A program made the position numbers and the translations under genes. This document shows positions 1-64,000 of a stretch of 64,000 bases of DNA, piece after piece. The notes beneath the pieces were generated by a model, which saw only the letters and a list, made by a program, of their open reading frames with translations, ran no database searches and was not told where the DNA came from. The DNA is taken from assembly GCA_937625935.1 (NCBI GenBank), contig OW569372.1, positions 248,001-312,000 on the forward strand. Reading direction: 5' to 3'. Within the stretch, counting starts at the first letter, position 1; each line of letters starts with the position of its first letter. Source of the DNA: Tetramitus jugosus (lineage: Eukaryota; Protista; Heterolobosea).

Positions 1-663
1 AATCTGACAAACCTGGGATACGATGAAAGTAAACTACTGGCTATTCTAGACGAGGTCAATACAAAATCAGCTTCGATTGGAGGACAGTATTTAGAATTGG
101 ACAATATTACTCTACTAATACCGTCCGATGCTCCATACAACACTGATCAAGTGTTCTTTGAAGATAGGAAGACTGCAATTTTGGACGGAATCGCACTGAG
201 AGATGCGACACTACTCAAAGCAGAGATTATCAGAATTAACATTGATAAGTCAAACAGCTCTCTCTTAGCAATATCTCGTAGTGTCAACAGCATAAACACG
301 ACTCTCCACGATGATACTGGTCCTAATCAAATCAGAAGGGGAATCAATTCGCTCGGAGAAGTATTCAAGGCTCTGCAAGTGGCAATAGGCAACGCATTTA
401 CTTCCTTTTATAACCTAATATCGTCGAAACTTAATGACATCCTGGCTTTGACCAAGTGTGATCATGTAAGCCACTTTTACTCTGCTAGTAAGAAACATGT
501 GTGCCAAGGAATTAGTCCCTCATCGGGTATCATCGCTATATCTTGCTTCTTACTTTCCGTAGTTGGTCTTGTTTGGTTCTGTTTCATTCTTCCTCTCACG
601 AAGAAAATTGGAAATGCAACTGCAGAGAACTCAATTGACAGAGAGTTATCAGAAAGGTACTAA
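1..663 (+). CDS. 3' part of a membrane protein, possibly prominin/tweety-like (5' truncated by the window)
   Basis: Frame is open from base 1. It encodes a helical ectodomain with several N-x-S/T sites, then C-x6-Y-x7-C and a terminal TM helix (IIAISCFLLSVVGLVWFCFIL), resembling the prominin C-terminus. Confidence 0.45.
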   Translation, partial: NLTNLGYDESKLLAILDEVNTKSASIGGQYLELDNITLLIPSDAPYNTDQVFFEDRKTAILDGIALRDATLLKAEIIRINIDKSNSSLLAISRSVNSINTTLHDDTGPNQIRRGINSLGEVFKALQVAIGNAFTSFYNLISSKLNDILALTKCDHVSHFYSASKKHVCQGISPSSGIIAISCFLLSVVGLVWFCFILPLTKKIGNATAENSIDRELSERY

Positions 664-973
664 AAAACCAAAAGTTTTTGGACGAATAAAGTGTTTTCGA
701 CCAAAAATGTTTTTTGTGTTTTGACACCCACACTACAATTCGACGATTGACATTCTGCGAGATAGATTTCGAGAAGCTGGAATTAGTGGTGTCCTTCATT
801 TTGTTTGAGTTGAAAGGTTGAAATGATGATTGTGCTTCATGAACGAAGCTTTGTAAAATAGGGACATCTGAAGAATATGGGAAGATGATACAAATCTGAT
901 ATCAACCAACTCTTTTTGTGTGCCACAACAAAAAACTGGACATGATCTCACGGTGAGAACAGAAACACACAAA

Positions 974-2056
974 ATGAGCGAACAAACAATGTCATTCTCA
1001 CAAAACTATCATCGGCCTCATCTTGGCATGAACCGCTACAACAACCACATTGAAATTATGTCAAACGACGAGTCAACACCACCACCACTGATTCACAACA
1101 GCATCACAACAATGACTGTCGACGATGATCAACAAGAAGAACAGTTGGAAAAACAAAGACGCTATCAAAGTCTCCATCATCACCATCGGCCTCACTATGC
1201 AACCTCTTCATCATCACCAATCACCGAACATGATCACAACAACAACACACAGAATCAAACAAACACAACAACAACAATAGGAACAGAAGGAACAACTCCC
1301 TCTACAACAATTGTTGTCAATGAATCAACACAACAAAAGAAAAAGAACAACGTAACAACAGTCACAACAGTTTCTCCTGATGAAGTGCAGATTGATGTCG
1401 TTCCTGGTGCTCCTACAGGAGCTGCCAATTCGACGATGCAACCTGCCAGTTTTTGGAGCATGTTTTATTCTCCCATTTCGTATCTTTTTGGCGGGAATAA
1501 TACTCCTGCGATCGCACAGGATGCCTCTGCACAGCAGAGCTCTGTTGAAGAAGAAACGAGAAAACAGAAACAAGAACGGTTGATCCGTGATGGCAATCAA
1601 AAAGGTGGAAGTGACTCCGCCGTAGTGATAAAGCGGAGAAAAGGAAACTCCTACACTCACTGGATATCTGATATTATGCAGCGGTTTGGGACAGATGCAA
1701 GCAAGACGGTGACAGATGCGTTCAAGGAGCCATTAGAGCTGTTGGCAAGGTCTCCCGTGCTCAGAACAGGTGAAGTGCTCGTTGTTCACAGTGTTGATTT
1801 TGATAGTCTGAGACTAGATCGACTGTTCAAGTACATGGGACTGTTTGTCTTCTTTCTCCAGTTTTCAAAAATGTTTCTGCACAGATTGTTCCTGAGGAGG
1901 AGTGGTTTGAGGGCAATTACCAGTCATCCATCTTCACATGATCAGCTCATGCACAAGCCAGTTGTTGCTGCTATTACTGCTGCACCATCGACAAGCAGTC
2001 GTCAACCTGTTGCACAGCAGACTGAGGCAAAACGTAGCTGGAGAAGAAGAAAATGA
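974..2056 (+). CDS. Hypothetical protein with low-complexity N-terminus and a hydrophobic segment near the C-terminus
   Basis: Long ORF; first ATG at 974 in an AAAATG context. T/Q/H-rich N-half and hydrophobic YMGLFVFFLQF. Confidence 0.6.
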   Translation: MSEQTMSFSQNYHRPHLGMNRYNNHIEIMSNDESTPPPLIHNSITTMTVDDDQQEEQLEKQRRYQSLHHHHRPHYATSSSSPITEHDHNNNTQNQTNTTTTIGTEGTTPSTTIVVNESTQQKKKNNVTTVTTVSPDEVQIDVVPGAPTGAANSTMQPASFWSMFYSPISYLFGGNNTPAIAQDASAQQSSVEEETRKQKQERLIRDGNQKGGSDSAVVIKRRKGNSYTHWISDIMQRFGTDASKTVTDAFKEPLELLARSPVLRTGEVLVVHSVDFDSLRLDRLFKYMGLFVFFLQFSKMFLHRLFLRRSGLRAITSHPSSHDQLMHKPVVAAITAAPSTSSRQPVAQQTEAKRSWRRRK

Positions 2057-2135
2057 GAGAATTGTTGTACAGTGTATTAAACTTACTTTTTTGTACACTG
2101 TAGTGAACTTGAACGATTACACTGATACACATAAT

Positions 2136-2735
2136 TTATTTAGTAGAGCTAGGGAATTGTTGATTCTCAGGGTTAGTATTGAACAATTAACGGTTGACAC
2201 AAGTAGAAATGTTTGCAACATACTTCATCATCTTAACAAACTCTTCATAGTTGATTTGACCATCACCATCGGTGTCAGCTTCGCTGATCATTTCATTCAC
2301 TTCTTCTTCAGTCAGTTTTTCCCCCAAGTTTGTCATCACGTGTCTCAATTCACTGGCATCAATGAAGCCGTTGCCATCCTTATCAAACACCTTGAACGCT
2401 TCTCTAATTTCTTCTTCAGAGTCAGAGCTCTTCATCTTTCTAGCCATCAAGCTCAAGAATTCCTATAGATTATAAATGACTGTACGATAAGCAATGTCTC
2501 TTACAACGACATATTCGATCTGAACAGAATTACATACATTGAAGTCAATCTCTCCGTTCCCATCGCTGTCCACTTCATTGATCATATCTTGGAGCTCCAT
2601 TTCGGTTGGGTTTTGACCGAGTGACTTCATTACGATCCCTAGTTCGATTGTCGTAATTGTTCCATCACCATCCTTGTCGAAGAGTGCAAAAGCTTCCTTA
2701 AACTCAGCAATTTGTTCTTGGCTTAGCTCATCCAT
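2136..2735 (-). CDS. CALM: Calmodulin (149 aa, 3 exons: 2735-2538, 2462-2224, 2148-2136)
   Basis: Four canonical EF-hands. Introns 2537-2463 and 2223-2149 are both GTATGT...TAG, the second with TACTAAC. Spliced CDS is 450 nt and ends MMNSTK*. Confidence 0.93.
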
Positions 2736-2872
2736 GTTGTGGTCTCTGACTATGATCGATTGATCTTTACTATTTTTCGTTTGCGACTACTGGAAGAAAC
2801 GAACATTGAACAGTTCTGGTATTGAGCAAAATCGTAAGAAGAGGCGGTCAAATTTTAAAAAACCGTTCATTT

Positions 2873-4288
2873 CTACGACACTTGGCGGTTCGGTTCAATT
2901 TTGTCCAACAGCTGTAGTACTTGCGTGTACATCTTTCGAAGAGTGTCAGGAGTGTTGTGGTTTGAGATGAGCTTGGGTGCTTCGATTTTTCTTTCAAAGT
3001 GCGTTGCCTGATAGTTGGCATAGTACTTGTGCTCCGGTATATCATCGGGTAGCTGTACACCACAGAGGGCAGCCATCACTGAGGCCCAACAAATACTTGT
3101 TGAACAATTGTCGTATCCTCCTCCGCCAAGCACCAACATTTTGTTCAAGTTTGGATATCTGGTCTTATCAATCAAGAATGCCTTCAACATTTTTGCTAGA
3201 TTTTCAACGAGTTGCAGGGAAAGATTAGCGTGGCCAAGTTTGTCTCGGGCCAGCAGATCTGCACCACATGTCCATACAATGCAATCTGGTTGATAAGAAT
3301 CGATTGTCTTACGCACAACTCCTCTGAATAATTGAAAGTACTGGGAGTCTTCAATTCCTTCTGCAAATGGTACATTGATACAGTGATAGAGACCCTTGGA
3401 TTGTGTCAATCCATACTCATTTACTGTTCCTGTACCAGGATACAATCCTTGTCCATATTCGTGAAATGAAAGTGTCAAGACCTTGTCCGTGTGGTAGAAT
3501 GCAGATTGAACACCATCGTGATGGTGAACGTCGGTGTCAATACAGAGGACTCGTTTGTGATTTTTGAGTAATTCCAATGTACTGATCACAACATCGTTAA
3601 TGTAACAGAATCCAGAAGCCTTTGATCGAAAACAGTGATGTCTTCCACCTTCCCATGCAAATGCAATCACTGGCTCCCCCGCAAACGACTCACAAGAATT
3701 CAACAACCTGGCACCTGTCAACGATCCACCAGCAATAGCTTTACAATACTGCATCATATTGGGAAACGGTTCCGTATCATCAACCAGGCCATACTCTTGC
3801 TGGAGCTGTTCTATCTCATCCTTTGCTTTCATCTGGTGATCAGTTTCTTGTTCGTCATCATTCGAACTTTGAGTATTCTCCTTTCCGTCGTCAGCTCGAC
3901 TCGTACTCACCAATAAACTTTCTCCTGCTCTATTCGTACACCACTCACTAATCTTGCACAGAGCATCCAGATAGGCCTTGCTATGAAAGGTGCGGAGTTG
4001 GTCCATGGTGGCCTCTTCTGGTGCAACAAGCTTGACATTGGCTAATTTGTGGATGCCATAGGATTGGATCAAAGAATGAACCATGAATGATCGACTATTC
4101 TCCTGCTGTTCTTCCACATCGACACAATGATCAAACTTGTGAATGGTACCGGAGGGCAATAAAGCTCCATTTTTCATATACTCATCAGAATACACATAGA
4201 AACATGATGCATCAACCGAGGGCTGGTGATACTGTTTGGGTTTCTTGAAAGAGGCATCAAGGACAGCGTCGTTCCGACTTCGTTTCAT
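2873..4288 (-). CDS. Class I histone deacetylase (HDAC8-like)
   Basis: GGRHH, SGFCYIND, DTDVHHHDG, CGAD and GGGGY motifs. ATG at 4288 (MKRSRND); the ORF-track extension to 4423 is a TTG start reading through the tRNA. Confidence 0.9.
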   Translation of the reverse strand: MKRSRNDAVLDASFKKPKQYHQPSVDASCFYVYSDEYMKNGALLPSGTIHKFDHCVDVEEQQENSRSFMVHSLIQSYGIHKLANVKLVAPEEATMDQLRTFHSKAYLDALCKISEWCTNRAGESLLVSTSRADDGKENTQSSNDDEQETDHQMKAKDEIEQLQQEYGLVDDTEPFPNMMQYCKAIAGGSLTGARLLNSCESFAGEPVIAFAWEGGRHHCFRSKASGFCYINDVVISTLELLKNHKRVLCIDTDVHHHDGVQSAFYHTDKVLTLSFHEYGQGLYPGTGTVNEYGLTQSKGLYHCINVPFAEGIEDSQYFQLFRGVVRKTIDSYQPDCIVWTCGADLLARDKLGHANLSLQLVENLAKMLKAFLIDKTRYPNLNKMLVLGGGGYDNCSTSICWASVMAALCGVQLPDDIPEHKYYANYQATHFERKIEAPKLISNHNTPDTLRKMYTQVLQLLDKIEPNRQVS

Positions 4289-4314
4289 TGTTGTTGGGTG
4301 GCAAGAGAGGACGC

Positions 4315-4324
4315 AAAACAAAAA
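4315..4324 (-). terminator. RNA polymerase III oligo-T terminator of tRNA-Asp
   Basis: TTTTTGTTTT beginning 4 nt downstream of the tRNA 3' end. Confidence 0.7.
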
Positions 4325-4327
4325 GAT

Positions 4328-4398
4328 CTCGAGCACCGGGAATCGAACCCGGGTCGCCAGAGTGACAGTCTGGAATGCTACCCCTATACCATGCCCGA
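4328..4398 (-). tRNA. trnD: tRNA-Asp (GTC)
   Basis: Acceptor stem TCGGGCA/TGCTCGA plus discriminator G; anticodon arm CCAGA-CT-GTC-AC-TCTGG; T arm CCGGG-TTCGATT-CCCGG. One A-C mismatch in the D stem. Confidence 0.95.
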
Positions 4399-4600
4399 TT
4401 GATACTTCTCTATGAAATCGCAATTTGTCGCGCGTTGTGACGCTTCTTGAGTTATCATTGGTGGTTGTTTGTGCGTTGTGGTGTTCTTGGTGAATGTTTC
4501 TTGCTTTTTATCGTTATAATTTTCAATTTCTAGAATTTCGATGAAGTACTCGAAAACCGAAAATAACGTTTGTTGCTCTCCCTGACGAAAAACTCAGAAC

Positions 4601-5824
4601 ATGTCAGATGTTGTCTCTGGTGTTGCGAGTAGAGCTAAGAGCGTACCCACTAGAAGTTCTCGACTTGGTCTCCAAAAAACAATGTTGGAACCGTTACAAT
4701 GCCCGATGGAAGTTAGGTATTCTCCAGCGAGAAGATCTCGACCGACAACAACTCATTTGTCGTCTAGTTTAGATAGCATCAAAAGACTGCAACCTATGAA
4801 CAACAAATCCAACTCGTCTACACGCAGGAGACATCTTTCAAACTCTTCGGTCTTTTCCAGAAATCTTAAATCTTTATCTGACAGTGCGAAAGCACCAGAA
4901 GATCGAGATTCTGCTACGGTGAAGAGTAATTGGATTGAGCCGGTAGCAGTTTCGAAGAGGAGGTCGATTTGTCTGAGAGAGGATGACGACCGATGGAAGC
5001 GAGATAAAACTGAAAATCGAATTCTCAAGAAGCAATGTTTTGCTCACGTTGATTCCTCTGTTCTGCCAGAAGTTCCTCGACCACACCTATCTTCTTCTTT
5101 GAAATCATCCATTCCATTCTCCATTCGGTGCTTTAAGATTCAACAATTTATCAATCAATTAGAATACAATTATGTAGATCAATATTTTTTCAACACGAAG
5201 AAGAATCGTCCATTGTACAGTATATTGAACACAGCAAAGGAAATAACAAAGGAGTGTCTTCCGATTCGATGTATAGAAGGATGTTTCCTTGGTATTTTCT
5301 TTACTCAGAATATGCTAGATGTTGATCGATATCCAGTAATGTTCGCGAGCAAAATGCTAGGTAAAACTTACAAGTAAGTAGTGAACGTTGTTTGGTATCA
5401 TTCTTCGAAAATTAATCTCAACCCCCTCAGACATATTGTACTCATAGTTCACCATCAAGGTCTCTTTGGAGCGTTGGGGATGAGTCGAAAAACTGAGTTA
5501 GCATATAAACCGCTCGTGTTCCAGAGCATGTCGGCAGTACTGCTTGATTACAAGCAATGGTATGCAAATTACTATCATACATTGAAGAAAATTCGAATAG
5601 GGTTGCCGATTAATCATGACAGTCAAGATCGAGCTGTTCCCAACTGGTATTTTCTGACATTAACAAACGTTGCCAAGGAAGATTGGACATCTCTCAGTTC
5701 CAAAATCGATGAATATGTCCTTGAGTCAAAGAGAGCAGCAAACGACTATGTAAAATTACAAAAGCTATCAAGCAAATATCGACGGAAAGATGCTCAAATT
5801 ACAGAGGCTACCGGATCTGAATAA
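4601..5824 (+). CDS. VASH: Vasohibin-family tubulin detyrosinase (2 exons; intron 5374-5430)
   Basis: LPIRCIEG (catalytic Cys), HIVL (His) and GALGMSR motifs. A GTAAGT...CAG intron joins TYK to HIVL in frame. Confidence 0.9.
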
Positions 5825-5834
5825 TCAACTTTGT

Positions 5835-8134
5835 TTACTCCTTTGCTCGTTTTGATCTTCGTAAATATAACTTTGCATTAGATCCAGTCCTCTTGTTGGA
5901 TGTTTTATCGACATTCTGGGCATTGCTCAATACTCTGGGCGGTTTAAATGATGATTTAACGAGAGGAATATTATTATAACTTGCCCTAGATAACTCCTCT
6001 GATTCAACATGCGAATCCTGAGAGCACTGTGAAGCAGGTAAATAGAGAGATCCATACGAATCCTGAGAGTTGTATTGAAATACGTCCCTTTCATTTTCCT
6101 GCACTTGCTCATCCACCTGCTCATCGATCTTTTTCTGCTTCTTAATCATGCGTATGACTTCATGATCTCGTAAACACTCGGACAAAAATTGTCTGCTCAT
6201 ATTCTGGTCAATACCTTCCCATTGGATCCACTCTTTTCCTCGACGTCGTATCTGCGTCAAAAACGGAGATTGGTCGTGAAGTCTCACTGATTCTTTGTCA
6301 ATTTGCTGCGCTTTTGAGCATAGTAAGTACAAGGTTTGCTTTGCTCGAGTAATTCCAACATACAACAGCCGCCTCTCCTCTTCTCTGTTTTCATTACGCT
6401 CGTACGGTATTTGTCCTTCCACTAAATTAAATATGAATACGATGGGCCATTCTAAACCTTTGGAAGAGTGAAGAGTCGAAAAAGTCACTTTACAATCTTC
6501 TTGGGATGAGCTATCAGAGACAAAGTGAGCCATCTGATTAATTATATCCTTGATAGAAGTTATGTTTTCAGAGCTCAAATGTCGAATCAGGTTATAATAA
6601 CGTTCAATTTCTTCACCTGTGGCAGAGTCCAAGAAGTGCGATTCAGAAATCAGACTTTTCAGTACTGTGACCGGATTTTTGTCTAGCTTCTTCATTTGGA
6701 TAAGCGACTCCATCATCGAGCAATATTTTTCCAAAGAATCTTTCTCTTCGGCACAGACATATGTATCATTCATCGCAATATAATCTCTAATAGTGGCAAA
6801 TATCGAACATTTGTTTTTCATGTGACTACTTCCTATTTCTTTCAGTGCTTCCGAGCATATATCAATTTTGGACAAGTACAATGCTTCGAAAAATAGTTTG
6901 GAATTGGACGCGTCTTCCAATAGCTTTAAATGCGTTGACATGAACTTTACGTCTCTTGTCTCTGTAGTCTCCGTTTGACTTACCTTCCTTTGGAAGGGTA
7001 TGCCAAATTCTCGTAGTTCGCTCTCGAGTGCGTTTGAATGATACTTGCAGCGAAACAGTACAGCGATATCACTGTAGCGAACACCTGTCTGTTGCACTAA
7101 CCTGGCTATTTCACTCCTGATAAACCTCACTTGAGCAGAATCATCCACTGTTTCTTTTACAATTACATGTCCATGTGATGTTGCATTCGATTGTAAATTT
7201 CTTTGCTGTCCATCAGTTTCCATCAGACACATGGCTGTATTTAAAATCACTTCGTGACTTCGATAATTCTGGACTAAATTAACAACCAATGACTTTGGGT
7301 AATCACTCTTGAACATGGTAATATTACGGGATGACGCAGCTCTCCACATGAAAATATTCTGATCTGGATCTCCCACCACAAAGATCCGCTGATGTACCGA
7401 TGCTAAATGCTTTGCTATATCATATTGTACAAGATTCGTGTCCTGGAACTCGTCTACCAACAAGTACTCAATGCCAGATGAGATTTGCTTCCGCTTGTTC
7501 GCATCTCCTTCAAACAGTAACTTTGTTTCCAACAACAAATCATCAAAGTCAATCAAATCCGATTCTCGAAGATTCCTCTGATATAAATGAGCCACCTTTC
7601 TCATATCTGTCCGCTTGATACCTTGAAAGTCAAGATCACCATTGTTCTTACAGTTGGAAATAAGACCCAATATATCTCTGTCTTTTAATCCCTCTTCAAA
7701 CTCATAATTCTCCTTGGCTTTACCCATGATTCGAGTCTGCTCAGCAGTTGTAACCAGCGAATACGCTTGCCCTAAAATCTTGTGACACGCACTGTGAAAT
7801 GTACAAATTCGGCAACTTTTTGCCTCTGGGCACATCTTGTTTGCCCTGTCTCTCATTTCTTCAGCCTTTATGTCTGTTGTTTCAGTGATCCATCTCAAAC
7901 TCAACAAACAAAATGATAGCTACATACGGCCTTGACAGAAAAAGTGAGAGCCATGATTTTTTCAGGTGCCACACCCATTCTCTCAATCAAATAGGTGATT
8001 CTACCCGTGATCACAGATGTTTTACCAGTACCTGGACCCGCAATGATGCAACATTGATCTTTGTGTGTCGTCACAGCATCTCGCTGCTCCAAGTTTAATC
8101 CTCTGAGGTATTCATCAAGTCGTTTTGAAGTCAT
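5835..8134 (-). CDS. UvrD/PcrA/Srs2-type superfamily 1 DNA helicase (intron 7927-7866)
   Basis: LNLEQ Q-motif, AGPGTGKT, LVDEFQDTN, VVGDPDQ, QNYRS, STLHSSKGLEW and EERRLLYVGITRA. A GTATGT...AAG intron restores TFSVKA-AEEM. Confidence 0.92.
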
Positions 8135-8459
8135 TACACTGTACCAAGACAAAGAACACACAACAGCACTTGAAGCTTTTGACTCGTTTCTTTCAGATGT
8201 GACTTTGCTTTGAATGTTGTCATGATTTGAAGTTCGAGATTTTTGCAGAACAAAAAATGGGCGGGCTTTGAAGAACGGATCAGAATGATACAGTAATCAA
8301 TTCATTCATTTATTTTATGACGATTTACAAAGCAGAGTTGTCAATCTTAAAACGATCACTCTTCAAAAATGACGGACAACAATTTCTTCTTCGAGATGAT
8401 TCTCCAAGAATTGCTGAACAATTATAACACACAATAAAACACATACCCACACATGTGGA

Positions 8460-8975
8460 TTATTGCCGTTGTTGAGGTGGTGGAACAGCAGCACCACCAC
8501 TATTCAATGGCAATGGTGGGGCACCACCCATAAACGGTGGAGGAGCCATTCCTCTTGGTGGCATTTGTGAAAAAGGTCCTGAAGGTGGTGGACCACCACT
8601 ACCAGGAGCACCACCACCACCACCAAATGATGGTAATACTCCATAGGGAGGAGGAATCATTGTCATTGGTGGTGGAGCATTGCGTTGATTGTTCATTATT
8701 TGATGATGTGGATGATGCATCATTGGTGGTTGATGATGATGGTGATGAGGATGAGCATGGTGTGGTGGTTGTTGGTGATGTTGATGTTGTTGGTGTGGCA
8801 TGTTCATTGGTGATGGTGTTGTTGTTGTTGTCGTAGGAAAGGAATCAACAACAAATTGACCATAGTAAGCTTTTACGTTCGTTTTGTGTTTCCAACCGCC
8901 ATTGTGTAGTTTGCGGACGCTGGGTGAATCATGCGTTAGGTATACATCACAATAATCACAATAGTATTTGGGCAT
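8460..8975 (-). CDS. SNRPC: U1 snRNP protein C
   Basis: [31 protein letters not shown]1 zinc finger followed by a Pro/His/Met-rich tail. Confidence 0.95.
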
Positions 8976-9101
8976 CTCGTATGCTACGCGTACTATTGTC
9001 CGTAAATTTGATTTGAGTGATTATGTTTTTTGTTTTTTTCAAAGCTCTCTTCAATTTGATCGTTGAAGGTTTTGTTTATTGTGTGTATTGGGTGGAGGAA
9101 C

Positions 9102-10610
9102 TCACAGTGAACAGAGGCTCTCACTCAGGTGAGACTTTAGCCAATCCAGAGCGAGCAAGTTGTGCTTGAAGAGGTAACCCTTGGTTCCCAAGTGCATAGA
9201 GTACAAAATGTAAAGGATTTGATTCACAATAGTGGCACCGTAATTCGAGAAGAGAAACGAAGCATACAGGTCAACATAGTTACCGTCACCTGGGCTGCGA
9301 TCCACAAAATACAAGAGCACAAAGAACACCTTTAGAATTACATTATGCTTTTGCTTTTTCAAGCTTCGAGCTTCAATCGCTTCTCTAAAGTGTGTACCGG
9401 TACTACTCGACGTTTGCGCGCTCGGTGATTCGGGACTGATAATCATTGGTTCATCAGACTCTTGAACTGGCATTGTATCATTCTCCTTCCTCACATCATT
9501 CTCAAGATCTATTCTCTTCTGTTCACATCCCCTAATGGCAGAGAGCACGAGCTCATTCTGATTACAAGCAAGAAGATCGGAATAAGTTCGCATGGGATAA
9601 CAGCTCTGTGGATTCAAATGTAAGCTATACATGACTCTCTCCAGACTCGTAAACGTCGCAACATCCGTAATTCGTTCCGAATACGCCATGTTCAACCACA
9701 TTTGCTTCAATGTTTGCTCATAGGTCGTTGATTGATCGATTGGTAAGATGGGTGAAGCCCCTGTGTAATGATAACTCAATTTCATGCAATCAAAAATATC
9801 AAAAAGTTGCATCCATTGTTCGTACGACATGTGACTTCGGGCAGAGGTGTTTGGCAGTGCATACATTGGAATCATCTCAACTCTGCTCTTTTCCTTCCTG
9901 TCTGTTGTAAAATTCTTTGTCAATCGCGCCCACACATCGGTTCCAAAACGTGGGCGAATGTTGGTTCGAAACGTTCTGTAAATCATTTTGTTAGCAGGTG
10001 AATTAGGCTTCAAAATGAATTTGACATTATCCTTTGTCTTCAAAACTCGTTTGATGAGATCTATTCTGGCAGCCAGTTCTCGCTGTTGTAAGTTTTGTTG
10101 ATCTTGTTCACCGCTACTCTCATCTCTCATGACTCTTCTTTGGATGGGCATTACACTTGTCGATTGTCGCAAAGACAGGGACGATGGAGCGATTCTTCTC
10201 ATTCTTTGTCTCTCACCCTGTCTTTGCAACTCTTGCAACAACATTTCTCTTCCTGGTGTCCACGGGAATGTCATTAACGGTAGTGTCTCTGATGGTTCTG
10301 GTCTCTCTGTCGCTGGAGAATGATGAGCCCCTCTCAATTCATCTCCCAGCTGTTCTTCAATAAAGTCAATGTACTCGCTTGAGGTGCACACTTCCGTCTT
10401 GATACTCTCCCAAAGTTCAAACAACATGAAAACTGGCTTTGGCTTCTCATGACTCTTCTTCTTCTTGTGGTTGTGGTTGTAATCTTCCAATGCCGCCGTT
10501 GTTGTCTTATGGTTACTGGGAGATTCTTCAGTGCTGGGATGCGGTTGGCTGCTCGAACTATTGCTGTTGCCGCTGGTTTGGTCTTGGTTCTCTTGATGAT
10601 GATCTGTCAT
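9102..10610 (-). CDS. Hypothetical protein
   Basis: About 500 codons, first ATG at 10610, with a globular-looking C-terminal half. No motif recognised. Confidence 0.7.
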   Translation of the reverse strand: MTDHHQENQDQTSGNSNSSSSQPHPSTEESPSNHKTTTAALEDYNHNHKKKKSHEKPKPVFMLFELWESIKTEVCTSSEYIDFIEEQLGDELRGAHHSPATERPEPSETLPLMTFPWTPGREMLLQELQRQGERQRMRRIAPSSLSLRQSTSVMPIQRRVMRDESSGEQDQQNLQQRELAARIDLIKRVLKTKDNVKFILKPNSPANKMIYRTFRTNIRPRFGTDVWARLTKNFTTDRKEKSRVEMIPMYALPNTSARSHMSYEQWMQLFDIFDCMKLSYHYTGASPILPIDQSTTYEQTLKQMWLNMAYSERITDVATFTSLERVMYSLHLNPQSCYPMRTYSDLLACNQNELVLSAIRGCEQKRIDLENDVRKENDTMPVQESDEPMIISPESPSAQTSSSTGTHFREAIEARSLKKQKHNVILKVFFVLLYFVDRSPGDGNYVDLYASFLFSNYGATIVNQILYILYSMHLGTKGYLFKHNLLALDWLKSHLSESLCSL

Positions 10611-10745
10611 GTTCCGCAATTTGTTCTTTTTAGTGTGAAGAAACGTGACCTTGCTTGGACTCAACCGTGCACTTGAATGATTGCGAATGATCTCAGTCCT
10701 TGATAAATTTAGCGATTTATTTCTCCGCGGCAGTTTGGTTGTATT

Positions 10746-13414
10746 TTACTTGATTTCAATGTTTGTGACCTTGACGTTTGTCGAAGGACGGTTCGATGGG
10801 AGAGATGTATGTTCTCTGTGAGATGGTTTGGGACTGCTGTTATCTTCCATCTCAGTTTCGTAAATCTCTTCACTTGTCGCATTCACAGAGGGCAGTGGCG
10901 ATAATCGCTGACTGAGGATCCGGTTCAAATGTGGAACTTTTGTTGAACTGGATGTTGAATCAACTGAGGATCGAATGTCGTCATCGTTTATAACTGGTTC
11001 AGTTTTGTTCGAGTCCTTTCGAATTTTCAGCTCGATCGCTTCAATGATTGCAGGACTGATGTTCTCTTCCATAGCTGACACCTTTTTCTTCGTTTGAATC
11101 AATTCTTTCTTGAACTTGGTGGCTCTCTTCTCACTCGTTTTCACCAGCTTCTTCATCGATACTATTTCTTCTTTGATCCTTTCAGCTTCGTTCAGTCCGT
11201 TCTCGTTAACCTTTTTCAGGGCTTCTTCTGCTTCCATAATCTCTTGTTCCACAAACTTCTTGATGTTTGTTTCCTGTTGAAGAGCTTCAGATACAGTGTT
11301 AAGACGCTGTTCTTGAGCTCTAAGTTGGGTTAATGACTCTTCTTCTCTCGATTTAACGCGTTGAATGATGCTCTGAAGAGCAGAATCCTCGTTTTCTTGT
11401 TGCTGAAGAGCTTCTGTCTCGAGCTCCTTAAACTCCTCTAGCATTCGTCGAGTTTCATATTTCGCATACTCCACTCGCTCCTCGGCTTTCTCTCTAGCTT
11501 CTCTATGTCTCATTAATTGCTCCTTTGCTTCGCTTAGCAAATGCTCTGTATACTTCAATTGAATCACTTTTTTCCTGAGCTTATTCGGGTGTATCATACT
11601 CCTATTTAACTTGTTTCTCCTCAATGATTTTGCTATTTCAAGCATGGTGGGATGGTCAATCTGATTTCCCTTGATATCTATTGATAAAATGGTTTCATTT
11701 CTTTTTGTACTCAAAATTTCTGATAATATTTTGCCTGTCTCGCCCTCTGTGAGATGGTTGTTCTTCAACCCTAGTGTTAGTAGGGTCTGATTGCATGCTA
11801 ATGCCACACATAGAGACACTGCACCCTCATCGCCAATTCCACAATTGTTCATATTTAAATTTACAATATTGGTCTGGGCCTTCCTCACCAAGTATTCCTT
11901 GGGATCCGTTCCAGTCGGTCCATCCATTGCGAGATCCAATTGTATAAGACATTTTGCGAAGGCATTCCCTCCTCGATTTCCTATTTTGTTGCTCGAGATA
12001 TTTAAGTGAGATAAGACAGCATTTGGTACAATGGAATCAGCCAATATCATTGCACCTTCCTCTGTAATCTGATTATTTGACAGATCTAAATGAGTAAGAG
12101 AGTTGTTCTCTCTCAGATACTCACCAAGTGCTATCACCGCATCATTTCCTAACATATTATCTGCTAGATTTAAAACGCATAAATTTTTCGCATGCCCTAG
12201 TGCACTGGCAAGTGATTGAACTCCTCGATTCTTTAGTCTATTCTCCTGAAGCAATAAAATCGAAATATTGCTTGTTATTCCAGAAGTACCCCTTAATAAT
12301 TGAGCGAGTGCATCTGCAACTAAGTGTCCTAACTTATTGCCTCGTAAATCTAAATAGCTAAAATCACTATTTCCCTCCAAAGACTGCACTAAACTGACTG
12401 CTGATGTGGATTTCATGTTCACTTCTCCCAATCTTAATATTGTTAAAGGCCGAGGCATGTATTTTATAGAACCAATACTCTGCGCCATATCATTCACAAT
12501 CCCGTTGGAATGAGACCCCGGTAGAAGAATGTTGTTTAACTCTGGATATGAACTCAATCCATTTAAGCTATTTATCATTGCTGATACATTCCGATTATTG
12601 GTCAGAATTTCGTTTTGTTGTGCAATATAGCTACTAATTCCATTTCCAGTAACATCGAGAGAATCAGCCAAATCAAAGAATGCTTTTTGGTCTTTCTTAC
12701 CAATCTCCTCACATCTATTTAAATCTAAGGCTGTTAAGGAATGATTCTTCCTCAAACTAATTGCCAGCATGCTGGCACATTCACTATCAATCTTGTTCCC
12801 ATATAATCCGTTTTTCTCGCTCCCCAGGATCAGTGTTCTTAATTTACAACTCCCATGACCCAACCAATCACACAACACTTCTACTCCTCTTCTCCCGATA
12901 TCGTTGCTACCAATATTTAGAAATGTAATATTGCACTTATGATCCAATAGTATAGAAGCTAGTGACCCACTCTCATCATAATCATGGTCGTTCATACCGT
13001 TCTCCATTCTCTCCAAAGCGTGTCGAGCCTCTTGTTTAGCAATGGCTCGCTTATTATTCTCTGAAATAGTAATAAATGCATCTACGAGCGATGCCACACC
13101 CCTATCTCTCATCACATTCTCATGCAAATCCAACGAGTGAATCGATGATTGATCAATCAGCACCTTACAGAGTGCATTCACAGTACTGATACCAATTCTC
13201 TGAGATCGGAGAGATATCTTTTCACCTAAACTTGTCAATGAATAGAGTGATGAATAACAAGCTCAACAGATCAATAAATCATGTCAATTCTAAACAACTT
13301 ACGTGAGCAATCCCTGTTGATGGCTTGACGCAGAGGAGCCACGGAATCCTTATTGTGTGGCTGTTTTGTGTCCATGCACCACGCCGAAAATATCTCAGAC
13401 AAGTGCTTCTCCAT
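10746..13414 (-). CDS. RNI-like leucine-rich repeat protein with C-terminal coiled coil (intron 13302-13226)
   Basis: Many LxxLxLxxNxIGxxG repeats. A GTAAGT...TAG intron links an upstream exon (MEKHLSEIF...) in frame; the start codon is uncertain. Confidence 0.8.
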
Positions 13415-13772
13415 TCTTTTTATCCAATGTGTCTCTTTCTGTTGAACTGTAAAATGACGGAGTAATATACAGACACCAAAGTTCAGAATGTACGAGCTTG
13501 GGATCTATTGAAGCAATGTACATCAAGCTAAGCTTTTCCAATGTTTATTATTGTTGTTGTTACATGGAACGTTGTCAACTACAACACAGACCGAAAACGT
13601 TATGTGTAAAAAATGGAGAGAATTCTTATCGCATCAAACAACCACCATAAACAAAAATCAATCGCACATCATAAATGACTCAATGCACGCTTCTCAGTTC
13701 TTTTGTTGTTTGACTTGTTCAATTATGCTGCAGAGCTTGCTCACCATAGCTTTCAGAAAAAAAAACACCTTC

Positions 13773-14006
13773 TTACACGTAAACACCAGTCCACAAAAGC
13801 AAAAAGAAGAGACCAAGGCCGAGAACGACAGAGGAAGAGATTGCAAGTGGTAGCTCCTTTGAAAATCTTCTGTTTACCTTGGAGGTCGTAGTCTCATACA
13901 CAATGAACCAAGCCATGAGTGCAAGGCCTAAAGTACAGAATGGAACAGCAAGTGTTGGGAGACTGGCAATGCTCACTGGTGGTTGATATGGCTGGAATGA
14001 TGACAT
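13773..14006 (-). CDS. TMEM258: Oligosaccharyltransferase subunit OST5/TMEM258
   Basis: 77 aa with two TM helices, Y..PV near the N-terminus and the C-terminal GLGLFFLLLWTGVYV signature. Confidence 0.88.
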   Translation of the reverse strand: MSSFQPYQPPVSIASLPTLAVPFCTLGLALMAWFIVYETTTSKVNRRFSKELPLAISSSVVLGLGLFFLLLWTGVYV

Positions 14007-14285
14007 TTCGTTTCTAGGGATGGATGAAAAAGAAGATTGTTGTTTGATCAAAATCGAAGAAGAGGAAAAAAAGAGAAAAATCTGATCAAACGGAGTAAAA
14101 GCAAGTATCGCCGAAACAAGAATTTTGGCCAGCGACAGATGACACGACGAGTCGTCAGGCCTGATTCAGCACAATGAAAGATTCGCCTTTGGAACAAAAA
14201 ACGAACCAACAAAATCAACAACTACCCTTCCCCATCCATATATCCTCTATATACATTGTACCATTAGTTTCCTTCTTAATTCGAA

Positions 14286-17200
14286 ATGAAGTTTAACAAA
14301 ACTCGTTCCGAAGTCAAAAAGGTTCCATCCCTGGCCACCGCACAAATGGATTCCTCATCCTCTGCTTCTGCTCAGAACCTGAACAAGAATGCTGCCAACA
14401 ATAGTTCATCTTCTCAATTGGCAGTTTCTGATAGTAATAATAATAATAATAATAACACAACTGTGGAAGAAGACATTTCTGATTTGCCAATGAACGAACA
14501 ACAAATCAATCAAGAGTACGGAGACATGTTGACAGAGTTGCACATATTGGACGAAAGAATGAGAGCGTCCGAGTTCAAGAAACCTCTGAGAAGCAAATAC
14601 TCGATTCTTCAAAACTATAAAAAGTCCCAATTGGACAGTATGATCAACGATGATCAAACACCAGAGAGCATGATCAATGCACTGAGAGAAACCAATTATT
14701 CACTAAAGTATTTGCAAAAGATTCAGATTCAGTTGAGAACAGGTGCCATACACTGGGTCAATACGTTTGTTCAGAGTGATGGTATCACTGCCATTAGTGA
14801 AGCAGTGGCACATGCTGGATTGTTGCTATCGAATTCGTATGCGACATCATCATCTCTGTCATCCTCATTGAACAACTCATCTTCCTCTTCGCTCTCAACG
14901 AGTGGTGCAAATGGCAGTTCAAGTGGCGGTGCAGCCTCGTCTAGTTCAACCTCTTCTTCAGCTGCTGCTGCGGCCAATGAAGAAGAGAACAGAAGAAGGA
15001 TCAATGCCATGAGAGAGAATGCCATGAGACAGGCAGAGTGTGTCAAGTGTTTTAGAGCCATTTTGAACACAAATGTCGGTATTGAGACATTTTTGAGCGA
15101 GAGAGATACAGTGAGAAATTTGGCTCTTGTTCTATCGGCAGACAGTGTGGTTGTTCGATCACAAGTTCTGTTCTTGTTGGCTGTAATTTGTTCATGGAGT
15201 GATCAGGGATATAAGCTCGTGTTGGACGCATTGAATCATTACAAGTTGGTGCGCAGGGAGAGACATCGATTTGAAGATATTGTGAATATGCTTAGAGAGA
15301 CAAACAATCCTGATTACAGATTGAACGCATTCCTCTTGTTCAATTCATTGTTGAGTCAAGCACCTGAAGAAGGTACAAGACTACTGTTGCACAAGGAATT
15401 CTCAAAATTGGGAATGATGAGTATTGTACAAGAGTTTAAACAGGAGTTGTTCCAGGAGACTCAAAACGATTCGGCATACGATGGACAGAATTCAGAAGAG
15501 TCCGGTGCAGAGCTAGATGAAGATGATTATGATAATTTGCAGCGTCAATTGATTCACTTTGAGGAAGAAATGGCTGAAAATTTGTCTGATCTGAACATTA
15601 TCAAGTTCTATGACGATCCAGTTGAGATTGCAAAATTGTTGAGTCACCAACTTGCAGGAAGAGATGCCTATAATCATTACTTGAACGTTCTCTACGATTT
15701 GTTGAAGTACAGTGGATCTGGCGTCGATAGAAACAACTACAACGAAAGTGTATCTATCGGATGGAAAACACTGGAGCGTATTATTCACAGATCCACATTG
15801 AATACAGATGATGGTGACATCGAAGAAATTAACGAAAAGATTTTGGATCTGGAGGATAAGATCAAGACTCAACAGGGACAAATTCAAAACTTGGAAACAG
15901 ACATGTACAAGCAACAACGAGAATACAAGCAGCAGTGCGACACTTTGTCCTCTCAGATTGAAACTGAGAAGATGAATTCAGTCAATATTGAAAAGAGATC
16001 AACCAAACTAGCTGAGGAACTCAATTTGAAGATCATTACTTTAGAGGATGATAAGAAGAATATTGGAGAGAAAGTGGAGAGATTGACTGAGCAAATCGAT
16101 ACGCTTACCAAGTTGAATACAACACTTGCAACACAAGCGAAAAATATCTCTGCCAATCAAACAGTAGCGCCTACAGTGAAGATAGAGTTGACTGGTAGTG
16201 CCAAATTGCCAGCTGATATTGTTCTGCCAGATGATGCTCCTACTCTGAAGAAATTTGTTGCCGAATTAATTGAGAAACAGAAGCAAGAACTGAGCACACT
16301 ACAAGACAAAATCAATACTATTACTGCGGAGAAGAATACATTGATGCAAAAGTTGAAGGATATCAAGGATGTCGATAGCGCCACTGCCAAGCAAATCTTG
16401 GACGGTATCCTATCTGCTGATTCATCACTCAAGACAATTACGAGTGAACCATCTACCTCTCCTGTAGCTCCTAACGCACCACCTCCACCACCTAGTATGG
16501 GCGGTCCACCACCACCACCTCCTCCAATGATGGGAGGTCCTCCACCACCACCTCCAATGATGGGTGGACCACCTCCACCACCTGGAATGATGGGTGGACC
16601 GCCACCTCCTCCGATGATGGGAGGTCCACCTCCACCACCTGGTATGGGAGGTCCTCCAGGCCCTCCAATGATGGGCATGGGAATGGGACCAAAGCTTCCT
16701 ATGGTTCCAAAGGTGAAGCCAAAGGGTCCAGTGAGAAACATTTTCCTCAAGAACTTTAGAAAGAACGAACTCCAAAATACAATCTTTACAAAGAACAAAG
16801 TTGTGGAGATGACAAATGAACTGATCAATGATATTGATCTGGAGGGTCTTGAAAAGTTGTTCACAAAGACTACAACAAACAGTGCTGCAAAGGTGGAAGC
16901 TGTACAACAGAAGAAGCAAATTATTACGCTCATCGATGGCAAGAGATCCTACAACATATCGTTGAAGCTCGGTTCATTGAGACACATGTCCTATCAACAG
17001 ATGAGAGATGCTGTCGTATCAATGAACGAAGAAGCCTTTGGTGAGAAACATATCGAAATCTTCCAACAGATTGTTCCTACAAAGGAAGAATGCGAGACTG
17101 TGATGGGATATGACGGAGATGTGCAGGACCTTGGTGAGCCTGAGAAGCTGTTCAGAGCTTTGAGTGACATTCCAAACTTGGAACAAAGAATCAATGCCTG

Positions 17201-18143
17201 GATCTTCAAACAACAATTTTTGAGTTCTGTCGGTAATGTTCGTCCATCCATTGAGACATTTACTGTTGCTTCCAAGGAGTTGCAAACTTCTGAGAAATTC
17301 AGCAAAATGTTAGGTTTGATCCTCACGATTATCAATTTCTTGAACGGTTCGGATCAGAGTAAGATTTCTTATGGTTTCGACATGTCTTCTCTTGCAAAAT
17401 TGAATGATTGCAAGGCTTCCAATGGTATGACTCTCTTGCAGTATGTTATTCAAGTAGCCGAATCAAAGCATCCAGATTTGTTGACCTTGGATCAAGAGCT
17501 GGAACACATTAGAGCTGCTACACGTATTGTGCTTGACTCTTTGGATGCCGACATTAATGCCATTAAGGGTGGAATCAACTTAGTTGGTACTCAAGTTACC
17601 CAAGCCCGAAATGCATCTCTGCAAGATGATCAATTTGTGGCTGTGATGGAACCATTCTACGAACAAGCACTTACTCAACTTGATATCATCGACCTGAAAT
17701 ATAAGGAGATGAAGGAAGAGTTGACCAGTATGAGAGCACTGTTCAGAGAAGAAGAGAAAGGTTTCTGGAAGAATCCTTCAAATTTCTTCAAGACAATTGT
17801 CAACTTTATTGACAGCATGAATACTGCTGTCAACACCAACGCACAGAGAAAGAAGGATGAAGAACGACGTGTCAAGCAGCAGGAAGAGAAGGAAAAGAAG
17901 AAGAAGCTCATGGAAGAACGTGCCAAGAATCAACAAGCTGCAGTTTTCAAGAAGAGAAAGGCCGGAAATGCAAAGACTGAAACAACTAATGTTGAATCTT
18001 CATCGACTGGAGACAGAGATGGAAGAGGTGTTCTTGATGCACATGCTAACAAATTGAAGAATGGAAGTATCTGGCAAAAGAAGAGAAAAGGAAGAGCTTC
18101 GTTGGGCAACTTCGATTTCAATCAAGCTGTCAACGAATTGTAA
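14286..18143 (+). CDS. Diaphanous-related formin (GBD/FH3, coiled coil, FH1, FH2, DAD)
   Basis: WVNTFVQSDG and CFRAILN (GBD), polyproline FH1, LIDGKRSYNI and YGFDMSSLAKL (FH2), and DAD-like GVLD...LKNG plus basic tail. Confidence 0.95.
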   Translation: MKFNKTRSEVKKVPSLATAQMDSSSSASAQNLNKNAANNSSSSQLAVSDSNNNNNNNTTVEEDISDLPMNEQQINQEYGDMLTELHILDERMRASEFKKPLRSKYSILQNYKKSQLDSMINDDQTPESMINALRETNYSLKYLQKIQIQLRTGAIHWVNTFVQSDGITAISEAVAHAGLLLSNSYATSSSLSSSLNNSSSSSLSTSGANGSSSGGAASSSSTSSSAAAAANEEENRRRINAMRENAMRQAECVKCFRAILNTNVGIETFLSERDTVRNLALVLSADSVVVRSQVLFLLAVICSWSDQGYKLVLDALNHYKLVRRERHRFEDIVNMLRETNNPDYRLNAFLLFNSLLSQAPEEGTRLLLHKEFSKLGMMSIVQEFKQELFQETQNDSAYDGQNSEESGAELDEDDYDNLQRQLIHFEEEMAENLSDLNIIKFYDDPVEIAKLLSHQLAGRDAYNHYLNVLYDLLKYSGSGVDRNNYNESVSIGWKTLERIIHRSTLNTDDGDIEEINEKILDLEDKIKTQQGQIQNLETDMYKQQREYKQQCDTLSSQIETEKMNSVNIEKRSTKLAEELNLKIITLEDDKKNIGEKVERLTEQIDTLTKLNTTLATQAKNISANQTVAPTVKIELTGSAKLPADIVLPDDAPTLKKFVAELIEKQKQELSTLQDKINTITAEKNTLMQKLKDIKDVDSATAKQILDGILSADSSLKTITSEPSTSPVAPNAPPPPPSMGGPPPPPPPMMGGPPPPPPMMGGPPPPPGMMGGPPPPPMMGGPPPPPGMGGPPGPPMMGMGMGPKLPMVPKVKPKGPVRNIFLKNFRKNELQNTIFTKNKVVEMTNELINDIDLEGLEKLFTKTTTNSAAKVEAVQQKKQIITLIDGKRSYNISLKLGSLRHMSYQQMRDAVVSMNEEAFGEKHIEIFQQIVPTKEECETVMGYDGDVQDLGEPEKLFRALSDIPNLEQRINAWIFKQQFLSSVGNVRPSIETFTVASKELQTSEKFSKMLGLILTIINFLNGSDQSKISYGFDMSSLAKLNDCKASNGMTLLQYVIQVAESKHPDLLTLDQELEHIRAATRIVLDSLDADINAIKGGINLVGTQVTQARNASLQDDQFVAVMEPFYEQALTQLDIIDLKYKEMKEELTSMRALFREEEKGFWKNPSNFFKTIVNFIDSMNTAVNTNAQRKKDEERRVKQQEEKEKKKKLMEERAKNQQAAVFKKRKAGNAKTETTNVESSSTGDRDGRGVLDAHANKLKNGSIWQKKRKGRASLGNFDFNQAVNEL
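16478..16686 (+). repeat. Imperfect coding tandem repeat encoding formin FH1 (MMGGPPPPP units)
   Basis: Repeated ATGATGGGWGGWCCWCCWCCWCCW units. Confidence 0.85.
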
Positions 18144-18248
18144 GCGATACTGTTATTGAAATGAATCATTTCGTTTGTTTTATTCAAACCAAAGCTCTTC
18201 TAATAATGTACATCTTTGCCGTGTTTTCTCTTTGAGAATAAGCTGTCG

Positions 18249-18614
18249 TTACCAAAGCTGATGATAGTAGTATTCTTCGTTTGTGCAATAAAAACAATTA
18301 TCCGGGTCATATGCCAAATCGGATAACAAATCATCCAACTTTTTCTTCTTCTTTAACTGCTTGACTTTCCGAACAATTTTGGACCATAACTTTCTTATTC
18401 TACAAAATGGAGTCTTTTTATCCAACGTGGTCTCGTGGGATATTAGTTTCGAGCTCCGAATTGAGTTCATTTCAAAGCATGCAAGTTGCTGAAGTTGTTG
18501 GGAATTGTAAGACAACCGGGTATCTCTTTCCTTTGTTCTCTGAGATCTGGAAGGGTATGGTTTGGCCCGTGTGAAACCTCTTCGAACTGAAACCTCTGAA
18601 AATCTCTTGGACAT
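18249..18614 (-). CDS. Small basic hypothetical protein
   Basis: 121-aa ATG-started ORF filling the gap between the formin and the next gene. No motif recognised. Confidence 0.45.
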   Translation of the reverse strand: MSKRFSEVSVRRGFTRAKPYPSRSQRTKERDTRLSYNSQQLQQLACFEMNSIRSSKLISHETTLDKKTPFCRIRKLWSKIVRKVKQLKKKKKLDDLLSDLAYDPDNCFYCTNEEYYYHQLW

Positions 18615-18925
18615 GGTATAAACTGAGTAAGACTAGTATTATTGAGCTCTATTGTTGTTGAATTTTTTTGTTCGTTGTGATAGCTTCAACCTGGAGCTCT
18701 ATTCCTTTTTATAGAATATCTACAGTGGAAGAAAGCCTGTGAGAAACATAGCTGTTCAGTGAACAAAATGGACTCTGTACGAACACTTCACTGGTCTAAC
18801 TTCCATCAGATGTGCTCACCCAATCGAACGGAAAATCGTAGGCTACCGAACCAAAAGAAGCAACAAAAACAATTTAGCCGCTCCTAGCGGAGTTCGAGTG
18901 GAAAGAAAAAAAGGAGGGAAAAAAC

Positions 18926-20611
18926 ATGATCAAAAAGCTTTCAGCGGACGAGGTAATCGACATTAGTGATGACGACAATGAACCACAACAAGACACCACA
19001 TCGAACCCACAACAATCAAGCAGCAACTTGACAACAACTACTACCACAACAGCTCCTCCTCAAAAAGTAGTTTTAAAACAACAACAGTCAAAGCAACAAA
19101 AAGAAAAAGTCGTTGAAGAAGTCGTCGAAGAAGAACCTCACGTTCACATTCAATTTCACAACGTTTCGTACAAGGACAGTCGAATCATTGCACTGAAGCT
19201 ACAAGATATCCTACATGATCTCAAACAATCGAACAACATTGAACAAAAACAACAACAAGCAAATGATGAGAATGAAAATGGGACGATGATGAATCATCAA
19301 AAAGAAAATGAATCGACGCTTGACATCACCATTTATGCCAATTTTGTGTTGGACAAAACTCCGAACCCATCCATTCCTGATCATTCTTCCCTGTTGAATG
19401 CACCACCATTGCCACCGCCGTCATCATCGAGGCATGGAGGAGCAGAAGCTACAGAAAATCGAAGAAAGAGGAATATTGGTCCACAAGTCTTTGACATGTA
19501 TAATAGTGGATTGGTATATGAACGATCAGTGGATCGATATGTTCCATTTGGAGTCGATCGGGATTCTGCTGCTTCTGGTCGACGTGATCGCAGAACCATG
19601 GGAAATTCTTCTGAGATTGATACGACGACAGTTTCTGTTCTCAAGTGCTTCAACTGTGGTAGACCTGATCACGAATTGAAAGATTGTCCGTTTCCGTTCG
19701 ACCACAGGTCATTTCGCAAGAACAAGGACCTCTTTTTAAAGTATCAAGCTTCGAGAAGCCGGTATGTACCAACTGGTGGAGACGATGTACGTTATTTCCA
19801 GGAAGAAAACAATGAAGACAATAATCAGGAGACAAAACAGAAACAAAGAAGTGATGCGCAGCAATACATTCAAAATTACATCAATCAAGCGACAAAAGAG
19901 AGCGCAGAAGAGAATAAGAGCTCATCTGTGAAGACAGAAGAGATAAGCAATTCAATTTATGAAGATAGGCCGCATCTAGCAGATATGGGCAGTGTGACCG
20001 ATGAGTTTTTGTTTGGAGGTTCCTTGCCAGATGATCCCGAAAGAGTTGACTGGAAAAACAAGTTTGGTTCTGCGATGGGAAGGTTACGGGAACACAAGGA
20101 AAAACATGCAAAGGATCGTGGGCATCTGGAGCAACAGAATCAATTTATTCAGATTGAAAAGAGAGACAACAGCAGCAAGGAGGAGAAAGCCCTTCATGAT
20201 ACACACAAGCAACAGGATGATTCTAGGCATGAGCACGATCGTCAGCGAGATAGAAGATCAGATAGAGCTCGAGAAAGAGACAGAGAAGAACACCATGAGG
20301 ATCGATATGATGACCACAGGAGCGAACGGTCCTACGACAGACACGTATCCAGCAGTCGAAGTAGCAGTCGTAGGTCTGAATATCATGGACGTCGACGGAG
20401 AGAGAGAAGTGAATCACCAGAGGAGAGATCTTATTCTTCTCGCTCTTATCATGGCAGTAGCGGCCGCACCTCAGAACGACGCCATTATAGTGATGAAGAG
20501 AGTGACCCGTTCGATGAGTTGATAAGGAATCGCAGGAAAAGATGGCCTGCTGAAGATCGAGAATCTGACACAGAGAGTAGTTCCAGACACAGGAAGAGAA
20601 GTCGACGATAA
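18926..20611 (+). CDS. CCHC zinc-knuckle protein (ZCCHC8-like knuckle) with RS/RD/RE-rich tail
   Basis: CFNCGRPDHELKDCP followed by ...RYFQEE; Arg/Ser/Asp-rich C-terminus. Confidence 0.75.
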   Translation: MIKKLSADEVIDISDDDNEPQQDTTSNPQQSSSNLTTTTTTTAPPQKVVLKQQQSKQQKEKVVEEVVEEEPHVHIQFHNVSYKDSRIIALKLQDILHDLKQSNNIEQKQQQANDENENGTMMNHQKENESTLDITIYANFVLDKTPNPSIPDHSSLLNAPPLPPPSSSRHGGAEATENRRKRNIGPQVFDMYNSGLVYERSVDRYVPFGVDRDSAASGRRDRRTMGNSSEIDTTTVSVLKCFNCGRPDHELKDCPFPFDHRSFRKNKDLFLKYQASRSRYVPTGGDDVRYFQEENNEDNNQETKQKQRSDAQQYIQNYINQATKESAEENKSSSVKTEEISNSIYEDRPHLADMGSVTDEFLFGGSLPDDPERVDWKNKFGSAMGRLREHKEKHAKDRGHLEQQNQFIQIEKRDNSSKEEKALHDTHKQQDDSRHEHDRQRDRRSDRARERDREEHHEDRYDDHRSERSYDRHVSSSRSSSRRSEYHGRRRRERSESPEERSYSSRSYHGSSGRTSERRHYSDEESDPFDELIRNRRKRWPAEDRESDTESSSRHRKRSRR

Positions 20612-20719
20612 TTCTGTCCCACAATGTTATCAACCGGTTGTTGTAAAAATCACGACAAATGATTGCAATACAGGCACATCAAAAAACCAAGGATCGATCA
20701 AAAAACAACCCACGACAGA

Positions 20720-21475
20720 ATGTTCTTCTTCCTGTTATTATTGATTCCATTGGTATGCCTGGCATTGGCTATCGTGTATGCACTCTGTTGGCAGTCCCAG
20801 GGAATTGAGACGTGTGACTTGAGTCAACTGGAGCAGGTTTTCCTTGAGCGGTTGCAGAAACTAGATGAAGCTGATCATCATAAGGACAACCAAAGGTTCT
20901 GCATCTACGTCATGGGAATGTCATCTTCAGGCAAAAGTACCCTGTGCAAGCAATTGAGCCAAATGCTTCATGTCCCTCACTTGGAATTGGACTCCCTGAA
21001 ACACTATCCTTCCTGGGAACAAACTTCCAATGAGGAAATGTGTCAGATTGTGGCAAAACGATTGAGTTCTGACGAGTATCGTCACGGATTCATCGTTGAT
21101 GGAAACTATAAGGCTCTTACAGAACAAATCCTTGCGCAGAAACCAATTATCATCTGGTTGGACTACTCTCGCTTTGTCATTTTTCCTCGACTCTTTTGGA
21201 GAACTTTCTTGCGTTGCCTGTTCAAAACTCAGTTGTGGAACTCTCCGGAATGCATCGAAACTTGGACATCTCAGTTCTTCACTTCACAGTCCTTGTTCGT
21301 TTTCGTGTTTCAAACGTACCATCCACTTCGAGCCAGAATATTGGAACTCAAGAATAATTATCTCGGGACCATACAGTCCAAAGGGCATTTCATTCACATT
21401 CAATCTCCTGTCGATGCCAGCTCCGTAGTCCATCGCCTCAACCGTCTTCAGTCCAACGAAAAGAAGTCCCTCTAA
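20720..21475 (+). CDS. Membrane-anchored P-loop nucleotide kinase, FlaR/adenylate-kinase-like
   Basis: N-terminal TM helix; GMSSSGKST, HLELDSL, IVDGNY and IIWLD motifs. Confidence 0.8.
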   Translation: MFFFLLLLIPLVCLALAIVYALCWQSQGIETCDLSQLEQVFLERLQKLDEADHHKDNQRFCIYVMGMSSSGKSTLCKQLSQMLHVPHLELDSLKHYPSWEQTSNEEMCQIVAKRLSSDEYRHGFIVDGNYKALTEQILAQKPIIIWLDYSRFVIFPRLFWRTFLRCLFKTQLWNSPECIETWTSQFFTSQSLFVFVFQTYHPLRARILELKNNYLGTIQSKGHFIHIQSPVDASSVVHRLNRLQSNEKKSL

Positions 21476-21601
21476 ATTCGTGAAGTAAAATCGTAACTTT
21501 TGTGCGAATGTTTTTTATCCGCCAAAAAAGCAAAGAAAGTCTGGAAAACCTTGGTTTTGGGGTAACTTTTTGCAGCAAAGAAACAGAACTCACAACGTAT
21601 A

Positions 21602-24600
21602 ATGTTGAGCAAGGCGGCTGCCCTGGGCAAGAACAGCAAGGAAGACAGGCCTTCCTCCCAACAAGTCGAAGCAGATGACAACGATGGTGATGCACCAATG
21701 ACAAGTGATGAAACAACACAGAAGCAGAGTATGGAAGCATCTGCGGCCACCATGAGTGATGAACCACTGCAATCAGAAGAATCAGCATCTGCAGACGATG
21801 TTGATATGCGATTCAATGGTTGGCAAAGGGATCCAGAACGAGAAAGAGACAAGATTCTGGGATTTTTTGTCATTGCTCAGCAACCCATCCCGAGAGACAT
21901 TTTTCACTCAATCATGTCGTTCATTCCGGCATTTCCCTACTATTTCATGCTGAGATCTGTTTGTTCCCAGTGGCTCTATGAATTTCAAGAACAAATCTAT
22001 GCAAATGTAACGTTTTTGAGTCTGGTGGATGACGGTAGACCAAAGTTTTATTTCAGGGAAGACAATCAATTGGTACAGTTCAAGCCATTGGGTTCCACTG
22101 GAAAGAATGTAGATTTGAAGGCGCCGCATCGAAGTCGACACTACAACAGGACACCAATTTTTCAATTCTTGGGTAATGTGTTTCCCAATGTGAAGCACCT
22201 AAAGTTGGGATTGGGTTCATTTGTCGATCGTGTCTCTTTTAGTCGTGGGGTTCATTCTCTGTTGCCAAGGTTTAAACAGCTAGAAACATTGGATATATTG
22301 GGTACTAGCCAAGATACTTTCAATCGAGGCTATTGGGGATATGATAGGTCAATTAACAGTATGGAATTGGATGTCCTTGCACGTGCGTTACCAATCTCGA
22401 CCAAGAATCTTAATTTTATTGGTGTAACATTGAACCATGTTCGTCCATTTGATTCACTCCGAATTTTTTCGAAGAAAGGACGGTATGAAACGGGTCCTTC
22501 TCTCTTTAGCTATTCGTCACATTACGTCCACATTCCAATCGAGGTGGATATTCAACGCTTAACTATGCCGTATCTACATTTGAGTAGCAACTACTCCTAC
22601 TTCATGCATGCACCTACCTTTGATGAGAAACGTATTTCGGAAGTGTACTCCGAGTTTGAATTGTCGATAGTGCAATCAGAGAGTAATCTACCATCCCTTC
22701 AACAGTCACTAGTTGTATCATATGTTGATTACTTGAACTACATGTCGCAGAAGGAGGGAATTTTCTTGGCGAATATTGCGAATGTTGTGAAAGCAGATAC
22801 CGAGGACACAATGGAAGCTACTATTGATGCAGTAGTTCGAGAATACCCTTATTTTCAACCACTTCTCTCTCTCCCAGAGCTCCCAGAGCCCAAGAAGGTG
22901 TTTCAACTTGCGTCACAGACTAAATTGGACGCAAGTTTTATCCTTGCTAATGTGGGCACAGCACTCAAAGCCTTCGAGTTGTTAACAGACCCAAAGAGAA
23001 TGAAATACCCTGAATTAGTAATGGACGTTAATAGTACGTTCCAATGGTATCTAATTCCCACACCGAGTACTCTCCTGAGTGCTCTGATTCCGAATTGTTC
23101 AAGCGACGAATATTTGACTTTAATTATGACTCTGATCAAGGATTACAAAGCATCGATGACTGTTAATGGCGTTCGAAATTACGTGGTGGAGGCAGGTATA
23201 GCTTTGAATCATCATGCTATGAGATCAAAGTTAATCACCTACTTGTTGTCTGTGGAGCCAGAGTTAATTGTTCTTGGAAATTCAGAGGGAATAATCGATG
23301 GGGAACAAAAGAATCTCCCACTCATTCAACTCTTCCTTGAACGATGTAACACTATTGAGCCTTTGCAGGAGATCAAATCTTTGGTCGAGGCGGGTGCCTC
23401 GTTGACACAGGTCGACAAATTTGGCAACAATGTTATTCACTCTGCTTGTACAACTTTGTATGTCCCTTTAGTCAAATACTTGCTTTCAAAGTGCCCTGAG
23501 AACTTAATGTTTGAAAGAAATAACAATGGCCAGACTCCTATTGAGGTCATTTTCTCATCTGCAAAGTCTAGTCGTGATCTATTGCTTAACCATCAAGTTA
23601 AGTTCCTCGAGGAAATTGTTTTGCTGCCTTGCTTCCAGAATCGAAAGCTGCAAAGCTATGAAACATCATCCGGCAATTTACTTCATTCCGCTCTGGCAAA
23701 TCCTAAAATCGACACAATCAAATGGTTGCTAGAGAATGGTTTTGATGCTAATGCCTTGAATGATAAGGGAGAAAATGCATTGTTCTACTCGACCATGATC
23801 TCAATCGATAAGAATTATACATATCGCACAAAATATCAACGGTACGACCAGATTGTCAGTCAATATGAATATGTGGATATATTTGCGCAAGAGTTAGTCA
23901 GAGCAGGAGCAAAAATTGACCTCCAAAACAACAAGGGAGAAACGGTCGTGACATCAGCCCTCCGTCACAACAATTACAAGCTGATTAATTGCATTATCGA
24001 AAATCCAGACATCTCCTCGAAACCTCTGTCAGCGCTCTTAGGTCCAAGAATGCAAAACGGGCTGAATGCTTTGCACTATGTGTTCAAAACCATGGTGGAT
24101 ATTGCAGATCCAATGAGGGGAATGAACAAAAAACAAAAAGCATTCACGCTCGGCAATTATCCTATTGCAAGACATTGCGCACTTCTTTGTCTCGAGCATT
24201 ACCCTGAGATGCTGTATGAACGCTCTGAACCCTCAGAGGAGGAGAGTCTAAAGCCTATTTCTGGCCTTAGTCCTCTTCAAATTTTGCTCGAGGCCACCAA
24301 AGGTTTACCATTATTGAATGACTTATCAATCAAGCTGAGTGACATTGCCAATAAGCCAATTTATACAAGCAAAGACTCGGAAGTGACTGCTCCCATTCCT
24401 GTTATGTATCTTGCATTGGAGGTAGCAATAGACATCCCTATGTTTGACAAATTGATGACCTTTACTGATAACGTGTTGATCAGAGATGAAACACAAGAGA
24501 CGAAACCCAATCTATTACATATTGCAGCAGAAAGGGACGCCACACTATGTCAGTGCATAATTAAGCACTGGAAGAAACGATATAAGAACAAGGAGGAGTT

Positions 24601-25639
24601 GTCAAAGTTGATTAGTCAGCCACTGGAAAATGATAGTGTTGATGGAAGAAAACCAAGAAATGCTGCTATTATTGCCTGTAGTTTGAACAACGATGAAATA
24701 TTTTCAATCCTCTGGCCGTTCACTCAACCTTTTGCTGCCGAGTTTGATAATCCAATTCAAATTGCGTTAGACAACAATTTTCATCAATTAGCGATGTCTG
24801 CTGTCATTCATCACGCAATTGTTCCATCCAAGGTTCAATTACATCAAATTATTCGGCGGTGTTTGTCTCAACACAACTTAATCGCAATACGTGAAAGCAA
24901 GTTTGTAACGTTGATGATTCAATGTGAAGAGCAACAACCCAAGCCGTCGTGGCTTGAGTTGATGACCCAAATACCATCTGAGGCTGTTGATTCCGAAGAG
25001 TTGGATAAGGTGAAGTGCATGAGTACAATGCAATTAGTAGTGTTAGAGCTAGCTAGCTACATGTTCGGTTGGCTAGTTCGCCACTATACTGACGATTCGT
25101 TGTTGGATCGTGCTTTAAAAGCGATCGATCCTACAACAGGTGACACTCTCTTGCACCTATTAACAAGCTCCATACAAGGGCGATATGGTAATGAGTTATC
25201 CTCCATGCTATCTTCTATTGTAAGCCGATTTCGATTGGACGGTGCTCCGACTGACATAACACCAAAACTTACGCAACGTACCAAAGCTAAGCTTCCCTCA
25301 ATGGACCAGCTGAACACTGAAGATCTGACAGAATTTGTGAATATTCAGAATAAGACTGGCAGAACTTGTCTCCATAATGTTGCAGTGAACTCCACGCAAA
25401 ATATTCTGCAAGATCTGCTCGTATTTGGAGCCAACACTGAACTGAAGGATTCCGAGGGCAAAACACCCGTAGAACTCATGACGAGCGAATCATTGACAAA
25501 CATTGTGACAAAATTCTTGAACAAGAGAGATGGCAAGAAGCCTGAAAAGGGAAAGAAGGTTAAAGAGGAGAACTCTGACACAGATGAAGAATACTCTTCC
25601 AAACCGAAAAGAAAGAGAAGAAAGACAACCAAGAAATAA
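21602..25639 (+). CDS. F-box plus ankyrin-repeat protein with a short LRR-like region
   Basis: IPRDIFHSIMSFI...LRSVCSQW F-box; ANK motifs GNNVIHSAC, GETVVTSAL, GLNALHYV, GDTLLHLL, GRTCLHNVA, GKTPVEL; basic NLS-like C-terminus. Confidence 0.85.
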   Translation: MLSKAAALGKNSKEDRPSSQQVEADDNDGDAPMTSDETTQKQSMEASAATMSDEPLQSEESASADDVDMRFNGWQRDPERERDKILGFFVIAQQPIPRDIFHSIMSFIPAFPYYFMLRSVCSQWLYEFQEQIYANVTFLSLVDDGRPKFYFREDNQLVQFKPLGSTGKNVDLKAPHRSRHYNRTPIFQFLGNVFPNVKHLKLGLGSFVDRVSFSRGVHSLLPRFKQLETLDILGTSQDTFNRGYWGYDRSINSMELDVLARALPISTKNLNFIGVTLNHVRPFDSLRIFSKKGRYETGPSLFSYSSHYVHIPIEVDIQRLTMPYLHLSSNYSYFMHAPTFDEKRISEVYSEFELSIVQSESNLPSLQQSLVVSYVDYLNYMSQKEGIFLANIANVVKADTEDTMEATIDAVVREYPYFQPLLSLPELPEPKKVFQLASQTKLDASFILANVGTALKAFELLTDPKRMKYPELVMDVNSTFQWYLIPTPSTLLSALIPNCSSDEYLTLIMTLIKDYKASMTVNGVRNYVVEAGIALNHHAMRSKLITYLLSVEPELIVLGNSEGIIDGEQKNLPLIQLFLERCNTIEPLQEIKSLVEAGASLTQVDKFGNNVIHSACTTLYVPLVKYLLSKCPENLMFERNNNGQTPIEVIFSSAKSSRDLLLNHQVKFLEEIVLLPCFQNRKLQSYETSSGNLLHSALANPKIDTIKWLLENGFDANALNDKGENALFYSTMISIDKNYTYRTKYQRYDQIVSQYEYVDIFAQELVRAGAKIDLQNNKGETVVTSALRHNNYKLINCIIENPDISSKPLSALLGPRMQNGLNALHYVFKTMVDIADPMRGMNKKQKAFTLGNYPIARHCALLCLEHYPEMLYERSEPSEEESLKPISGLSPLQILLEATKGLPLLNDLSIKLSDIANKPIYTSKDSEVTAPIPVMYLALEVAIDIPMFDKLMTFTDNVLIRDETQETKPNLLHIAAERDATLCQCIIKHWKKRYKNKEELSKLISQPLENDSVDGRKPRNAAIIACSLNNDEIFSILWPFTQPFAAEFDNPIQIALDNNFHQLAMSAVIHHAIVPSKVQLHQIIRRCLSQHNLIAIRESKFVTLMIQCEEQQPKPSWLELMTQIPSEAVDSEELDKVKCMSTMQLVVLELASYMFGWLVRHYTDDSLLDRALKAIDPTTGDTLLHLLTSSIQGRYGNELSSMLSSIVSRFRLDGAPTDITPKLTQRTKAKLPSMDQLNTEDLTEFVNIQNKTGRTCLHNVAVNSTQNILQDLLVFGANTELKDSEGKTPVELMTSESLTNIVTKFLNKRDGKKPEKGKKVKEENSDTDEEYSSKPKRKRRKTTKK

Positions 25640-25735
25640 ACTTGTTGGATATTGCTGTAAGTTTTCTCCGCTGTGTGAATTTTGGCGTTCTTGTCAAATT
25701 TATTACCGTTAGGTGAAGCAACAAAACAAGCGAAA

Positions 25736-26926
25736 ATGAAAAGAGCGAGAGTACTCGAGATTGCGTTGTCGGATAACTTTGAAAGTCCATCGAAGAAGAA
25801 TAAGAACTCTATCGAGGATCACAAATTTGCTCCCATTCAATACTGCCATTCAAACTCGATAAACGCATGCAGAATTGTCCCGCTTGCAGAACAGTTGACA
25901 AGGGGTCCGGTCAAGTTCAACAAGATGGTACTCTTGATGGCAAATGTCGTTAGTATCTTGCTTGCACAGTCAAGGAAATTTGAAAACTTTGGTTTGATCA
26001 AGAATCAAGGCGATGTCGCAGATGACAAGCGGTCTAGTTGTCATTGCTCAGAAGAGGAACTATTGCAGTTTGTTTACAAGGGCTTGAATCTTTTGGTTGG
26101 AAAAGAGGTCATGTGCTACTGGAAATTGGAACAAGCGCTATCTTTGTTTGAATGGTATAGCAGTCAGTATTCGAAACAGTACTTCTTGGAGTTGATTGAT
26201 GCTATCAGGCCAGTTCTCGAAATTCACTTGCATAGAGATGAAGAAGATAGAGCTACATTTTACTCTCACCTAGTTGATGGTGATTCAGAAGCGCAAAAGG
26301 AAACTTTAACACCTCGGAGTTTAGGAATTGGTTTCTTGAGCTTGTTTCAATCATCTGTGAAACGTAGATGTATCCTAAACTTGGATGAAGATGGAAAGTA
26401 CAATCAATTTTGGATGTTGATTACTCGCGGTGGGTCATCAGTAGAACTGTATGAGCTGTGTTCTGGAGTCTGTGGTTTGTGCTCTGACATGCCCCTGTTC
26501 GATTCAGAGCTGAACAGGGACGAATTGAAATATAAGAAGATGCTGAACAATGAAGTATTGCCTTGGAGAAGAGTAATGAACTGTACAAAGGAATCAGGTC
26601 TCATTTATGAGACTATTCATGCAAAGTACTTGCGATACTATGATTGGATGTTGAAGGATAGTCTTGTGAATCAACAACGGGTCATGAGTCCCCTATCTTC
26701 CGAAGAGACCATAGCAATAGTTGGTCCCATACTAGATGAATTGTGTGAACACTCTGATCAATTTGAGAACATTGAGAGCAATGTTCAATTCATGAGCGAC
26801 AAGATTCAATTCTTCGAACAAATGGTGAGTGAAAAGAATATTCATCTAACAGAAGAACAAACAGAAACATTGAAGAGAATCACTGATGCTTTGGCATCCT
26901 TCAAAACGAATTCCCATCAGCAATAA
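25736..26926 (+). CDS. Hypothetical helical protein
   Basis: About 396 codons from ATG 25736. No motif recognised. Confidence 0.7.
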   Translation: MKRARVLEIALSDNFESPSKKNKNSIEDHKFAPIQYCHSNSINACRIVPLAEQLTRGPVKFNKMVLLMANVVSILLAQSRKFENFGLIKNQGDVADDKRSSCHCSEEELLQFVYKGLNLLVGKEVMCYWKLEQALSLFEWYSSQYSKQYFLELIDAIRPVLEIHLHRDEEDRATFYSHLVDGDSEAQKETLTPRSLGIGFLSLFQSSVKRRCILNLDEDGKYNQFWMLITRGGSSVELYELCSGVCGLCSDMPLFDSELNRDELKYKKMLNNEVLPWRRVMNCTKESGLIYETIHAKYLRYYDWMLKDSLVNQQRVMSPLSSEETIAIVGPILDELCEHSDQFENIESNVQFMSDKIQFFEQMVSEKNIHLTEEQTETLKRITDALASFKTNSHQQ

Positions 26927-27036
26927 ATTATCTTATAAATCGGGGAAATAGAGAGCGTAAGAATGAAGGAGGGGCCTTCATATTTCATTATTCAGGCCAC
27001 GTGGTCTCTCGACTGACACTATACAAGGCACAAACA

Positions 27037-27615
27037 ATGGAAAACATTGATATAGTGATCGGTTTGAAAGCTTCTACCACCCAGCTATCATTGTACAGCA
27101 CAGGAGGAGTGAGTGGTCCTCTGAAGGTCACTGTCACACCGAAGAGAAGTCTTCTCGGATACATCTGGCTGGAGAAATTGGAGGGACCAGTCGACCAACA
27201 GCAGTGGAATCACTGTCAACAAGGTTTATTATTGAACTGGGAGTCAAGCACTTCTCAGCAAGGTGCCCCATTCATCCATTTCGGTTGTGCTGATGCAATC
27301 CAGTTCCGCTTAAGTATGGGAGATGGCTCTGTATTACCATTGTACAGATTAGTAGTTGAATCCACGAATCAATCGGGACTTATACGTACTCGTCACAAGT
27401 ACTTGGGTTATAGGGGAAGAGATGCAGTGTCTACCAAGCACGAGAAGTATATGAAAATGATATTCCAAGACGACCAGCATGTGGATGCCTCCGAAGCAGA
27501 GATCGAAAGCCAGTTGTCAAGCTATCCAACAAATCCAGAAACCCAACTTGCTTTACAAGCGTGGTTGAACGCCCAACAGCTGCTCCCACGCCAATGTCAA
27601 TACAATTACCTCTAA
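27037..27615 (+). CDS. Hypothetical protein or decayed gene fragment
   Basis: 192-aa ORF from ATG 27037. The same frame upstream encodes FIFHYSGH with no ATG before it. Confidence 0.4.
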   Translation: MENIDIVIGLKASTTQLSLYSTGGVSGPLKVTVTPKRSLLGYIWLEKLEGPVDQQQWNHCQQGLLLNWESSTSQQGAPFIHFGCADAIQFRLSMGDGSVLPLYRLVVESTNQSGLIRTRHKYLGYRGRDAVSTKHEKYMKMIFQDDQHVDASEAEIESQLSSYPTNPETQLALQAWLNAQQLLPRQCQYNYL

Positions 27616-27680
27616 ATTTAGGTTATAAAGCTTGTGGTTGAGCTGACAACAACAAAAAAACTCCATGTCAAAAAAAACAC

Positions 27681-29039
27681 ATGACAAGCGCATCCTTTTA
27701 TTCACCGTATTACACCAGTGTTGTTCATAATAACAAGGGTATCAGATCTTCGTTCCCTTTGGTGAAACGCATCTTGTATATGGCCAAGATCTCAAGCCTA
27801 TCTCTGATATCCATCTATGCCATCTATCGTTTCATTCACCTGGTTGTGAACATGTTTAGACGACGAATCATCTTTCGTCTGGCTCGTGAGAAGCAAAAAC
27901 TGAAGCGGATGCCTCTCGCGACAACAGCAACACAAGAGACAAGTAAGAAGAGTAATGATGAAGATGATGCGTCAGTTGTGAGCAGCACAAAGGGAATTTT
28001 ATTAAAGGATGGTCGTTGGTTGGCCTATTCAGAGTATGGAGCTCTGAGATCGAACCGCATTGTTCTCGTGTTTCATTCGTTGGGATCGTGTCGGTTGGAG
28101 AAGCATCCGACAATACACGAGTCTGTTGCAGTGCAATCTAACATTCGATTTGTGCATGTGGATCGACCGGGTTATGGTCAATCAGATGCATGCACGGACG
28201 ATCGAAGTTTGTTGTCATTTGCAAGTGATGTGCACGAGTTGTTAAACGTGTTGTTTGAAGGATTTTCGACAATGAGAAGTACGGTTTGGAATCATCAGCA
28301 GCAGATGGATGATCGAATGATGGCCATGGCGATGAATATGGACGAAGAATATGATGTGAGGTGTGAGTTTGCGTGCTTGGGTATGGATGTTGGTGCTGCA
28401 TTCGCTATGGCTACAGCATATTACAATCAAACGCTGTTGAGTCAGAAGAGTGAAGATGCTTCCTTTGTTCGACGCAAGATTCCACGCTGTGTTGCCTGTA
28501 CGTGTATATCAGCTCAATTACCCTATCGCTTACTGGACATTCATCACTTTTCCCCCCATTTGAGGGACTTGTCACTGCTGACACGAAGATTGCTAGTTCC
28601 TATGTTGAAAGTTTTCATGTACTTTGACCTGGTGCAGCCAGTGTTTAAGGAACCAGAGGCCTACACGAAGAAAATACGGAAGGATGAGAATCAAATGTAC
28701 AAGGAAGAGAGACCAGAGGATCTCGAGCGGTATCTGTCCAGTTGTGTGCAAGCATTGCGAGAAGGAATGAACCTGTTTGGCATACGAGAACCCACACGAG
28801 AGATCAAAATGATGTTCGAAGAATGGGGATTCAACATTTCTGATCTGAAACAGATACCAGTGACGTTTTATCACGGTGAACTAAGCCAACGTATCCCAAT
28901 CTCTCTTGTGCAACAAATTGCAAGTACATTGCCACATCCTTCCAAGCTGTGCTCCATTCCCAATGCAGGTGATCTATTCTGGATGGACGAACAAATCTTT
29001 AGCTCCATTATCGATAAACTAGTCACGTGCTTCTCCTGA
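27681..29039 (+). CDS. Alpha/beta-hydrolase fold protein with non-canonical triad positions
   Basis: LKDGRWLAYSEYG, VDRPGYGQSD, WGFNISDL and FYHG match the family. Nucleophile elbow reads GMDVG. Confidence 0.85.
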   Translation: MTSASFYSPYYTSVVHNNKGIRSSFPLVKRILYMAKISSLSLISIYAIYRFIHLVVNMFRRRIIFRLAREKQKLKRMPLATTATQETSKKSNDEDDASVVSSTKGILLKDGRWLAYSEYGALRSNRIVLVFHSLGSCRLEKHPTIHESVAVQSNIRFVHVDRPGYGQSDACTDDRSLLSFASDVHELLNVLFEGFSTMRSTVWNHQQQMDDRMMAMAMNMDEEYDVRCEFACLGMDVGAAFAMATAYYNQTLLSQKSEDASFVRRKIPRCVACTCISAQLPYRLLDIHHFSPHLRDLSLLTRRLLVPMLKVFMYFDLVQPVFKEPEAYTKKIRKDENQMYKEERPEDLERYLSSCVQALREGMNLFGIREPTREIKMMFEEWGFNISDLKQIPVTFYHGELSQRIPISLVQQIASTLPHPSKLCSIPNAGDLFWMDEQIFSSIIDKLVTCFS

Positions 29040-29244
29040 AAAACATGCCACACTTCCCACTTCTTCTCGCATTGTATTCAACAGCCAGGAAAATTGGAAA
29101 AAATAGATTAATCCCCGCCAAAAATGTGGCCAGGAAAATTAATTCAAATGGATTCAGCAAAAAGCTCTCACACCCGCGACTGGCCCAAAAAAAAAGCACT
29201 CACCATTATTCTTATTCAAAAAAAAGTCATCACCCACACAAACC

Positions 29245-31472
29245 ATGGTCAACGCACAAAGCAAACCCATCAATGAAGCTGTCGCAGAGACATTTGGTGG
29301 TCTGCTCAATATCTTCCAATCCCTCATCAACAACAATGGAAGTGCCGCCACCGCCGCCACCAACGTCAACATTAAAAAAGTGTTGGGATACACTGTGGGA
29401 ACAAGTGTTTTAGCAGGAGCAGCCGGAGTGGGACTATACAAGTACATGAAATTCAAGAAACAGTTGGATAAGGAAGATGATGATGGCAGCAGTAGTGGTA
29501 AGAAGAGTGGAGAAGGATCAGAGTCCAAGGCAACGACAGGAGGAGAAGATGGTGCAAGTAAGCGACCAAAAGCAAGATTAGACAAGCAATTTTTCAAGAG
29601 ATTGAAGCTTTTGTTGTCCATTGTTGTTCCTTCCTTGAAGTATGTTTTTTGTATTTGTTGTTTGCTTGTATTTCATGTTGTTTTGTGGGTAAAGCTTGTG
29701 AGCAAAGCGATCGAAAAGAAGCAAGAGCTAACAGTCGTTTTTTGGGTTGATTTATTTTTTGAAATAATTTTTTTTTGTTTGCCGCGCTCTTTAGGTCAAA
29801 GGAAGCACTACAGTTGTTGGCACTGGCACTCATTGTCATCTCCAGAACGTTTATCAGTAACAAACTGAGTAAGATTTCTGGAGATTTGAGCAAGACGTTG
29901 ATTGAGTTGGATTTTGAAGGATTTATGAAGAATTTGGGACAATCGTCTCTCCTGTCGTTTGCATCCGCACTGTTGGCACCTTCTCTCAAATACCTGATCA
30001 ATAAGCTTTCGCTAGAGTGGAGAATCTCACTCACAAAGCACATTCACAAAAAGTATCTGAGGTCAATGATGTATTACAAGACGGCTTATTTGAACACGGA
30101 TATTGGTAATCCTGATCAGTGCATTACGCAAGATGTCGAACAATTCTGTGAAGGCATTTGTGGACTGTATGCCAATTTGGTGAAGCCGATTGCAGATATC
30201 TTGTTGTACACGTATCAGTTGGTGAAGATTGCAGGTTATGGTGGTCCTGTGGCCATCTGGGGCTACATGATCTTCTCATTTGCGTTCATGACTGTTTTGA
30301 GACCTCCATTCTCATCATTGACTGCCAAGGCACAGAACCTTGAGGGTAGATTCCGTTACTGTCACATTAGAACTGCTACAAACTCTGAATCGATTGCATT
30401 CTATGGTGGAGATGATTTGGAGAAGACGATTGTCGACAAGAATTATCGAGAGTTGCACAATCATAAGAAGAAGTTGGTCAAGACACATTTCCTCTTTGGA
30501 ATCTTTAACGATTTCTTTGTGTTCAATTTGCCACAGAGTGTCTCTTGGTTGATTGCCTGTATGCCAGTCTTCTTTGGCTCTCTTCAAAATGCAGATCAAG
30601 GAGAATTGGCCAAGGTTTTGAGATATTTGGCCGCTGTCATTTCTCACGAATTCCAAGCCATTGGTGAGATTGTTCACTTGAACACTCGTTTGTCTGAGAT
30701 TGCTGGTTACACTGCCAATGTGTGCAACTTGTTGGAAGTCATGGAAGACATTGACAGTCATGACAGTGACAAGAAGCGCATGCACATTACCGATGGTGAA
30801 ACGATCAAGTTTGAGCATGTCAACTTGGAAACACCATCCGGTACTCCACTGGTCAAGGACTTGTCCTTCGAGGTCAAGCAAGGTGAGAATCTGTTGATCA
30901 CAGGTCCTAACGGTACTGGTAAATCGAGCTTGTTCAGAGTGTTGGCTGGATTGTGGTATATTGAGAAGGGTACAATCAGAAAGCCAGGTGGTGCTTCTGC
31001 TGCCAGTTTCTCCGATGTGTACTATGTCCCTCAAAAGCAGTACAATGCTTTGGGTACATTGAGAGATCAAATCACTTATCCTGAGAGCAGCGAAACCGCA
31101 AAGTCAAGCAATGAGGACTTGTTGGAATTGTTGAAGAGAGTGAACATTGATTTCATTGTTGAGAGAGAAGGTTGGGATGAGGTCAGAAACTGGGATGACA
31201 TTCTTTCTTTGGGTGAACAACAGAGATTGTCCTTTGCCAGATTGTTCTACCACAAGCCAAAGTATGCAGTGTTGGATGAATGTACCAGCGCTATTTCTGT
31301 TGACATGGAACAAAGATTGTACGACTATTGCAAGCAAGATGGAATCACATGTATTACGATCAGTTTGAGACCTGCTTTGAAACCATACCACGATGTTGAA
31401 TTGTCCTTTGATGGCGAAGGAGGTGTCGTTATTGCCCCTATTGACCACTCTCTTGATAATGTTGATGTATAA
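29245..31472 (+). CDS. ABCD: ABC subfamily D (peroxisomal-type) half transporter (intron 29640-29794)
   Basis: NPDQCITQD, EGRFR, SESIAFYGG, GPNGTGKSS, LSLGEQQR and LDECTSA. The GTATGT...TAG intron is in frame. Confidence 0.95.
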
Positions 31473-31515
31473 AGAATGATAAATTAATTTTTACTGAATA
31501 TCTTGATCGAGCTTG

Positions 31516-32535
31516 TTAGGATACAACACAACATTGTTTCGATGCAATGGCATTCCACGAGCACACATTTTCTTCTCGAACATCCCATGGAGAATAAAAG
31601 TCCCACGGAATGACTGTTGTTACGAGCATTGCTCTGCACTGATGCTCGTAGAATGTGTCCACTTTCCAGTACTTCACAACAAAGCTGCGGCTGTCAGGCA
31701 ATAACTTGACTTGAACTTGTTCGTAGTGCTTACCAGTGGTACGATAAATCTCTCTGTCAAATCTATTGAAGATGCTGTTATGCATCACTCTCTTTGTTTC
31801 AGATACACTTCTTGTCAGTCTATAAGCAAACATTCCAACTGTTCCACCAAGGTGGTCATGATAAAACTTGTGGATAAGCTTGAGTTGCTTGTCCAGGTCC
31901 AATTGATGGAATGAAATAAGATTCATTAAGGGAGAAAATTTTCCAAGCCGAGCACCGAGTTCTGCTGTTATTCCATACAACCCAGAGAGGTCGTTAATCA
32001 GTGTTCTGAAATTGTTTACGAGGATATTGGGAAAAGAGGTGCTGATCTGAGCGCTTGTGACCTCCTTGCGGCCAACATTCACAACCACAATTGGTGCATT
32101 CTTGCTAATCAAGTGTAATTTAGCTAATTGCCGCAGGGATATGAGACAAGGTTTCTTTGTGATGAACACAACAGCATCCATCGGCTTAAATGGCTCCTCT
32201 TTGAAATTCAACTCAAAAGCAATCTTATCAAAAAGGCCAGACTCCTTCACGAACAATTTTTCAAGCAAGAGTTTCTTTTCTCTGCTCACAACTTGTTTCA
32301 TGAACGAGCGTAAGGGGACGGGAATTGAACATTTCCCATGGACGTCAAAACGTGACCTAAACTCTACTCTGACGATTGGTCTGTACAATGGTGTGAACCT
32401 CTCGTCTTTGATGGTCCTGTGGAACCATTTGTTTACTGATGCAAGATGTTGGAGCGTGAAGCTATCTAGATATGGCAAGATAGTTGACCAGAGATCGGAA
32501 CAAGAGAGAACCTGCACTCCTGTGTTCTCCATCAT
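31516..32535 (-). CDS. F-box protein
   Basis: N-terminal SDLWSTILPYLD...LASVNKWFH F-box-like motif. Confidence 0.7.
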   Translation of the reverse strand: MMENTGVQVLSCSDLWSTILPYLDSFTLQHLASVNKWFHRTIKDERFTPLYRPIVRVEFRSRFDVHGKCSIPVPLRSFMKQVVSREKKLLLEKLFVKESGLFDKIAFELNFKEEPFKPMDAVVFITKKPCLISLRQLAKLHLISKNAPIVVVNVGRKEVTSAQISTSFPNILVNNFRTLINDLSGLYGITAELGARLGKFSPLMNLISFHQLDLDKQLKLIHKFYHDHLGGTVGMFAYRLTRSVSETKRVMHNSIFNRFDREIYRTTGKHYEQVQVKLLPDSRSFVVKYWKVDTFYEHQCRAMLVTTVIPWDFYSPWDVREENVCSWNAIASKQCCVVS

Positions 32536-32652
32536 TAGATTGAATTAGTCTGTTACCTGATCGTTTATGTTGTTATATTGCTTTCTTTTAATAATTAATA
32601 ACGTACAAGCAAAACTGGAGGCAGCTAAGTTTGGTTTGTCGGTGAGAAAGCG

Positions 32653-35086
32653 TTACACTTTCGGCTGTAATTTGACCTCGGCTTGTTGGAACACATGCGC
32701 GAGATCTTTCGGCTCCCACATACTACTAAACAATTCTTCCTTGATTGAAGGTGAACTACGTTTCTCAATCTGTTTCAACAGCTGATCATACACACGAGTA
32801 ATGCTCTGCTTGATTGCATTAAACAAATCGCGTTGATGATTAAGCTTTGGTAGGTATAGTGGAAGCTTTGATACGAGCTGATCTAATGTTTCTGGCAGAG
32901 ACCGTGTAATTTGTTCATACATAGTTAGGACTTCTGCGCTGTCAATGATTGGAGCTACAGTGTTTTCGGTTTTTTGACTCTTCTGCTCATTGACAAGTGT
33001 AGTCAATCGCTTCAGGTATGACATGCAGGGATCAAAAGCTTGTCTTGTTACATTGAGAATGAGCTCCTCACAGGCTGATTCAAGAAGCTTTTCCAAATCT
33101 TTCTTGGCATCTACACTGGAGTGCACAATACGAGGTCTTGTCTGACTCATGATATCAAAGATGATATTCTTGACACGGAACGTGGCTTGTCCCTTCAAAA
33201 ATCGAAGCATTCCATCCCTTAGCTGAGAGAAGTCCAGCTCTGTTTCGACATTGATCGAGTTTATCTTGAACACTAAAATGTGTTCATGCAGTGCAAATAG
33301 GTGTCGAATAAAGAAGAGCTCTCCATCCATGACAGTCTTCTTCTCCGATATTTTTCTACTGGCCTCAATGAATGAGTTGGTACAAATTGATATAACCTCG
33401 TGGGCAAATCCTTCGAATATACCTACATCGACAGACTGGTGTAATCTGTCAAGGAGCAATGTTCCCATTTGTAGGATATCGAGATGTGGACCAGACAATG
33501 AAATATGATAGAGCTGATTTGATTCTATGGATGGACTTTGGGTGTCGTCCTTGTCTGCTTGATTCTGCTGATGATTGATGAGAATTTCTGGGTAGTTGAT
33601 CTCCTCCATAGTTGGCTTATATGAGCGCAAAATGTCGGATATGTACGTTGATGATCGATAAATCAAACGTTCCTGTACATCTTGAATCATGTGGTGCACA
33701 ATGGGTTCGAACGAGCTTGTTGATGCACCGCGAGGCATGGTCCCATCACCCAAGACTTCTGTTCGCAAAATGTCAATCACATCACACAGAACTCCGATTT
33801 TGTTCTCATGAATCAACATGGATCTCAAACCTTCGTACACAAGGTCACAGAAGGAACTAATGAATGAACGATAACCGGGCAACACCATATCACAGGAGAA
33901 GAAATGCTTGAAAAGCTCATCTTCTTCAGAGCATATCCGCAACATGTACCCACAACCGTCTCTCACATAAGCTTTCAAGTCCTGAGTTTGTGATAATGAC
34001 TGCACCTTTGCTTGAACTGTGCGATAAATCAGTGCATTTCTTTGTTGAACATAGCAATCGAAGCAATCCATGATAAACACGGAATATTCACTCTTGTTCG
34101 ACCTCAATTCAATCTCATGAATCATTGGTTGCAAGAATTCAATAGCAGCTCTAAACTGAATGTACAATAGAGGGGACAGATCAGTCATATCCTTTGTAAT
34201 CTTCGACAAGATATTGTCTGTCACTGATCTCAAAATGGTCAATACTTGATCTCTCAGTTGTGCTAGAGCACGTGATTGCAACATTCTATATCGTGCAATG
34301 TACTGCTTGGCTTCTCTGTACTCTCGATTCTTCATTAAAAAATCCAATGAATCATCCAATTGCTTCAAACTAATGGAAAATAGGTCAATGTTAATCATTG
34401 GCTTTCCTGCATCTAATTCTGCGCTAAACTCTTTCATGTCATCAAAATGATCCAATGCTTCCTTGATTCCACTTGTTATCATTGATAATTCCTCCTATAC
34501 AGATGTACATACATGCATCATATTAGTCTCACAATTCAAGTTTTTTTGCTCCAAACACACAAAAATAAACCATAAATTGTTGTTGTTTTGATCTTACCTT
34601 CTCTCCTAATAGTCTCTCACAGTCCTCATGCAAAGTACCAGTCTTTTGACAAACTGATCTATACTCTGATCGCAACTCATCACATGTATGAACTGTTTGT
34701 TCGATTTGATGAGTCAAATCCGTGCATATAGACTTGTACTGGATCAATTGATCAATATATTTCTTCTTTTGATCACTCAATCCATAAAATTCATTGTTAA
34801 ATGGTTGTTTGCCGTCACTTTCTATTGATGATGAATTTTGATACACTTGCTGATAAAAATCTTGTTCTGATAAAATTGGAGGATTATTGTTATTGTTATG
34901 ATGTTGTTGTGTCTGATCCATCTTATTTTGATCTTGTTGGTGTTGTTGATCAAAGAGTGATTCAATGTCTTCCAATAATCGTAGCTCTGTGGTTGAAAAT
35001 TGTGTTTGTTCGTCCCATTGTTGCAAAATGTCCAACATGGATTGATTTTGAACTTGTGATGATGATGATGGTCTGTTTTGTGTCAT
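32653..35086 (-). CDS. COG3: Conserved oligomeric Golgi complex subunit 3 (Sec34) (intron 34597-34495)
   Basis: KTGTLHEDCERLL, YREAKQY..RY..LQSRAL, QDVQERLIYR, DGELFFIRHL and DAKKDLEK. The GTAAGA...TAG intron is in frame. Confidence 0.92.
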
Positions 35087-35181
35087 GATTTGTTGTTTGT
35101 TTTTTTTTCTTCTATTTTGTTCGATTGTGTTGTTGTTGATTTGGTGTCGAATATGGATTTATAAGTTAAAAGCTATTGTAT

Positions 35182-35370
35182 TCAATTGGATCGAGAATTG
35201 CCAAAATAATAGGATTGAACCAATGTCAGAGCTGTAGTGGAGACAATAAAGGCGGAGAATACAAGAAAATTGGCGCGAGTTTGGATTTGTTCCTTTTCAA
35301 TGTTCTCTGGATGATTGGTGCCTTTGTAATAGATTCTCCTTAACTTTGTTTCGAATAGTTTGGATAACAT
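35182..35370 (-). CDS. Small tail-anchored membrane protein (62 aa), possibly Tom5-like
   Basis: ATG at 35370; charged N-half then one TM helix (ANFLVFSAFIVSTTALTLV). Confidence 0.45.
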   Translation of the reverse strand: MLSKLFETKLRRIYYKGTNHPENIEKEQIQTRANFLVFSAFIVSTTALTLVQSYYFGNSRSN

Positions 35371-35634
35371 GAGGTGTGTCAAAGAAAACAATCAAAAAAG
35401 CTTTTTCCTTGTGTGTTGTTCGTTTTCTTCTGCGATCGCAGTTTTATCCGCTCTGTTCGACTCCGATGCATTGTAAATTCGACATTGAATACTGCCGACA
35501 GATTTTTTTTCGTTGTTGGCGGGGAAAGGAAGATTCTTGGGTGGTAACTGTTCACACATTCGTTCAGCTGCAAAAACGCGATAAAAAACCAAACAACAAA
35601 GAAGAAAGCAAACGCTTCACCACACACACATAAA

Positions 35635-37693
35635 ATGAAAAAGATAGCTGCACTGTTGGCTTTGGCCTACATTGTGATTCTATTACTGTCAGGATTCTCT
35701 GATTCCATCATTGGTGCTGAACCAACAACTTCAATTGCACTCCCAACCACTATAAAATCAGGAATGGATGTCTTGAGCAAGGTCAATCCATTGTGTGCTG
35801 CCAATGAAAAGGAAGGAGCACTTGGTTTGCTATTGCTATTGTTTTTGTTGGCCATTTGTGTCATCATCATCTTTTTACTGCTTCATTTCCACATTCATTG
35901 GTTCCCTGAGAGTATCGGAGTGATTTTAGTGGGTGTTGTTGTGGGTATTTTGATTCGAGTGGTTCCAGGTTTTGAACTACCATCATTGACTCAGTTGGAT
36001 CCTACTATTTTCTTTGAAATTTTGTTGCCAGCGATCATTTTTGAGGCTGGTTACACGCTAGAGAAGGAAGATTTCTTCTATAACATTGGAAGTATTATCC
36101 TGTTTGCTTTTATCGGAACTGCAATCTCCACAGTTGTTGTTGCCACTGGTATTTATATGTTGGGATTCACTGGAATCTTTAGAGTTGAATTGGGCTTCAT
36201 TGACTGCTTTTTGTTTGGATCTTTGATTTCTGCTGTGGATCCTGTTGCTACACTTGCCATTTTCAATGCTCTCAAGGTCAACCCTACTCTGCATTACTTG
36301 GTCTTTGGTGAGTCAATTGTCAATGATGCTGTGGCTATTACACTGTTCACGTATGTATCCTTTCTTCACGATTTATTGATGGCGAGAAAAATGGAACGAT
36401 CACTAACCACACCAATCTAAACAACTTTTTCTTCTCATAACAACAACAACAACAGTACATTCAAGGCATTCAAGACTGCAACCACTGAGTCCACAACAAG
36501 GACTGTCCTCAAGGGTATCGGTATCTTTACATTGAACTCTGTTGGATCTGTGATTTTTGCATTGATTTGTGGATTTGCCAGTGCATTGTTCTTTAGATAT
36601 GTTGACATGAGAAAGTATCCAACATTGGAAATTACCTTGTTCCTTTTCTTTGCCTATGGTCCATACTTGTTCGGATTGCCATACTTGTCTGGTATCATGG
36701 TTGTTTTGATCTCTGGTATTGTCATGTCCTATTACACTGCTCCAAACATGTCAAAGTTGGCCCAAGACACAATTAGCAACATTTCCAAGTCGATTGCCTT
36801 CATTTCCGAGACGCTCGTTTTTATTTATTTGGGATTTGCTTGCTTCAGTTTCGCCAATCAGAACTGGGATATTGCTTTGATTGTTATTGTTCTCGTAAGT
36901 ACTCGATGACTTGTTTTTGTTTGATGATGTGTTGTTTTGAAATATTCATTCACTTACATCTCTCTCTTATGTTCATGATCATTAGATTCTTTGTATGATT
37001 GGAAGAGCTTTGAATATTGTTCCATTGTCAGCCATTGTCAACTTTTATAGAAAGGAGAAGATTGGATTCAAGAATCAATTTATTATGTGGTTCTCTGGTT
37101 TGAGAGGAGCTATTGCTTTTGCTTTGGCTATTGAGTTCTTGAGCCCAGAAGAAGGAATTGAGGGTCAATACTTGTTCACTACAACATTGGCTGTCGTTTT
37201 GTTCACCATTGTTGTGTTCGGAGGAGGTACATATCCATTCTTGAAGTTGCTGAAGGTTAAATCCAAGGACGAAGAATTGGCTGACAGAGGAATTTCCCCT
37301 ACTGGTGATACTTCTGCGGCTGTGCTCAGAGAGAAATCATTGCATGAAGAATTGGTGTTGAAGATTGATGCTCGTTTCTTCAGAAACTGGTTCGTCAGAA
37401 CTTCTGTCATGACCCAGCTTCACTCTGATTTGAGAGCAGCCACCGAAGAGGCCAGAAAGCAAAGAGATGCTGAAAAAGAACAAGATTTCGACAATGTTCA
37501 ATATTTGGGCAATGAAGTTGAATTGCACGAAGGATCCACCACCATCCCTGTCTCATTGAGCAACCCAAGAATGAATGAAAGTCCTGCAGAGGAAGACAAG
37601 GACGCCATGTTCCATTCATTCATCTCCAACCCACAAAAACTAGCTGCTGCCAGACAAGCTCTTGCCATGTATGACAGATCATTCAACCAATAA
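35635..37693 (+). CDS. Na+/H+ exchanger, CPA1/NHE8-like (introns 36351-36455, 36895-36985)
   Basis: LLPAIIFEAGY, ISAVDPVATL, VFGESIVNDAVAI and WFSGLRGAIAFAL. Both introns restore frame; the first has CTAAC. Confidence 0.95.
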
Positions 37694-37803
37694 AAGTTGT
37701 CATAATGTTCTTTTGATCGTTTTGGCGCCAAGCAACTGTCTACTGCAAAAGCGAGCCGTTATCACAAAGAAAAGGAAGACCTAAACACTTGAAACAAATA
37801 AGC

Positions 37804-39354
37804 ATGGAATACGAAGGAAGCAATGGAAGACTCAGCGGTTTAAAAGAGCTTAAAACCTCAACGAGGATAGTGGACCAGAACACAAAGAACTATAAGCGGT
37901 CAACCGAGGCAACAATGAGGAAGCAACGAATTGCTATTGAAAAGCTGAAGAAGGACAATGAGGTTCTCAAAGAACAACTTGCTACTCAAACTAGGAATAT
38001 GAATATATCTCAAACTGTATCGCTGACTAACAAGACGAACAAGTTGAATGAGATTAGTGATAGTTTGCAACAAAAGATCAAACTTGAGAGACTAAAGATT
38101 GAACAACTTCAAGAAAAAATTAACAAGTATGATGACAGAATCAAAGCATGTAGGAAGGAGATGGAAGATTTTGGAGGTGTTAACATTTCAAAGGAGAGTC
38201 ATACCAGCATTGAGAAGCAGATCAAAGTTCTGGAGAATCGACTCGATAAGGCTCTAGTGAAATTTAACGATTCATTAGCGATGAATAAGAAATTGAGGGA
38301 TACTATTGAGAATTTAAGACAGGAAAGAGTAGTATTTGATAACATTTACAAGAAGATGGAAAAAGAATTGCATGAAAAGAAAAAGGACATGGCACGTATT
38401 ATCGAGGCATCAAACTCTGCTTATGAGGAAGGAGATGAAGCACAGAGAGAACTAGCCGCGTTGAAGAGTCAGCATCAAATGAAAATGCAACGATTCGAAG
38501 CAGAGTTTGAAGAATTGGAAAAGCTTCTTGTTCAGAATGACATGTTGAACGAGAAGATGAATCTTACTAAGAAGGACAATAGAGACGAGGTCCTTGGTAA
38601 TAGTATGTCGTTGGACAATGAAAGAAATGCAAAGAGTTCTGGAGATAGAGTAAAGTTGAATTCAGTGATTCAGAAGGTCAAACAGTACGAAGAGATGCTC
38701 GAAAAAATTGAACAGGCAACAGGACATAACGTTGAGTCCTTAATCAAAGAGTTTTCAAACGCTGAGGACACCAATTTTTCTCTGTTCACTTATGTGAATG
38801 AATTGAACTCTGAAATTGAAAAATTAGAAGAACAGAATTCAGAGCTCGAAGAAGAATTGAACAAGTACAAGAGTGATGGACCGGCTTCAGATTCAGAAAA
38901 GATGAAAATGATCTCTGAGTTACAAGAGAACCTCAGAGGAGAGAAAGAAAAAGCTGATTCATTCGATCAAAAGTTCTTAGAAGCGATGGGCACTGTACAG
39001 GCCCTCACTGGCGGTATCAGTGGCGTGTTTGATTTGATAGGTTGTGATTCCCAGGCTATCACTGAAATGTTAGGAACAGCAGGGGTTACAGAAAGCAACA
39101 TGATGATCTACTTGGGAATGATTGAGCAGAGAACTAATCTACTGCTCAAAGTTTGGCAGACGAAAGGACCAAGCGAGAGTTCCATGGAGGAGGTGGAATC
39201 TGGTCCAAGACATCCGTTTGGCTCGACCAGCATTGTGATAAATGCCCCAAGCACTGGTGAAGAAGATGAGAGTGACGACGATATTGATGATGAAAGACCT
39301 CTCACCAGAGAAGAACTCATGGGCAAGATCTCCCAAAAAAAGAATAAATTGTAA
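37804..39354 (+). CDS. ODAD1: Outer dynein arm docking complex subunit (DC2/CCDC114/CCDC63 family)
   Basis: Coiled coil with IKVLENRLDKALVKFND, LRQERVVF, EDTNFSLFTYVNE, ESNMMIYLGMIEQR and RPLTREEL. Confidence 0.85.
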   Translation: MEYEGSNGRLSGLKELKTSTRIVDQNTKNYKRSTEATMRKQRIAIEKLKKDNEVLKEQLATQTRNMNISQTVSLTNKTNKLNEISDSLQQKIKLERLKIEQLQEKINKYDDRIKACRKEMEDFGGVNISKESHTSIEKQIKVLENRLDKALVKFNDSLAMNKKLRDTIENLRQERVVFDNIYKKMEKELHEKKKDMARIIEASNSAYEEGDEAQRELAALKSQHQMKMQRFEAEFEELEKLLVQNDMLNEKMNLTKKDNRDEVLGNSMSLDNERNAKSSGDRVKLNSVIQKVKQYEEMLEKIEQATGHNVESLIKEFSNAEDTNFSLFTYVNELNSEIEKLEEQNSELEEELNKYKSDGPASDSEKMKMISELQENLRGEKEKADSFDQKFLEAMGTVQALTGGISGVFDLIGCDSQAITEMLGTAGVTESNMMIYLGMIEQRTNLLLKVWQTKGPSESSMEEVESGPRHPFGSTSIVINAPSTGEEDESDDDIDDERPLTREELMGKISQKKNKL

Positions 39355-40084
39355 TTTCTATTGTATCACGATATCTCTTCCAAGGTTCACAAATCACCCA
39401 GATCGAGGCTCTCAGACTCAGTACTGCGGAAAGTACCAAGGTCCAGCAAAAAACTTGTGCTGCAGATACAATGTGATCGGAAATCTACAGCAGTGTTACA
39501 ACCCTCATTCCTGACAAGTACAAGTCAGAATGGCGTGTGTTACACCACCATTGCCAAATTCTTTTGTGATTTGAAAACAGGGACCATCAAGAAACGACTC
39601 TATTTGACGAAGGCTTCTCGAAACCAATCCCAATCTGTGCGGAACCTTCCATGCTCCTCTTTTGATTCTGCTGCCACAACAACATTATTGGTGCATACAG
39701 GGATGTCTGCTACTCACGCTTGCAAGGCTGATCGATACAATCCATCGTACGATTGTCTCTGCGGGATTCGTGATGGGAAGTAATTAAATAAATCATCCGT
39801 GCTGATAACAAAAAGGAAAAAGCCTACATTACTGAGGGTTCTCGAGTAGTCTCCTATCTCAATACTAACTCAGCCAGATGGTGCTTAACTTCTCTATTCG
39901 AAATGGGAAGAGGTGGTTCCACCATTGTATGAACGTAGACATTAATAATGTTTTTTCAATATTTTTGGCGCCGAAGGCCGGTAAGAAACTGGTAGTATAC
40001 GGTCACAAGAAGAGGTCTTGCATCAAACGATTACGCAATATCAAGAGACGTGAACAGTAACTCAGAACCTGCGGTTCTGAGCGA

Positions 40085-40400
40085 CACGTCTCTCAATTGA
40101 AGATGTTGTACTTGTCAAGAAACAAGATTTGTGGTTATCTCCACTTGTTGGTCACTTGAGCAATTTGACAAGTCCTAATCTGTCCTCCAACGAATTCCAA
40201 GGTGATTTTCCAGCTAGTCTTGTCAACATGACTCAATTGAGTCTATTGAACATTAGGAACAATGCCTTCTATGGTTCTATGCCACAAGAGTATGGTCAAT
40301 TGTCTTCATTGATCGCCATGTACGTTTCTCGAAACAAGATCACTAGCCTTCCAAGATGGACAAGTTGACCAACCTGCAGTACTTTAATGCATTAAAGAAA
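40085..40400 (+). pseudogene. Frameshifted fragment of an extracellular-type LRR gene
   Basis: LKMLYLSRNKI, then a frameshift, then LSNLTSPNLSSNEFQGDFP...LNIRNNAFYGSMP...VSRNKITSLP, then a frameshift, then KLTNLQYFN. No valid start codon. Confidence 0.7.
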
Positions 40401-40595
40401 GAATGTCAAACCTCATTGGTTCGATCAACGGAAAATAAAAAAATCTCGGATATTTTTTTTAGTTCGCAGTTGCTGCGCACTCGCTTTCCTGGTTGAAGAA
40501 TTTCGCTTCTGCTTTGTTTTTGAAAGGGAAAAACAAAACGAACACCCCGAGTGTGACACAAGCAGTGAGGAGTAGTAGTGTGCTATTGAAAAACA

Positions 40596-41930
40596 ATGGA
40601 TCAGATTCCAGATGAACTCGTATGGAGCATCTGTCTCTATGCAAACGACAAGGATCAACCAACGACAACACAAGCTGAATCGATGCAAAATCTGGCCACC
40701 AAAAGAACACACCTTCGACTTGTTTCGCACCAGTGGGATCGTGTTCTCAATAAGCCCATGTTCTGGAAGGATAAACTCATGCACAGTCAATATCTGATGC
40801 AATGTATACCCCTGGATCCCATTCATACCATTCTGACTGAAGCTTCTCTGAAGCGGGAATATGAAAAACTACGACAAGAATTGGCGGGAGAGTCGGAGCA
40901 ATCGGAACCAAACTGGAGGATTCGAAAGAAGAAACGACAGTTTTTTGTGATGGATCAGTGGGCTCGTAATTGGTTTGTAGAGTACATGAACAAATCGAAC
41001 CGATTGTGTAAGACGTTATTGAATGACTGGATCAGCTATTGGTCAAGCAACTTTGATTTTTCCGACAGTGAAGAGCTCACTTCGGATGATGACTCTTCAA
41101 GTGCAAGCAGCAAAAGTCAAAAACTGTTCGTTTTCCACACACCAGTTCAACTGCTCAAATGCGGAGTAGCTTGTTTTGGCGCAAGAGCTTTACGGTTGGA
41201 AAGCAAGGCACATGTGAGAAGAGTGCAGTTGAGCGTCGTAGCTTTGGAAGATCACAACAACAATGACCAAGTGAGCTCAGAGTCAGCCAAGGCAATTTAT
41301 GGTGTCAAACAAAAGGATGTTGTAACAAGTGGTGGAGAGGAGATGGAAGATGAATTGATGTCAATGATGGATGATCACACTTCCTATGAGTGCATTTATC
41401 ACACTGTCATGCAATTAACAAGCTTGGTACCATCGTTGACTGGTTCAAGCTTTGTTCAGTGTGGTGATCACTACGAGTGGAGTGATCCAAGCACGAACGG
41501 AGCCAGTAGCTATCCTCTCATTCCATTTATGTCCTTGAACTTTGGCAATGGAGTTTTAAATTTGGATTCTTTTGTGACTCAGCTGGGTGCTCACGAAGAA
41601 TTGTACAGTTCAGAAGATGTTTATCGTTGGAAGTCTATTCAAACTAGTGACAATGATGATGCATCGATGAGTGATGATGACAATGAAGAAGTGGAGGAAC
41701 AACAGAATGGGGATGCATTGTATGCTCCCAATTCGATGATACGGCTCGATCAGATCTTGCGTGGTCCCAAGTATCAATCGTACAGAGAATTTGTCACAAA
41801 TCACTTGGAAGAACCCAAATTTTGTATATTAGGAATGACACAGATGAATCCTGTGACAGTCTTCATTGTTGGTAAGATGAATGGATCACTTTGTGGCTTG
41901 TTCACTGCCACCTTCCGGTCGCCAAACTGA
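40596..41930 (+). CDS. F-box-like protein with a possible NuiA-like C-terminal domain
   Basis: IPDELVWSICLY...LRLVSHQWDRVL...FWK at the N-terminus; VFIVGKMNGSLCGLFT at the C-terminus. Confidence 0.7.
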   Translation: MDQIPDELVWSICLYANDKDQPTTTQAESMQNLATKRTHLRLVSHQWDRVLNKPMFWKDKLMHSQYLMQCIPLDPIHTILTEASLKREYEKLRQELAGESEQSEPNWRIRKKKRQFFVMDQWARNWFVEYMNKSNRLCKTLLNDWISYWSSNFDFSDSEELTSDDDSSSASSKSQKLFVFHTPVQLLKCGVACFGARALRLESKAHVRRVQLSVVALEDHNNNDQVSSESAKAIYGVKQKDVVTSGGEEMEDELMSMMDDHTSYECIYHTVMQLTSLVPSLTGSSFVQCGDHYEWSDPSTNGASSYPLIPFMSLNFGNGVLNLDSFVTQLGAHEELYSSEDVYRWKSIQTSDNDDASMSDDDNEEVEEQQNGDALYAPNSMIRLDQILRGPKYQSYREFVTNHLEEPKFCILGMTQMNPVTVFIVGKMNGSLCGLFTATFRSPN

Positions 41931-42001
41931 AGAAATGTGTAGTAAATATGTGAATAAATAAGCACGAATTGTGTTGTATTGGAGGAATAATTAGTAAGAT
42001 C

Positions 42002-42904
42002 TTATTGGTAGTTGTAAGAGGAGTAAATCTCTCTCGCTCTTCTCTCGCTTGGAGATTCAAATGTGGATGATGATGTCCTGGATGACGATGTGAGACTCTC
42101 CTTTTCTCCATTGTCCAGTTGACTCAACTTGTCATCCAGATTTTCAAAGCCTTCGTCCTCCTTGTGCAGGTAGGTCACCTTTCTATAAATGCAAGAACCT
42201 AGCAAATACAAATAGACAATGACGCCAATAATATCCAAGATGGCAGTACCAGAGTATGTTGCGTAGTAGCAGGTACAGTTCATTGTAGGGTTTTGCGGAT
42301 TCACATTGCACAACGATTTGGCATAGTAGCTGTTGCACCAGGTACGAGACTGTAGAATAGCATGAATATCCGTGAATGCCAACCAACCTAGACCAACTGC
42401 AGACGCAGCTACCAAAGCTGTATACACGAGACCAATAATTTTGCCCCATGCTTTTGCTGCAAACACAACCCAAACGATTCCAAAAAGGACAGCGACAATT
42501 TGCGATGAAACAATCGATAATCTTCTGATTTGTTGTCTGGTAGACCATCCACAGTGCAATACCATTTGATCCTTATCAATATCTCCACTCTTTGTTCTGG
42601 GAGTCGTAGGGAACAGACAAGTGGTTAAATTCCCCGATTTCCCGTTGTTCACCAAAAAGGTGTTGCAGACCTTGTACGATTCTGTTTCATTGGCTGAGGC
42701 ATGCTGGTTGTGGAATGAGAGTTGTACTTGGAAGGGACGATGCTGATTCAGAACAGTGTCCTGACAAAAGCTCTTATCATAGAAGGAAGCTTTCATATCA
42801 CGACCCTGCATAATACTGTATGTGATGATACCAGCACTGAGGAGTATGGATGCCAAGATACCCAACACTACGAAAATGTTGGCTTTGGTCTTGGATTGGG
42901 TCAT
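42002..42904 (-). CDS. Multi-pass membrane protein with Cys-rich extracellular loops
   Basis: Four hydrophobic helices, Cys-rich loops containing N-x-S/T sites, and a charged C-terminal tail. Confidence 0.7.
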   Translation of the reverse strand: MTQSKTKANIFVVLGILASILLSAGIITYSIMQGRDMKASFYDKSFCQDTVLNQHRPFQVQLSFHNQHASANETESYKVCNTFLVNNGKSGNLTTCLFPTTPRTKSGDIDKDQMVLHCGWSTRQQIRRLSIVSSQIVAVLFGIVWVVFAAKAWGKIIGLVYTALVAASAVGLGWLAFTDIHAILQSRTWCNSYYAKSLCNVNPQNPTMNCTCYYATYSGTAILDIIGVIVYLYLLGSCIYRKVTYLHKEDEGFENLDDKLSQLDNGEKESLTSSSRTSSSTFESPSERRAREIYSSYNYQ

Positions 42905-43031
42905 TTTTGCTGCTGCTGTTTGTTTGGCTCTGAATTCACTTTCCGCAGTTTACTGCGGTTTTTCGGAAGGTGGTCAAACTGACCCTTCGAATTGGAAGTT
43001 CGTTTGGGCAACAAAAAAAAATGGAAGAGCT

Positions 43032-44459
43032 TTACAAGGAAAGGAAGATCATGGACATGATGGAGACGATGGTCGTCGTGAATTTGCTCAGCATAGGATG
43101 AGCTTCACTTTTGGCAGTGCTTTCATGCGGTGTTGGAAGAGCTTGAGAGAATGAAACCTCGTTGGAAACTCGAGGAGTGGGTTCTCGCGTAGAGGATACC
43201 CGTGGAACAGATACAACAGGTTCACTATGGTTGGTTGGTACAGATACTGTTGGGATAGGTGTCGGCGTAGGTATAGGTGTTGGTGTTGGCTCAGGTTGAG
43301 GACCTCCAACATCATGTGCAATGATTCTCAACGTTTTGTTTTCACATCGGTAGTACGTTGGGTCAAAGCACTCTCCAGCACACAAGTTTTGGCAATTTTC
43401 TGTTGACATTACTCCAGATTCAATCATCAAGTGAAGTGCTTTGCAATTGTATGGTGGATTTTTCTCACAGATACCCCAAAATTCTGCTTCAATACTTTCA
43501 AGACCTGCTTTCCATGGCTCCCTAGAGAATTCAAAAATAACTGAGGCAATAGAATTCTGTCTGTATACCTTCAGGGATTCAATAATAGCCACATCTTGAT
43601 TTAATTCACTAGCAGTTCCGTAATTGCAAGGATTGGGATTAGATGGATTCGTGTGGCTAAATCCGTAAGGACCTGCTGGCCATCCATTCTCCGTTATGAC
43701 GATAAACTTGCCAGGAATGTTTTGTTTGATCATATTATACTCTGCTAAGTGCCCACCGGCTGCTTGCTGCGCAGAGAAACATCCTCCATACTTGTTACCC
43801 CACCATGGAAAGATGTTGACACCCAGGTAGTCTGATTGTACGGCTATTCGAGACGGCACACAAGTTCCTTGCCATTCACACAACAGAGAAGCAATTTCAT
43901 TCGAAGTCAATGGTTGATTAACTCCAGCGGATCTGCAACTACTAAAACATTCAAGGACGAGTCTTTCGGCCACGTCTTTTGGATTTCGGAGGGAGAACTC
44001 TGAGCCACAAGATAGACCTATGATAACATCTTCATATTCCTTGGCCAATCGAATTCCTTGTTCAATAACTGGAGTGTTGTTGAAGGAAGGTGGTTCCAGC
44101 CAGATTATTGAAATAATTTTTACATTCCTGGCTCGGGCAGCAGAGAATACATAGTCTAAACCATTTCCATAATGATAGATTTGGATGCAACGAAACTTTG
44201 TTTGATGCACCAATCTGTCCATCAACAAGTCTATGATCTCATGAGGTGGGTGAGGACCATCCTTCTCATGATAGCCCTGAACATAAGGATTGAACGCAAT
44301 ACAGCCCATGTTGCTTTCTGTCACTGTGGCAGCCAGTTCTAGCTTCTTTAGATACGGATCATCTCGTGGCTTCTGTGCTTCTACAAAATTCTCAATATTC
44401 AAACTTAATAGAGCAATAATACAAAGAGTCAATACAATAGTAAGAGTTGGTAGTGACAT
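43032..44459 (-). CDS. GH17 beta-1,3-glucanase/transglycosylase, secreted and probably GPI-anchored
   Basis: Signal peptide; CGSEF (acid/base Glu), VNIFPWW, VITENGWP (nucleophile Glu) and FEFSREPWK; Cys module CAGECFDPTYYRC; PT linker; hydrophobic C-terminus. Confidence 0.85.
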   Translation of the reverse strand: MSLPTLTIVLTLCIIALLSLNIENFVEAQKPRDDPYLKKLELAATVTESNMGCIAFNPYVQGYHEKDGPHPPHEIIDLLMDRLVHQTKFRCIQIYHYGNGLDYVFSAARARNVKIISIIWLEPPSFNNTPVIEQGIRLAKEYEDVIIGLSCGSEFSLRNPKDVAERLVLECFSSCRSAGVNQPLTSNEIASLLCEWQGTCVPSRIAVQSDYLGVNIFPWWGNKYGGCFSAQQAAGGHLAEYNMIKQNIPGKFIVITENGWPAGPYGFSHTNPSNPNPCNYGTASELNQDVAIIESLKVYRQNSIASVIFEFSREPWKAGLESIEAEFWGICEKNPPYNCKALHLMIESGVMSTENCQNLCAGECFDPTYYRCENKTLRIIAHDVGGPQPEPTPTPIPTPTPIPTVSVPTNHSEPVVSVPRVSSTREPTPRVSNEVSFSQALPTPHESTAKSEAHPMLSKFTTTIVSIMSMIFLSL

Positions 44460-44689
44460 GTTTCTTGTTTTCTGTTCGATTGAAAAAAAGGGGCACGAGG
44501 AATCTCGTTTTGTATCTGACCAGGAGATCCAAAGGTAGATGACTTCAACCCTATCCTCCCAGGTATTCCTTTCTGTCTCGGATTCTCCATCCTATTCTCA
44601 ATAGTTCAGTAAGATATTTTCATTGTATTGCTAATCAACGCACATCCGACTTTGTCCGACTTTTTTCCGACTTGCAAACAAAAGCAGAA

Positions 44690-45805
44690 ATGACGGAAAA
44701 TGACACAAGATCAACAATGGACACGGCAACACTTTTGTGTCTGGCTGTAGGAGCGGCCGCATCCACTCTCACAGGTTATCTTCTGTATCGTCATTGCAAA
44801 CAATTGCAACAGCAGTTGAATCATGAGAAAAAAAACCGCGCAGACGAAAGGGCGGGAAGAATCGCGATCGAAAAGCAACTACGGAAGCTGCAACAACAGA
44901 ATCTCATTGCAGAAGCAAGCACAAGCAATGAAACAGATAGCTCTCAAGGCAACAAGCCTCCATTGAATGACCTCACTGAACCAAAAGAAACTTCTGCTGA
45001 TTTCATGCAAAACATTGTAATGAAGCCCATTGGATACTTGAGCTCTGTTTATAATGGAAGGAATGGAACACCAAGACAAGGAATGTTTGTTCCCAGTGGA
45101 AGAGCAGTGCTGAAGCTGGAGCCCAGATGCAACCCAAGAGACTCACTGGATGGACTGCAAGAATTTGGTCATGTCTGGCTCATTTTTGTTTTCCATGAGA
45201 ACACAAACTTTGCAAAGCATCAACAATTGTTGATGACTGAAAGTTCCAATACCAAGAACAACATCTCTGTCACAAAATCAAAGATTAAGCCACCAAGACT
45301 GGGAGATAGAAAAGTGGGTCTCTATGCAACAAGGTCACCACATAGACACAACAATATCGGACTCACATTGGCTCGTGTGGACAAAATTGACTCAAATGGA
45401 ACTCTTTATTTGTCTGCGATGGATCTATGTGATAGAACTCCGATCCTGGATATCAAACCTGTCATTGAATACGACTGTGTGCATGACTTGAAAGTACCTG
45501 ACTGGATTAAAGATCCAATTGACAGCATCAAAACTTTCCAAGTCAAGTTTATTGAAGAAAGCGTTGAACAATTAAGCCAGATAATGACAAGAAAGAAATT
45601 GAAATTGTTTCAACCTAACGAGAAGAATGAGATCTTATTATTCATTGAACAAGTTTTGAGATATGACATGAGATCTCACCACAAGAAAAGCACAAAAGTA
45701 GGACAATCTGACGAACATACCGTCCACTTGGATCATCTTCTCATAAGTTTTACAATTGAAAACGATATTGTCTCAGTTCAAAGAATCGAATACAAGGACA
45801 TCTAA
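44690..45805 (+). CDS. TRMO: tRNA m6t6A37 methyltransferase TrmO/TsaA with N-terminal TM helix
   Basis: PIGYLSS, RNGTPRQG, LDGLQEFGHVWLIFVFH, KIKPPRL, GLYATRSPHR and DLCDRTPILDIKP. Confidence 0.92.
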   Translation: MTENDTRSTMDTATLLCLAVGAAASTLTGYLLYRHCKQLQQQLNHEKKNRADERAGRIAIEKQLRKLQQQNLIAEASTSNETDSSQGNKPPLNDLTEPKETSADFMQNIVMKPIGYLSSVYNGRNGTPRQGMFVPSGRAVLKLEPRCNPRDSLDGLQEFGHVWLIFVFHENTNFAKHQQLLMTESSNTKNNISVTKSKIKPPRLGDRKVGLYATRSPHRHNNIGLTLARVDKIDSNGTLYLSAMDLCDRTPILDIKPVIEYDCVHDLKVPDWIKDPIDSIKTFQVKFIEESVEQLSQIMTRKKLKLFQPNEKNEILLFIEQVLRYDMRSHHKKSTKVGQSDEHTVHLDHLLISFTIENDIVSVQRIEYKDI

Positions 45806-45830
45806 ACCTATTTTAATTTCAAATTACTCA

Positions 45831-48770
45831 TCAATTGGAATCCCTCCATGAGATAATATCTCCATGACCTCTCCTTGATACTGATCTACTGTGAGGGGCA
45901 CTTCTGGCTCTAAAAGAAGTCTCCTCCTGTGTTATGCTACGGGGTGACTCCCATTGGAGGGCTGTTCCGACCAGGGACTCTCTCTTGCTTGGTGTATTCT
46001 GGATCTTGCAAGACAAGCCCTTTTGGTCTTTATCTGAGCCAATGTAGCCTGTATTGTTCTCTTTCGGTTTAAATTGTTTTGCAAACTGTTGAAAGTCCAG
46101 TTCTGAGTTATCATTCAACTGGAATGCTTCACGAATTTCTTTTTTCGAAACGGAGAGATTCATTCCACGGACAGTTCTCTGCAGATCCTCAATTGTTACC
46201 TTTCCATCCACATCCTTATCCAAGAACCGAAATGCCTTCCTCGAATCAGGTGTCAATGATTGAAGTCGAGAAACAATCTGACTCTTAATATCATTCTTCT
46301 CCTCTTTTCTCTTCGTCACAACCTCTTTCTTTGACTCGTTAAATACTTCCTTGAAAATTGGATCCGTTTTGAGACTCGTAGGCTCGCAGAATCTCTTTCT
46401 AACCGTACTTTCGGTCCTAGTTATGGAATTTGTGGAGTTTTCTTGCTGGAGTATGGTCGCCTTTCCGCTGCTTGTATTTGCTTGTTCAGAACATCTCTTC
46501 ATAGAACGCTGTGGAGACGATTCAGCAACCATTATCTTTCCTCCCTCAAAGTGACTTGCACGTGAGTCGTGAACATGTTCTCTGTGTTTGAGTGTTCTAA
46601 AAAGAGTTCGTTCTACTGATTTTGGACTAGGATTCTTCTTCCGAACAGAGAATAACTTAGGAACAGAATTATCTTCGATCGAGGAAAGAATAGGGTTTCT
46701 GTTCTCTCTTGGAGAGTGAGCGTATCGTTTTGGAGTGTCATTGATTCTCTCTCCATGTTTCAACTTGGAGTCGTCTCCAAAACCGTAAATGTCATGAGAG
46801 ACAATGTATGATTCGCTTCTTGGTTTCCTGGAATCGTCCAATCCCCTGATAGGTGTTCGATGACCGATAATATCTCCAGAATCTTCATGACGTCGCGAAT
46901 ATCGTGGTGTTAATTGTCTTGGAGAAGTTACGAAGTGATCTATTCTCTCAGAGGAATCCCTCAGTAAGTCAAGTAAAGAGTCAGAGGGCTTTTGAATTCT
47001 GCAAGTTGTTTGCTCGGGCTTCTCTGAATCACAGAATTGGTTCACAGAAACGGAATGCCCTATGGAGGACATGAACTCGTTATAATTTGCTTCTTCAGTT
47101 GTATGGGCTGATCTTTGTTCCGTTTCGATTCGAGGAACATTTTGATATTCGAGAAGAGGTTCAATACCACTCGCTACAACATTACTAATCCTCTTATCAG
47201 ACAGTGCTTCTTCTGTTTCGTCAAGTATAGACTGGGTATCCTGACGAAAGTTGTTACTTCGCTTTCTCCTAGAGCTAAACATCTCTTCCTCCTTCACATC
47301 ATCTCTTGTTTTACCTACAACTTGACCCATATGTGTCACTGAAGCGATAGGAATAGAAGAAAGAGGAGTACTTAAAAGTTGTTTGTCCACAGTTGTGTAG
47401 TCAATCTTTCGAGTTAGAGGATTGATACATTTATCAACTACATAATTCAATTGATCCTCGGGTAGGGTTAAATCTAAAGACCGAATGGCTTCCTTGAGTT
47501 CACTAGGTTGTGCTTCATCTTCATTATCCAATTTCTCAAAGAAACGTTTCACAGATTCTTCTCTCATATTTTGATTGAGAAGTTTCGATATGATTGCCGT
47601 GGATTGCTCGCTCTGCTTCTTCCTTTCGAGTTGTTCTCGCTTATGTATATCTCTTTCTAATTGCTCCTGCTGGAATTTGATAGACAATGGATTGGTGATA
47701 CTCTCAAACGAAGCAGATACGTTAATTTTCCTGTGATGATAAGGGAAAAGATCCTCGTCTCTGTTCTCTGTATGCATAGTTCGTCCATTCAAAGCCTTTC
47801 CAGTTCTGTTGGAAAATTTTTCACTATGTGACAAACCTTGAGTAAACTTCTTGCTCGGTATGTAATTACTAACCTTCTCTATGAATTGGGTGTAGTCGAC
47901 TAATCCTGAACCTCTCTGTTCAAACATGTTCACAACCACGTCCAATTGTTTCTCGGATAGTGGAATATCGATCTGTTTAATCATGTGCTTAAATTCTCCG
48001 CGAGACACTAAACCCTTTCCACTTGTATCAAATTTGCTGAATCTGTCGAAGAGAGTTCTCTGTGCCTCATTGGTGGAATCCATTTTCTTCTTCAAATTCT
48101 GAATCTCCACTTCTCTCTTTAGTTCTGAGTAATCTCCAGAAAGAGGGTTCATAGTAGATGTAGCTGTTTTAAAGTAGTTGCCTAACAATCCCTGTCTCTT
48201 GGGATTTGCTTCTTTGGCAAAGAAAATATCGGATCGAAATGTTGGTGAATCTCGACGACTTGAAGACTGATGTACGACAGTAGACATTTCATTCAGAACG
48301 CCAAATGCCTTCTTCCTCGATCCACTAATCCCAATTGGAGATGTTTCCTGTTTCGGTGCCATTTCAACTATATTACTCTTCTTAGCAACATTCTCTCCAC
48401 TGATGTCAATAATTTTTCGAACTCCACTCTTCCTTGGTGACTCTTGGGTCTGAATCTCGTCTGACCAAGAGAGGATAGCGTCATTACTCTTAAGTTTGTT
48501 TTTTGCGGCTGCTTTCTTTGATTTGCTCACCGATTCATCTCCTTGTAAATTGGCTGTCGTTGCAGGACTCCTTCTTTTCTTTGATGCTGCGAAGTAATCT
48601 ATGAACTCCACATAATTCACAGAATTAGAAGAATCTTTAAATTTGTTTATCACAGTGCTAGCTCCCTTATCAACTCCAAACTTGCTCAGAACTGCTTTAA
48701 AGTCTTTTGCTGCAACGTTCCCACTCTTAAGTAGGTCATACTTTGAAAACTCGCCTCTCAGGATATCCAT
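45831..48770 (-). CDS. Large multi-EF-hand protein
   Basis: EF-hand loops DLLKSGNVAAKDF, DTSGKGLVSRGEF, EQRGSGLVDYTQF and DKDVDGKVTIEDL separated by long disordered segments. ATG at 48770. Confidence 0.8.
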   Translation of the reverse strand: MDILRGEFSKYDLLKSGNVAAKDFKAVLSKFGVDKGASTVINKFKDSSNSVNYVEFIDYFAASKKRRSPATTANLQGDESVSKSKKAAAKNKLKSNDAILSWSDEIQTQESPRKSGVRKIIDISGENVAKKSNIVEMAPKQETSPIGISGSRKKAFGVLNEMSTVVHQSSSRRDSPTFRSDIFFAKEANPKRQGLLGNYFKTATSTMNPLSGDYSELKREVEIQNLKKKMDSTNEAQRTLFDRFSKFDTSGKGLVSRGEFKHMIKQIDIPLSEKQLDVVVNMFEQRGSGLVDYTQFIEKVSNYIPSKKFTQGLSHSEKFSNRTGKALNGRTMHTENRDEDLFPYHHRKINVSASFESITNPLSIKFQQEQLERDIHKREQLERKKQSEQSTAIISKLLNQNMREESVKRFFEKLDNEDEAQPSELKEAIRSLDLTLPEDQLNYVVDKCINPLTRKIDYTTVDKQLLSTPLSSIPIASVTHMGQVVGKTRDDVKEEEMFSSRRKRSNNFRQDTQSILDETEEALSDKRISNVVASGIEPLLEYQNVPRIETEQRSAHTTEEANYNEFMSSIGHSVSVNQFCDSEKPEQTTCRIQKPSDSLLDLLRDSSERIDHFVTSPRQLTPRYSRRHEDSGDIIGHRTPIRGLDDSRKPRSESYIVSHDIYGFGDDSKLKHGERINDTPKRYAHSPRENRNPILSSIEDNSVPKLFSVRKKNPSPKSVERTLFRTLKHREHVHDSRASHFEGGKIMVAESSPQRSMKRCSEQANTSSGKATILQQENSTNSITRTESTVRKRFCEPTSLKTDPIFKEVFNESKKEVVTKRKEEKNDIKSQIVSRLQSLTPDSRKAFRFLDKDVDGKVTIEDLQRTVRGMNLSVSKKEIREAFQLNDNSELDFQQFAKQFKPKENNTGYIGSDKDQKGLSCKIQNTPSKRESLVGTALQWESPRSITQEETSFRARSAPHSRSVSRRGHGDIISWRDSN

Positions 48771-48989
48771 GTTCTTGATTGATCTACCAAGTTTCACAAA
48801 CGGACACTTGGCAAATGGTATGCGAATTTTCTTACTTTTAACAGAGTAAAATGAGCTGATAGCTTGTGGTTTTGTGAATATGTAACGGACATGGCTCAGT
48901 CTACTACGGTTTCGAGCGCTCAAAGGCGTAGAAATTTTTTCTGTCGCCAGCAATGAGCAAAAAGCCAACGTGGAGAGAAGACAATGTCT

Positions 48990-50598
48990 TTATTGTCCCA
49001 TTCCGAACAAGCCCATCTCGGACAGGTATCCAATCGTGTTTCCAACTCCAAATTGTAGCGTGTACTCATTCTGATCCTCTTCGCAGACCGTGAACAACAA
49101 TTGACACACAGCTGACTTGAAGTTGTACTGATAGTGAGTCATTAGGCGCTCGAGATTGTCCTTGACAAGACCTCCAGGTATACCATTCAATTTTCCAAAG
49201 CGTTTTTTGTACTTTCTCTTTTTCGCTGGTAGGGCATCCACGAGAGCCATATCAAAGCTTCTAATTGACCAATCTTGAGAATTGATACCATTGAACAGTT
49301 CATAACGAAGGTTTGGTAGAGCTTTGCATGCCTTAATCAAGAAGGTCAACAATGGTGTGTGCAACCAAGCAAACTCTGATTCTTGATCGAGCAAAGCGAA
49401 GAACACTCTCAGAACACCGTATACGATGTTCATGTCAATTGGTAATTCTGTTTGTGGCACGGCTTCCTGTTGTGCTTCGTTATCAGAAACTTGACAAACA
49501 ATGTGACCCATGAGAGAATTAGGCACCATCATTAGGACTTGGAAGCAATGCTTGACCAAAGTTAAATCCGATGTATTCTTGTCAAACGTATCAAATTGAG
49601 CGACAGGCAACTCTTTCAATTGCATTCTTATTCTTCCATTGTCCTCAAACAACTGTACATCAATCTTCTTGTAACTTGTCCACTCCACATGACTCTTCAA
49701 AAGATTTCTCAAGAATCGCAAGCAATCCAAATTGAACAAATCAGCTGTCCTCTGCTCGTCTTGTTCATGGTGCACCGACAGATTGTATAAACCTGAACGC
49801 AACAATGATCAAAGAAATAAAGTGATGGTCAGGCACAACAGTCCACATATATTCAATTTGAAAAAGAGGAATGTAGAAAAAACTCAAGGCACACTACAGC
49901 CTCATAGAATCGCACATACTCTTCAACACTTCCACAATGTTTCTTGATGAGATCAGACGACTCGTGTCATCCAAACACCAAAACGATCGAATCAACTCTG
50001 AATATTGTTCCCAAGTCTTCAAGCAATCTTCACTGGCAAACAACGCATAAAACACCAATCGATTCACCAGAAAATAAATTGTTTCTCTCTCCTGTTGATC
50101 AACGTTGCCTGATTGAAGCAATGATCGAACCGGATCAATAATGTCGCTCAATGTATCAACCAAAACAGGTCTGCTTCTCGAATTTACATGTACAATGTTA
50201 ATAAACAGTTTCAATATCTCAAATTTCAACAAATTCGATTTTTTCTGATCATCAATCACCTTGTACGACTCCAATATTCTCTGAAACATTGGTTCACTTG
50301 TGATGCACAACGTGCTGCTATCAAACTCTCTCAGCATCAATCGGAGAAATGTCACAACAGACAGCAGAGCATTGTCATTGTTGGATGATGGTGAAAATTT
50401 TTGCTTGTTCTCATCGGAGAGAAACGTCTGTGTTACAGTTTGCATGATCAGTGACTTTTGTTGACCCAATTGTGGGAATTGTGACTCATTTTCGAATTGT
50501 GAATAAAATTGACTCAATTGAGAGATCAATTGTTGAAATTGAGTGGGATCGGTGATGGCTTCTCCAGTTACTGCTAAGGATGAATTGTCGTCAAACAT
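48990..50598 (-). CDS. RIC8: Ric-8 (synembryn)-like G-alpha GEF/chaperone (intron 49919-49793)
   Basis: Spliced EVLKSLYNL; C-terminal LMT...KSAVCQLLFTVCEED...FGVGNTIGYL..MGL typical of Ric-8. The GTATGT...CAG intron is in frame. Confidence 0.75.
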
Positions 50599-50816
50599 GA
50601 GTGGGTGTCTGTCTTACGTTTCGGTGTTTACTGTTGTTGTTTGTTTGCAGTTCTTGCGCAGCCAAGAGTTTTGGTAAGTTATTTATAGTGACTCGGAAAA
50701 TGACGTTTGACTGACACATTATTACAATGGAGGAATTTTATTGTGCGTTGTGTGTTGGGTGCAGGAGCACAAGCAGTTCGCACCGACTTTTGTGCAAGCT
50801 TATACTACTCTATTCT

Positions 50817-51443
50817 CTAGTTGCTTGTGTTCTTTAATAACCACGGGAAGCTATTGTCTTCACTCTCCCAGAATGGAACTGTTTTTTCTTCGTGGAATGC
50901 CTTGGAGAGCACCAACCATCCATACAAGACACCAGGCAAATACAATAGGAAACAGAGAGCACTACACAAGATCATGGATGCCAAAACAACTTTTGTAGTA
51001 TGCTTATTGCTCTTCTCTTGCAATCTGCACTGTCTAAAGATGAAGATACCGACGGCCAAGGGTGGACAAACAACAGACAGAGTCAACAGTGTGATCACAA
51101 ACGCCTTTTGGAACAATGGATGAGTCTCTAGCTGGGAAACCCGAGGTTCATACTTGTCAATCAGTGCCTTGACAGATCCAGATACACCACTGACCACAGT
51201 CTCCAATGGCTTCAAATGATTGAGTTGCTTGCTATATTGAGATCCCTTTTGAATGACGTCTTGAGCCCAGGTAGAAACATTTGGTGGAACCATTTCGAGC
51301 ACTCTTTCCTTGACTCCTTCCAATCCGTCCTGTATAAGCTTCTTGGACTGTTCTTGGATCGATGTTGTGGATGAAGAGGATGGTGGTACTTGCTTCTGTT
51401 GTGGTTGTTCTTGAGGTTGTTGTTCAGTAGCTGTGGATGACAT
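50817..51443 (-). CDS. Pmp3/YqaE-family membrane protein with long hydrophilic N-terminal extension
   Basis: SVVCPPLAV...LLYLPGVLYGWLV two-helix Pmp3-type signature. ATG at 51443. Confidence 0.7.
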   Translation of the reverse strand: MSSTATEQQPQEQPQQKQVPPSSSSTTSIQEQSKKLIQDGLEGVKERVLEMVPPNVSTWAQDVIQKGSQYSKQLNHLKPLETVVSGVSGSVKALIDKYEPRVSQLETHPLFQKAFVITLLTLSVVCPPLAVGIFIFRQCRLQEKSNKHTTKVVLASMILCSALCFLLYLPGVLYGWLVLSKAFHEEKTVPFWESEDNSFPWLLKNTSN

Positions 51444-52142
51444 TATCTTTATATCAAATGGAGAGTTGTTGTGCACGTGTTGTTGTAGTTTCCAAGTGAA
51501 TATTGTTGGTGCACCAAAAGCCATCACAGAAAAGTGCACCGTTTTAGCTTACACTTGTAAATTTCCCTGTATTTTCCGGCCAAAAAAGCCCAGAAAAAAA
51601 GAAGAAAATTCTCCTACTGAGTACTTTCAGAGCGTGTAGTTTGCGCTCGAGTAGAATTTCCGAGGAAACTTTGAGTAAGGGACGCATTGGACAACCCCCA
51701 TTCAGTGCGCTCGAATGCCAGGTTCAGTGAGTAGGAACACCTTCAACCACGATGGATTGAAGCCTCAGGTTTGTTGTATTCTGAAACTTGAACCTGAAAC
51801 TATCCAAGGTCAAATTACGATAATTCACAGATATCTGCAAGACGCACAAGTCAAATTCAGGAGACCCAGTGGAGTAATTTCTTCTGGAACAATCAATCCC
51901 CTTCCCGATCGGACTATTCAACTTTTCGCTCTAACTTGTGTGAAAATTCCAGGCCTCCAAGAATTTCTTGCTCTCTCAAAATAAGAATACTTTCAAAAAG
52001 CTCCCAAAAAACACAGCAAGAACTCAGTTGCCTCTCCGTAGCTCAACAATCTCTATCACAGCATATATTGCGTGCATTCTTCACAAACAACAATTCGCAA
52101 AAGCAACAACTCCAACAACAACCAACTAATTATAAAACAACC

Positions 52143-53291
52143 ATGTTTCAATCAAGCTTACACACCTCTCAGACTCAATACTTTGCCTTTGCTCAACAAT
52201 TCCTGGACGGAATAGACAGAGAGCTAGAGAAACAACAACAACAACAACAGGTCAATAACAATACCACAACATCAAAGTTACCCATTCAAGCAGAATACAT
52301 TTGGATTGGTGGTGGCAAGAACAGTGGTAGTGACATGAGATGCAAGACAAGAACATTGGCTCATCCTGTGACAAGTGTTGAAGACCTTCCAGAGTGGAAC
52401 TATGACGGATCTTCCACTAATCAAGCCTCTGGTCACGACAGTGAGTGCCTTCTCCAGCCATGTGCTATTTTTAGAGATCCGTTCCGAAAGGGACAAAATG
52501 TGCTCGTGTTGTGCGACACTTATGACGCAACTGGAAAGCCATTGTCAACCAATGCCAGAGCTCCTGCAAAGGCCATATTTGATCAGAATCTCGAGTTGGA
52601 ACCGTGGTTCGGTATTGAACAAGAGTATACATTGTTCAGTTTGGATCGCCATCCATTGGGCTGGCCAAAGGGAGGCTACCCTGGTCCACAGGGACCGTAT
52701 TACTGCAGTGTCGGTGCAAATCATGCATTCGGAAGAGCACTCGTTGAAGCTCATTACAAGGCATGTCTCTATGCTGGTGTCAACATTTCTGGAATCAATG
52801 CTGAGGTCATGCCAGGTCAATGGGAGTTCCAAGTGGGTCCTTGTACCGGTATTGATGTGGGTGATCACGTGTGGATGGCACGTTATCTGTTGCACCGTAT
52901 CGGAGAGATGTTTGATGTGATTGTTTCCTATGCTGCAAAGCCTATTGTCGGTGATTGGAACGGTGCAGGTGCTCACACTAATTTCTCAACAAAACCCATG
53001 AGAGAAGAAGGAGGATATGAAGCTATTATTGATGCTATTGAAAGACTCGGACAGAAACATGAGGAACACATTTCAGTGTACGGTACTGATAATCATGAGA
53101 GATTGACTGGAAGGCATGAAACTGCAACGATGCACGAGTTCTCCTATGGAGTTGCAAACAGAGGTGCATCTGTGCGTATTCCTAGAGTAGTCGAAAAGGA
53201 AAGAAAGGGATATTTTGAAGATCGAAGACCTGCTGCCTCTGCTGATCCATACCTTGTCTCTGCAAAGATCTTTGAAACGTGTTGTCTGTAA
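52143..53291 (+). CDS. GLUL: Glutamine synthetase type II
   Basis: [67 protein letters not shown] and YFEDRRP. Confidence 0.97.
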
Positions 53292-53987
53292 GTATCACTT
53301 GTGGAACGAACGCTGTCGTGTGTGGATTGTCGATAAGAAGTTGATGAAAGGTTTGGATGAGTTGTTTAACATTTGTATTTTGTTTGATCATGTCGTGATG
53401 AAATTTTGCTTGAGCACTCGTATGTAGACACTCCTTTCATGAAGATTGGGCTGGTGAATGAACGATTGGTACACACATACAACACGCAAGAATCCCTGAA
53501 CCCAACATTTCTGATGCATCTATTGGAACAGCATCCAAGCCTCACCCAACCGTATAAGACAATATTTTATTTTCTTTCTATTTATTGTTTTTCTTCTGTT
53601 GATCCCTTCTTGGATTATCTTCCTTTACATCTTGAATACATAATAAAAATTTACTTTTGCAAAGGAACTCTCTCGCTCTCGCGCTCTTCTCTTTTCTTCT
53701 CTCTTCTTCTCTCTTTTTCGTGCTTCCTGAACTTCAAACAAACCGTTTCTGAATCATAAGGAGCTCTGTTGACGAAGTGAGCGCCACTTTCCCTCCACAA
53801 ATACAACTGACCACTTCAAGGACCGTCAATCAAACGGAGTAATACGTCTTACATCCATCAAACGTCAGCGCGACTCCAGCCACACAAGTAAAAAACGATT
53901 CTGCGCCAACACAAAAAAAAATCATAACAACAAACACCACCAACTGTACCATACCACACTACATACATATAAACAACATTATATAAA

Positions 53988-54440
53988 ATGGCCGATAATC
54001 TAGCAGAAGAACAAATACAAGAATTCAAGGAGGCATTCTCTCTGTTCGACAAGGACGGTGACCAAAAAATTCCAAGCAAAGAATTGGGAACAGTGATGCG
54101 TGCATTGGGTCAAAATCCATCAGAAACTGAGTTGGAAGACTTGTTGAAGAGTGTTGCTGATCCAAGAAACACTGGTTTCGTTCAATTCAACGACTTTATG
54201 GCCGTGATGAAGCAAAGAATGAATGATACGGAGTCTGAAGAGGAGATCAAGGAAGCTTTCAGAGTGTTTGACAGAGACAATGACGGAATTATTAGTGCAG
54301 CAGAGTTGAGACACATCATGACCACGTTGGGTGAGAGATTGACTGAAGAAGAGGTGGATGAGATGATCAGAGAGGCTGATATTCAGGGTGATGGTCTCAT
54401 TCGATATGAACAGTTTGTGAGAGTCATGATGTCCACATAA
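53988..54440 (+). CDS. Divergent calmodulin-like protein (intronless)
   Basis: Calmodulin backbone with EF3 intact and EF1, EF2 and EF4 loops altered. Confidence 0.9.
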
Positions 54441-54513
54441 AAAGCTTTTTGGATTGAATTGTACTCTGTTTTTTTTTTGGTGCATTGCTGTGATTTCACA
54501 TGTGAATAATAAT

Positions 54514-56232
54514 TTAATTGGGTTGTTCTTGTTGTTGTTCTTGGTTCTCTTGGTTTTGGCATGTGGATGCATCTTCTAGGTTGGCTATCGTAGTGTCTGA
54601 TATTGTCGTTGCTGTATCAGTAGTTGGATTCGTGCTTGTCGAAGAAGAGCTAAGTGAAGGTCGATTCAATATCCTGAGTCTTCTTCTCTTTCGCCTCATT
54701 GCCATTGTTTGTTCCTCCAATGGCTTTGTGTCTTCTGCTTCTGCTTCTTGTGTGAGATCTCCATGCTCTTCAGCTTGAAAATGTTGACCGTTATCCGAGG
54801 AGGTAGCTGTCGAGCTTGGTTCTAACTCTCCACTGCCCTTATTCGAATCCTCTTCTACTGTTGGTGGTTGAGAATTAGCTTGGGATTCGGTGATGTCAGT
54901 TAGGGATGTATTATCGACACCCTCGTCGGTAGGAGGTTGTGTATCTACAAGAGATATTGCTGTGAGCGTGTCAATGGTCTCTTGTGTCGATGGTGAGCCG
55001 TCTTCATTGCTTTGTTGTGATTCAGATGAGATTGAGTTCTCCTGGTTGACCAGTGCTCCAATCGACGATGTTTTTCGACTCTTAATTTCAGCAATAATGG
55101 AGCAGAATGTTGCTTTGGTAGTGCCTGCCTTTGGTTTCGATTCTTGGCTGGATTGAGTGCTATTCGAAAACATAGACATGATACTCTTCTGAGACTTCTT
55201 CTTGCTTTGAACTACCCTTGTAGGTTGTTTCAGCAATTCTTCATTCCTCTTCACAATCGCTAGCACTTGTTCGTTTGATTTAGGATTCAAAGAATCCAGA
55301 TTTGCATTATATTGTAGCACATATTCCTTGTGTCTCCATACTAAATCATCCTTCTCACCCTTTTCGTTCAACCCGCATTTTCGGAGAGTATCGCGTAAAT
55401 TCTTCAGTGACATGAGTCCATACACTGGTGCTACAATCCGTTTTGTACTAACTAATAGCGACCGAGCAGAAGTTGGTTCTGGAGACGCCGTTTTAAATGA
55501 CACTGGTTGAATATTCTTGATAATGTTCTCATCGAGACAAGAATTGGCATGTAATCGCATTTGATCACTCGAGAATCGCTTGTTGCACGATGGACAAACA
55601 ATAGCCGTATCCTTTGTCAGATCCACATCCACTTCGACTTCATTGCTTTCGTCAATTTCTTTTCGCTTTCGCTTTCTCATCTTACTACTACTGTTATCTA
55701 CTCGTACACTACTATTTCCACTGCTTCCTAGAGATCGACTCGCAACTACAACTTCATTCACACTACTCGTCTTCATAAACATGGATACTTCATCTGGCCG
55801 CAACACACTGGTACTACTCTTCCGCACCACTTCTCCACCCCCATCATCACCACCACCCCTACCAACAACGATATTGTTCTCTAGCGAACTTGCCAGCATT
55901 GGCCTCAACTCAACAAAACTCTGTACTAAATTGTCAACGAGATGATTATTGTAGAGACATGAGGAAGACACGGAAGTATGGCACAGTGGACACGTCGTTC
56001 GGAATTCGAGAGCTCTTCGAATGCACAACGAGCAGAAGGTGTGAGAACACACATTAAACGTCATTGCAGCAGTGAACAGTTCATGGCAAATGGGACACCG
56101 AAGAAAGTTTTCATGGTTTGTGATTTGTGGAATGGGCCATGTATAATCTAGCCATTGTGCCTCTGTTTGTTGATCCGATTCTTTTGTCATTGGTTTTGTG
56201 CACGTGGATAAGCTTCTACTATTGTCGTTCAT
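54514..56232 (-). CDS. RAD18: E3 ubiquitin ligase RAD18
   Basis: RING LRCPIC...CSHTFCSLCIRR...CPLC, UBZ CPSC...H...C, and SAP-like region ending RHKEYVLQYNANLD. Start is ATG 56232 or 56190. Confidence 0.9.
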   Translation of the reverse strand: MNDNSRSLSTCTKPMTKESDQQTEAQWLDYTWPIPQITNHENFLRCPICHELFTAAMTFNVCSHTFCSLCIRRALEFRTTCPLCHTSVSSSCLYNNHLVDNLVQSFVELRPMLASSLENNIVVGRGGGDDGGGEVVRKSSTSVLRPDEVSMFMKTSSVNEVVVASRSLGSSGNSSVRVDNSSSKMRKRKRKEIDESNEVEVDVDLTKDTAIVCPSCNKRFSSDQMRLHANSCLDENIIKNIQPVSFKTASPEPTSARSLLVSTKRIVAPVYGLMSLKNLRDTLRKCGLNEKGEKDDLVWRHKEYVLQYNANLDSLNPKSNEQVLAIVKRNEELLKQPTRVVQSKKKSQKSIMSMFSNSTQSSQESKPKAGTTKATFCSIIAEIKSRKTSSIGALVNQENSISSESQQSNEDGSPSTQETIDTLTAISLVDTQPPTDEGVDNTSLTDITESQANSQPPTVEEDSNKGSGELEPSSTATSSDNGQHFQAEEHGDLTQEAEAEDTKPLEEQTMAMRRKRRRLRILNRPSLSSSSTSTNPTTDTATTISDTTIANLEDASTCQNQENQEQQQEQPN

Positions 56233-56291
56233 TATTCTGTTGCAGCACCGTTTTGTGAGTTCGATCAAATTCTTGACCTGTTGGTTTTGAA

Positions 56292-56302
56292 TTGGCGGGA
56301 AA
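56292..56302 (-). promoter_or_regulatory. Consensus E2F-type site upstream of RAD18
   Basis: TTTCCCGCCAA on the minus strand, about 60 nt upstream of ATG 56232. Confidence 0.45.
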
Positions 56303-56347
56303 CGCAACTCTGTTTTATTTACACAAAAAATAACCTGGAGAAATGAA

Positions 56348-56761
56348 CTACTCATCATCTTCGTCAGGTCTGGGTACTCTCTTGTTTTCAAAGCTCTTCC
56401 ACCTCTGCTCCAAAATCTCCATTCTGCTCTGTGCATCAGCTTCAGATGCATCCGAGTCACCTACTCTACCATAAAACGTTCGCATATCACCCATTTCCTT
56501 TCTCTTGATTTTCGTTTCGACTTCTTCCTCGAGCTCCACTGATAAAGTTCTTCCAATCAAGTATGTTGTGCCCAAAACAAGGCATAATATCGTTGGGAAA
56601 GCAATATGGAATGGTGTTCTTCCTGATTTGCGAGTCTGTGAATACAGCAGTTGCGAAAGTCTACTCTTTGATTTCTTTTGAAATGCCTTGTTCTGCTTAT
56701 TTCGTTCTCTGATATGATCTTGGAGATAATCCTCCATGTCGTCCATCTTCATGAAACCCAT
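56348..56761 (-). CDS. COX16: Cytochrome c oxidase assembly factor COX16-like
   Basis: PFHIAFPTILCLVLG TM helix and C-terminal FENKRVPRP signature. Confidence 0.78.
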   Translation of the reverse strand: MGFMKMDDMEDYLQDHIRERNKQNKAFQKKSKSRLSQLLYSQTRKSGRTPFHIAFPTILCLVLGTTYLIGRTLSVELEEEVETKIKRKEMGDMRTFYGRVGDSDASEADAQSRMEILEQRWKSFENKRVPRPDEDDE

Positions 56762-56886
56762 CTTTAAACTCTCCTTGTTCAAAAATGCTTCTTCTCCTCA
56801 GATTTTGATTCGGCAAATTAAAAATTTTCACGAATGACCGACAACAAAATTGACGCCAAAAAACTTTGTGCCATTGGACCATCATC

Positions 56887-58473
56887 ATGTCTCACATACC
56901 AACACCCAAAAGCAGCACCGTCACCATTCCCTCTCTCTTCCTCCCTGAAGCTTCACTACTGACAACAAACTATGCCGCACCTCCTCCACCTCCACTGACA
57001 CACAACTCGATTACACAGGCAGCACCACTGACACAACTCGTGCTCGAATCAAAAACACTTGACGTTTGTTTCATGGACCCTGTCATGATCAATCAATTTG
57101 CTTTCCAGAGTTGGTTACAAGGTGAATCGATTGATGAAACAGCAAAGTTGTACAATAGAAGACGATTGCAACAAGTGAGTCAAATTGTGAGTGGTTCATC
57201 AGCATCACCCATGATGAGTTCCACCAGTGCATTGTCATCACCAATGTCATCCAACACTGCACGCAAACAATCCAATGGCACTGATTTCGCAACGATATCG
57301 GAGAATATTAATAATCCGACGCAAAAGATGATACATGAGCTGTTGTATGTGGAGATTGTGAGTCAATATCGAATTTTTGATCACATTGAAAAGACATTGT
57401 CTCAACCAAACTTGTTCATGAAACAAGACAGTTGTTGCGAGGTGCAATTGGCGCCCAGTATTCGCAGAAAATTAATTGAGCAGTATTTTGAGTTGGATGA
57501 TTGTGTGTTGAGAGAGTTGTTGGGTAAGAAATTGACACAAAAAGTGAGAAAGGATCTGGATGACGTATCGGAGAAAACGGGTGTGAAAATTGTGAGTTGT
57601 AGACGACAGTTTGACAATTTGAGAAATGTGGCACAGTATTTGAAAACGGCACTGTTTCAGATGCCGACGCACCGTGAGATGCCGACGACGAAGACGATGA
57701 ATGGTGAGAGTAAGAGCTTGAATGGTGGTAGCACCACCACTGCCATGACGACAACGAGTAACAACGACAGTAGTATGAGCAATACGACATCGTTTGATGA
57801 TTTGGTGAATATTGTGAGAGGTCATTTTTTGTTGTCGGAAGAGTTGGCCAAAAAGTATGCACTCGTGTTGTTCATGGGACATCATCGTTTCGATTGTCAC
57901 AGGCGTAAGATGAAAGATTTTAGTTATCAGGATTTTGAGAGCTTTTGTACGCACATGGTCTATCATTGGACGAACACTAGGCACTACATCAGGCAGCACA
58001 ACACAAAAAATGTGTTGTCTGCTCTTAGTTTGATGAATTTGGACTTTGATTTTTATGTGTTACGTGATATTAAGCAAGCAGTGTATGGTCACAAGAATCG
58101 ATTGAGTGAATATGAGACTGGTGTGATCAGAGAGCTCAAACAGACGAATTCAATTTCAGCTGAGCAATTGTCCCGGCTGGAAGAAAAGTTTTCGCAATTA
58201 TTTAAGGCACTACTCGTGATTGGAGCGGGTTTGGTACAGACGAAGGAGGTGCGTGACTTCTTTATTGATTTACACGAGAAGTTTGTTGATGTTTTGGTGC
58301 GGCAGATTGGATTATCAAAGCATGAGGTGTTGAGATTTTGTGATGCTTTGATAACGCAACTCGACTCTGTGAAGACGAGTCACAAGGCGAAACTCACTAA
58401 ACTTTGGACAACTTACATTGTCACTGTGCGGAACATTAGTGCAGGCATGTTTGATGCATGCTCAGAAAAATAA
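56887..58473 (+). CDS. FIBP: FGF1 intracellular-binding protein family
   Basis: RELLGKKLT.KVRKDLDDVSEKTGV...SCRRQFDN and EVRDFFIDL.EK. Confidence 0.9.
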   Translation: MSHIPTPKSSTVTIPSLFLPEASLLTTNYAAPPPPPLTHNSITQAAPLTQLVLESKTLDVCFMDPVMINQFAFQSWLQGESIDETAKLYNRRRLQQVSQIVSGSSASPMMSSTSALSSPMSSNTARKQSNGTDFATISENINNPTQKMIHELLYVEIVSQYRIFDHIEKTLSQPNLFMKQDSCCEVQLAPSIRRKLIEQYFELDDCVLRELLGKKLTQKVRKDLDDVSEKTGVKIVSCRRQFDNLRNVAQYLKTALFQMPTHREMPTTKTMNGESKSLNGGSTTTAMTTTSNNDSSMSNTTSFDDLVNIVRGHFLLSEELAKKYALVLFMGHHRFDCHRRKMKDFSYQDFESFCTHMVYHWTNTRHYIRQHNTKNVLSALSLMNLDFDFYVLRDIKQAVYGHKNRLSEYETGVIRELKQTNSISAEQLSRLEEKFSQLFKALLVIGAGLVQTKEVRDFFIDLHEKFVDVLVRQIGLSKHEVLRFCDALITQLDSVKTSHKAKLTKLWTTYIVTVRNISAGMFDACSEK

Positions 58474-58491
58474 AATTGGTTTAAGTTAGTT

Positions 58492-59802
58492 TTACTTTTC
58501 TACTTCAACGATAATTTTTGACTTTGGTTGGATAGGATATCGTTCAAAGTAGCGAGGTACAATTTCGACTTGAACTTCAATGTCATTGGCATCCTTCTCA
58601 GTCATCCGCAATGCTTTCGGTTTCACTTTTGACGATTTGCAAACAGAGTCCAAATATTGTTGCACGAGAGATATCAGAGAATCCAATGATGGTTGAGACG
58701 GCGTGTTCAGCTTAAAGATTTTCCTTGGCTCCATTAGAACTTCAAAGAATACAGAGACAGTATCTGGTGTTGCATCGGCCTTCTTGACCATCTTTGATGC
58801 TGTCGATACTTTTGATACCTTTGTTTTCGTTAATGGCTTGGGTTTCTCTTCTTGTACTGTTGACTCTGGAGCTGGCTCAGGAGTCTTCTTAATCGCACTA
58901 AAGACCAGCTTTGTTTTCTTTGGTTGATCAGCGGCAGATCCTAATTTAGTACCAGTCGTCGTCTTTGATGCCACCATCTCCAATCGCTTCTTCTTATTCT
59001 CTTCGTCTACTCTCGTCTTTCGACACGTTGAAAAACACTTGGAGCACACTCTGCCCTTTGCAATATTCAAATTCGGGAAACATCGCTTATAATCCATGAG
59101 AAACGTTTCCAATTTGTACGATATTCCCACAATTGAAGTAGCACATGTTGCACACGTAACAACACTTGTATTGCCTGATCGATAATCTCTGCACGTTTCA
59201 AAACAAGCAGCACACACTGATCCCTTGTCTCCTGAATAATTGGGAAAACATGCCATATAATCCATCTTGAACGCACCAGACTTGTGCTGCAACGCCTTTG
59301 CAAACAACCTCTTGCACACCACACATTGATTCACATTGTGCACATCATCCACATCATCCAAATCATTAATCACTGCACTCTCATTCTCTTCAATCTCCAT
59401 AGTAGCCTTATTCTCTGCAGATGCACTTCTCGCACTCAACATTTTTGGTTTATAATTCGTGACAATGATTTTCGTTGATGATGCTCCTCCTGATGATGCT
59501 TCGAACGATGGAGTGGCATTTTCAGAGAACATTTGAATACGAGGTCCCAATTTTTGAACAACTTGATACTTTGGAGCAGTATTGTTCTTGATGTGACTGC
59601 CATTGTCATTTGTGTCGTTCGTGTGGTTGTCATTTGTGTGATTGTCTTGTTGTCGGAGTTTTTTGCGCTTGCGATCAGAGTCTCCAGAGATGCGTTTCAT
59701 GACTCGATCGGCCTCTGCCATTTTTCGTTTGGCTTTTTCATACTCTTTTTGGAGCTTGTTGGTTTTGTTATTGTTATTGGTTTCTCGTTGTCGTTTGGGC
59801 AT
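58492..59802 (-). CDS. Basic protein with two tandem Cys-rich repeats
   Basis: NLS-like N-terminus and two copies of CxxC...MDY..CFPN....G.VCxxCF.TCR. Confidence 0.75.
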   Translation of the reverse strand: MPKRQRETNNNNKTNKLQKEYEKAKRKMAEADRVMKRISGDSDRKRKKLRQQDNHTNDNHTNDTNDNGSHIKNNTAPKYQVVQKLGPRIQMFSENATPSFEASSGGASSTKIIVTNYKPKMLSARSASAENKATMEIEENESAVINDLDDVDDVHNVNQCVVCKRLFAKALQHKSGAFKMDYMACFPNYSGDKGSVCAACFETCRDYRSGNTSVVTCATCATSIVGISYKLETFLMDYKRCFPNLNIAKGRVCSKCFSTCRKTRVDEENKKKRLEMVASKTTTGTKLGSAADQPKKTKLVFSAIKKTPEPAPESTVQEEKPKPLTKTKVSKVSTASKMVKKADATPDTVSVFFEVLMEPRKIFKLNTPSQPSLDSLISLVQQYLDSVCKSSKVKPKALRMTEKDANDIEVQVEIVPRYFERYPIQPKSKIIVEVEK

Positions 59803-60210
59803 ATTTTTGTTTGTGTTGCTTGTTGTTCAGCACAAGGAATGCTCAAGAAAATCAGCGACGTGTCGGGTGATAGCGAAGGGTATTTTTTGGCGCCATAAAA
59901 TGCTGTAGCCCGACCCGCCGAACATCATCGGGTGTCAAATGTCATACAAAACTGGTTGAATCGCTGATTGTGAATGAAAAGGGGCATTGATACTCGTTAC
60001 TTCTTCAAGTCAAATAGGGAGGCAATACTACCTACCCCCAGTGATGTTCTGTTGATGATGGGTGGTGTTACTCGCTGCGCCAAAAACACTACGAGAAAAC
60101 AAACAAACGAACGAACAACAAACCAATCTATTCTAATTCAACGTTTCAACAACAGACAAACATCGAACAACACCAACACAAACAATAAGATCATAGAAAG
60201 TTAAATAATC

Positions 60211-62721
60211 ATGTCTCTGTTCAAACGTAATCAATACAAGACAGTGAAGCTTCAACCATCGAAACAAGCCAAAAAACGAACACAGCTGCACAACAAGGTT
60301 CAACACACTGTGGGCACACTGAGTGGTCAACACACGACAACACTCTTGTTCCAAGCAGTACAGTGTCCACCCAATGAACCACTAGAAGAGTGGATCGCTG
60401 TTCATCTCATCCAATTCTACAACAATTGTAATGATCATTATTCTTCGTTGGCTAGTAGTCACTGTGAAGAGTGTTCGGAGAAGACTTGTCCTCAGATGTG
60501 TTCCGGTTCAGATTATGTCTACCTGTGGAGAGACATTGATAGTGATTTGTACAGTAAACCAACCAGTGTCTCTGCTCCCAAATATGCCAGTTTGGCACTC
60601 AAGTGGTGCGAAAATACGTTGAACAATGAGAAGGCATTTCCACCTCAAGACGCTCAATCAATGCCCTTCCCAAAGGACTACCTGAAGACATATGTCAAGG
60701 AGATTTGTAAAAAGTTGTTCCGTATTTATGCACACATTTATGTGGATCATGATAGACAGAACAAGAAGGGTGATCCAATGGATTTTGGTTTCAAGCACTT
60801 TATGTGCTTTTCACTGTGTTATGCTTTGTTGAGTGAGAAGGAGGTGGAACCGTTGAAGAATTGGATATTGAATCAGTTGTCTCTGATTGATTTGCATCGA
60901 TTTTTGAAGGAGCAGAAAAAGTCGACCAAGGAATTGTTGAAACAATCAGCGAGTTTGATTGTCAACGCAGCAGAGGCAAACAATAGTAATAGCAATGGTA
61001 CCTCGAACAACAATAGCAGCAGCAGTAGTCACAATGGTGGATCATCGAACAGCAGCAGTGCTCATTCGTCATCTCTTTCTTCTTCATCGTCCTCATCGAA
61101 TCTCTCTTCGCATTCGACCGATCGAGCAAGAAGACAGTCGAGAGCTGGATTTGGAATCGGAGCACCTATCGGAGGATTTAGCGATCACTTGACAACATTG
61201 TCAGTTGTGATTGTGGAGGCAAAGAATTTGGGAGCCAAGGATTTGTCTGGTACATCGGATCCATATGTCGAAGTGAGACTGGGCAAGGAAGAGTTTAGAA
61301 CATCGACAGTGTGGAAACAGTTGAATCCAGTGTGGGAGGAAAATTTTACATTTGTGATTGATGCAAATATGAAGCCAGAGAGTTCATCCTTGAGCCTCAA
61401 GGTGTACGATCAGAACATTATTATGAAGGGAACGTTCATTGGTATGTGCGAGGTGGATTTGGGACAATTGCTGGACGAGAGGATGCAAGATTTGTGGATT
61501 CCGTTGCATGGAGCGTCAGATAGCGAATCATCTGATCATGACTCGCGTGGCAGTATTAGAATGAGACTTCAATATGTGTCATCGGAGAGTGGAAGATCAA
61601 AGTATTTGAACAAGATTGTTCAATTGTCTCACTATAGAGAGATGATGGACTATTTGCATGAACTTCCAGTGAGAACATTTATTGCCTTGTTCGATGTGAG
61701 TCTGTTGAGTCAGATTGATCAATATTGGAAGTCAGTTCTGCATGTGGCTCAGGCAAAGAATGCTCAATACTTGCAAAATGTCCTGTTGAAGGTGATCGAA
61801 TTAGAAGTGGGCCGTTGTGAGACAAAGGGAACTTTGTTTAGAGCGAATAGCATTGCTTCGAAACTGATCTCGCATGCTGTCAGAACGTACGGAGGTGTCA
61901 ACTATTTGGCTCGCGTTCTTACACCAAGTCTAGAACGAATCTGTAGGGAAGAAGAACTGTTGGAGGTCAATCCTGCAAAGGTCAAGGCTGAAGATGGCGT
62001 GGATGTGCAAAGAAACATGCACAAGATTATTGAATTTGCTCAGTCGATTGTGGATGCAGTGTTGGAGTCTGAGCATTTGCTCCCACCAATCTTCTTCACT
62101 CTGATTCACCACTTGAGAAAGAGTACCGAGGAAAAGTTTTCACAAGATGAGAATGTTGGATTCATTGCGACATCTGGACTATTATTCCTGAGATTCATCT
62201 GCCCAGCTTTGCTGTCCCCTCAATTATATGGTCTGCCCTCTACAAATGGTAACAACAATGTACAACGAAACTTGCTAATGATCTCAAAGATCATCCAACA
62301 GTTGGCCAATAATCTGCAATTTGGTGAAAAGGAATCATTTATGGTTCCTGCCAATTCATTCATTGAGGAGAACACTCCACGATTGTCATTCTTCTTTGAT
62401 TCGATCAATGTTGAGTATGACGTGCCACTACCAACAGAGCCATTGCCAGACGACAAGTTGTTATTCTCGTTGTTTTCTGTGCATGAATTGTTCCATAAGA
62501 ACATTGATGCGCTGAGAGCAAAGATGATGGATACCAGTGAAACAGCAGACAGTACTCTACTCAAGCACTTCCACTTTACCACGGATTCAGAGTTTGATCT
62601 CAATCAGTCAAAGAACGCTCTGTTTGGATTGGTGAACATTGTTGTCGATCTAGGAGCTCCTCCTCAGGTTTCTCTCTCAGCCAGAAAGCGTATCAAGTCA
62701 TCCTTTACTCAAAACAAATAA
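60211..62721 (+). CDS. MOB (Mob1/phocein)-C2-RasGAP fusion protein
   Basis: MOB: EWIAVH, C.EKTCPQM, YLWRD, SAPKY, KKLFRIYAHIY..H. C2: VEAKNL...SDPYV...LNPVWEE. RasGAP: TLFRANS, FLRFICPA, SKIIQQLAN. Single 836-codon ORF. Confidence 0.9.
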   Translation: MSLFKRNQYKTVKLQPSKQAKKRTQLHNKVQHTVGTLSGQHTTTLLFQAVQCPPNEPLEEWIAVHLIQFYNNCNDHYSSLASSHCEECSEKTCPQMCSGSDYVYLWRDIDSDLYSKPTSVSAPKYASLALKWCENTLNNEKAFPPQDAQSMPFPKDYLKTYVKEICKKLFRIYAHIYVDHDRQNKKGDPMDFGFKHFMCFSLCYALLSEKEVEPLKNWILNQLSLIDLHRFLKEQKKSTKELLKQSASLIVNAAEANNSNSNGTSNNNSSSSSHNGGSSNSSSAHSSSLSSSSSSSNLSSHSTDRARRQSRAGFGIGAPIGGFSDHLTTLSVVIVEAKNLGAKDLSGTSDPYVEVRLGKEEFRTSTVWKQLNPVWEENFTFVIDANMKPESSSLSLKVYDQNIIMKGTFIGMCEVDLGQLLDERMQDLWIPLHGASDSESSDHDSRGSIRMRLQYVSSESGRSKYLNKIVQLSHYREMMDYLHELPVRTFIALFDVSLLSQIDQYWKSVLHVAQAKNAQYLQNVLLKVIELEVGRCETKGTLFRANSIASKLISHAVRTYGGVNYLARVLTPSLERICREEELLEVNPAKVKAEDGVDVQRNMHKIIEFAQSIVDAVLESEHLLPPIFFTLIHHLRKSTEEKFSQDENVGFIATSGLLFLRFICPALLSPQLYGLPSTNGNNNVQRNLLMISKIIQQLANNLQFGEKESFMVPANSFIEENTPRLSFFFDSINVEYDVPLPTEPLPDDKLLFSLFSVHELFHKNIDALRAKMMDTSETADSTLLKHFHFTTDSEFDLNQSKNALFGLVNIVVDLGAPPQVSLSARKRIKSSFTQNK

Positions 62722-62770
62722 AACTTGTAAAACATTATCCTGATCAGTCGCCACCAAAAAAACAAACACA

Positions 62771-63235
62771 ATGGATCGTCTGCCTTTCTCAGTTCTTCCC
62801 TTGGGCTTCATACTCGGTTTGATCCACACAGATCTGGTCTATGAATGTGTGCATCCAGCGCAAGATGCACACGAGTATTACAGAGTTTACTTTCATCAAG
62901 TTCCTTCACTTTGCCAGGCTCTCGTTCCCTTGTCTGGTGTTCTGTTGTTGAGTGATTCTGCGAGACGTCTCTTCAAGTTTGGCGTGAGAAACAAGGTGGA
63001 AGTATTGAGCGCTCTTTTGTTAGTATTCTCTTTGGCCTGCTTCAGCTTGTTCTGTGATCCGGCAAAGTTGGCACTCATTGCATTGGATCCTGATCTCCCC
63101 TCAAATCAATCGGCCATGAAGGATCTAGTTGCTCAAATTGCTACCTGGCACCAGATATTGGCTGTCGTGCTCACGACTTCAACTCTCTTACAATGGCTCA
63201 ACAATTGTCGTTCCAGTCACCTAAAGAATGACTAG
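62771..63235 (+). CDS. Four-TM small membrane protein, possibly Shr3-like
   Basis: Four hydrophobic helices; GFILG..D, EYY and terminal IA..H.IL....LLQ pattern. Confidence 0.55.
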   Translation: MDRLPFSVLPLGFILGLIHTDLVYECVHPAQDAHEYYRVYFHQVPSLCQALVPLSGVLLLSDSARRLFKFGVRNKVEVLSALLLVFSLACFSLFCDPAKLALIALDPDLPSNQSAMKDLVAQIATWHQILAVVLTTSTLLQWLNNCRSSHLKND

Positions 63236-63278
63236 ATATCGAATGTCACTGCATGATTCTCTACAATACAATCAACTT

Positions 63279-64000
63279 TTATTTCAAAAACACTTTGATA
63301 CTGGCAATAAGCAGCTTGAGGTCGCTTGGTGAGTCCCCGTTTACCATACGGTCAAATGGATAGTCCAACTCCTTCATCAAAGAGATTGCATTCGCATTGC
63401 CCTTGCAAATTCGATACACGGTCGTCAGCATTCTCTGCTTAATTTCGTTGGATGCTTCTCCTGCACAAAACTCACCCATGCTGCACAGCAACTGAGTCTC
63501 TTCGTCGTTGCCATCCTTTGAGGTGTATAGACTCAAATTACTTGCCAAGCTAGCAGCAGTGAGTCTGAGGGCCTCCAATTTACTAGTCAACGATGATGTG
63601 ATAATATCAACTAACTTTGAAAATTTTTCAGAGCTGGTGAGCAATTTGACAGACTGTGGAACGAATCCACTATCAAATGTTGCGGGAAACATGTTACAAT
63701 ACATTCGAAGAACCATCAATTGTGTTGGCATGGACAAATCAGCCCAATTCTCAAGGTACTTGTTCCCAACAATTTCAATCAAATTCAAATCACTGTTCAA
63801 CAAGAATCGATCAACAATAGCAGAAGTTTGGACAAGAAGTCTCACTAGATCCAAAACAGGAAAAACACTCTTCTCTGGAAGTTCATCAATCATTCGCTTC
63901 AAGAGCTTGATTGTGTCTTCAGAGATCAGATTGTAATTCTTGGTGGTGGTTGATGCCAGAAATTGCTGTAAATTGCTCAGTTGTACCTCTTCTTGCACTC
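63279..64000 (-). CDS. C-terminal PUL domain (PLAA/Doa1-type), 5' part outside the window
   Basis: FPVLDLVRLL, QLMVLRMYCNMF and LRLTAASLASNLS ARM-like PUL motifs. Confidence 0.8.
   Translation of the reverse strand, partial: VQEEVQLSNLQQFLASTTTKNYNLISEDTIKLLKRMIDELPEKSVFPVLDLVRLLVQTSAIVDRFLLNSDLNLIEIVGNKYLENWADLSMPTQLMVLRMYCNMFPATFDSGFVPQSVKLLTSSEKFSKLVDIITSSLTSKLEALRLTAASLASNLSLYTSKDGNDEETQLLCSMGEFCAGEASNEIKQRMLTTVYRICKGNANAISLMKELDYPFDRMVNGDSPSDLKLLIASIKVFLK

Follow-up and report, generated by a model that had tools for sequence, protein, structure and literature searches.

A single-exon gene for a three-domain protein

The window, that is, the whole 64,000-nucleotide stretch of Tetramitus jugosus DNA analysed here, carries on its forward strand a gene whose product joins a MOB domain, a C2 domain and a RasGAP domain (Table 1). 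The frame runs from an ATG to a TAA and is open throughout its 836 codons; an earlier note on this DNA had read it as a single stop-free ORF, and the ORF list, the translation and the collinear RNA contigs agree with that reading. In three separate metatranscriptome studies of soil, contigs follow the gene without rearrangement across the MOB domain, the linker, the C2 domain and the RasGAP domain. They cover positions 60148–62697 (X3), 60166–62737 (X2) and 60193 onward (X1), starting 18–63 nt 5′ of the ATG, and in two of them the 3′ end lies no more than ~25 nt from the stop codon. The upstream intergenic DNA at 59850–60063 had no coverage in any metatranscriptome run, and the downstream gene is found in X2 and X3 on separate contigs of lower depth. 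In the soil strains represented by the RNA contigs, one additional CAG follows position 61049, in the linker. The gene is genuine, expressed and composed of a single exon in a heterolobosean soil amoeba.

It is extremely improbable that two neighbouring genes or a mis-assembly have been mistaken for one ORF: although in several relatives automatic gene callers place the MOB part and the C2-RasGAP part in two genes, and the contigs of RNA run X8 break at ~60846 and at 61083–61093, the splits in the relatives match short GT..AG introns within the MOB domain and not the domain border, the X8 breaks sit where depth is low and in the linker, whose sequence is of low complexity, and assemblies made independently in several studies read across the linker as one unit (the transcript check proposed in the earlier note), to which are added the 836-codon open frame in the window and a domain order common to at least nine lineages.

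Table 1. Features of the MOB–C2–RasGAP gene, in positions of the window
Feature	Positions	Strand	Evidence
Complete CDS (836 aa and stop codon), intron-less in Tetramitus jugosus	60211..62721	+	ORF list and translation; collinear RNA contigs without joints
Transcript extent, approximate	60148..62737	+	Metatranscriptome contigs
N-terminal regulatory tail, aa 1–45, with T11 and T36	60211..60345	+	HMMER alignment to full-length human MOB1A
MOB core, aa 46–222, with Zn ligands, phospho-Thr pocket and acidic patch	60346..60876	+	Pfam, PDB alignment, residue tables, Foldseek
Family-specific basic helix, aa 228–258 (DLHRFLKEQKK...)	60892..60984	+	AF2 helix prediction, aa 228–258
Disordered Ser/Asn-rich linker, aa 259–325	60985..61185	+	pLDDT 25–34; length differs among relatives
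Candidate AGC-kinase or PKA-type phosphosite RARRQS310	61123..61140	+	RRxS or RxRxxS at this place in 7/7 members examined
C2 domain, aa 326–456	61186..61578	+	Pfam; AF2 beta sandwich
RasGAP with flanking helices, aa 459–833; catalytic core ~aa 521–735	61585..62709	+	Pfam, p120GAP and neurofibromin alignment, Foldseek
Arginine-finger codon R544 (TLFRAN)	61840..61842	+	Aligned to p120GAP TLFRAT; invariant in all relatives
FLR-motif arginine R661	62191..62193	+	Aligned to p120GAP FLR; invariant in all relatives
Conserved C-terminal tail LGAPPQVSLSARKRIKSSF, aa 814–832	62650..62706	+	Pattern common to all members

Overall architecture

The usual view of MOB proteins is of co-activators for NDR/LATS kinases that are small (usually ~210–240 aa) and not part of a larger protein. 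The protein described here has 836 aa, with the C2 and RasGAP domains placed C-terminal to the MOB part. The three domains, originally recognised by eye, are all significant in Pfam, and the PDB and Foldseek comparisons concur. The MOB assignment, for which a significant profile match had been put forward as a check, is borne out by Mob1_phocein (PF03637), which matches aa 46–215 with 143.2 bits (cut-off 27; 1e-41) and covers profile positions 9–170 of 170. The C2 profile (PF00168) matches aa 329–432 with 91.3 bits (5e-26), and RasGAP (PF00616) reaches 102.6 bits against a cut-off of 28.3 (3e-29).

Among PDB sequences, the best matches of the MOB part are MOB1 9uo7 (3.5e-38) and human MOB1A (3.7e-31), and class I MOB1 entries score 115–138 bits versus 74–83 bits for MOB2, which places the domain in class I. 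The C2-GAP part, over aa 330–772, is best matched by the C2-GAP fragment of p120RasGAP (9bz4, 3.3e-32), and the RasGAP domain also matches p120GAP (2.3e-29) and neurofibromin (1.2e-25). The AF2 model has a mean pLDDT of 80.6, with values below 50 for aa 260–322 in the Ser/Asn linker, and a pTM of 0.60. Foldseek with this model retrieves 9bz4 at an E value of 3.6e-21, MOB1 structures at TM 0.81–0.88 and the RasGAP structures 1wer and 1wq1 at TM 0.82 (both ranges target-normalised). The encoded order is a MOB1-type domain with its regulatory tail, a basic helix, a disordered linker containing an RRxS motif, a C2 domain and a RasGAP domain.

A conserved and rare design

The MOB–C2–RasGAP order is present in at least nine lineages at 30–99% identity, which answers the search for orthologues suggested in the earlier note. 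The members with the same order are the proteins P0001–P0004, P0014 and P0160 and the loci L015, L022, L025 and L026. In these four loci the MOB part is interrupted by short introns, and the intron-containing relatives were read one exon at a time, from tblastn matches and in-frame translations. The C2-GAP parts of all members form one cluster in a quick tree (SH-aLRT 94). Among the members covering each position, the zinc ligands, K167/K(R)168/R171, E56/E60/W61, R544, R661 and K693 show either no change or a conservative replacement. The dN values in the MOB part are 0.09–0.17, and the MOB tail and core, at least as conserved as the GAP, are the best-conserved segments of the protein; dS is saturated and most dN/dS ratios could not be computed, so that dN and identity are the usable measures. 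Judged from these comparisons, the design is under purifying selection in at least nine protist lineages.

The architecture is rare. It was unfamiliar at first reading, and neither a description in the searchable literature nor a named database protein with this MOB–RasGAP arrangement was found. No further match to the three-domain protein appeared among the best 150 of 1.84 billion cluster representatives, the look-alikes in the ESM Atlas were ordinary C2-RasGAP clusters, all below 0.9 and none with a MOB domain, and a word-based search with the MOB part alone returned five proteins with no taxonomic signal. Mobs are generally single-domain proteins according to a review of the family (PMC7096357).

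The MOB module and its altered kinase contacts

The MOB part shares with human MOB1A/B, yeast Mob1 and the Leishmania donovani MOB1 (9uo7) the fold, the Cys2His2 zinc site, the K-K/R-R pocket, the E51/E55/W56 patch and threonines at the T12/T35 positions. The zinc ligands and the basic pocket, both noted earlier from the letters, were aligned residue by residue to MOB1 with HMMER. Ligands C88, C93, H175 and H180 correspond to C79, C84, H161 and H166 of MOB1 and are invariant in the relatives, and the predicted phospho-Thr pocket is composed of K167, K168 and R171, equivalent to K153, R154 and R157 and occupied in the members by K, K/R and R, respectively. In human MOB1 these three residues form a phospho-Ser/Thr pocket (PMC5461540), which is described as binding phospho-Ser/Thr in general and has several ligands other than kinases (PMC5612953, PMC5461540). 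The match of two tail threonines to T12 and T35, proposed by eye, also holds in the HMMER alignment, where T11 and T36 occupy these positions. Compared with the 60%-identity orthologue, the tail is 87% identical, more than any other segment. Once phosphorylated, the N-terminal tail of MOB1 works on the core and relieves its autoinhibition (PMC4917820), and published work documents what the pocket, T12/T35 and the acidic patch do (PMC5461540, PMC4917820, PMC5612953).

The surface that contacts kinases is only partly that of a canonical NDR/LATS adaptor: the pocket, the T12/T35-like sites and the acidic patch are kept, but the M70/L71, D63 and K104 contacts are changed. The acidic patch E56/E60/W61/V64/F143/P144 is conserved (E51, E55, W56, V59, F132 and P133 in MOB1). 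Of the 18 NDR2-contact residues listed in PMC5612953, ten are identical, including this whole patch at helix alpha-2, whereas the alpha-1 groove differs at M70/L71, at Q67 (replaced by N), at G39 (replaced by Q) and at L173/Q174, altered with an indel. The derived core residues are D75/H76, in place of M70/L71 at the contact with the NDR alpha-1 helix, Q68, in place of the LATS-specific D63, and S115, in place of the MST-contact K104; these replacements are shared by the near clade. In addition, the H6–H7 region is three residues shorter than in MOB1, with low pLDDT, and the basic helix that follows the core has no MOB1 equivalent; its residues are invariant among near relatives, and a basic stretch is found at the same place in distant members.

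Since M70/L71, D63 and K104 are replaced in the near clade, NDR binding is not to be assumed, and NDR docking may have been weakened or retargeted there. The distant family members are canonical (M/L, D and KK) at the altered positions; therefore, the contacts of the ancestral fusion were probably those of an ordinary MOB1. A complex prediction of MOB aa 40–230 with the N-terminal region (aa 28–215) of the NDR kinase P0167 gave a score of 0.02, with the partner, which carries a ~110-aa Ser-rich insert, itself poorly folded; this score weighs neither for nor against binding. Co-variation of the NDR kinases with D75/H76 was considered and dropped after comparison of the heterolobosean NDR N-terminal regions (helix register).

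The linker and the C2–RasGAP half

The linker carries the candidate phosphosite around S310. The phosphorylation motif of NDR/LATS kinases is HxRxxS, and position −5 of the linker site is occupied by Arg instead of His, which makes this site a better fit to PKA or Akt-type kinases.

Regarding the C2 domain, the partial set of calcium-binding Asp residues seen earlier amounts to three of the five of a synaptotagmin-type C2 (D344, D350 and D400), with N402 and T408 replacing Asp, as assigned by the D-x5-D, D-x-D-x5-D motif pattern and not by structural alignment. D344, D350, D400 and N402 are invariant across the relatives. The arginine finger TLFRAN and the FLR motif, both picked out at first reading, align with their p120GAP counterparts and do not vary in the relatives. 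The C2 domain lies directly N-terminal to the RasGAP, as in p120RasGAP (9bz4), SynGAP (3bxj) and GAP1/RASAL, with the arginine finger, FLR and Lys conserved; unlike these proteins, the one described here has no SH2, SH3, PH or BTK domain, carries an N-terminal MOB domain and the reduced C2 ligand set, and ends in a family-specific C-terminal tail. The pattern of this tail, LGxPPQ[VL]SLxxR[KQ][KR][IV]..F, is found in all members, including those at 30–35% identity. It was considered as a phosphosite and rejected; the Ser/Thr position is not kept in register, so the tail is given simply as a conserved motif.

A possible link between the MOB module and Ras

We propose that the protein is a GTPase-activating protein for Ras (or Rap) whose MOB module would govern where and when the GAP acts, a reading of the sequence to which we give about half of our confidence. 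Docking of the MOB domain would be in trans, onto a module running from an MST-like Ste20 kinase to an NDR kinase. The most secure route would be binding of the intact basic pocket to phospho-Thr motifs of the activated MST-like kinase or of a scaffold, and a possible second route would be binding of the retained acidic patch to the N-terminal region of the NDR kinase. The tail threonines would gate the docking, as T12 and T35 do in MOB1, and the C2 domain would keep the GAP at the membrane, with a calcium dependence that is probably weak or absent. The linker RRxS is a candidate control point for a basophilic AGC kinase. The predicted net outcome is a local shut-off of Ras where the cytokinesis/polarity kinase module is active; a "Hippo" pathway in the animal sense, with YAP as output, is not implied.

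In support of the proposal, the same genome encodes candidate partners. Its two NDR kinases, P0167 and the product of L021, have Cbk1 and STK38 as best PDB matches, and an MST-like Ste20 kinase (L024) has an acidic linker with two T-I-V-[HK] motifs; the SARAH match of this kinase is borderline (23.2 bits versus a cut-off of 23.1). Four stand-alone MOB genes are also present.

A C2-RasGAP protein of an amoeboid cell is already represented by Dictyostelium C2GAP1, which reportedly acts in chemotaxis adaptation, is small and shuts off Ras locally at the membrane, but has no MOB domain. An amoeba precedent for the connection between an NDR/LATS–MOB module and Ras is Dictyostelium NdrC, a LATS homologue that binds Ras and whose loss raises activated RasB and RasG, indicating that the kinase module promotes Ras inactivation (PMC4120859). 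In NdrC the Ras-binding domain is on the kinase, whereas here a RasGAP is on a MOB-type co-activator, and since Amoebozoa and Discoba are different supergroups, the two solutions are independent.

Alternative readings of the fusion

The MOB domain could instead work in cis, as an intramolecular phospho-switch and not as a kinase recruiter, with its pocket binding the protein's own pT11/pT36 tail or the pS310 linker and so folding MOB onto the C2-GAP half, or releasing it, to gate GAP activity or membrane binding. We regard this as unlikely, although several features would suit it: the relief of autoinhibition by the phosphorylated tail in MOB1 (PMC4917820), the tail being the most conserved segment, the retention of RRxS in the flexible linker of all members and the remodelled alpha-1 groove of the near clade. 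Cis regulation alone leaves the conserved trans-binding patch unexplained, and the pTM of the AF2 model together with the disordered linker gives no support to a fixed MOB–GAP contact.

The logic may also be reversed, with the C2-GAP half serving mainly as an address that takes a MOB co-activator to membrane rich in Ras-GTP, so that NDR activity would be the output and Ras shut-off secondary. This is rather improbable. The invariance of R544, FLR and K693 at 30% identity argues for selection on catalysis and not on binding alone, and the altered NDR alpha-1 contacts of the near clade also stand against it, even though the C2 and GAP domains both bind membrane-associated targets and the MOB part is at least as conserved as the GAP. 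Targeting of MOB1 to the membrane is reported to activate NDR/LATS kinases (Hergovich and colleagues), as this arrangement would have it.

Still less probable is a complete change of partner, in which the near-clade MOB would have been retargeted to a non-kinase ligand, for example a GEF or a phosphorylated scaffold of the centrosome or cortex (compare yeast Nud1), and would act as a generic phospho-Ser/Thr reader for the RasGAP, free of any NDR/MST link. The residues D75/H76, Q68 and S115 are both clade-specific and clade-conserved, which looks like a change of specificity and not like decay, the pocket is known to take non-kinase ligands (PMC5612953, PMC5461540) and the four stand-alone MOB genes could serve the NDR kinases; against this, the acidic patch is retained by all members, and the canonical residues of the distant ones point to an ancestral fusion that probably had ordinary MOB1 contacts.

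Implications for NDR/LATS and Ras signalling

To our knowledge, the communication between NDR/LATS kinases and Ras is poorly understood beyond a few observations in animals and Dictyostelium. From a design conserved across related protists, in an expressed gene that joins a MOB1-type module and its regulatory tail to a catalytically intact RasGAP, we predict that the NDR/MOB module and Ras are directly linked in function, here in the deep-branching eukaryotic lineage Discoba, and this prediction is readily testable through the partner of the MOB domain and its effect on the activity or location of the GAP. A wider reading, which we consider improbable, treats the fusion as a "Rosetta stone": more widely in eukaryotes, C2-RasGAPs and MOB1-type adaptors would work as partners, with the Ste20–NDR–MOB module generally turning Ras off through a C2-RasGAP that it recruits or activates, and the heterolobosean gene would have fixed in one polypeptide what is a non-covalent interaction in other organisms. 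If so, the increase in activated Ras on loss of Dictyostelium NdrC, which is unexplained, would be one example. The family also offers a natural experiment on the evolution of the MOB surface, with canonical kinase contacts in its distant members and changed ones in the near clade.

A single open frame encodes MOB, C2 and RasGAP domains

The ORF list and its translation give the fusion gene as one frame from ATG to TAA, with Mob1_phocein, C2 and RasGAP matches that all lie far over the Pfam cut-offs (table). Compared by sequence with solved structures, the N-terminal part matches MOB1 (L. donovani 9uo7, 3.5e-38; human MOB1A, 3.7e-31), while residues 330-772 resemble the p120RasGAP C2-GAP fragment 9bz4 (3.3e-32). 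The full-length protein was modelled by AF2 from a 60-sequence alignment (mean pLDDT 80.6, pTM 0.60). In the model a well-folded MOB domain is followed by a helix (228-258), a disordered segment (260-322, pLDDT 25-34) and a C-terminal part in which a C2 beta sandwich precedes an all-helical GAP domain. A Foldseek search with this model retrieved 9bz4 (E 3.6e-21), the SynGAP C2-GAP, p120GAP and NF1 GAP domains (TM to target 0.74-0.82) and MOB1 structures (TM 0.81-0.88). The stop-free, three-domain ORF described in an earlier note is thus borne out, with a significant MOB profile match and with all its coordinates correct to a few codons.

The MOB part belongs to the Mob1/phocein family and scores nearest to class I MOB1. 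As a rule, Mobs have a single domain and 210-240 residues (PMC7096357); unlike them, the fusion protein does not stand alone, and it has the canonical NDR-binding surface only in part. Its C-terminal part falls among the ordinary C2-RasGAPs of p120GAP/SynGAP type. A HMMER alignment to full-length human MOB1A places T11 (YKTV) and T36 (GTLS) at T12 and T35, C88, C93, H175 and H180 at the zinc ligands C79, C84, H161 and H166, and K167, K168 and R171 at the phosphate-binding K153, R154 and R157, confirming the residues named in the earlier note. Alignment to p120GAP likewise upholds the arginine finger (TLFR544AN) and the FLR motif (FLR661). By motif pattern, the C2 domain has D344, D350 and D400, whereas N402 and T408 occupy sites that are Asp in synaptotagmin-type C2 domains, so that just part of the Ca-binding Asp set is present, as had been noted.

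Coordinates of the fusion gene, its domains, RNA contigs, relatives, possible partners and neighbours (window positions unless a locus or aa is given; L, locus; G000, genome of the window species, with C for its contigs)
Feature	Position	Strand	Detail
Fusion gene	60211-62721	+	836 codons
Mob1_phocein	aa 46-215		143 bits
C2	aa 329-432		91 bits
RasGAP			103 bits
Linker site			RARRQS310 in window; RRRRAS, RMRRQS, RSRRHS, RSRSKS, SRRGS, IRRRSAS in other members
RNA contig, run X3	60148-62697		collinear, jointless
RNA contig, run X2	60166-62737		collinear, jointless
RNA contig, run X1	from 60193 onward		collinear, jointless
MOB part of L022	L022:5035-6000		three short in-frame introns
MOB intron of L005	L005:5951-6000		GT..AG, ~50 nt
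MOB exons of L025	L025:2420-3812		gaps of roughly 280-375 nt
NDR-family kinase L020 (P0167)	G000:C35:233000-237200
Ste20-family kinase L024	G000:C22:162541-165669		ORFs 33-362 and 727-1635
Conserved block	54517-58470 and L003:3-3095		gene order
Cys-rich ORF	58495-59802	-	436 aa
Downstream ORF	62771-63235	+	154 aa

RNA contigs span the gene as one unit

The stretch was found in many soil metatranscriptomes by a search of sequencing runs, and contigs from four RNA runs were placed on window 59850-63050. In three runs from three studies (X1, X2 and X3) the whole ORF, linker included, lies on one contig, and the check for separate mRNAs or a mis-assembly at the linker therefore favours a single gene. 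The DNA between the fusion gene and the divergent upstream gene (59850-60063), which served as a silent-stretch control for DNA carry-over, had no RNA coverage in any run. The downstream gene is found in X2 and X3 on its own contigs at far lower depth (7.3 vs 29.9 and 3.1 vs 19). The oligo-dT run X8 gave three pieces, broken at one low-depth spot and within the low-complexity linker. The RNA contigs share ~99% identity with the window and have a single additional CAG within the linker, in agreement with P0001, a database protein of 837 residues (99% identical; Logan contigs L001 and L002). That two adjacent genes or a mis-assembly have been taken for one ORF is very improbable: contigs alone cannot prove a single molecule, but the frame is open, the contig ends look like those of a transcript, and independent assemblies cross the linker.

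Nine RNA runs from different studies contain window 60148-63050 in whole or part, from the same or a ~99% identical strain, which suggests that the species or such a strain is a common, active soil amoeba. In the soil strains the extra CAG follows window 61049.

A conserved family hidden by introns

A first protein search returned four proteins with precomputed Mob1_phocein, C2 and RasGAP domains (99, 66, 60 and 50% identical), annotated merely as 'hypothetical protein'. When phmmer was run exhaustively over 1.84 billion cluster representatives, it added P0014 (753 residues, 33% identical), which has all three Pfam domains. The gene calls P0016 and P0021 comprise C2-RasGAP only, and their loci hold the missing MOB part: in L015 the C-terminal half of the domain sits immediately upstream and the contig then ends, and in L022 the entire MOB part is upstream. 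The MOB part lacks introns in the window, has one in L005 (P0004 and P0051), and is matched as separate exons in L025. Gene-caller splits thus fall at introns within the MOB domain, not at the domain border, and because intron content varies by member, prokaryote-style database gene calls split the family and hide its architecture.

A quick maximum-likelihood tree built on 53 rows of the C2-GAP region puts all nine fusion rows in a single cluster of 13 (SH-aLRT 94), whose four remaining rows are truncated proteins: the P0056 locus (L025) has same-strand MOB exons upstream, the P0078 locus (L026) starts within a MOB domain, and the remaining two contigs end early. The orthologue search in related protists thus recovered the MOB-C2-RasGAP order in at least nine lineages, and the family is consistent with one origin. 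No further MOB-RasGAP fusion was present outside it among the 150 best of the 1.84 billion representatives, near the top of which a fusion, expected to score well over 230 bits, would rank; nor did a literature search find a paper describing such a protein. The architecture, which the earlier note could not place, is thus rare in these searches and seems undescribed: MOB-C2-RasGAP is taken as a new, conserved domain architecture built from known kinds.

Compared with the 60-66% orthologues, the gene is saturated at synonymous sites. The MOB tail has a dN of 0.09 and 87% identity, the MOB core 0.14-0.17 and 75-80%, and the GAP domain 0.17-0.27 and 68-77%, values which argue that the MOB module is not a decaying passenger. 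A residue table was compiled from every member covering a given position, down to 30% identity. In all of these the zinc ligands, the K-K/R-R pocket, E56, E60 and W61, the arginine finger, the FLR arginine, K693, Q696 and N700, and C2 residues D344, D350, D400 and N402 are unchanged or conservatively replaced. Conserved features specific to the family are a basic helix behind the MOB core, an RRxS or RxRxxS site within the otherwise variable linker, and a C-terminal tail, LGxPPQ[VL]SLxxR[KQ][KR][IV]..F.

The kinase-contact surface is partly altered

Human MOB1-NDR2 contact residues (PMC5612953) were mapped through the MOB1A alignment. The patch for the second NTR helix is retained (E51, E55, W56, V59, F132, P133), whereas the first-helix groove is changed (M70/L71 to D75/H76, Q67 to N, G39 to Q). 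The L173/Q174 region differs, is three residues shorter and has low pLDDT. D63, required in MOB1 for binding of LATS and not of NDR (PMC5612953), is Q68, and K104, from the K104/K105 pair required for MST binding, is S115. The NDR/LATS-type adaptor role proposed earlier is accordingly less certain, and the changed residues may weaken or redirect NDR docking.

These changes are common to the window, L003 (the 60% relative) and L005. At these positions the distant members L014 and L022, and those stand-alone MOB1 genes of the genome that can be read, show M/L (T/I in L022), D and K. The ancestral fusion therefore probably made ordinary MOB1 contacts, and the clade of the window species has probably shifted its specificity since. 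Judged from these residues, NDR kinase binding is plausible and cannot be assumed; the phospho-peptide pocket would be the safest guide to function.

Possible partners and mechanism

Of the five MOB genes in the 26-Mb genome four stand alone, and of its ~14 RasGAP genes only the fusion gene carries a MOB domain. Two NDR-family kinases (L020 and L021; best solved matches Cbk1 and STK38) end in an F-x-x-[YF]-T-[FY] hydrophobic motif. The nearest named relatives of one conserved NDR kinase of the genome are from Willaertia magna (56%), Andalucia (53%), Acrasis kona (51%) and Naegleria lovaniensis (51%), in keeping with a heterolobosean. A Ste20-family kinase (L024) resembles MST/Hippo; its C-terminal coiled coil is barely at the Pfam Mst1_SARAH cut-off (23.2 vs 23.1 bits), and its acidic linker contains two T-I-V-[HK] motifs resembling MOB1-docking pThr sites, human MOB1 preferring pThr with hydrophobic residues after it (PMC5461540). 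The genome therefore encodes the presumed partners, and a Hippo-type kinase with a SARAH domain would, in a heterolobosean, merit attention. P0167, the L020 kinase, has a ~110-residue Ser-rich, presumably disordered insert between its two MOB-binding N-terminal helices, where the loops are short in the orthologues of Willaertia, Acrasis and Naegleria.

The architecture is expressed and conserved, and its catalytic and phosphate-binding residues are intact. With roughly even confidence, we infer a RasGAP positioned or switched by its own MOB module. This module would dock on phospho-Thr motifs of an activated MST-like kinase or scaffold, and perhaps also on an NDR NTR. Docking would be gated, as it is in MOB1 (PMC4917820), by the T12/T35-like threonines; the C2 domain would supply membrane contact, and the RRxS site of the linker would add another point of control. 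A purely intramolecular phospho-switch is unlikely. Still less likely is the reverse logic, in which the C2-GAP part would bring a MOB co-activator to the membrane for NDR to be activated there, and a phospho-reader retargeted to a non-kinase partner is more doubtful again. Coupling of NDR/LATS and Ras has its closest functional precedent in Dictyostelium NdrC. This LATS homologue carries a Ras-binding domain, and loss of NdrC raises activated RasB and RasG (PMC4120859), the same two systems being wired independently. The fusion is a real gene with a clear, testable hypothesis, in a narrow clade.

Neighbouring genes

The Cys-rich ORF between the FIBP-domain gene and the fusion gene contains repeated Cys-rich blocks and has no Pfam match; it is missing from the syntenic L003, where only ~150 nt separate those two genes. 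The gene order shared with L003 is a RAD18-like RING/SAP gene (-), the FIBP-domain gene (+) and the fusion gene (+). The downstream ORF, which has hydrophobic segments and no Pfam match, starts 50 nt past the fusion-gene stop; it is on the fusion-gene contig in one RNA run and on separate, lower-depth contigs in two.
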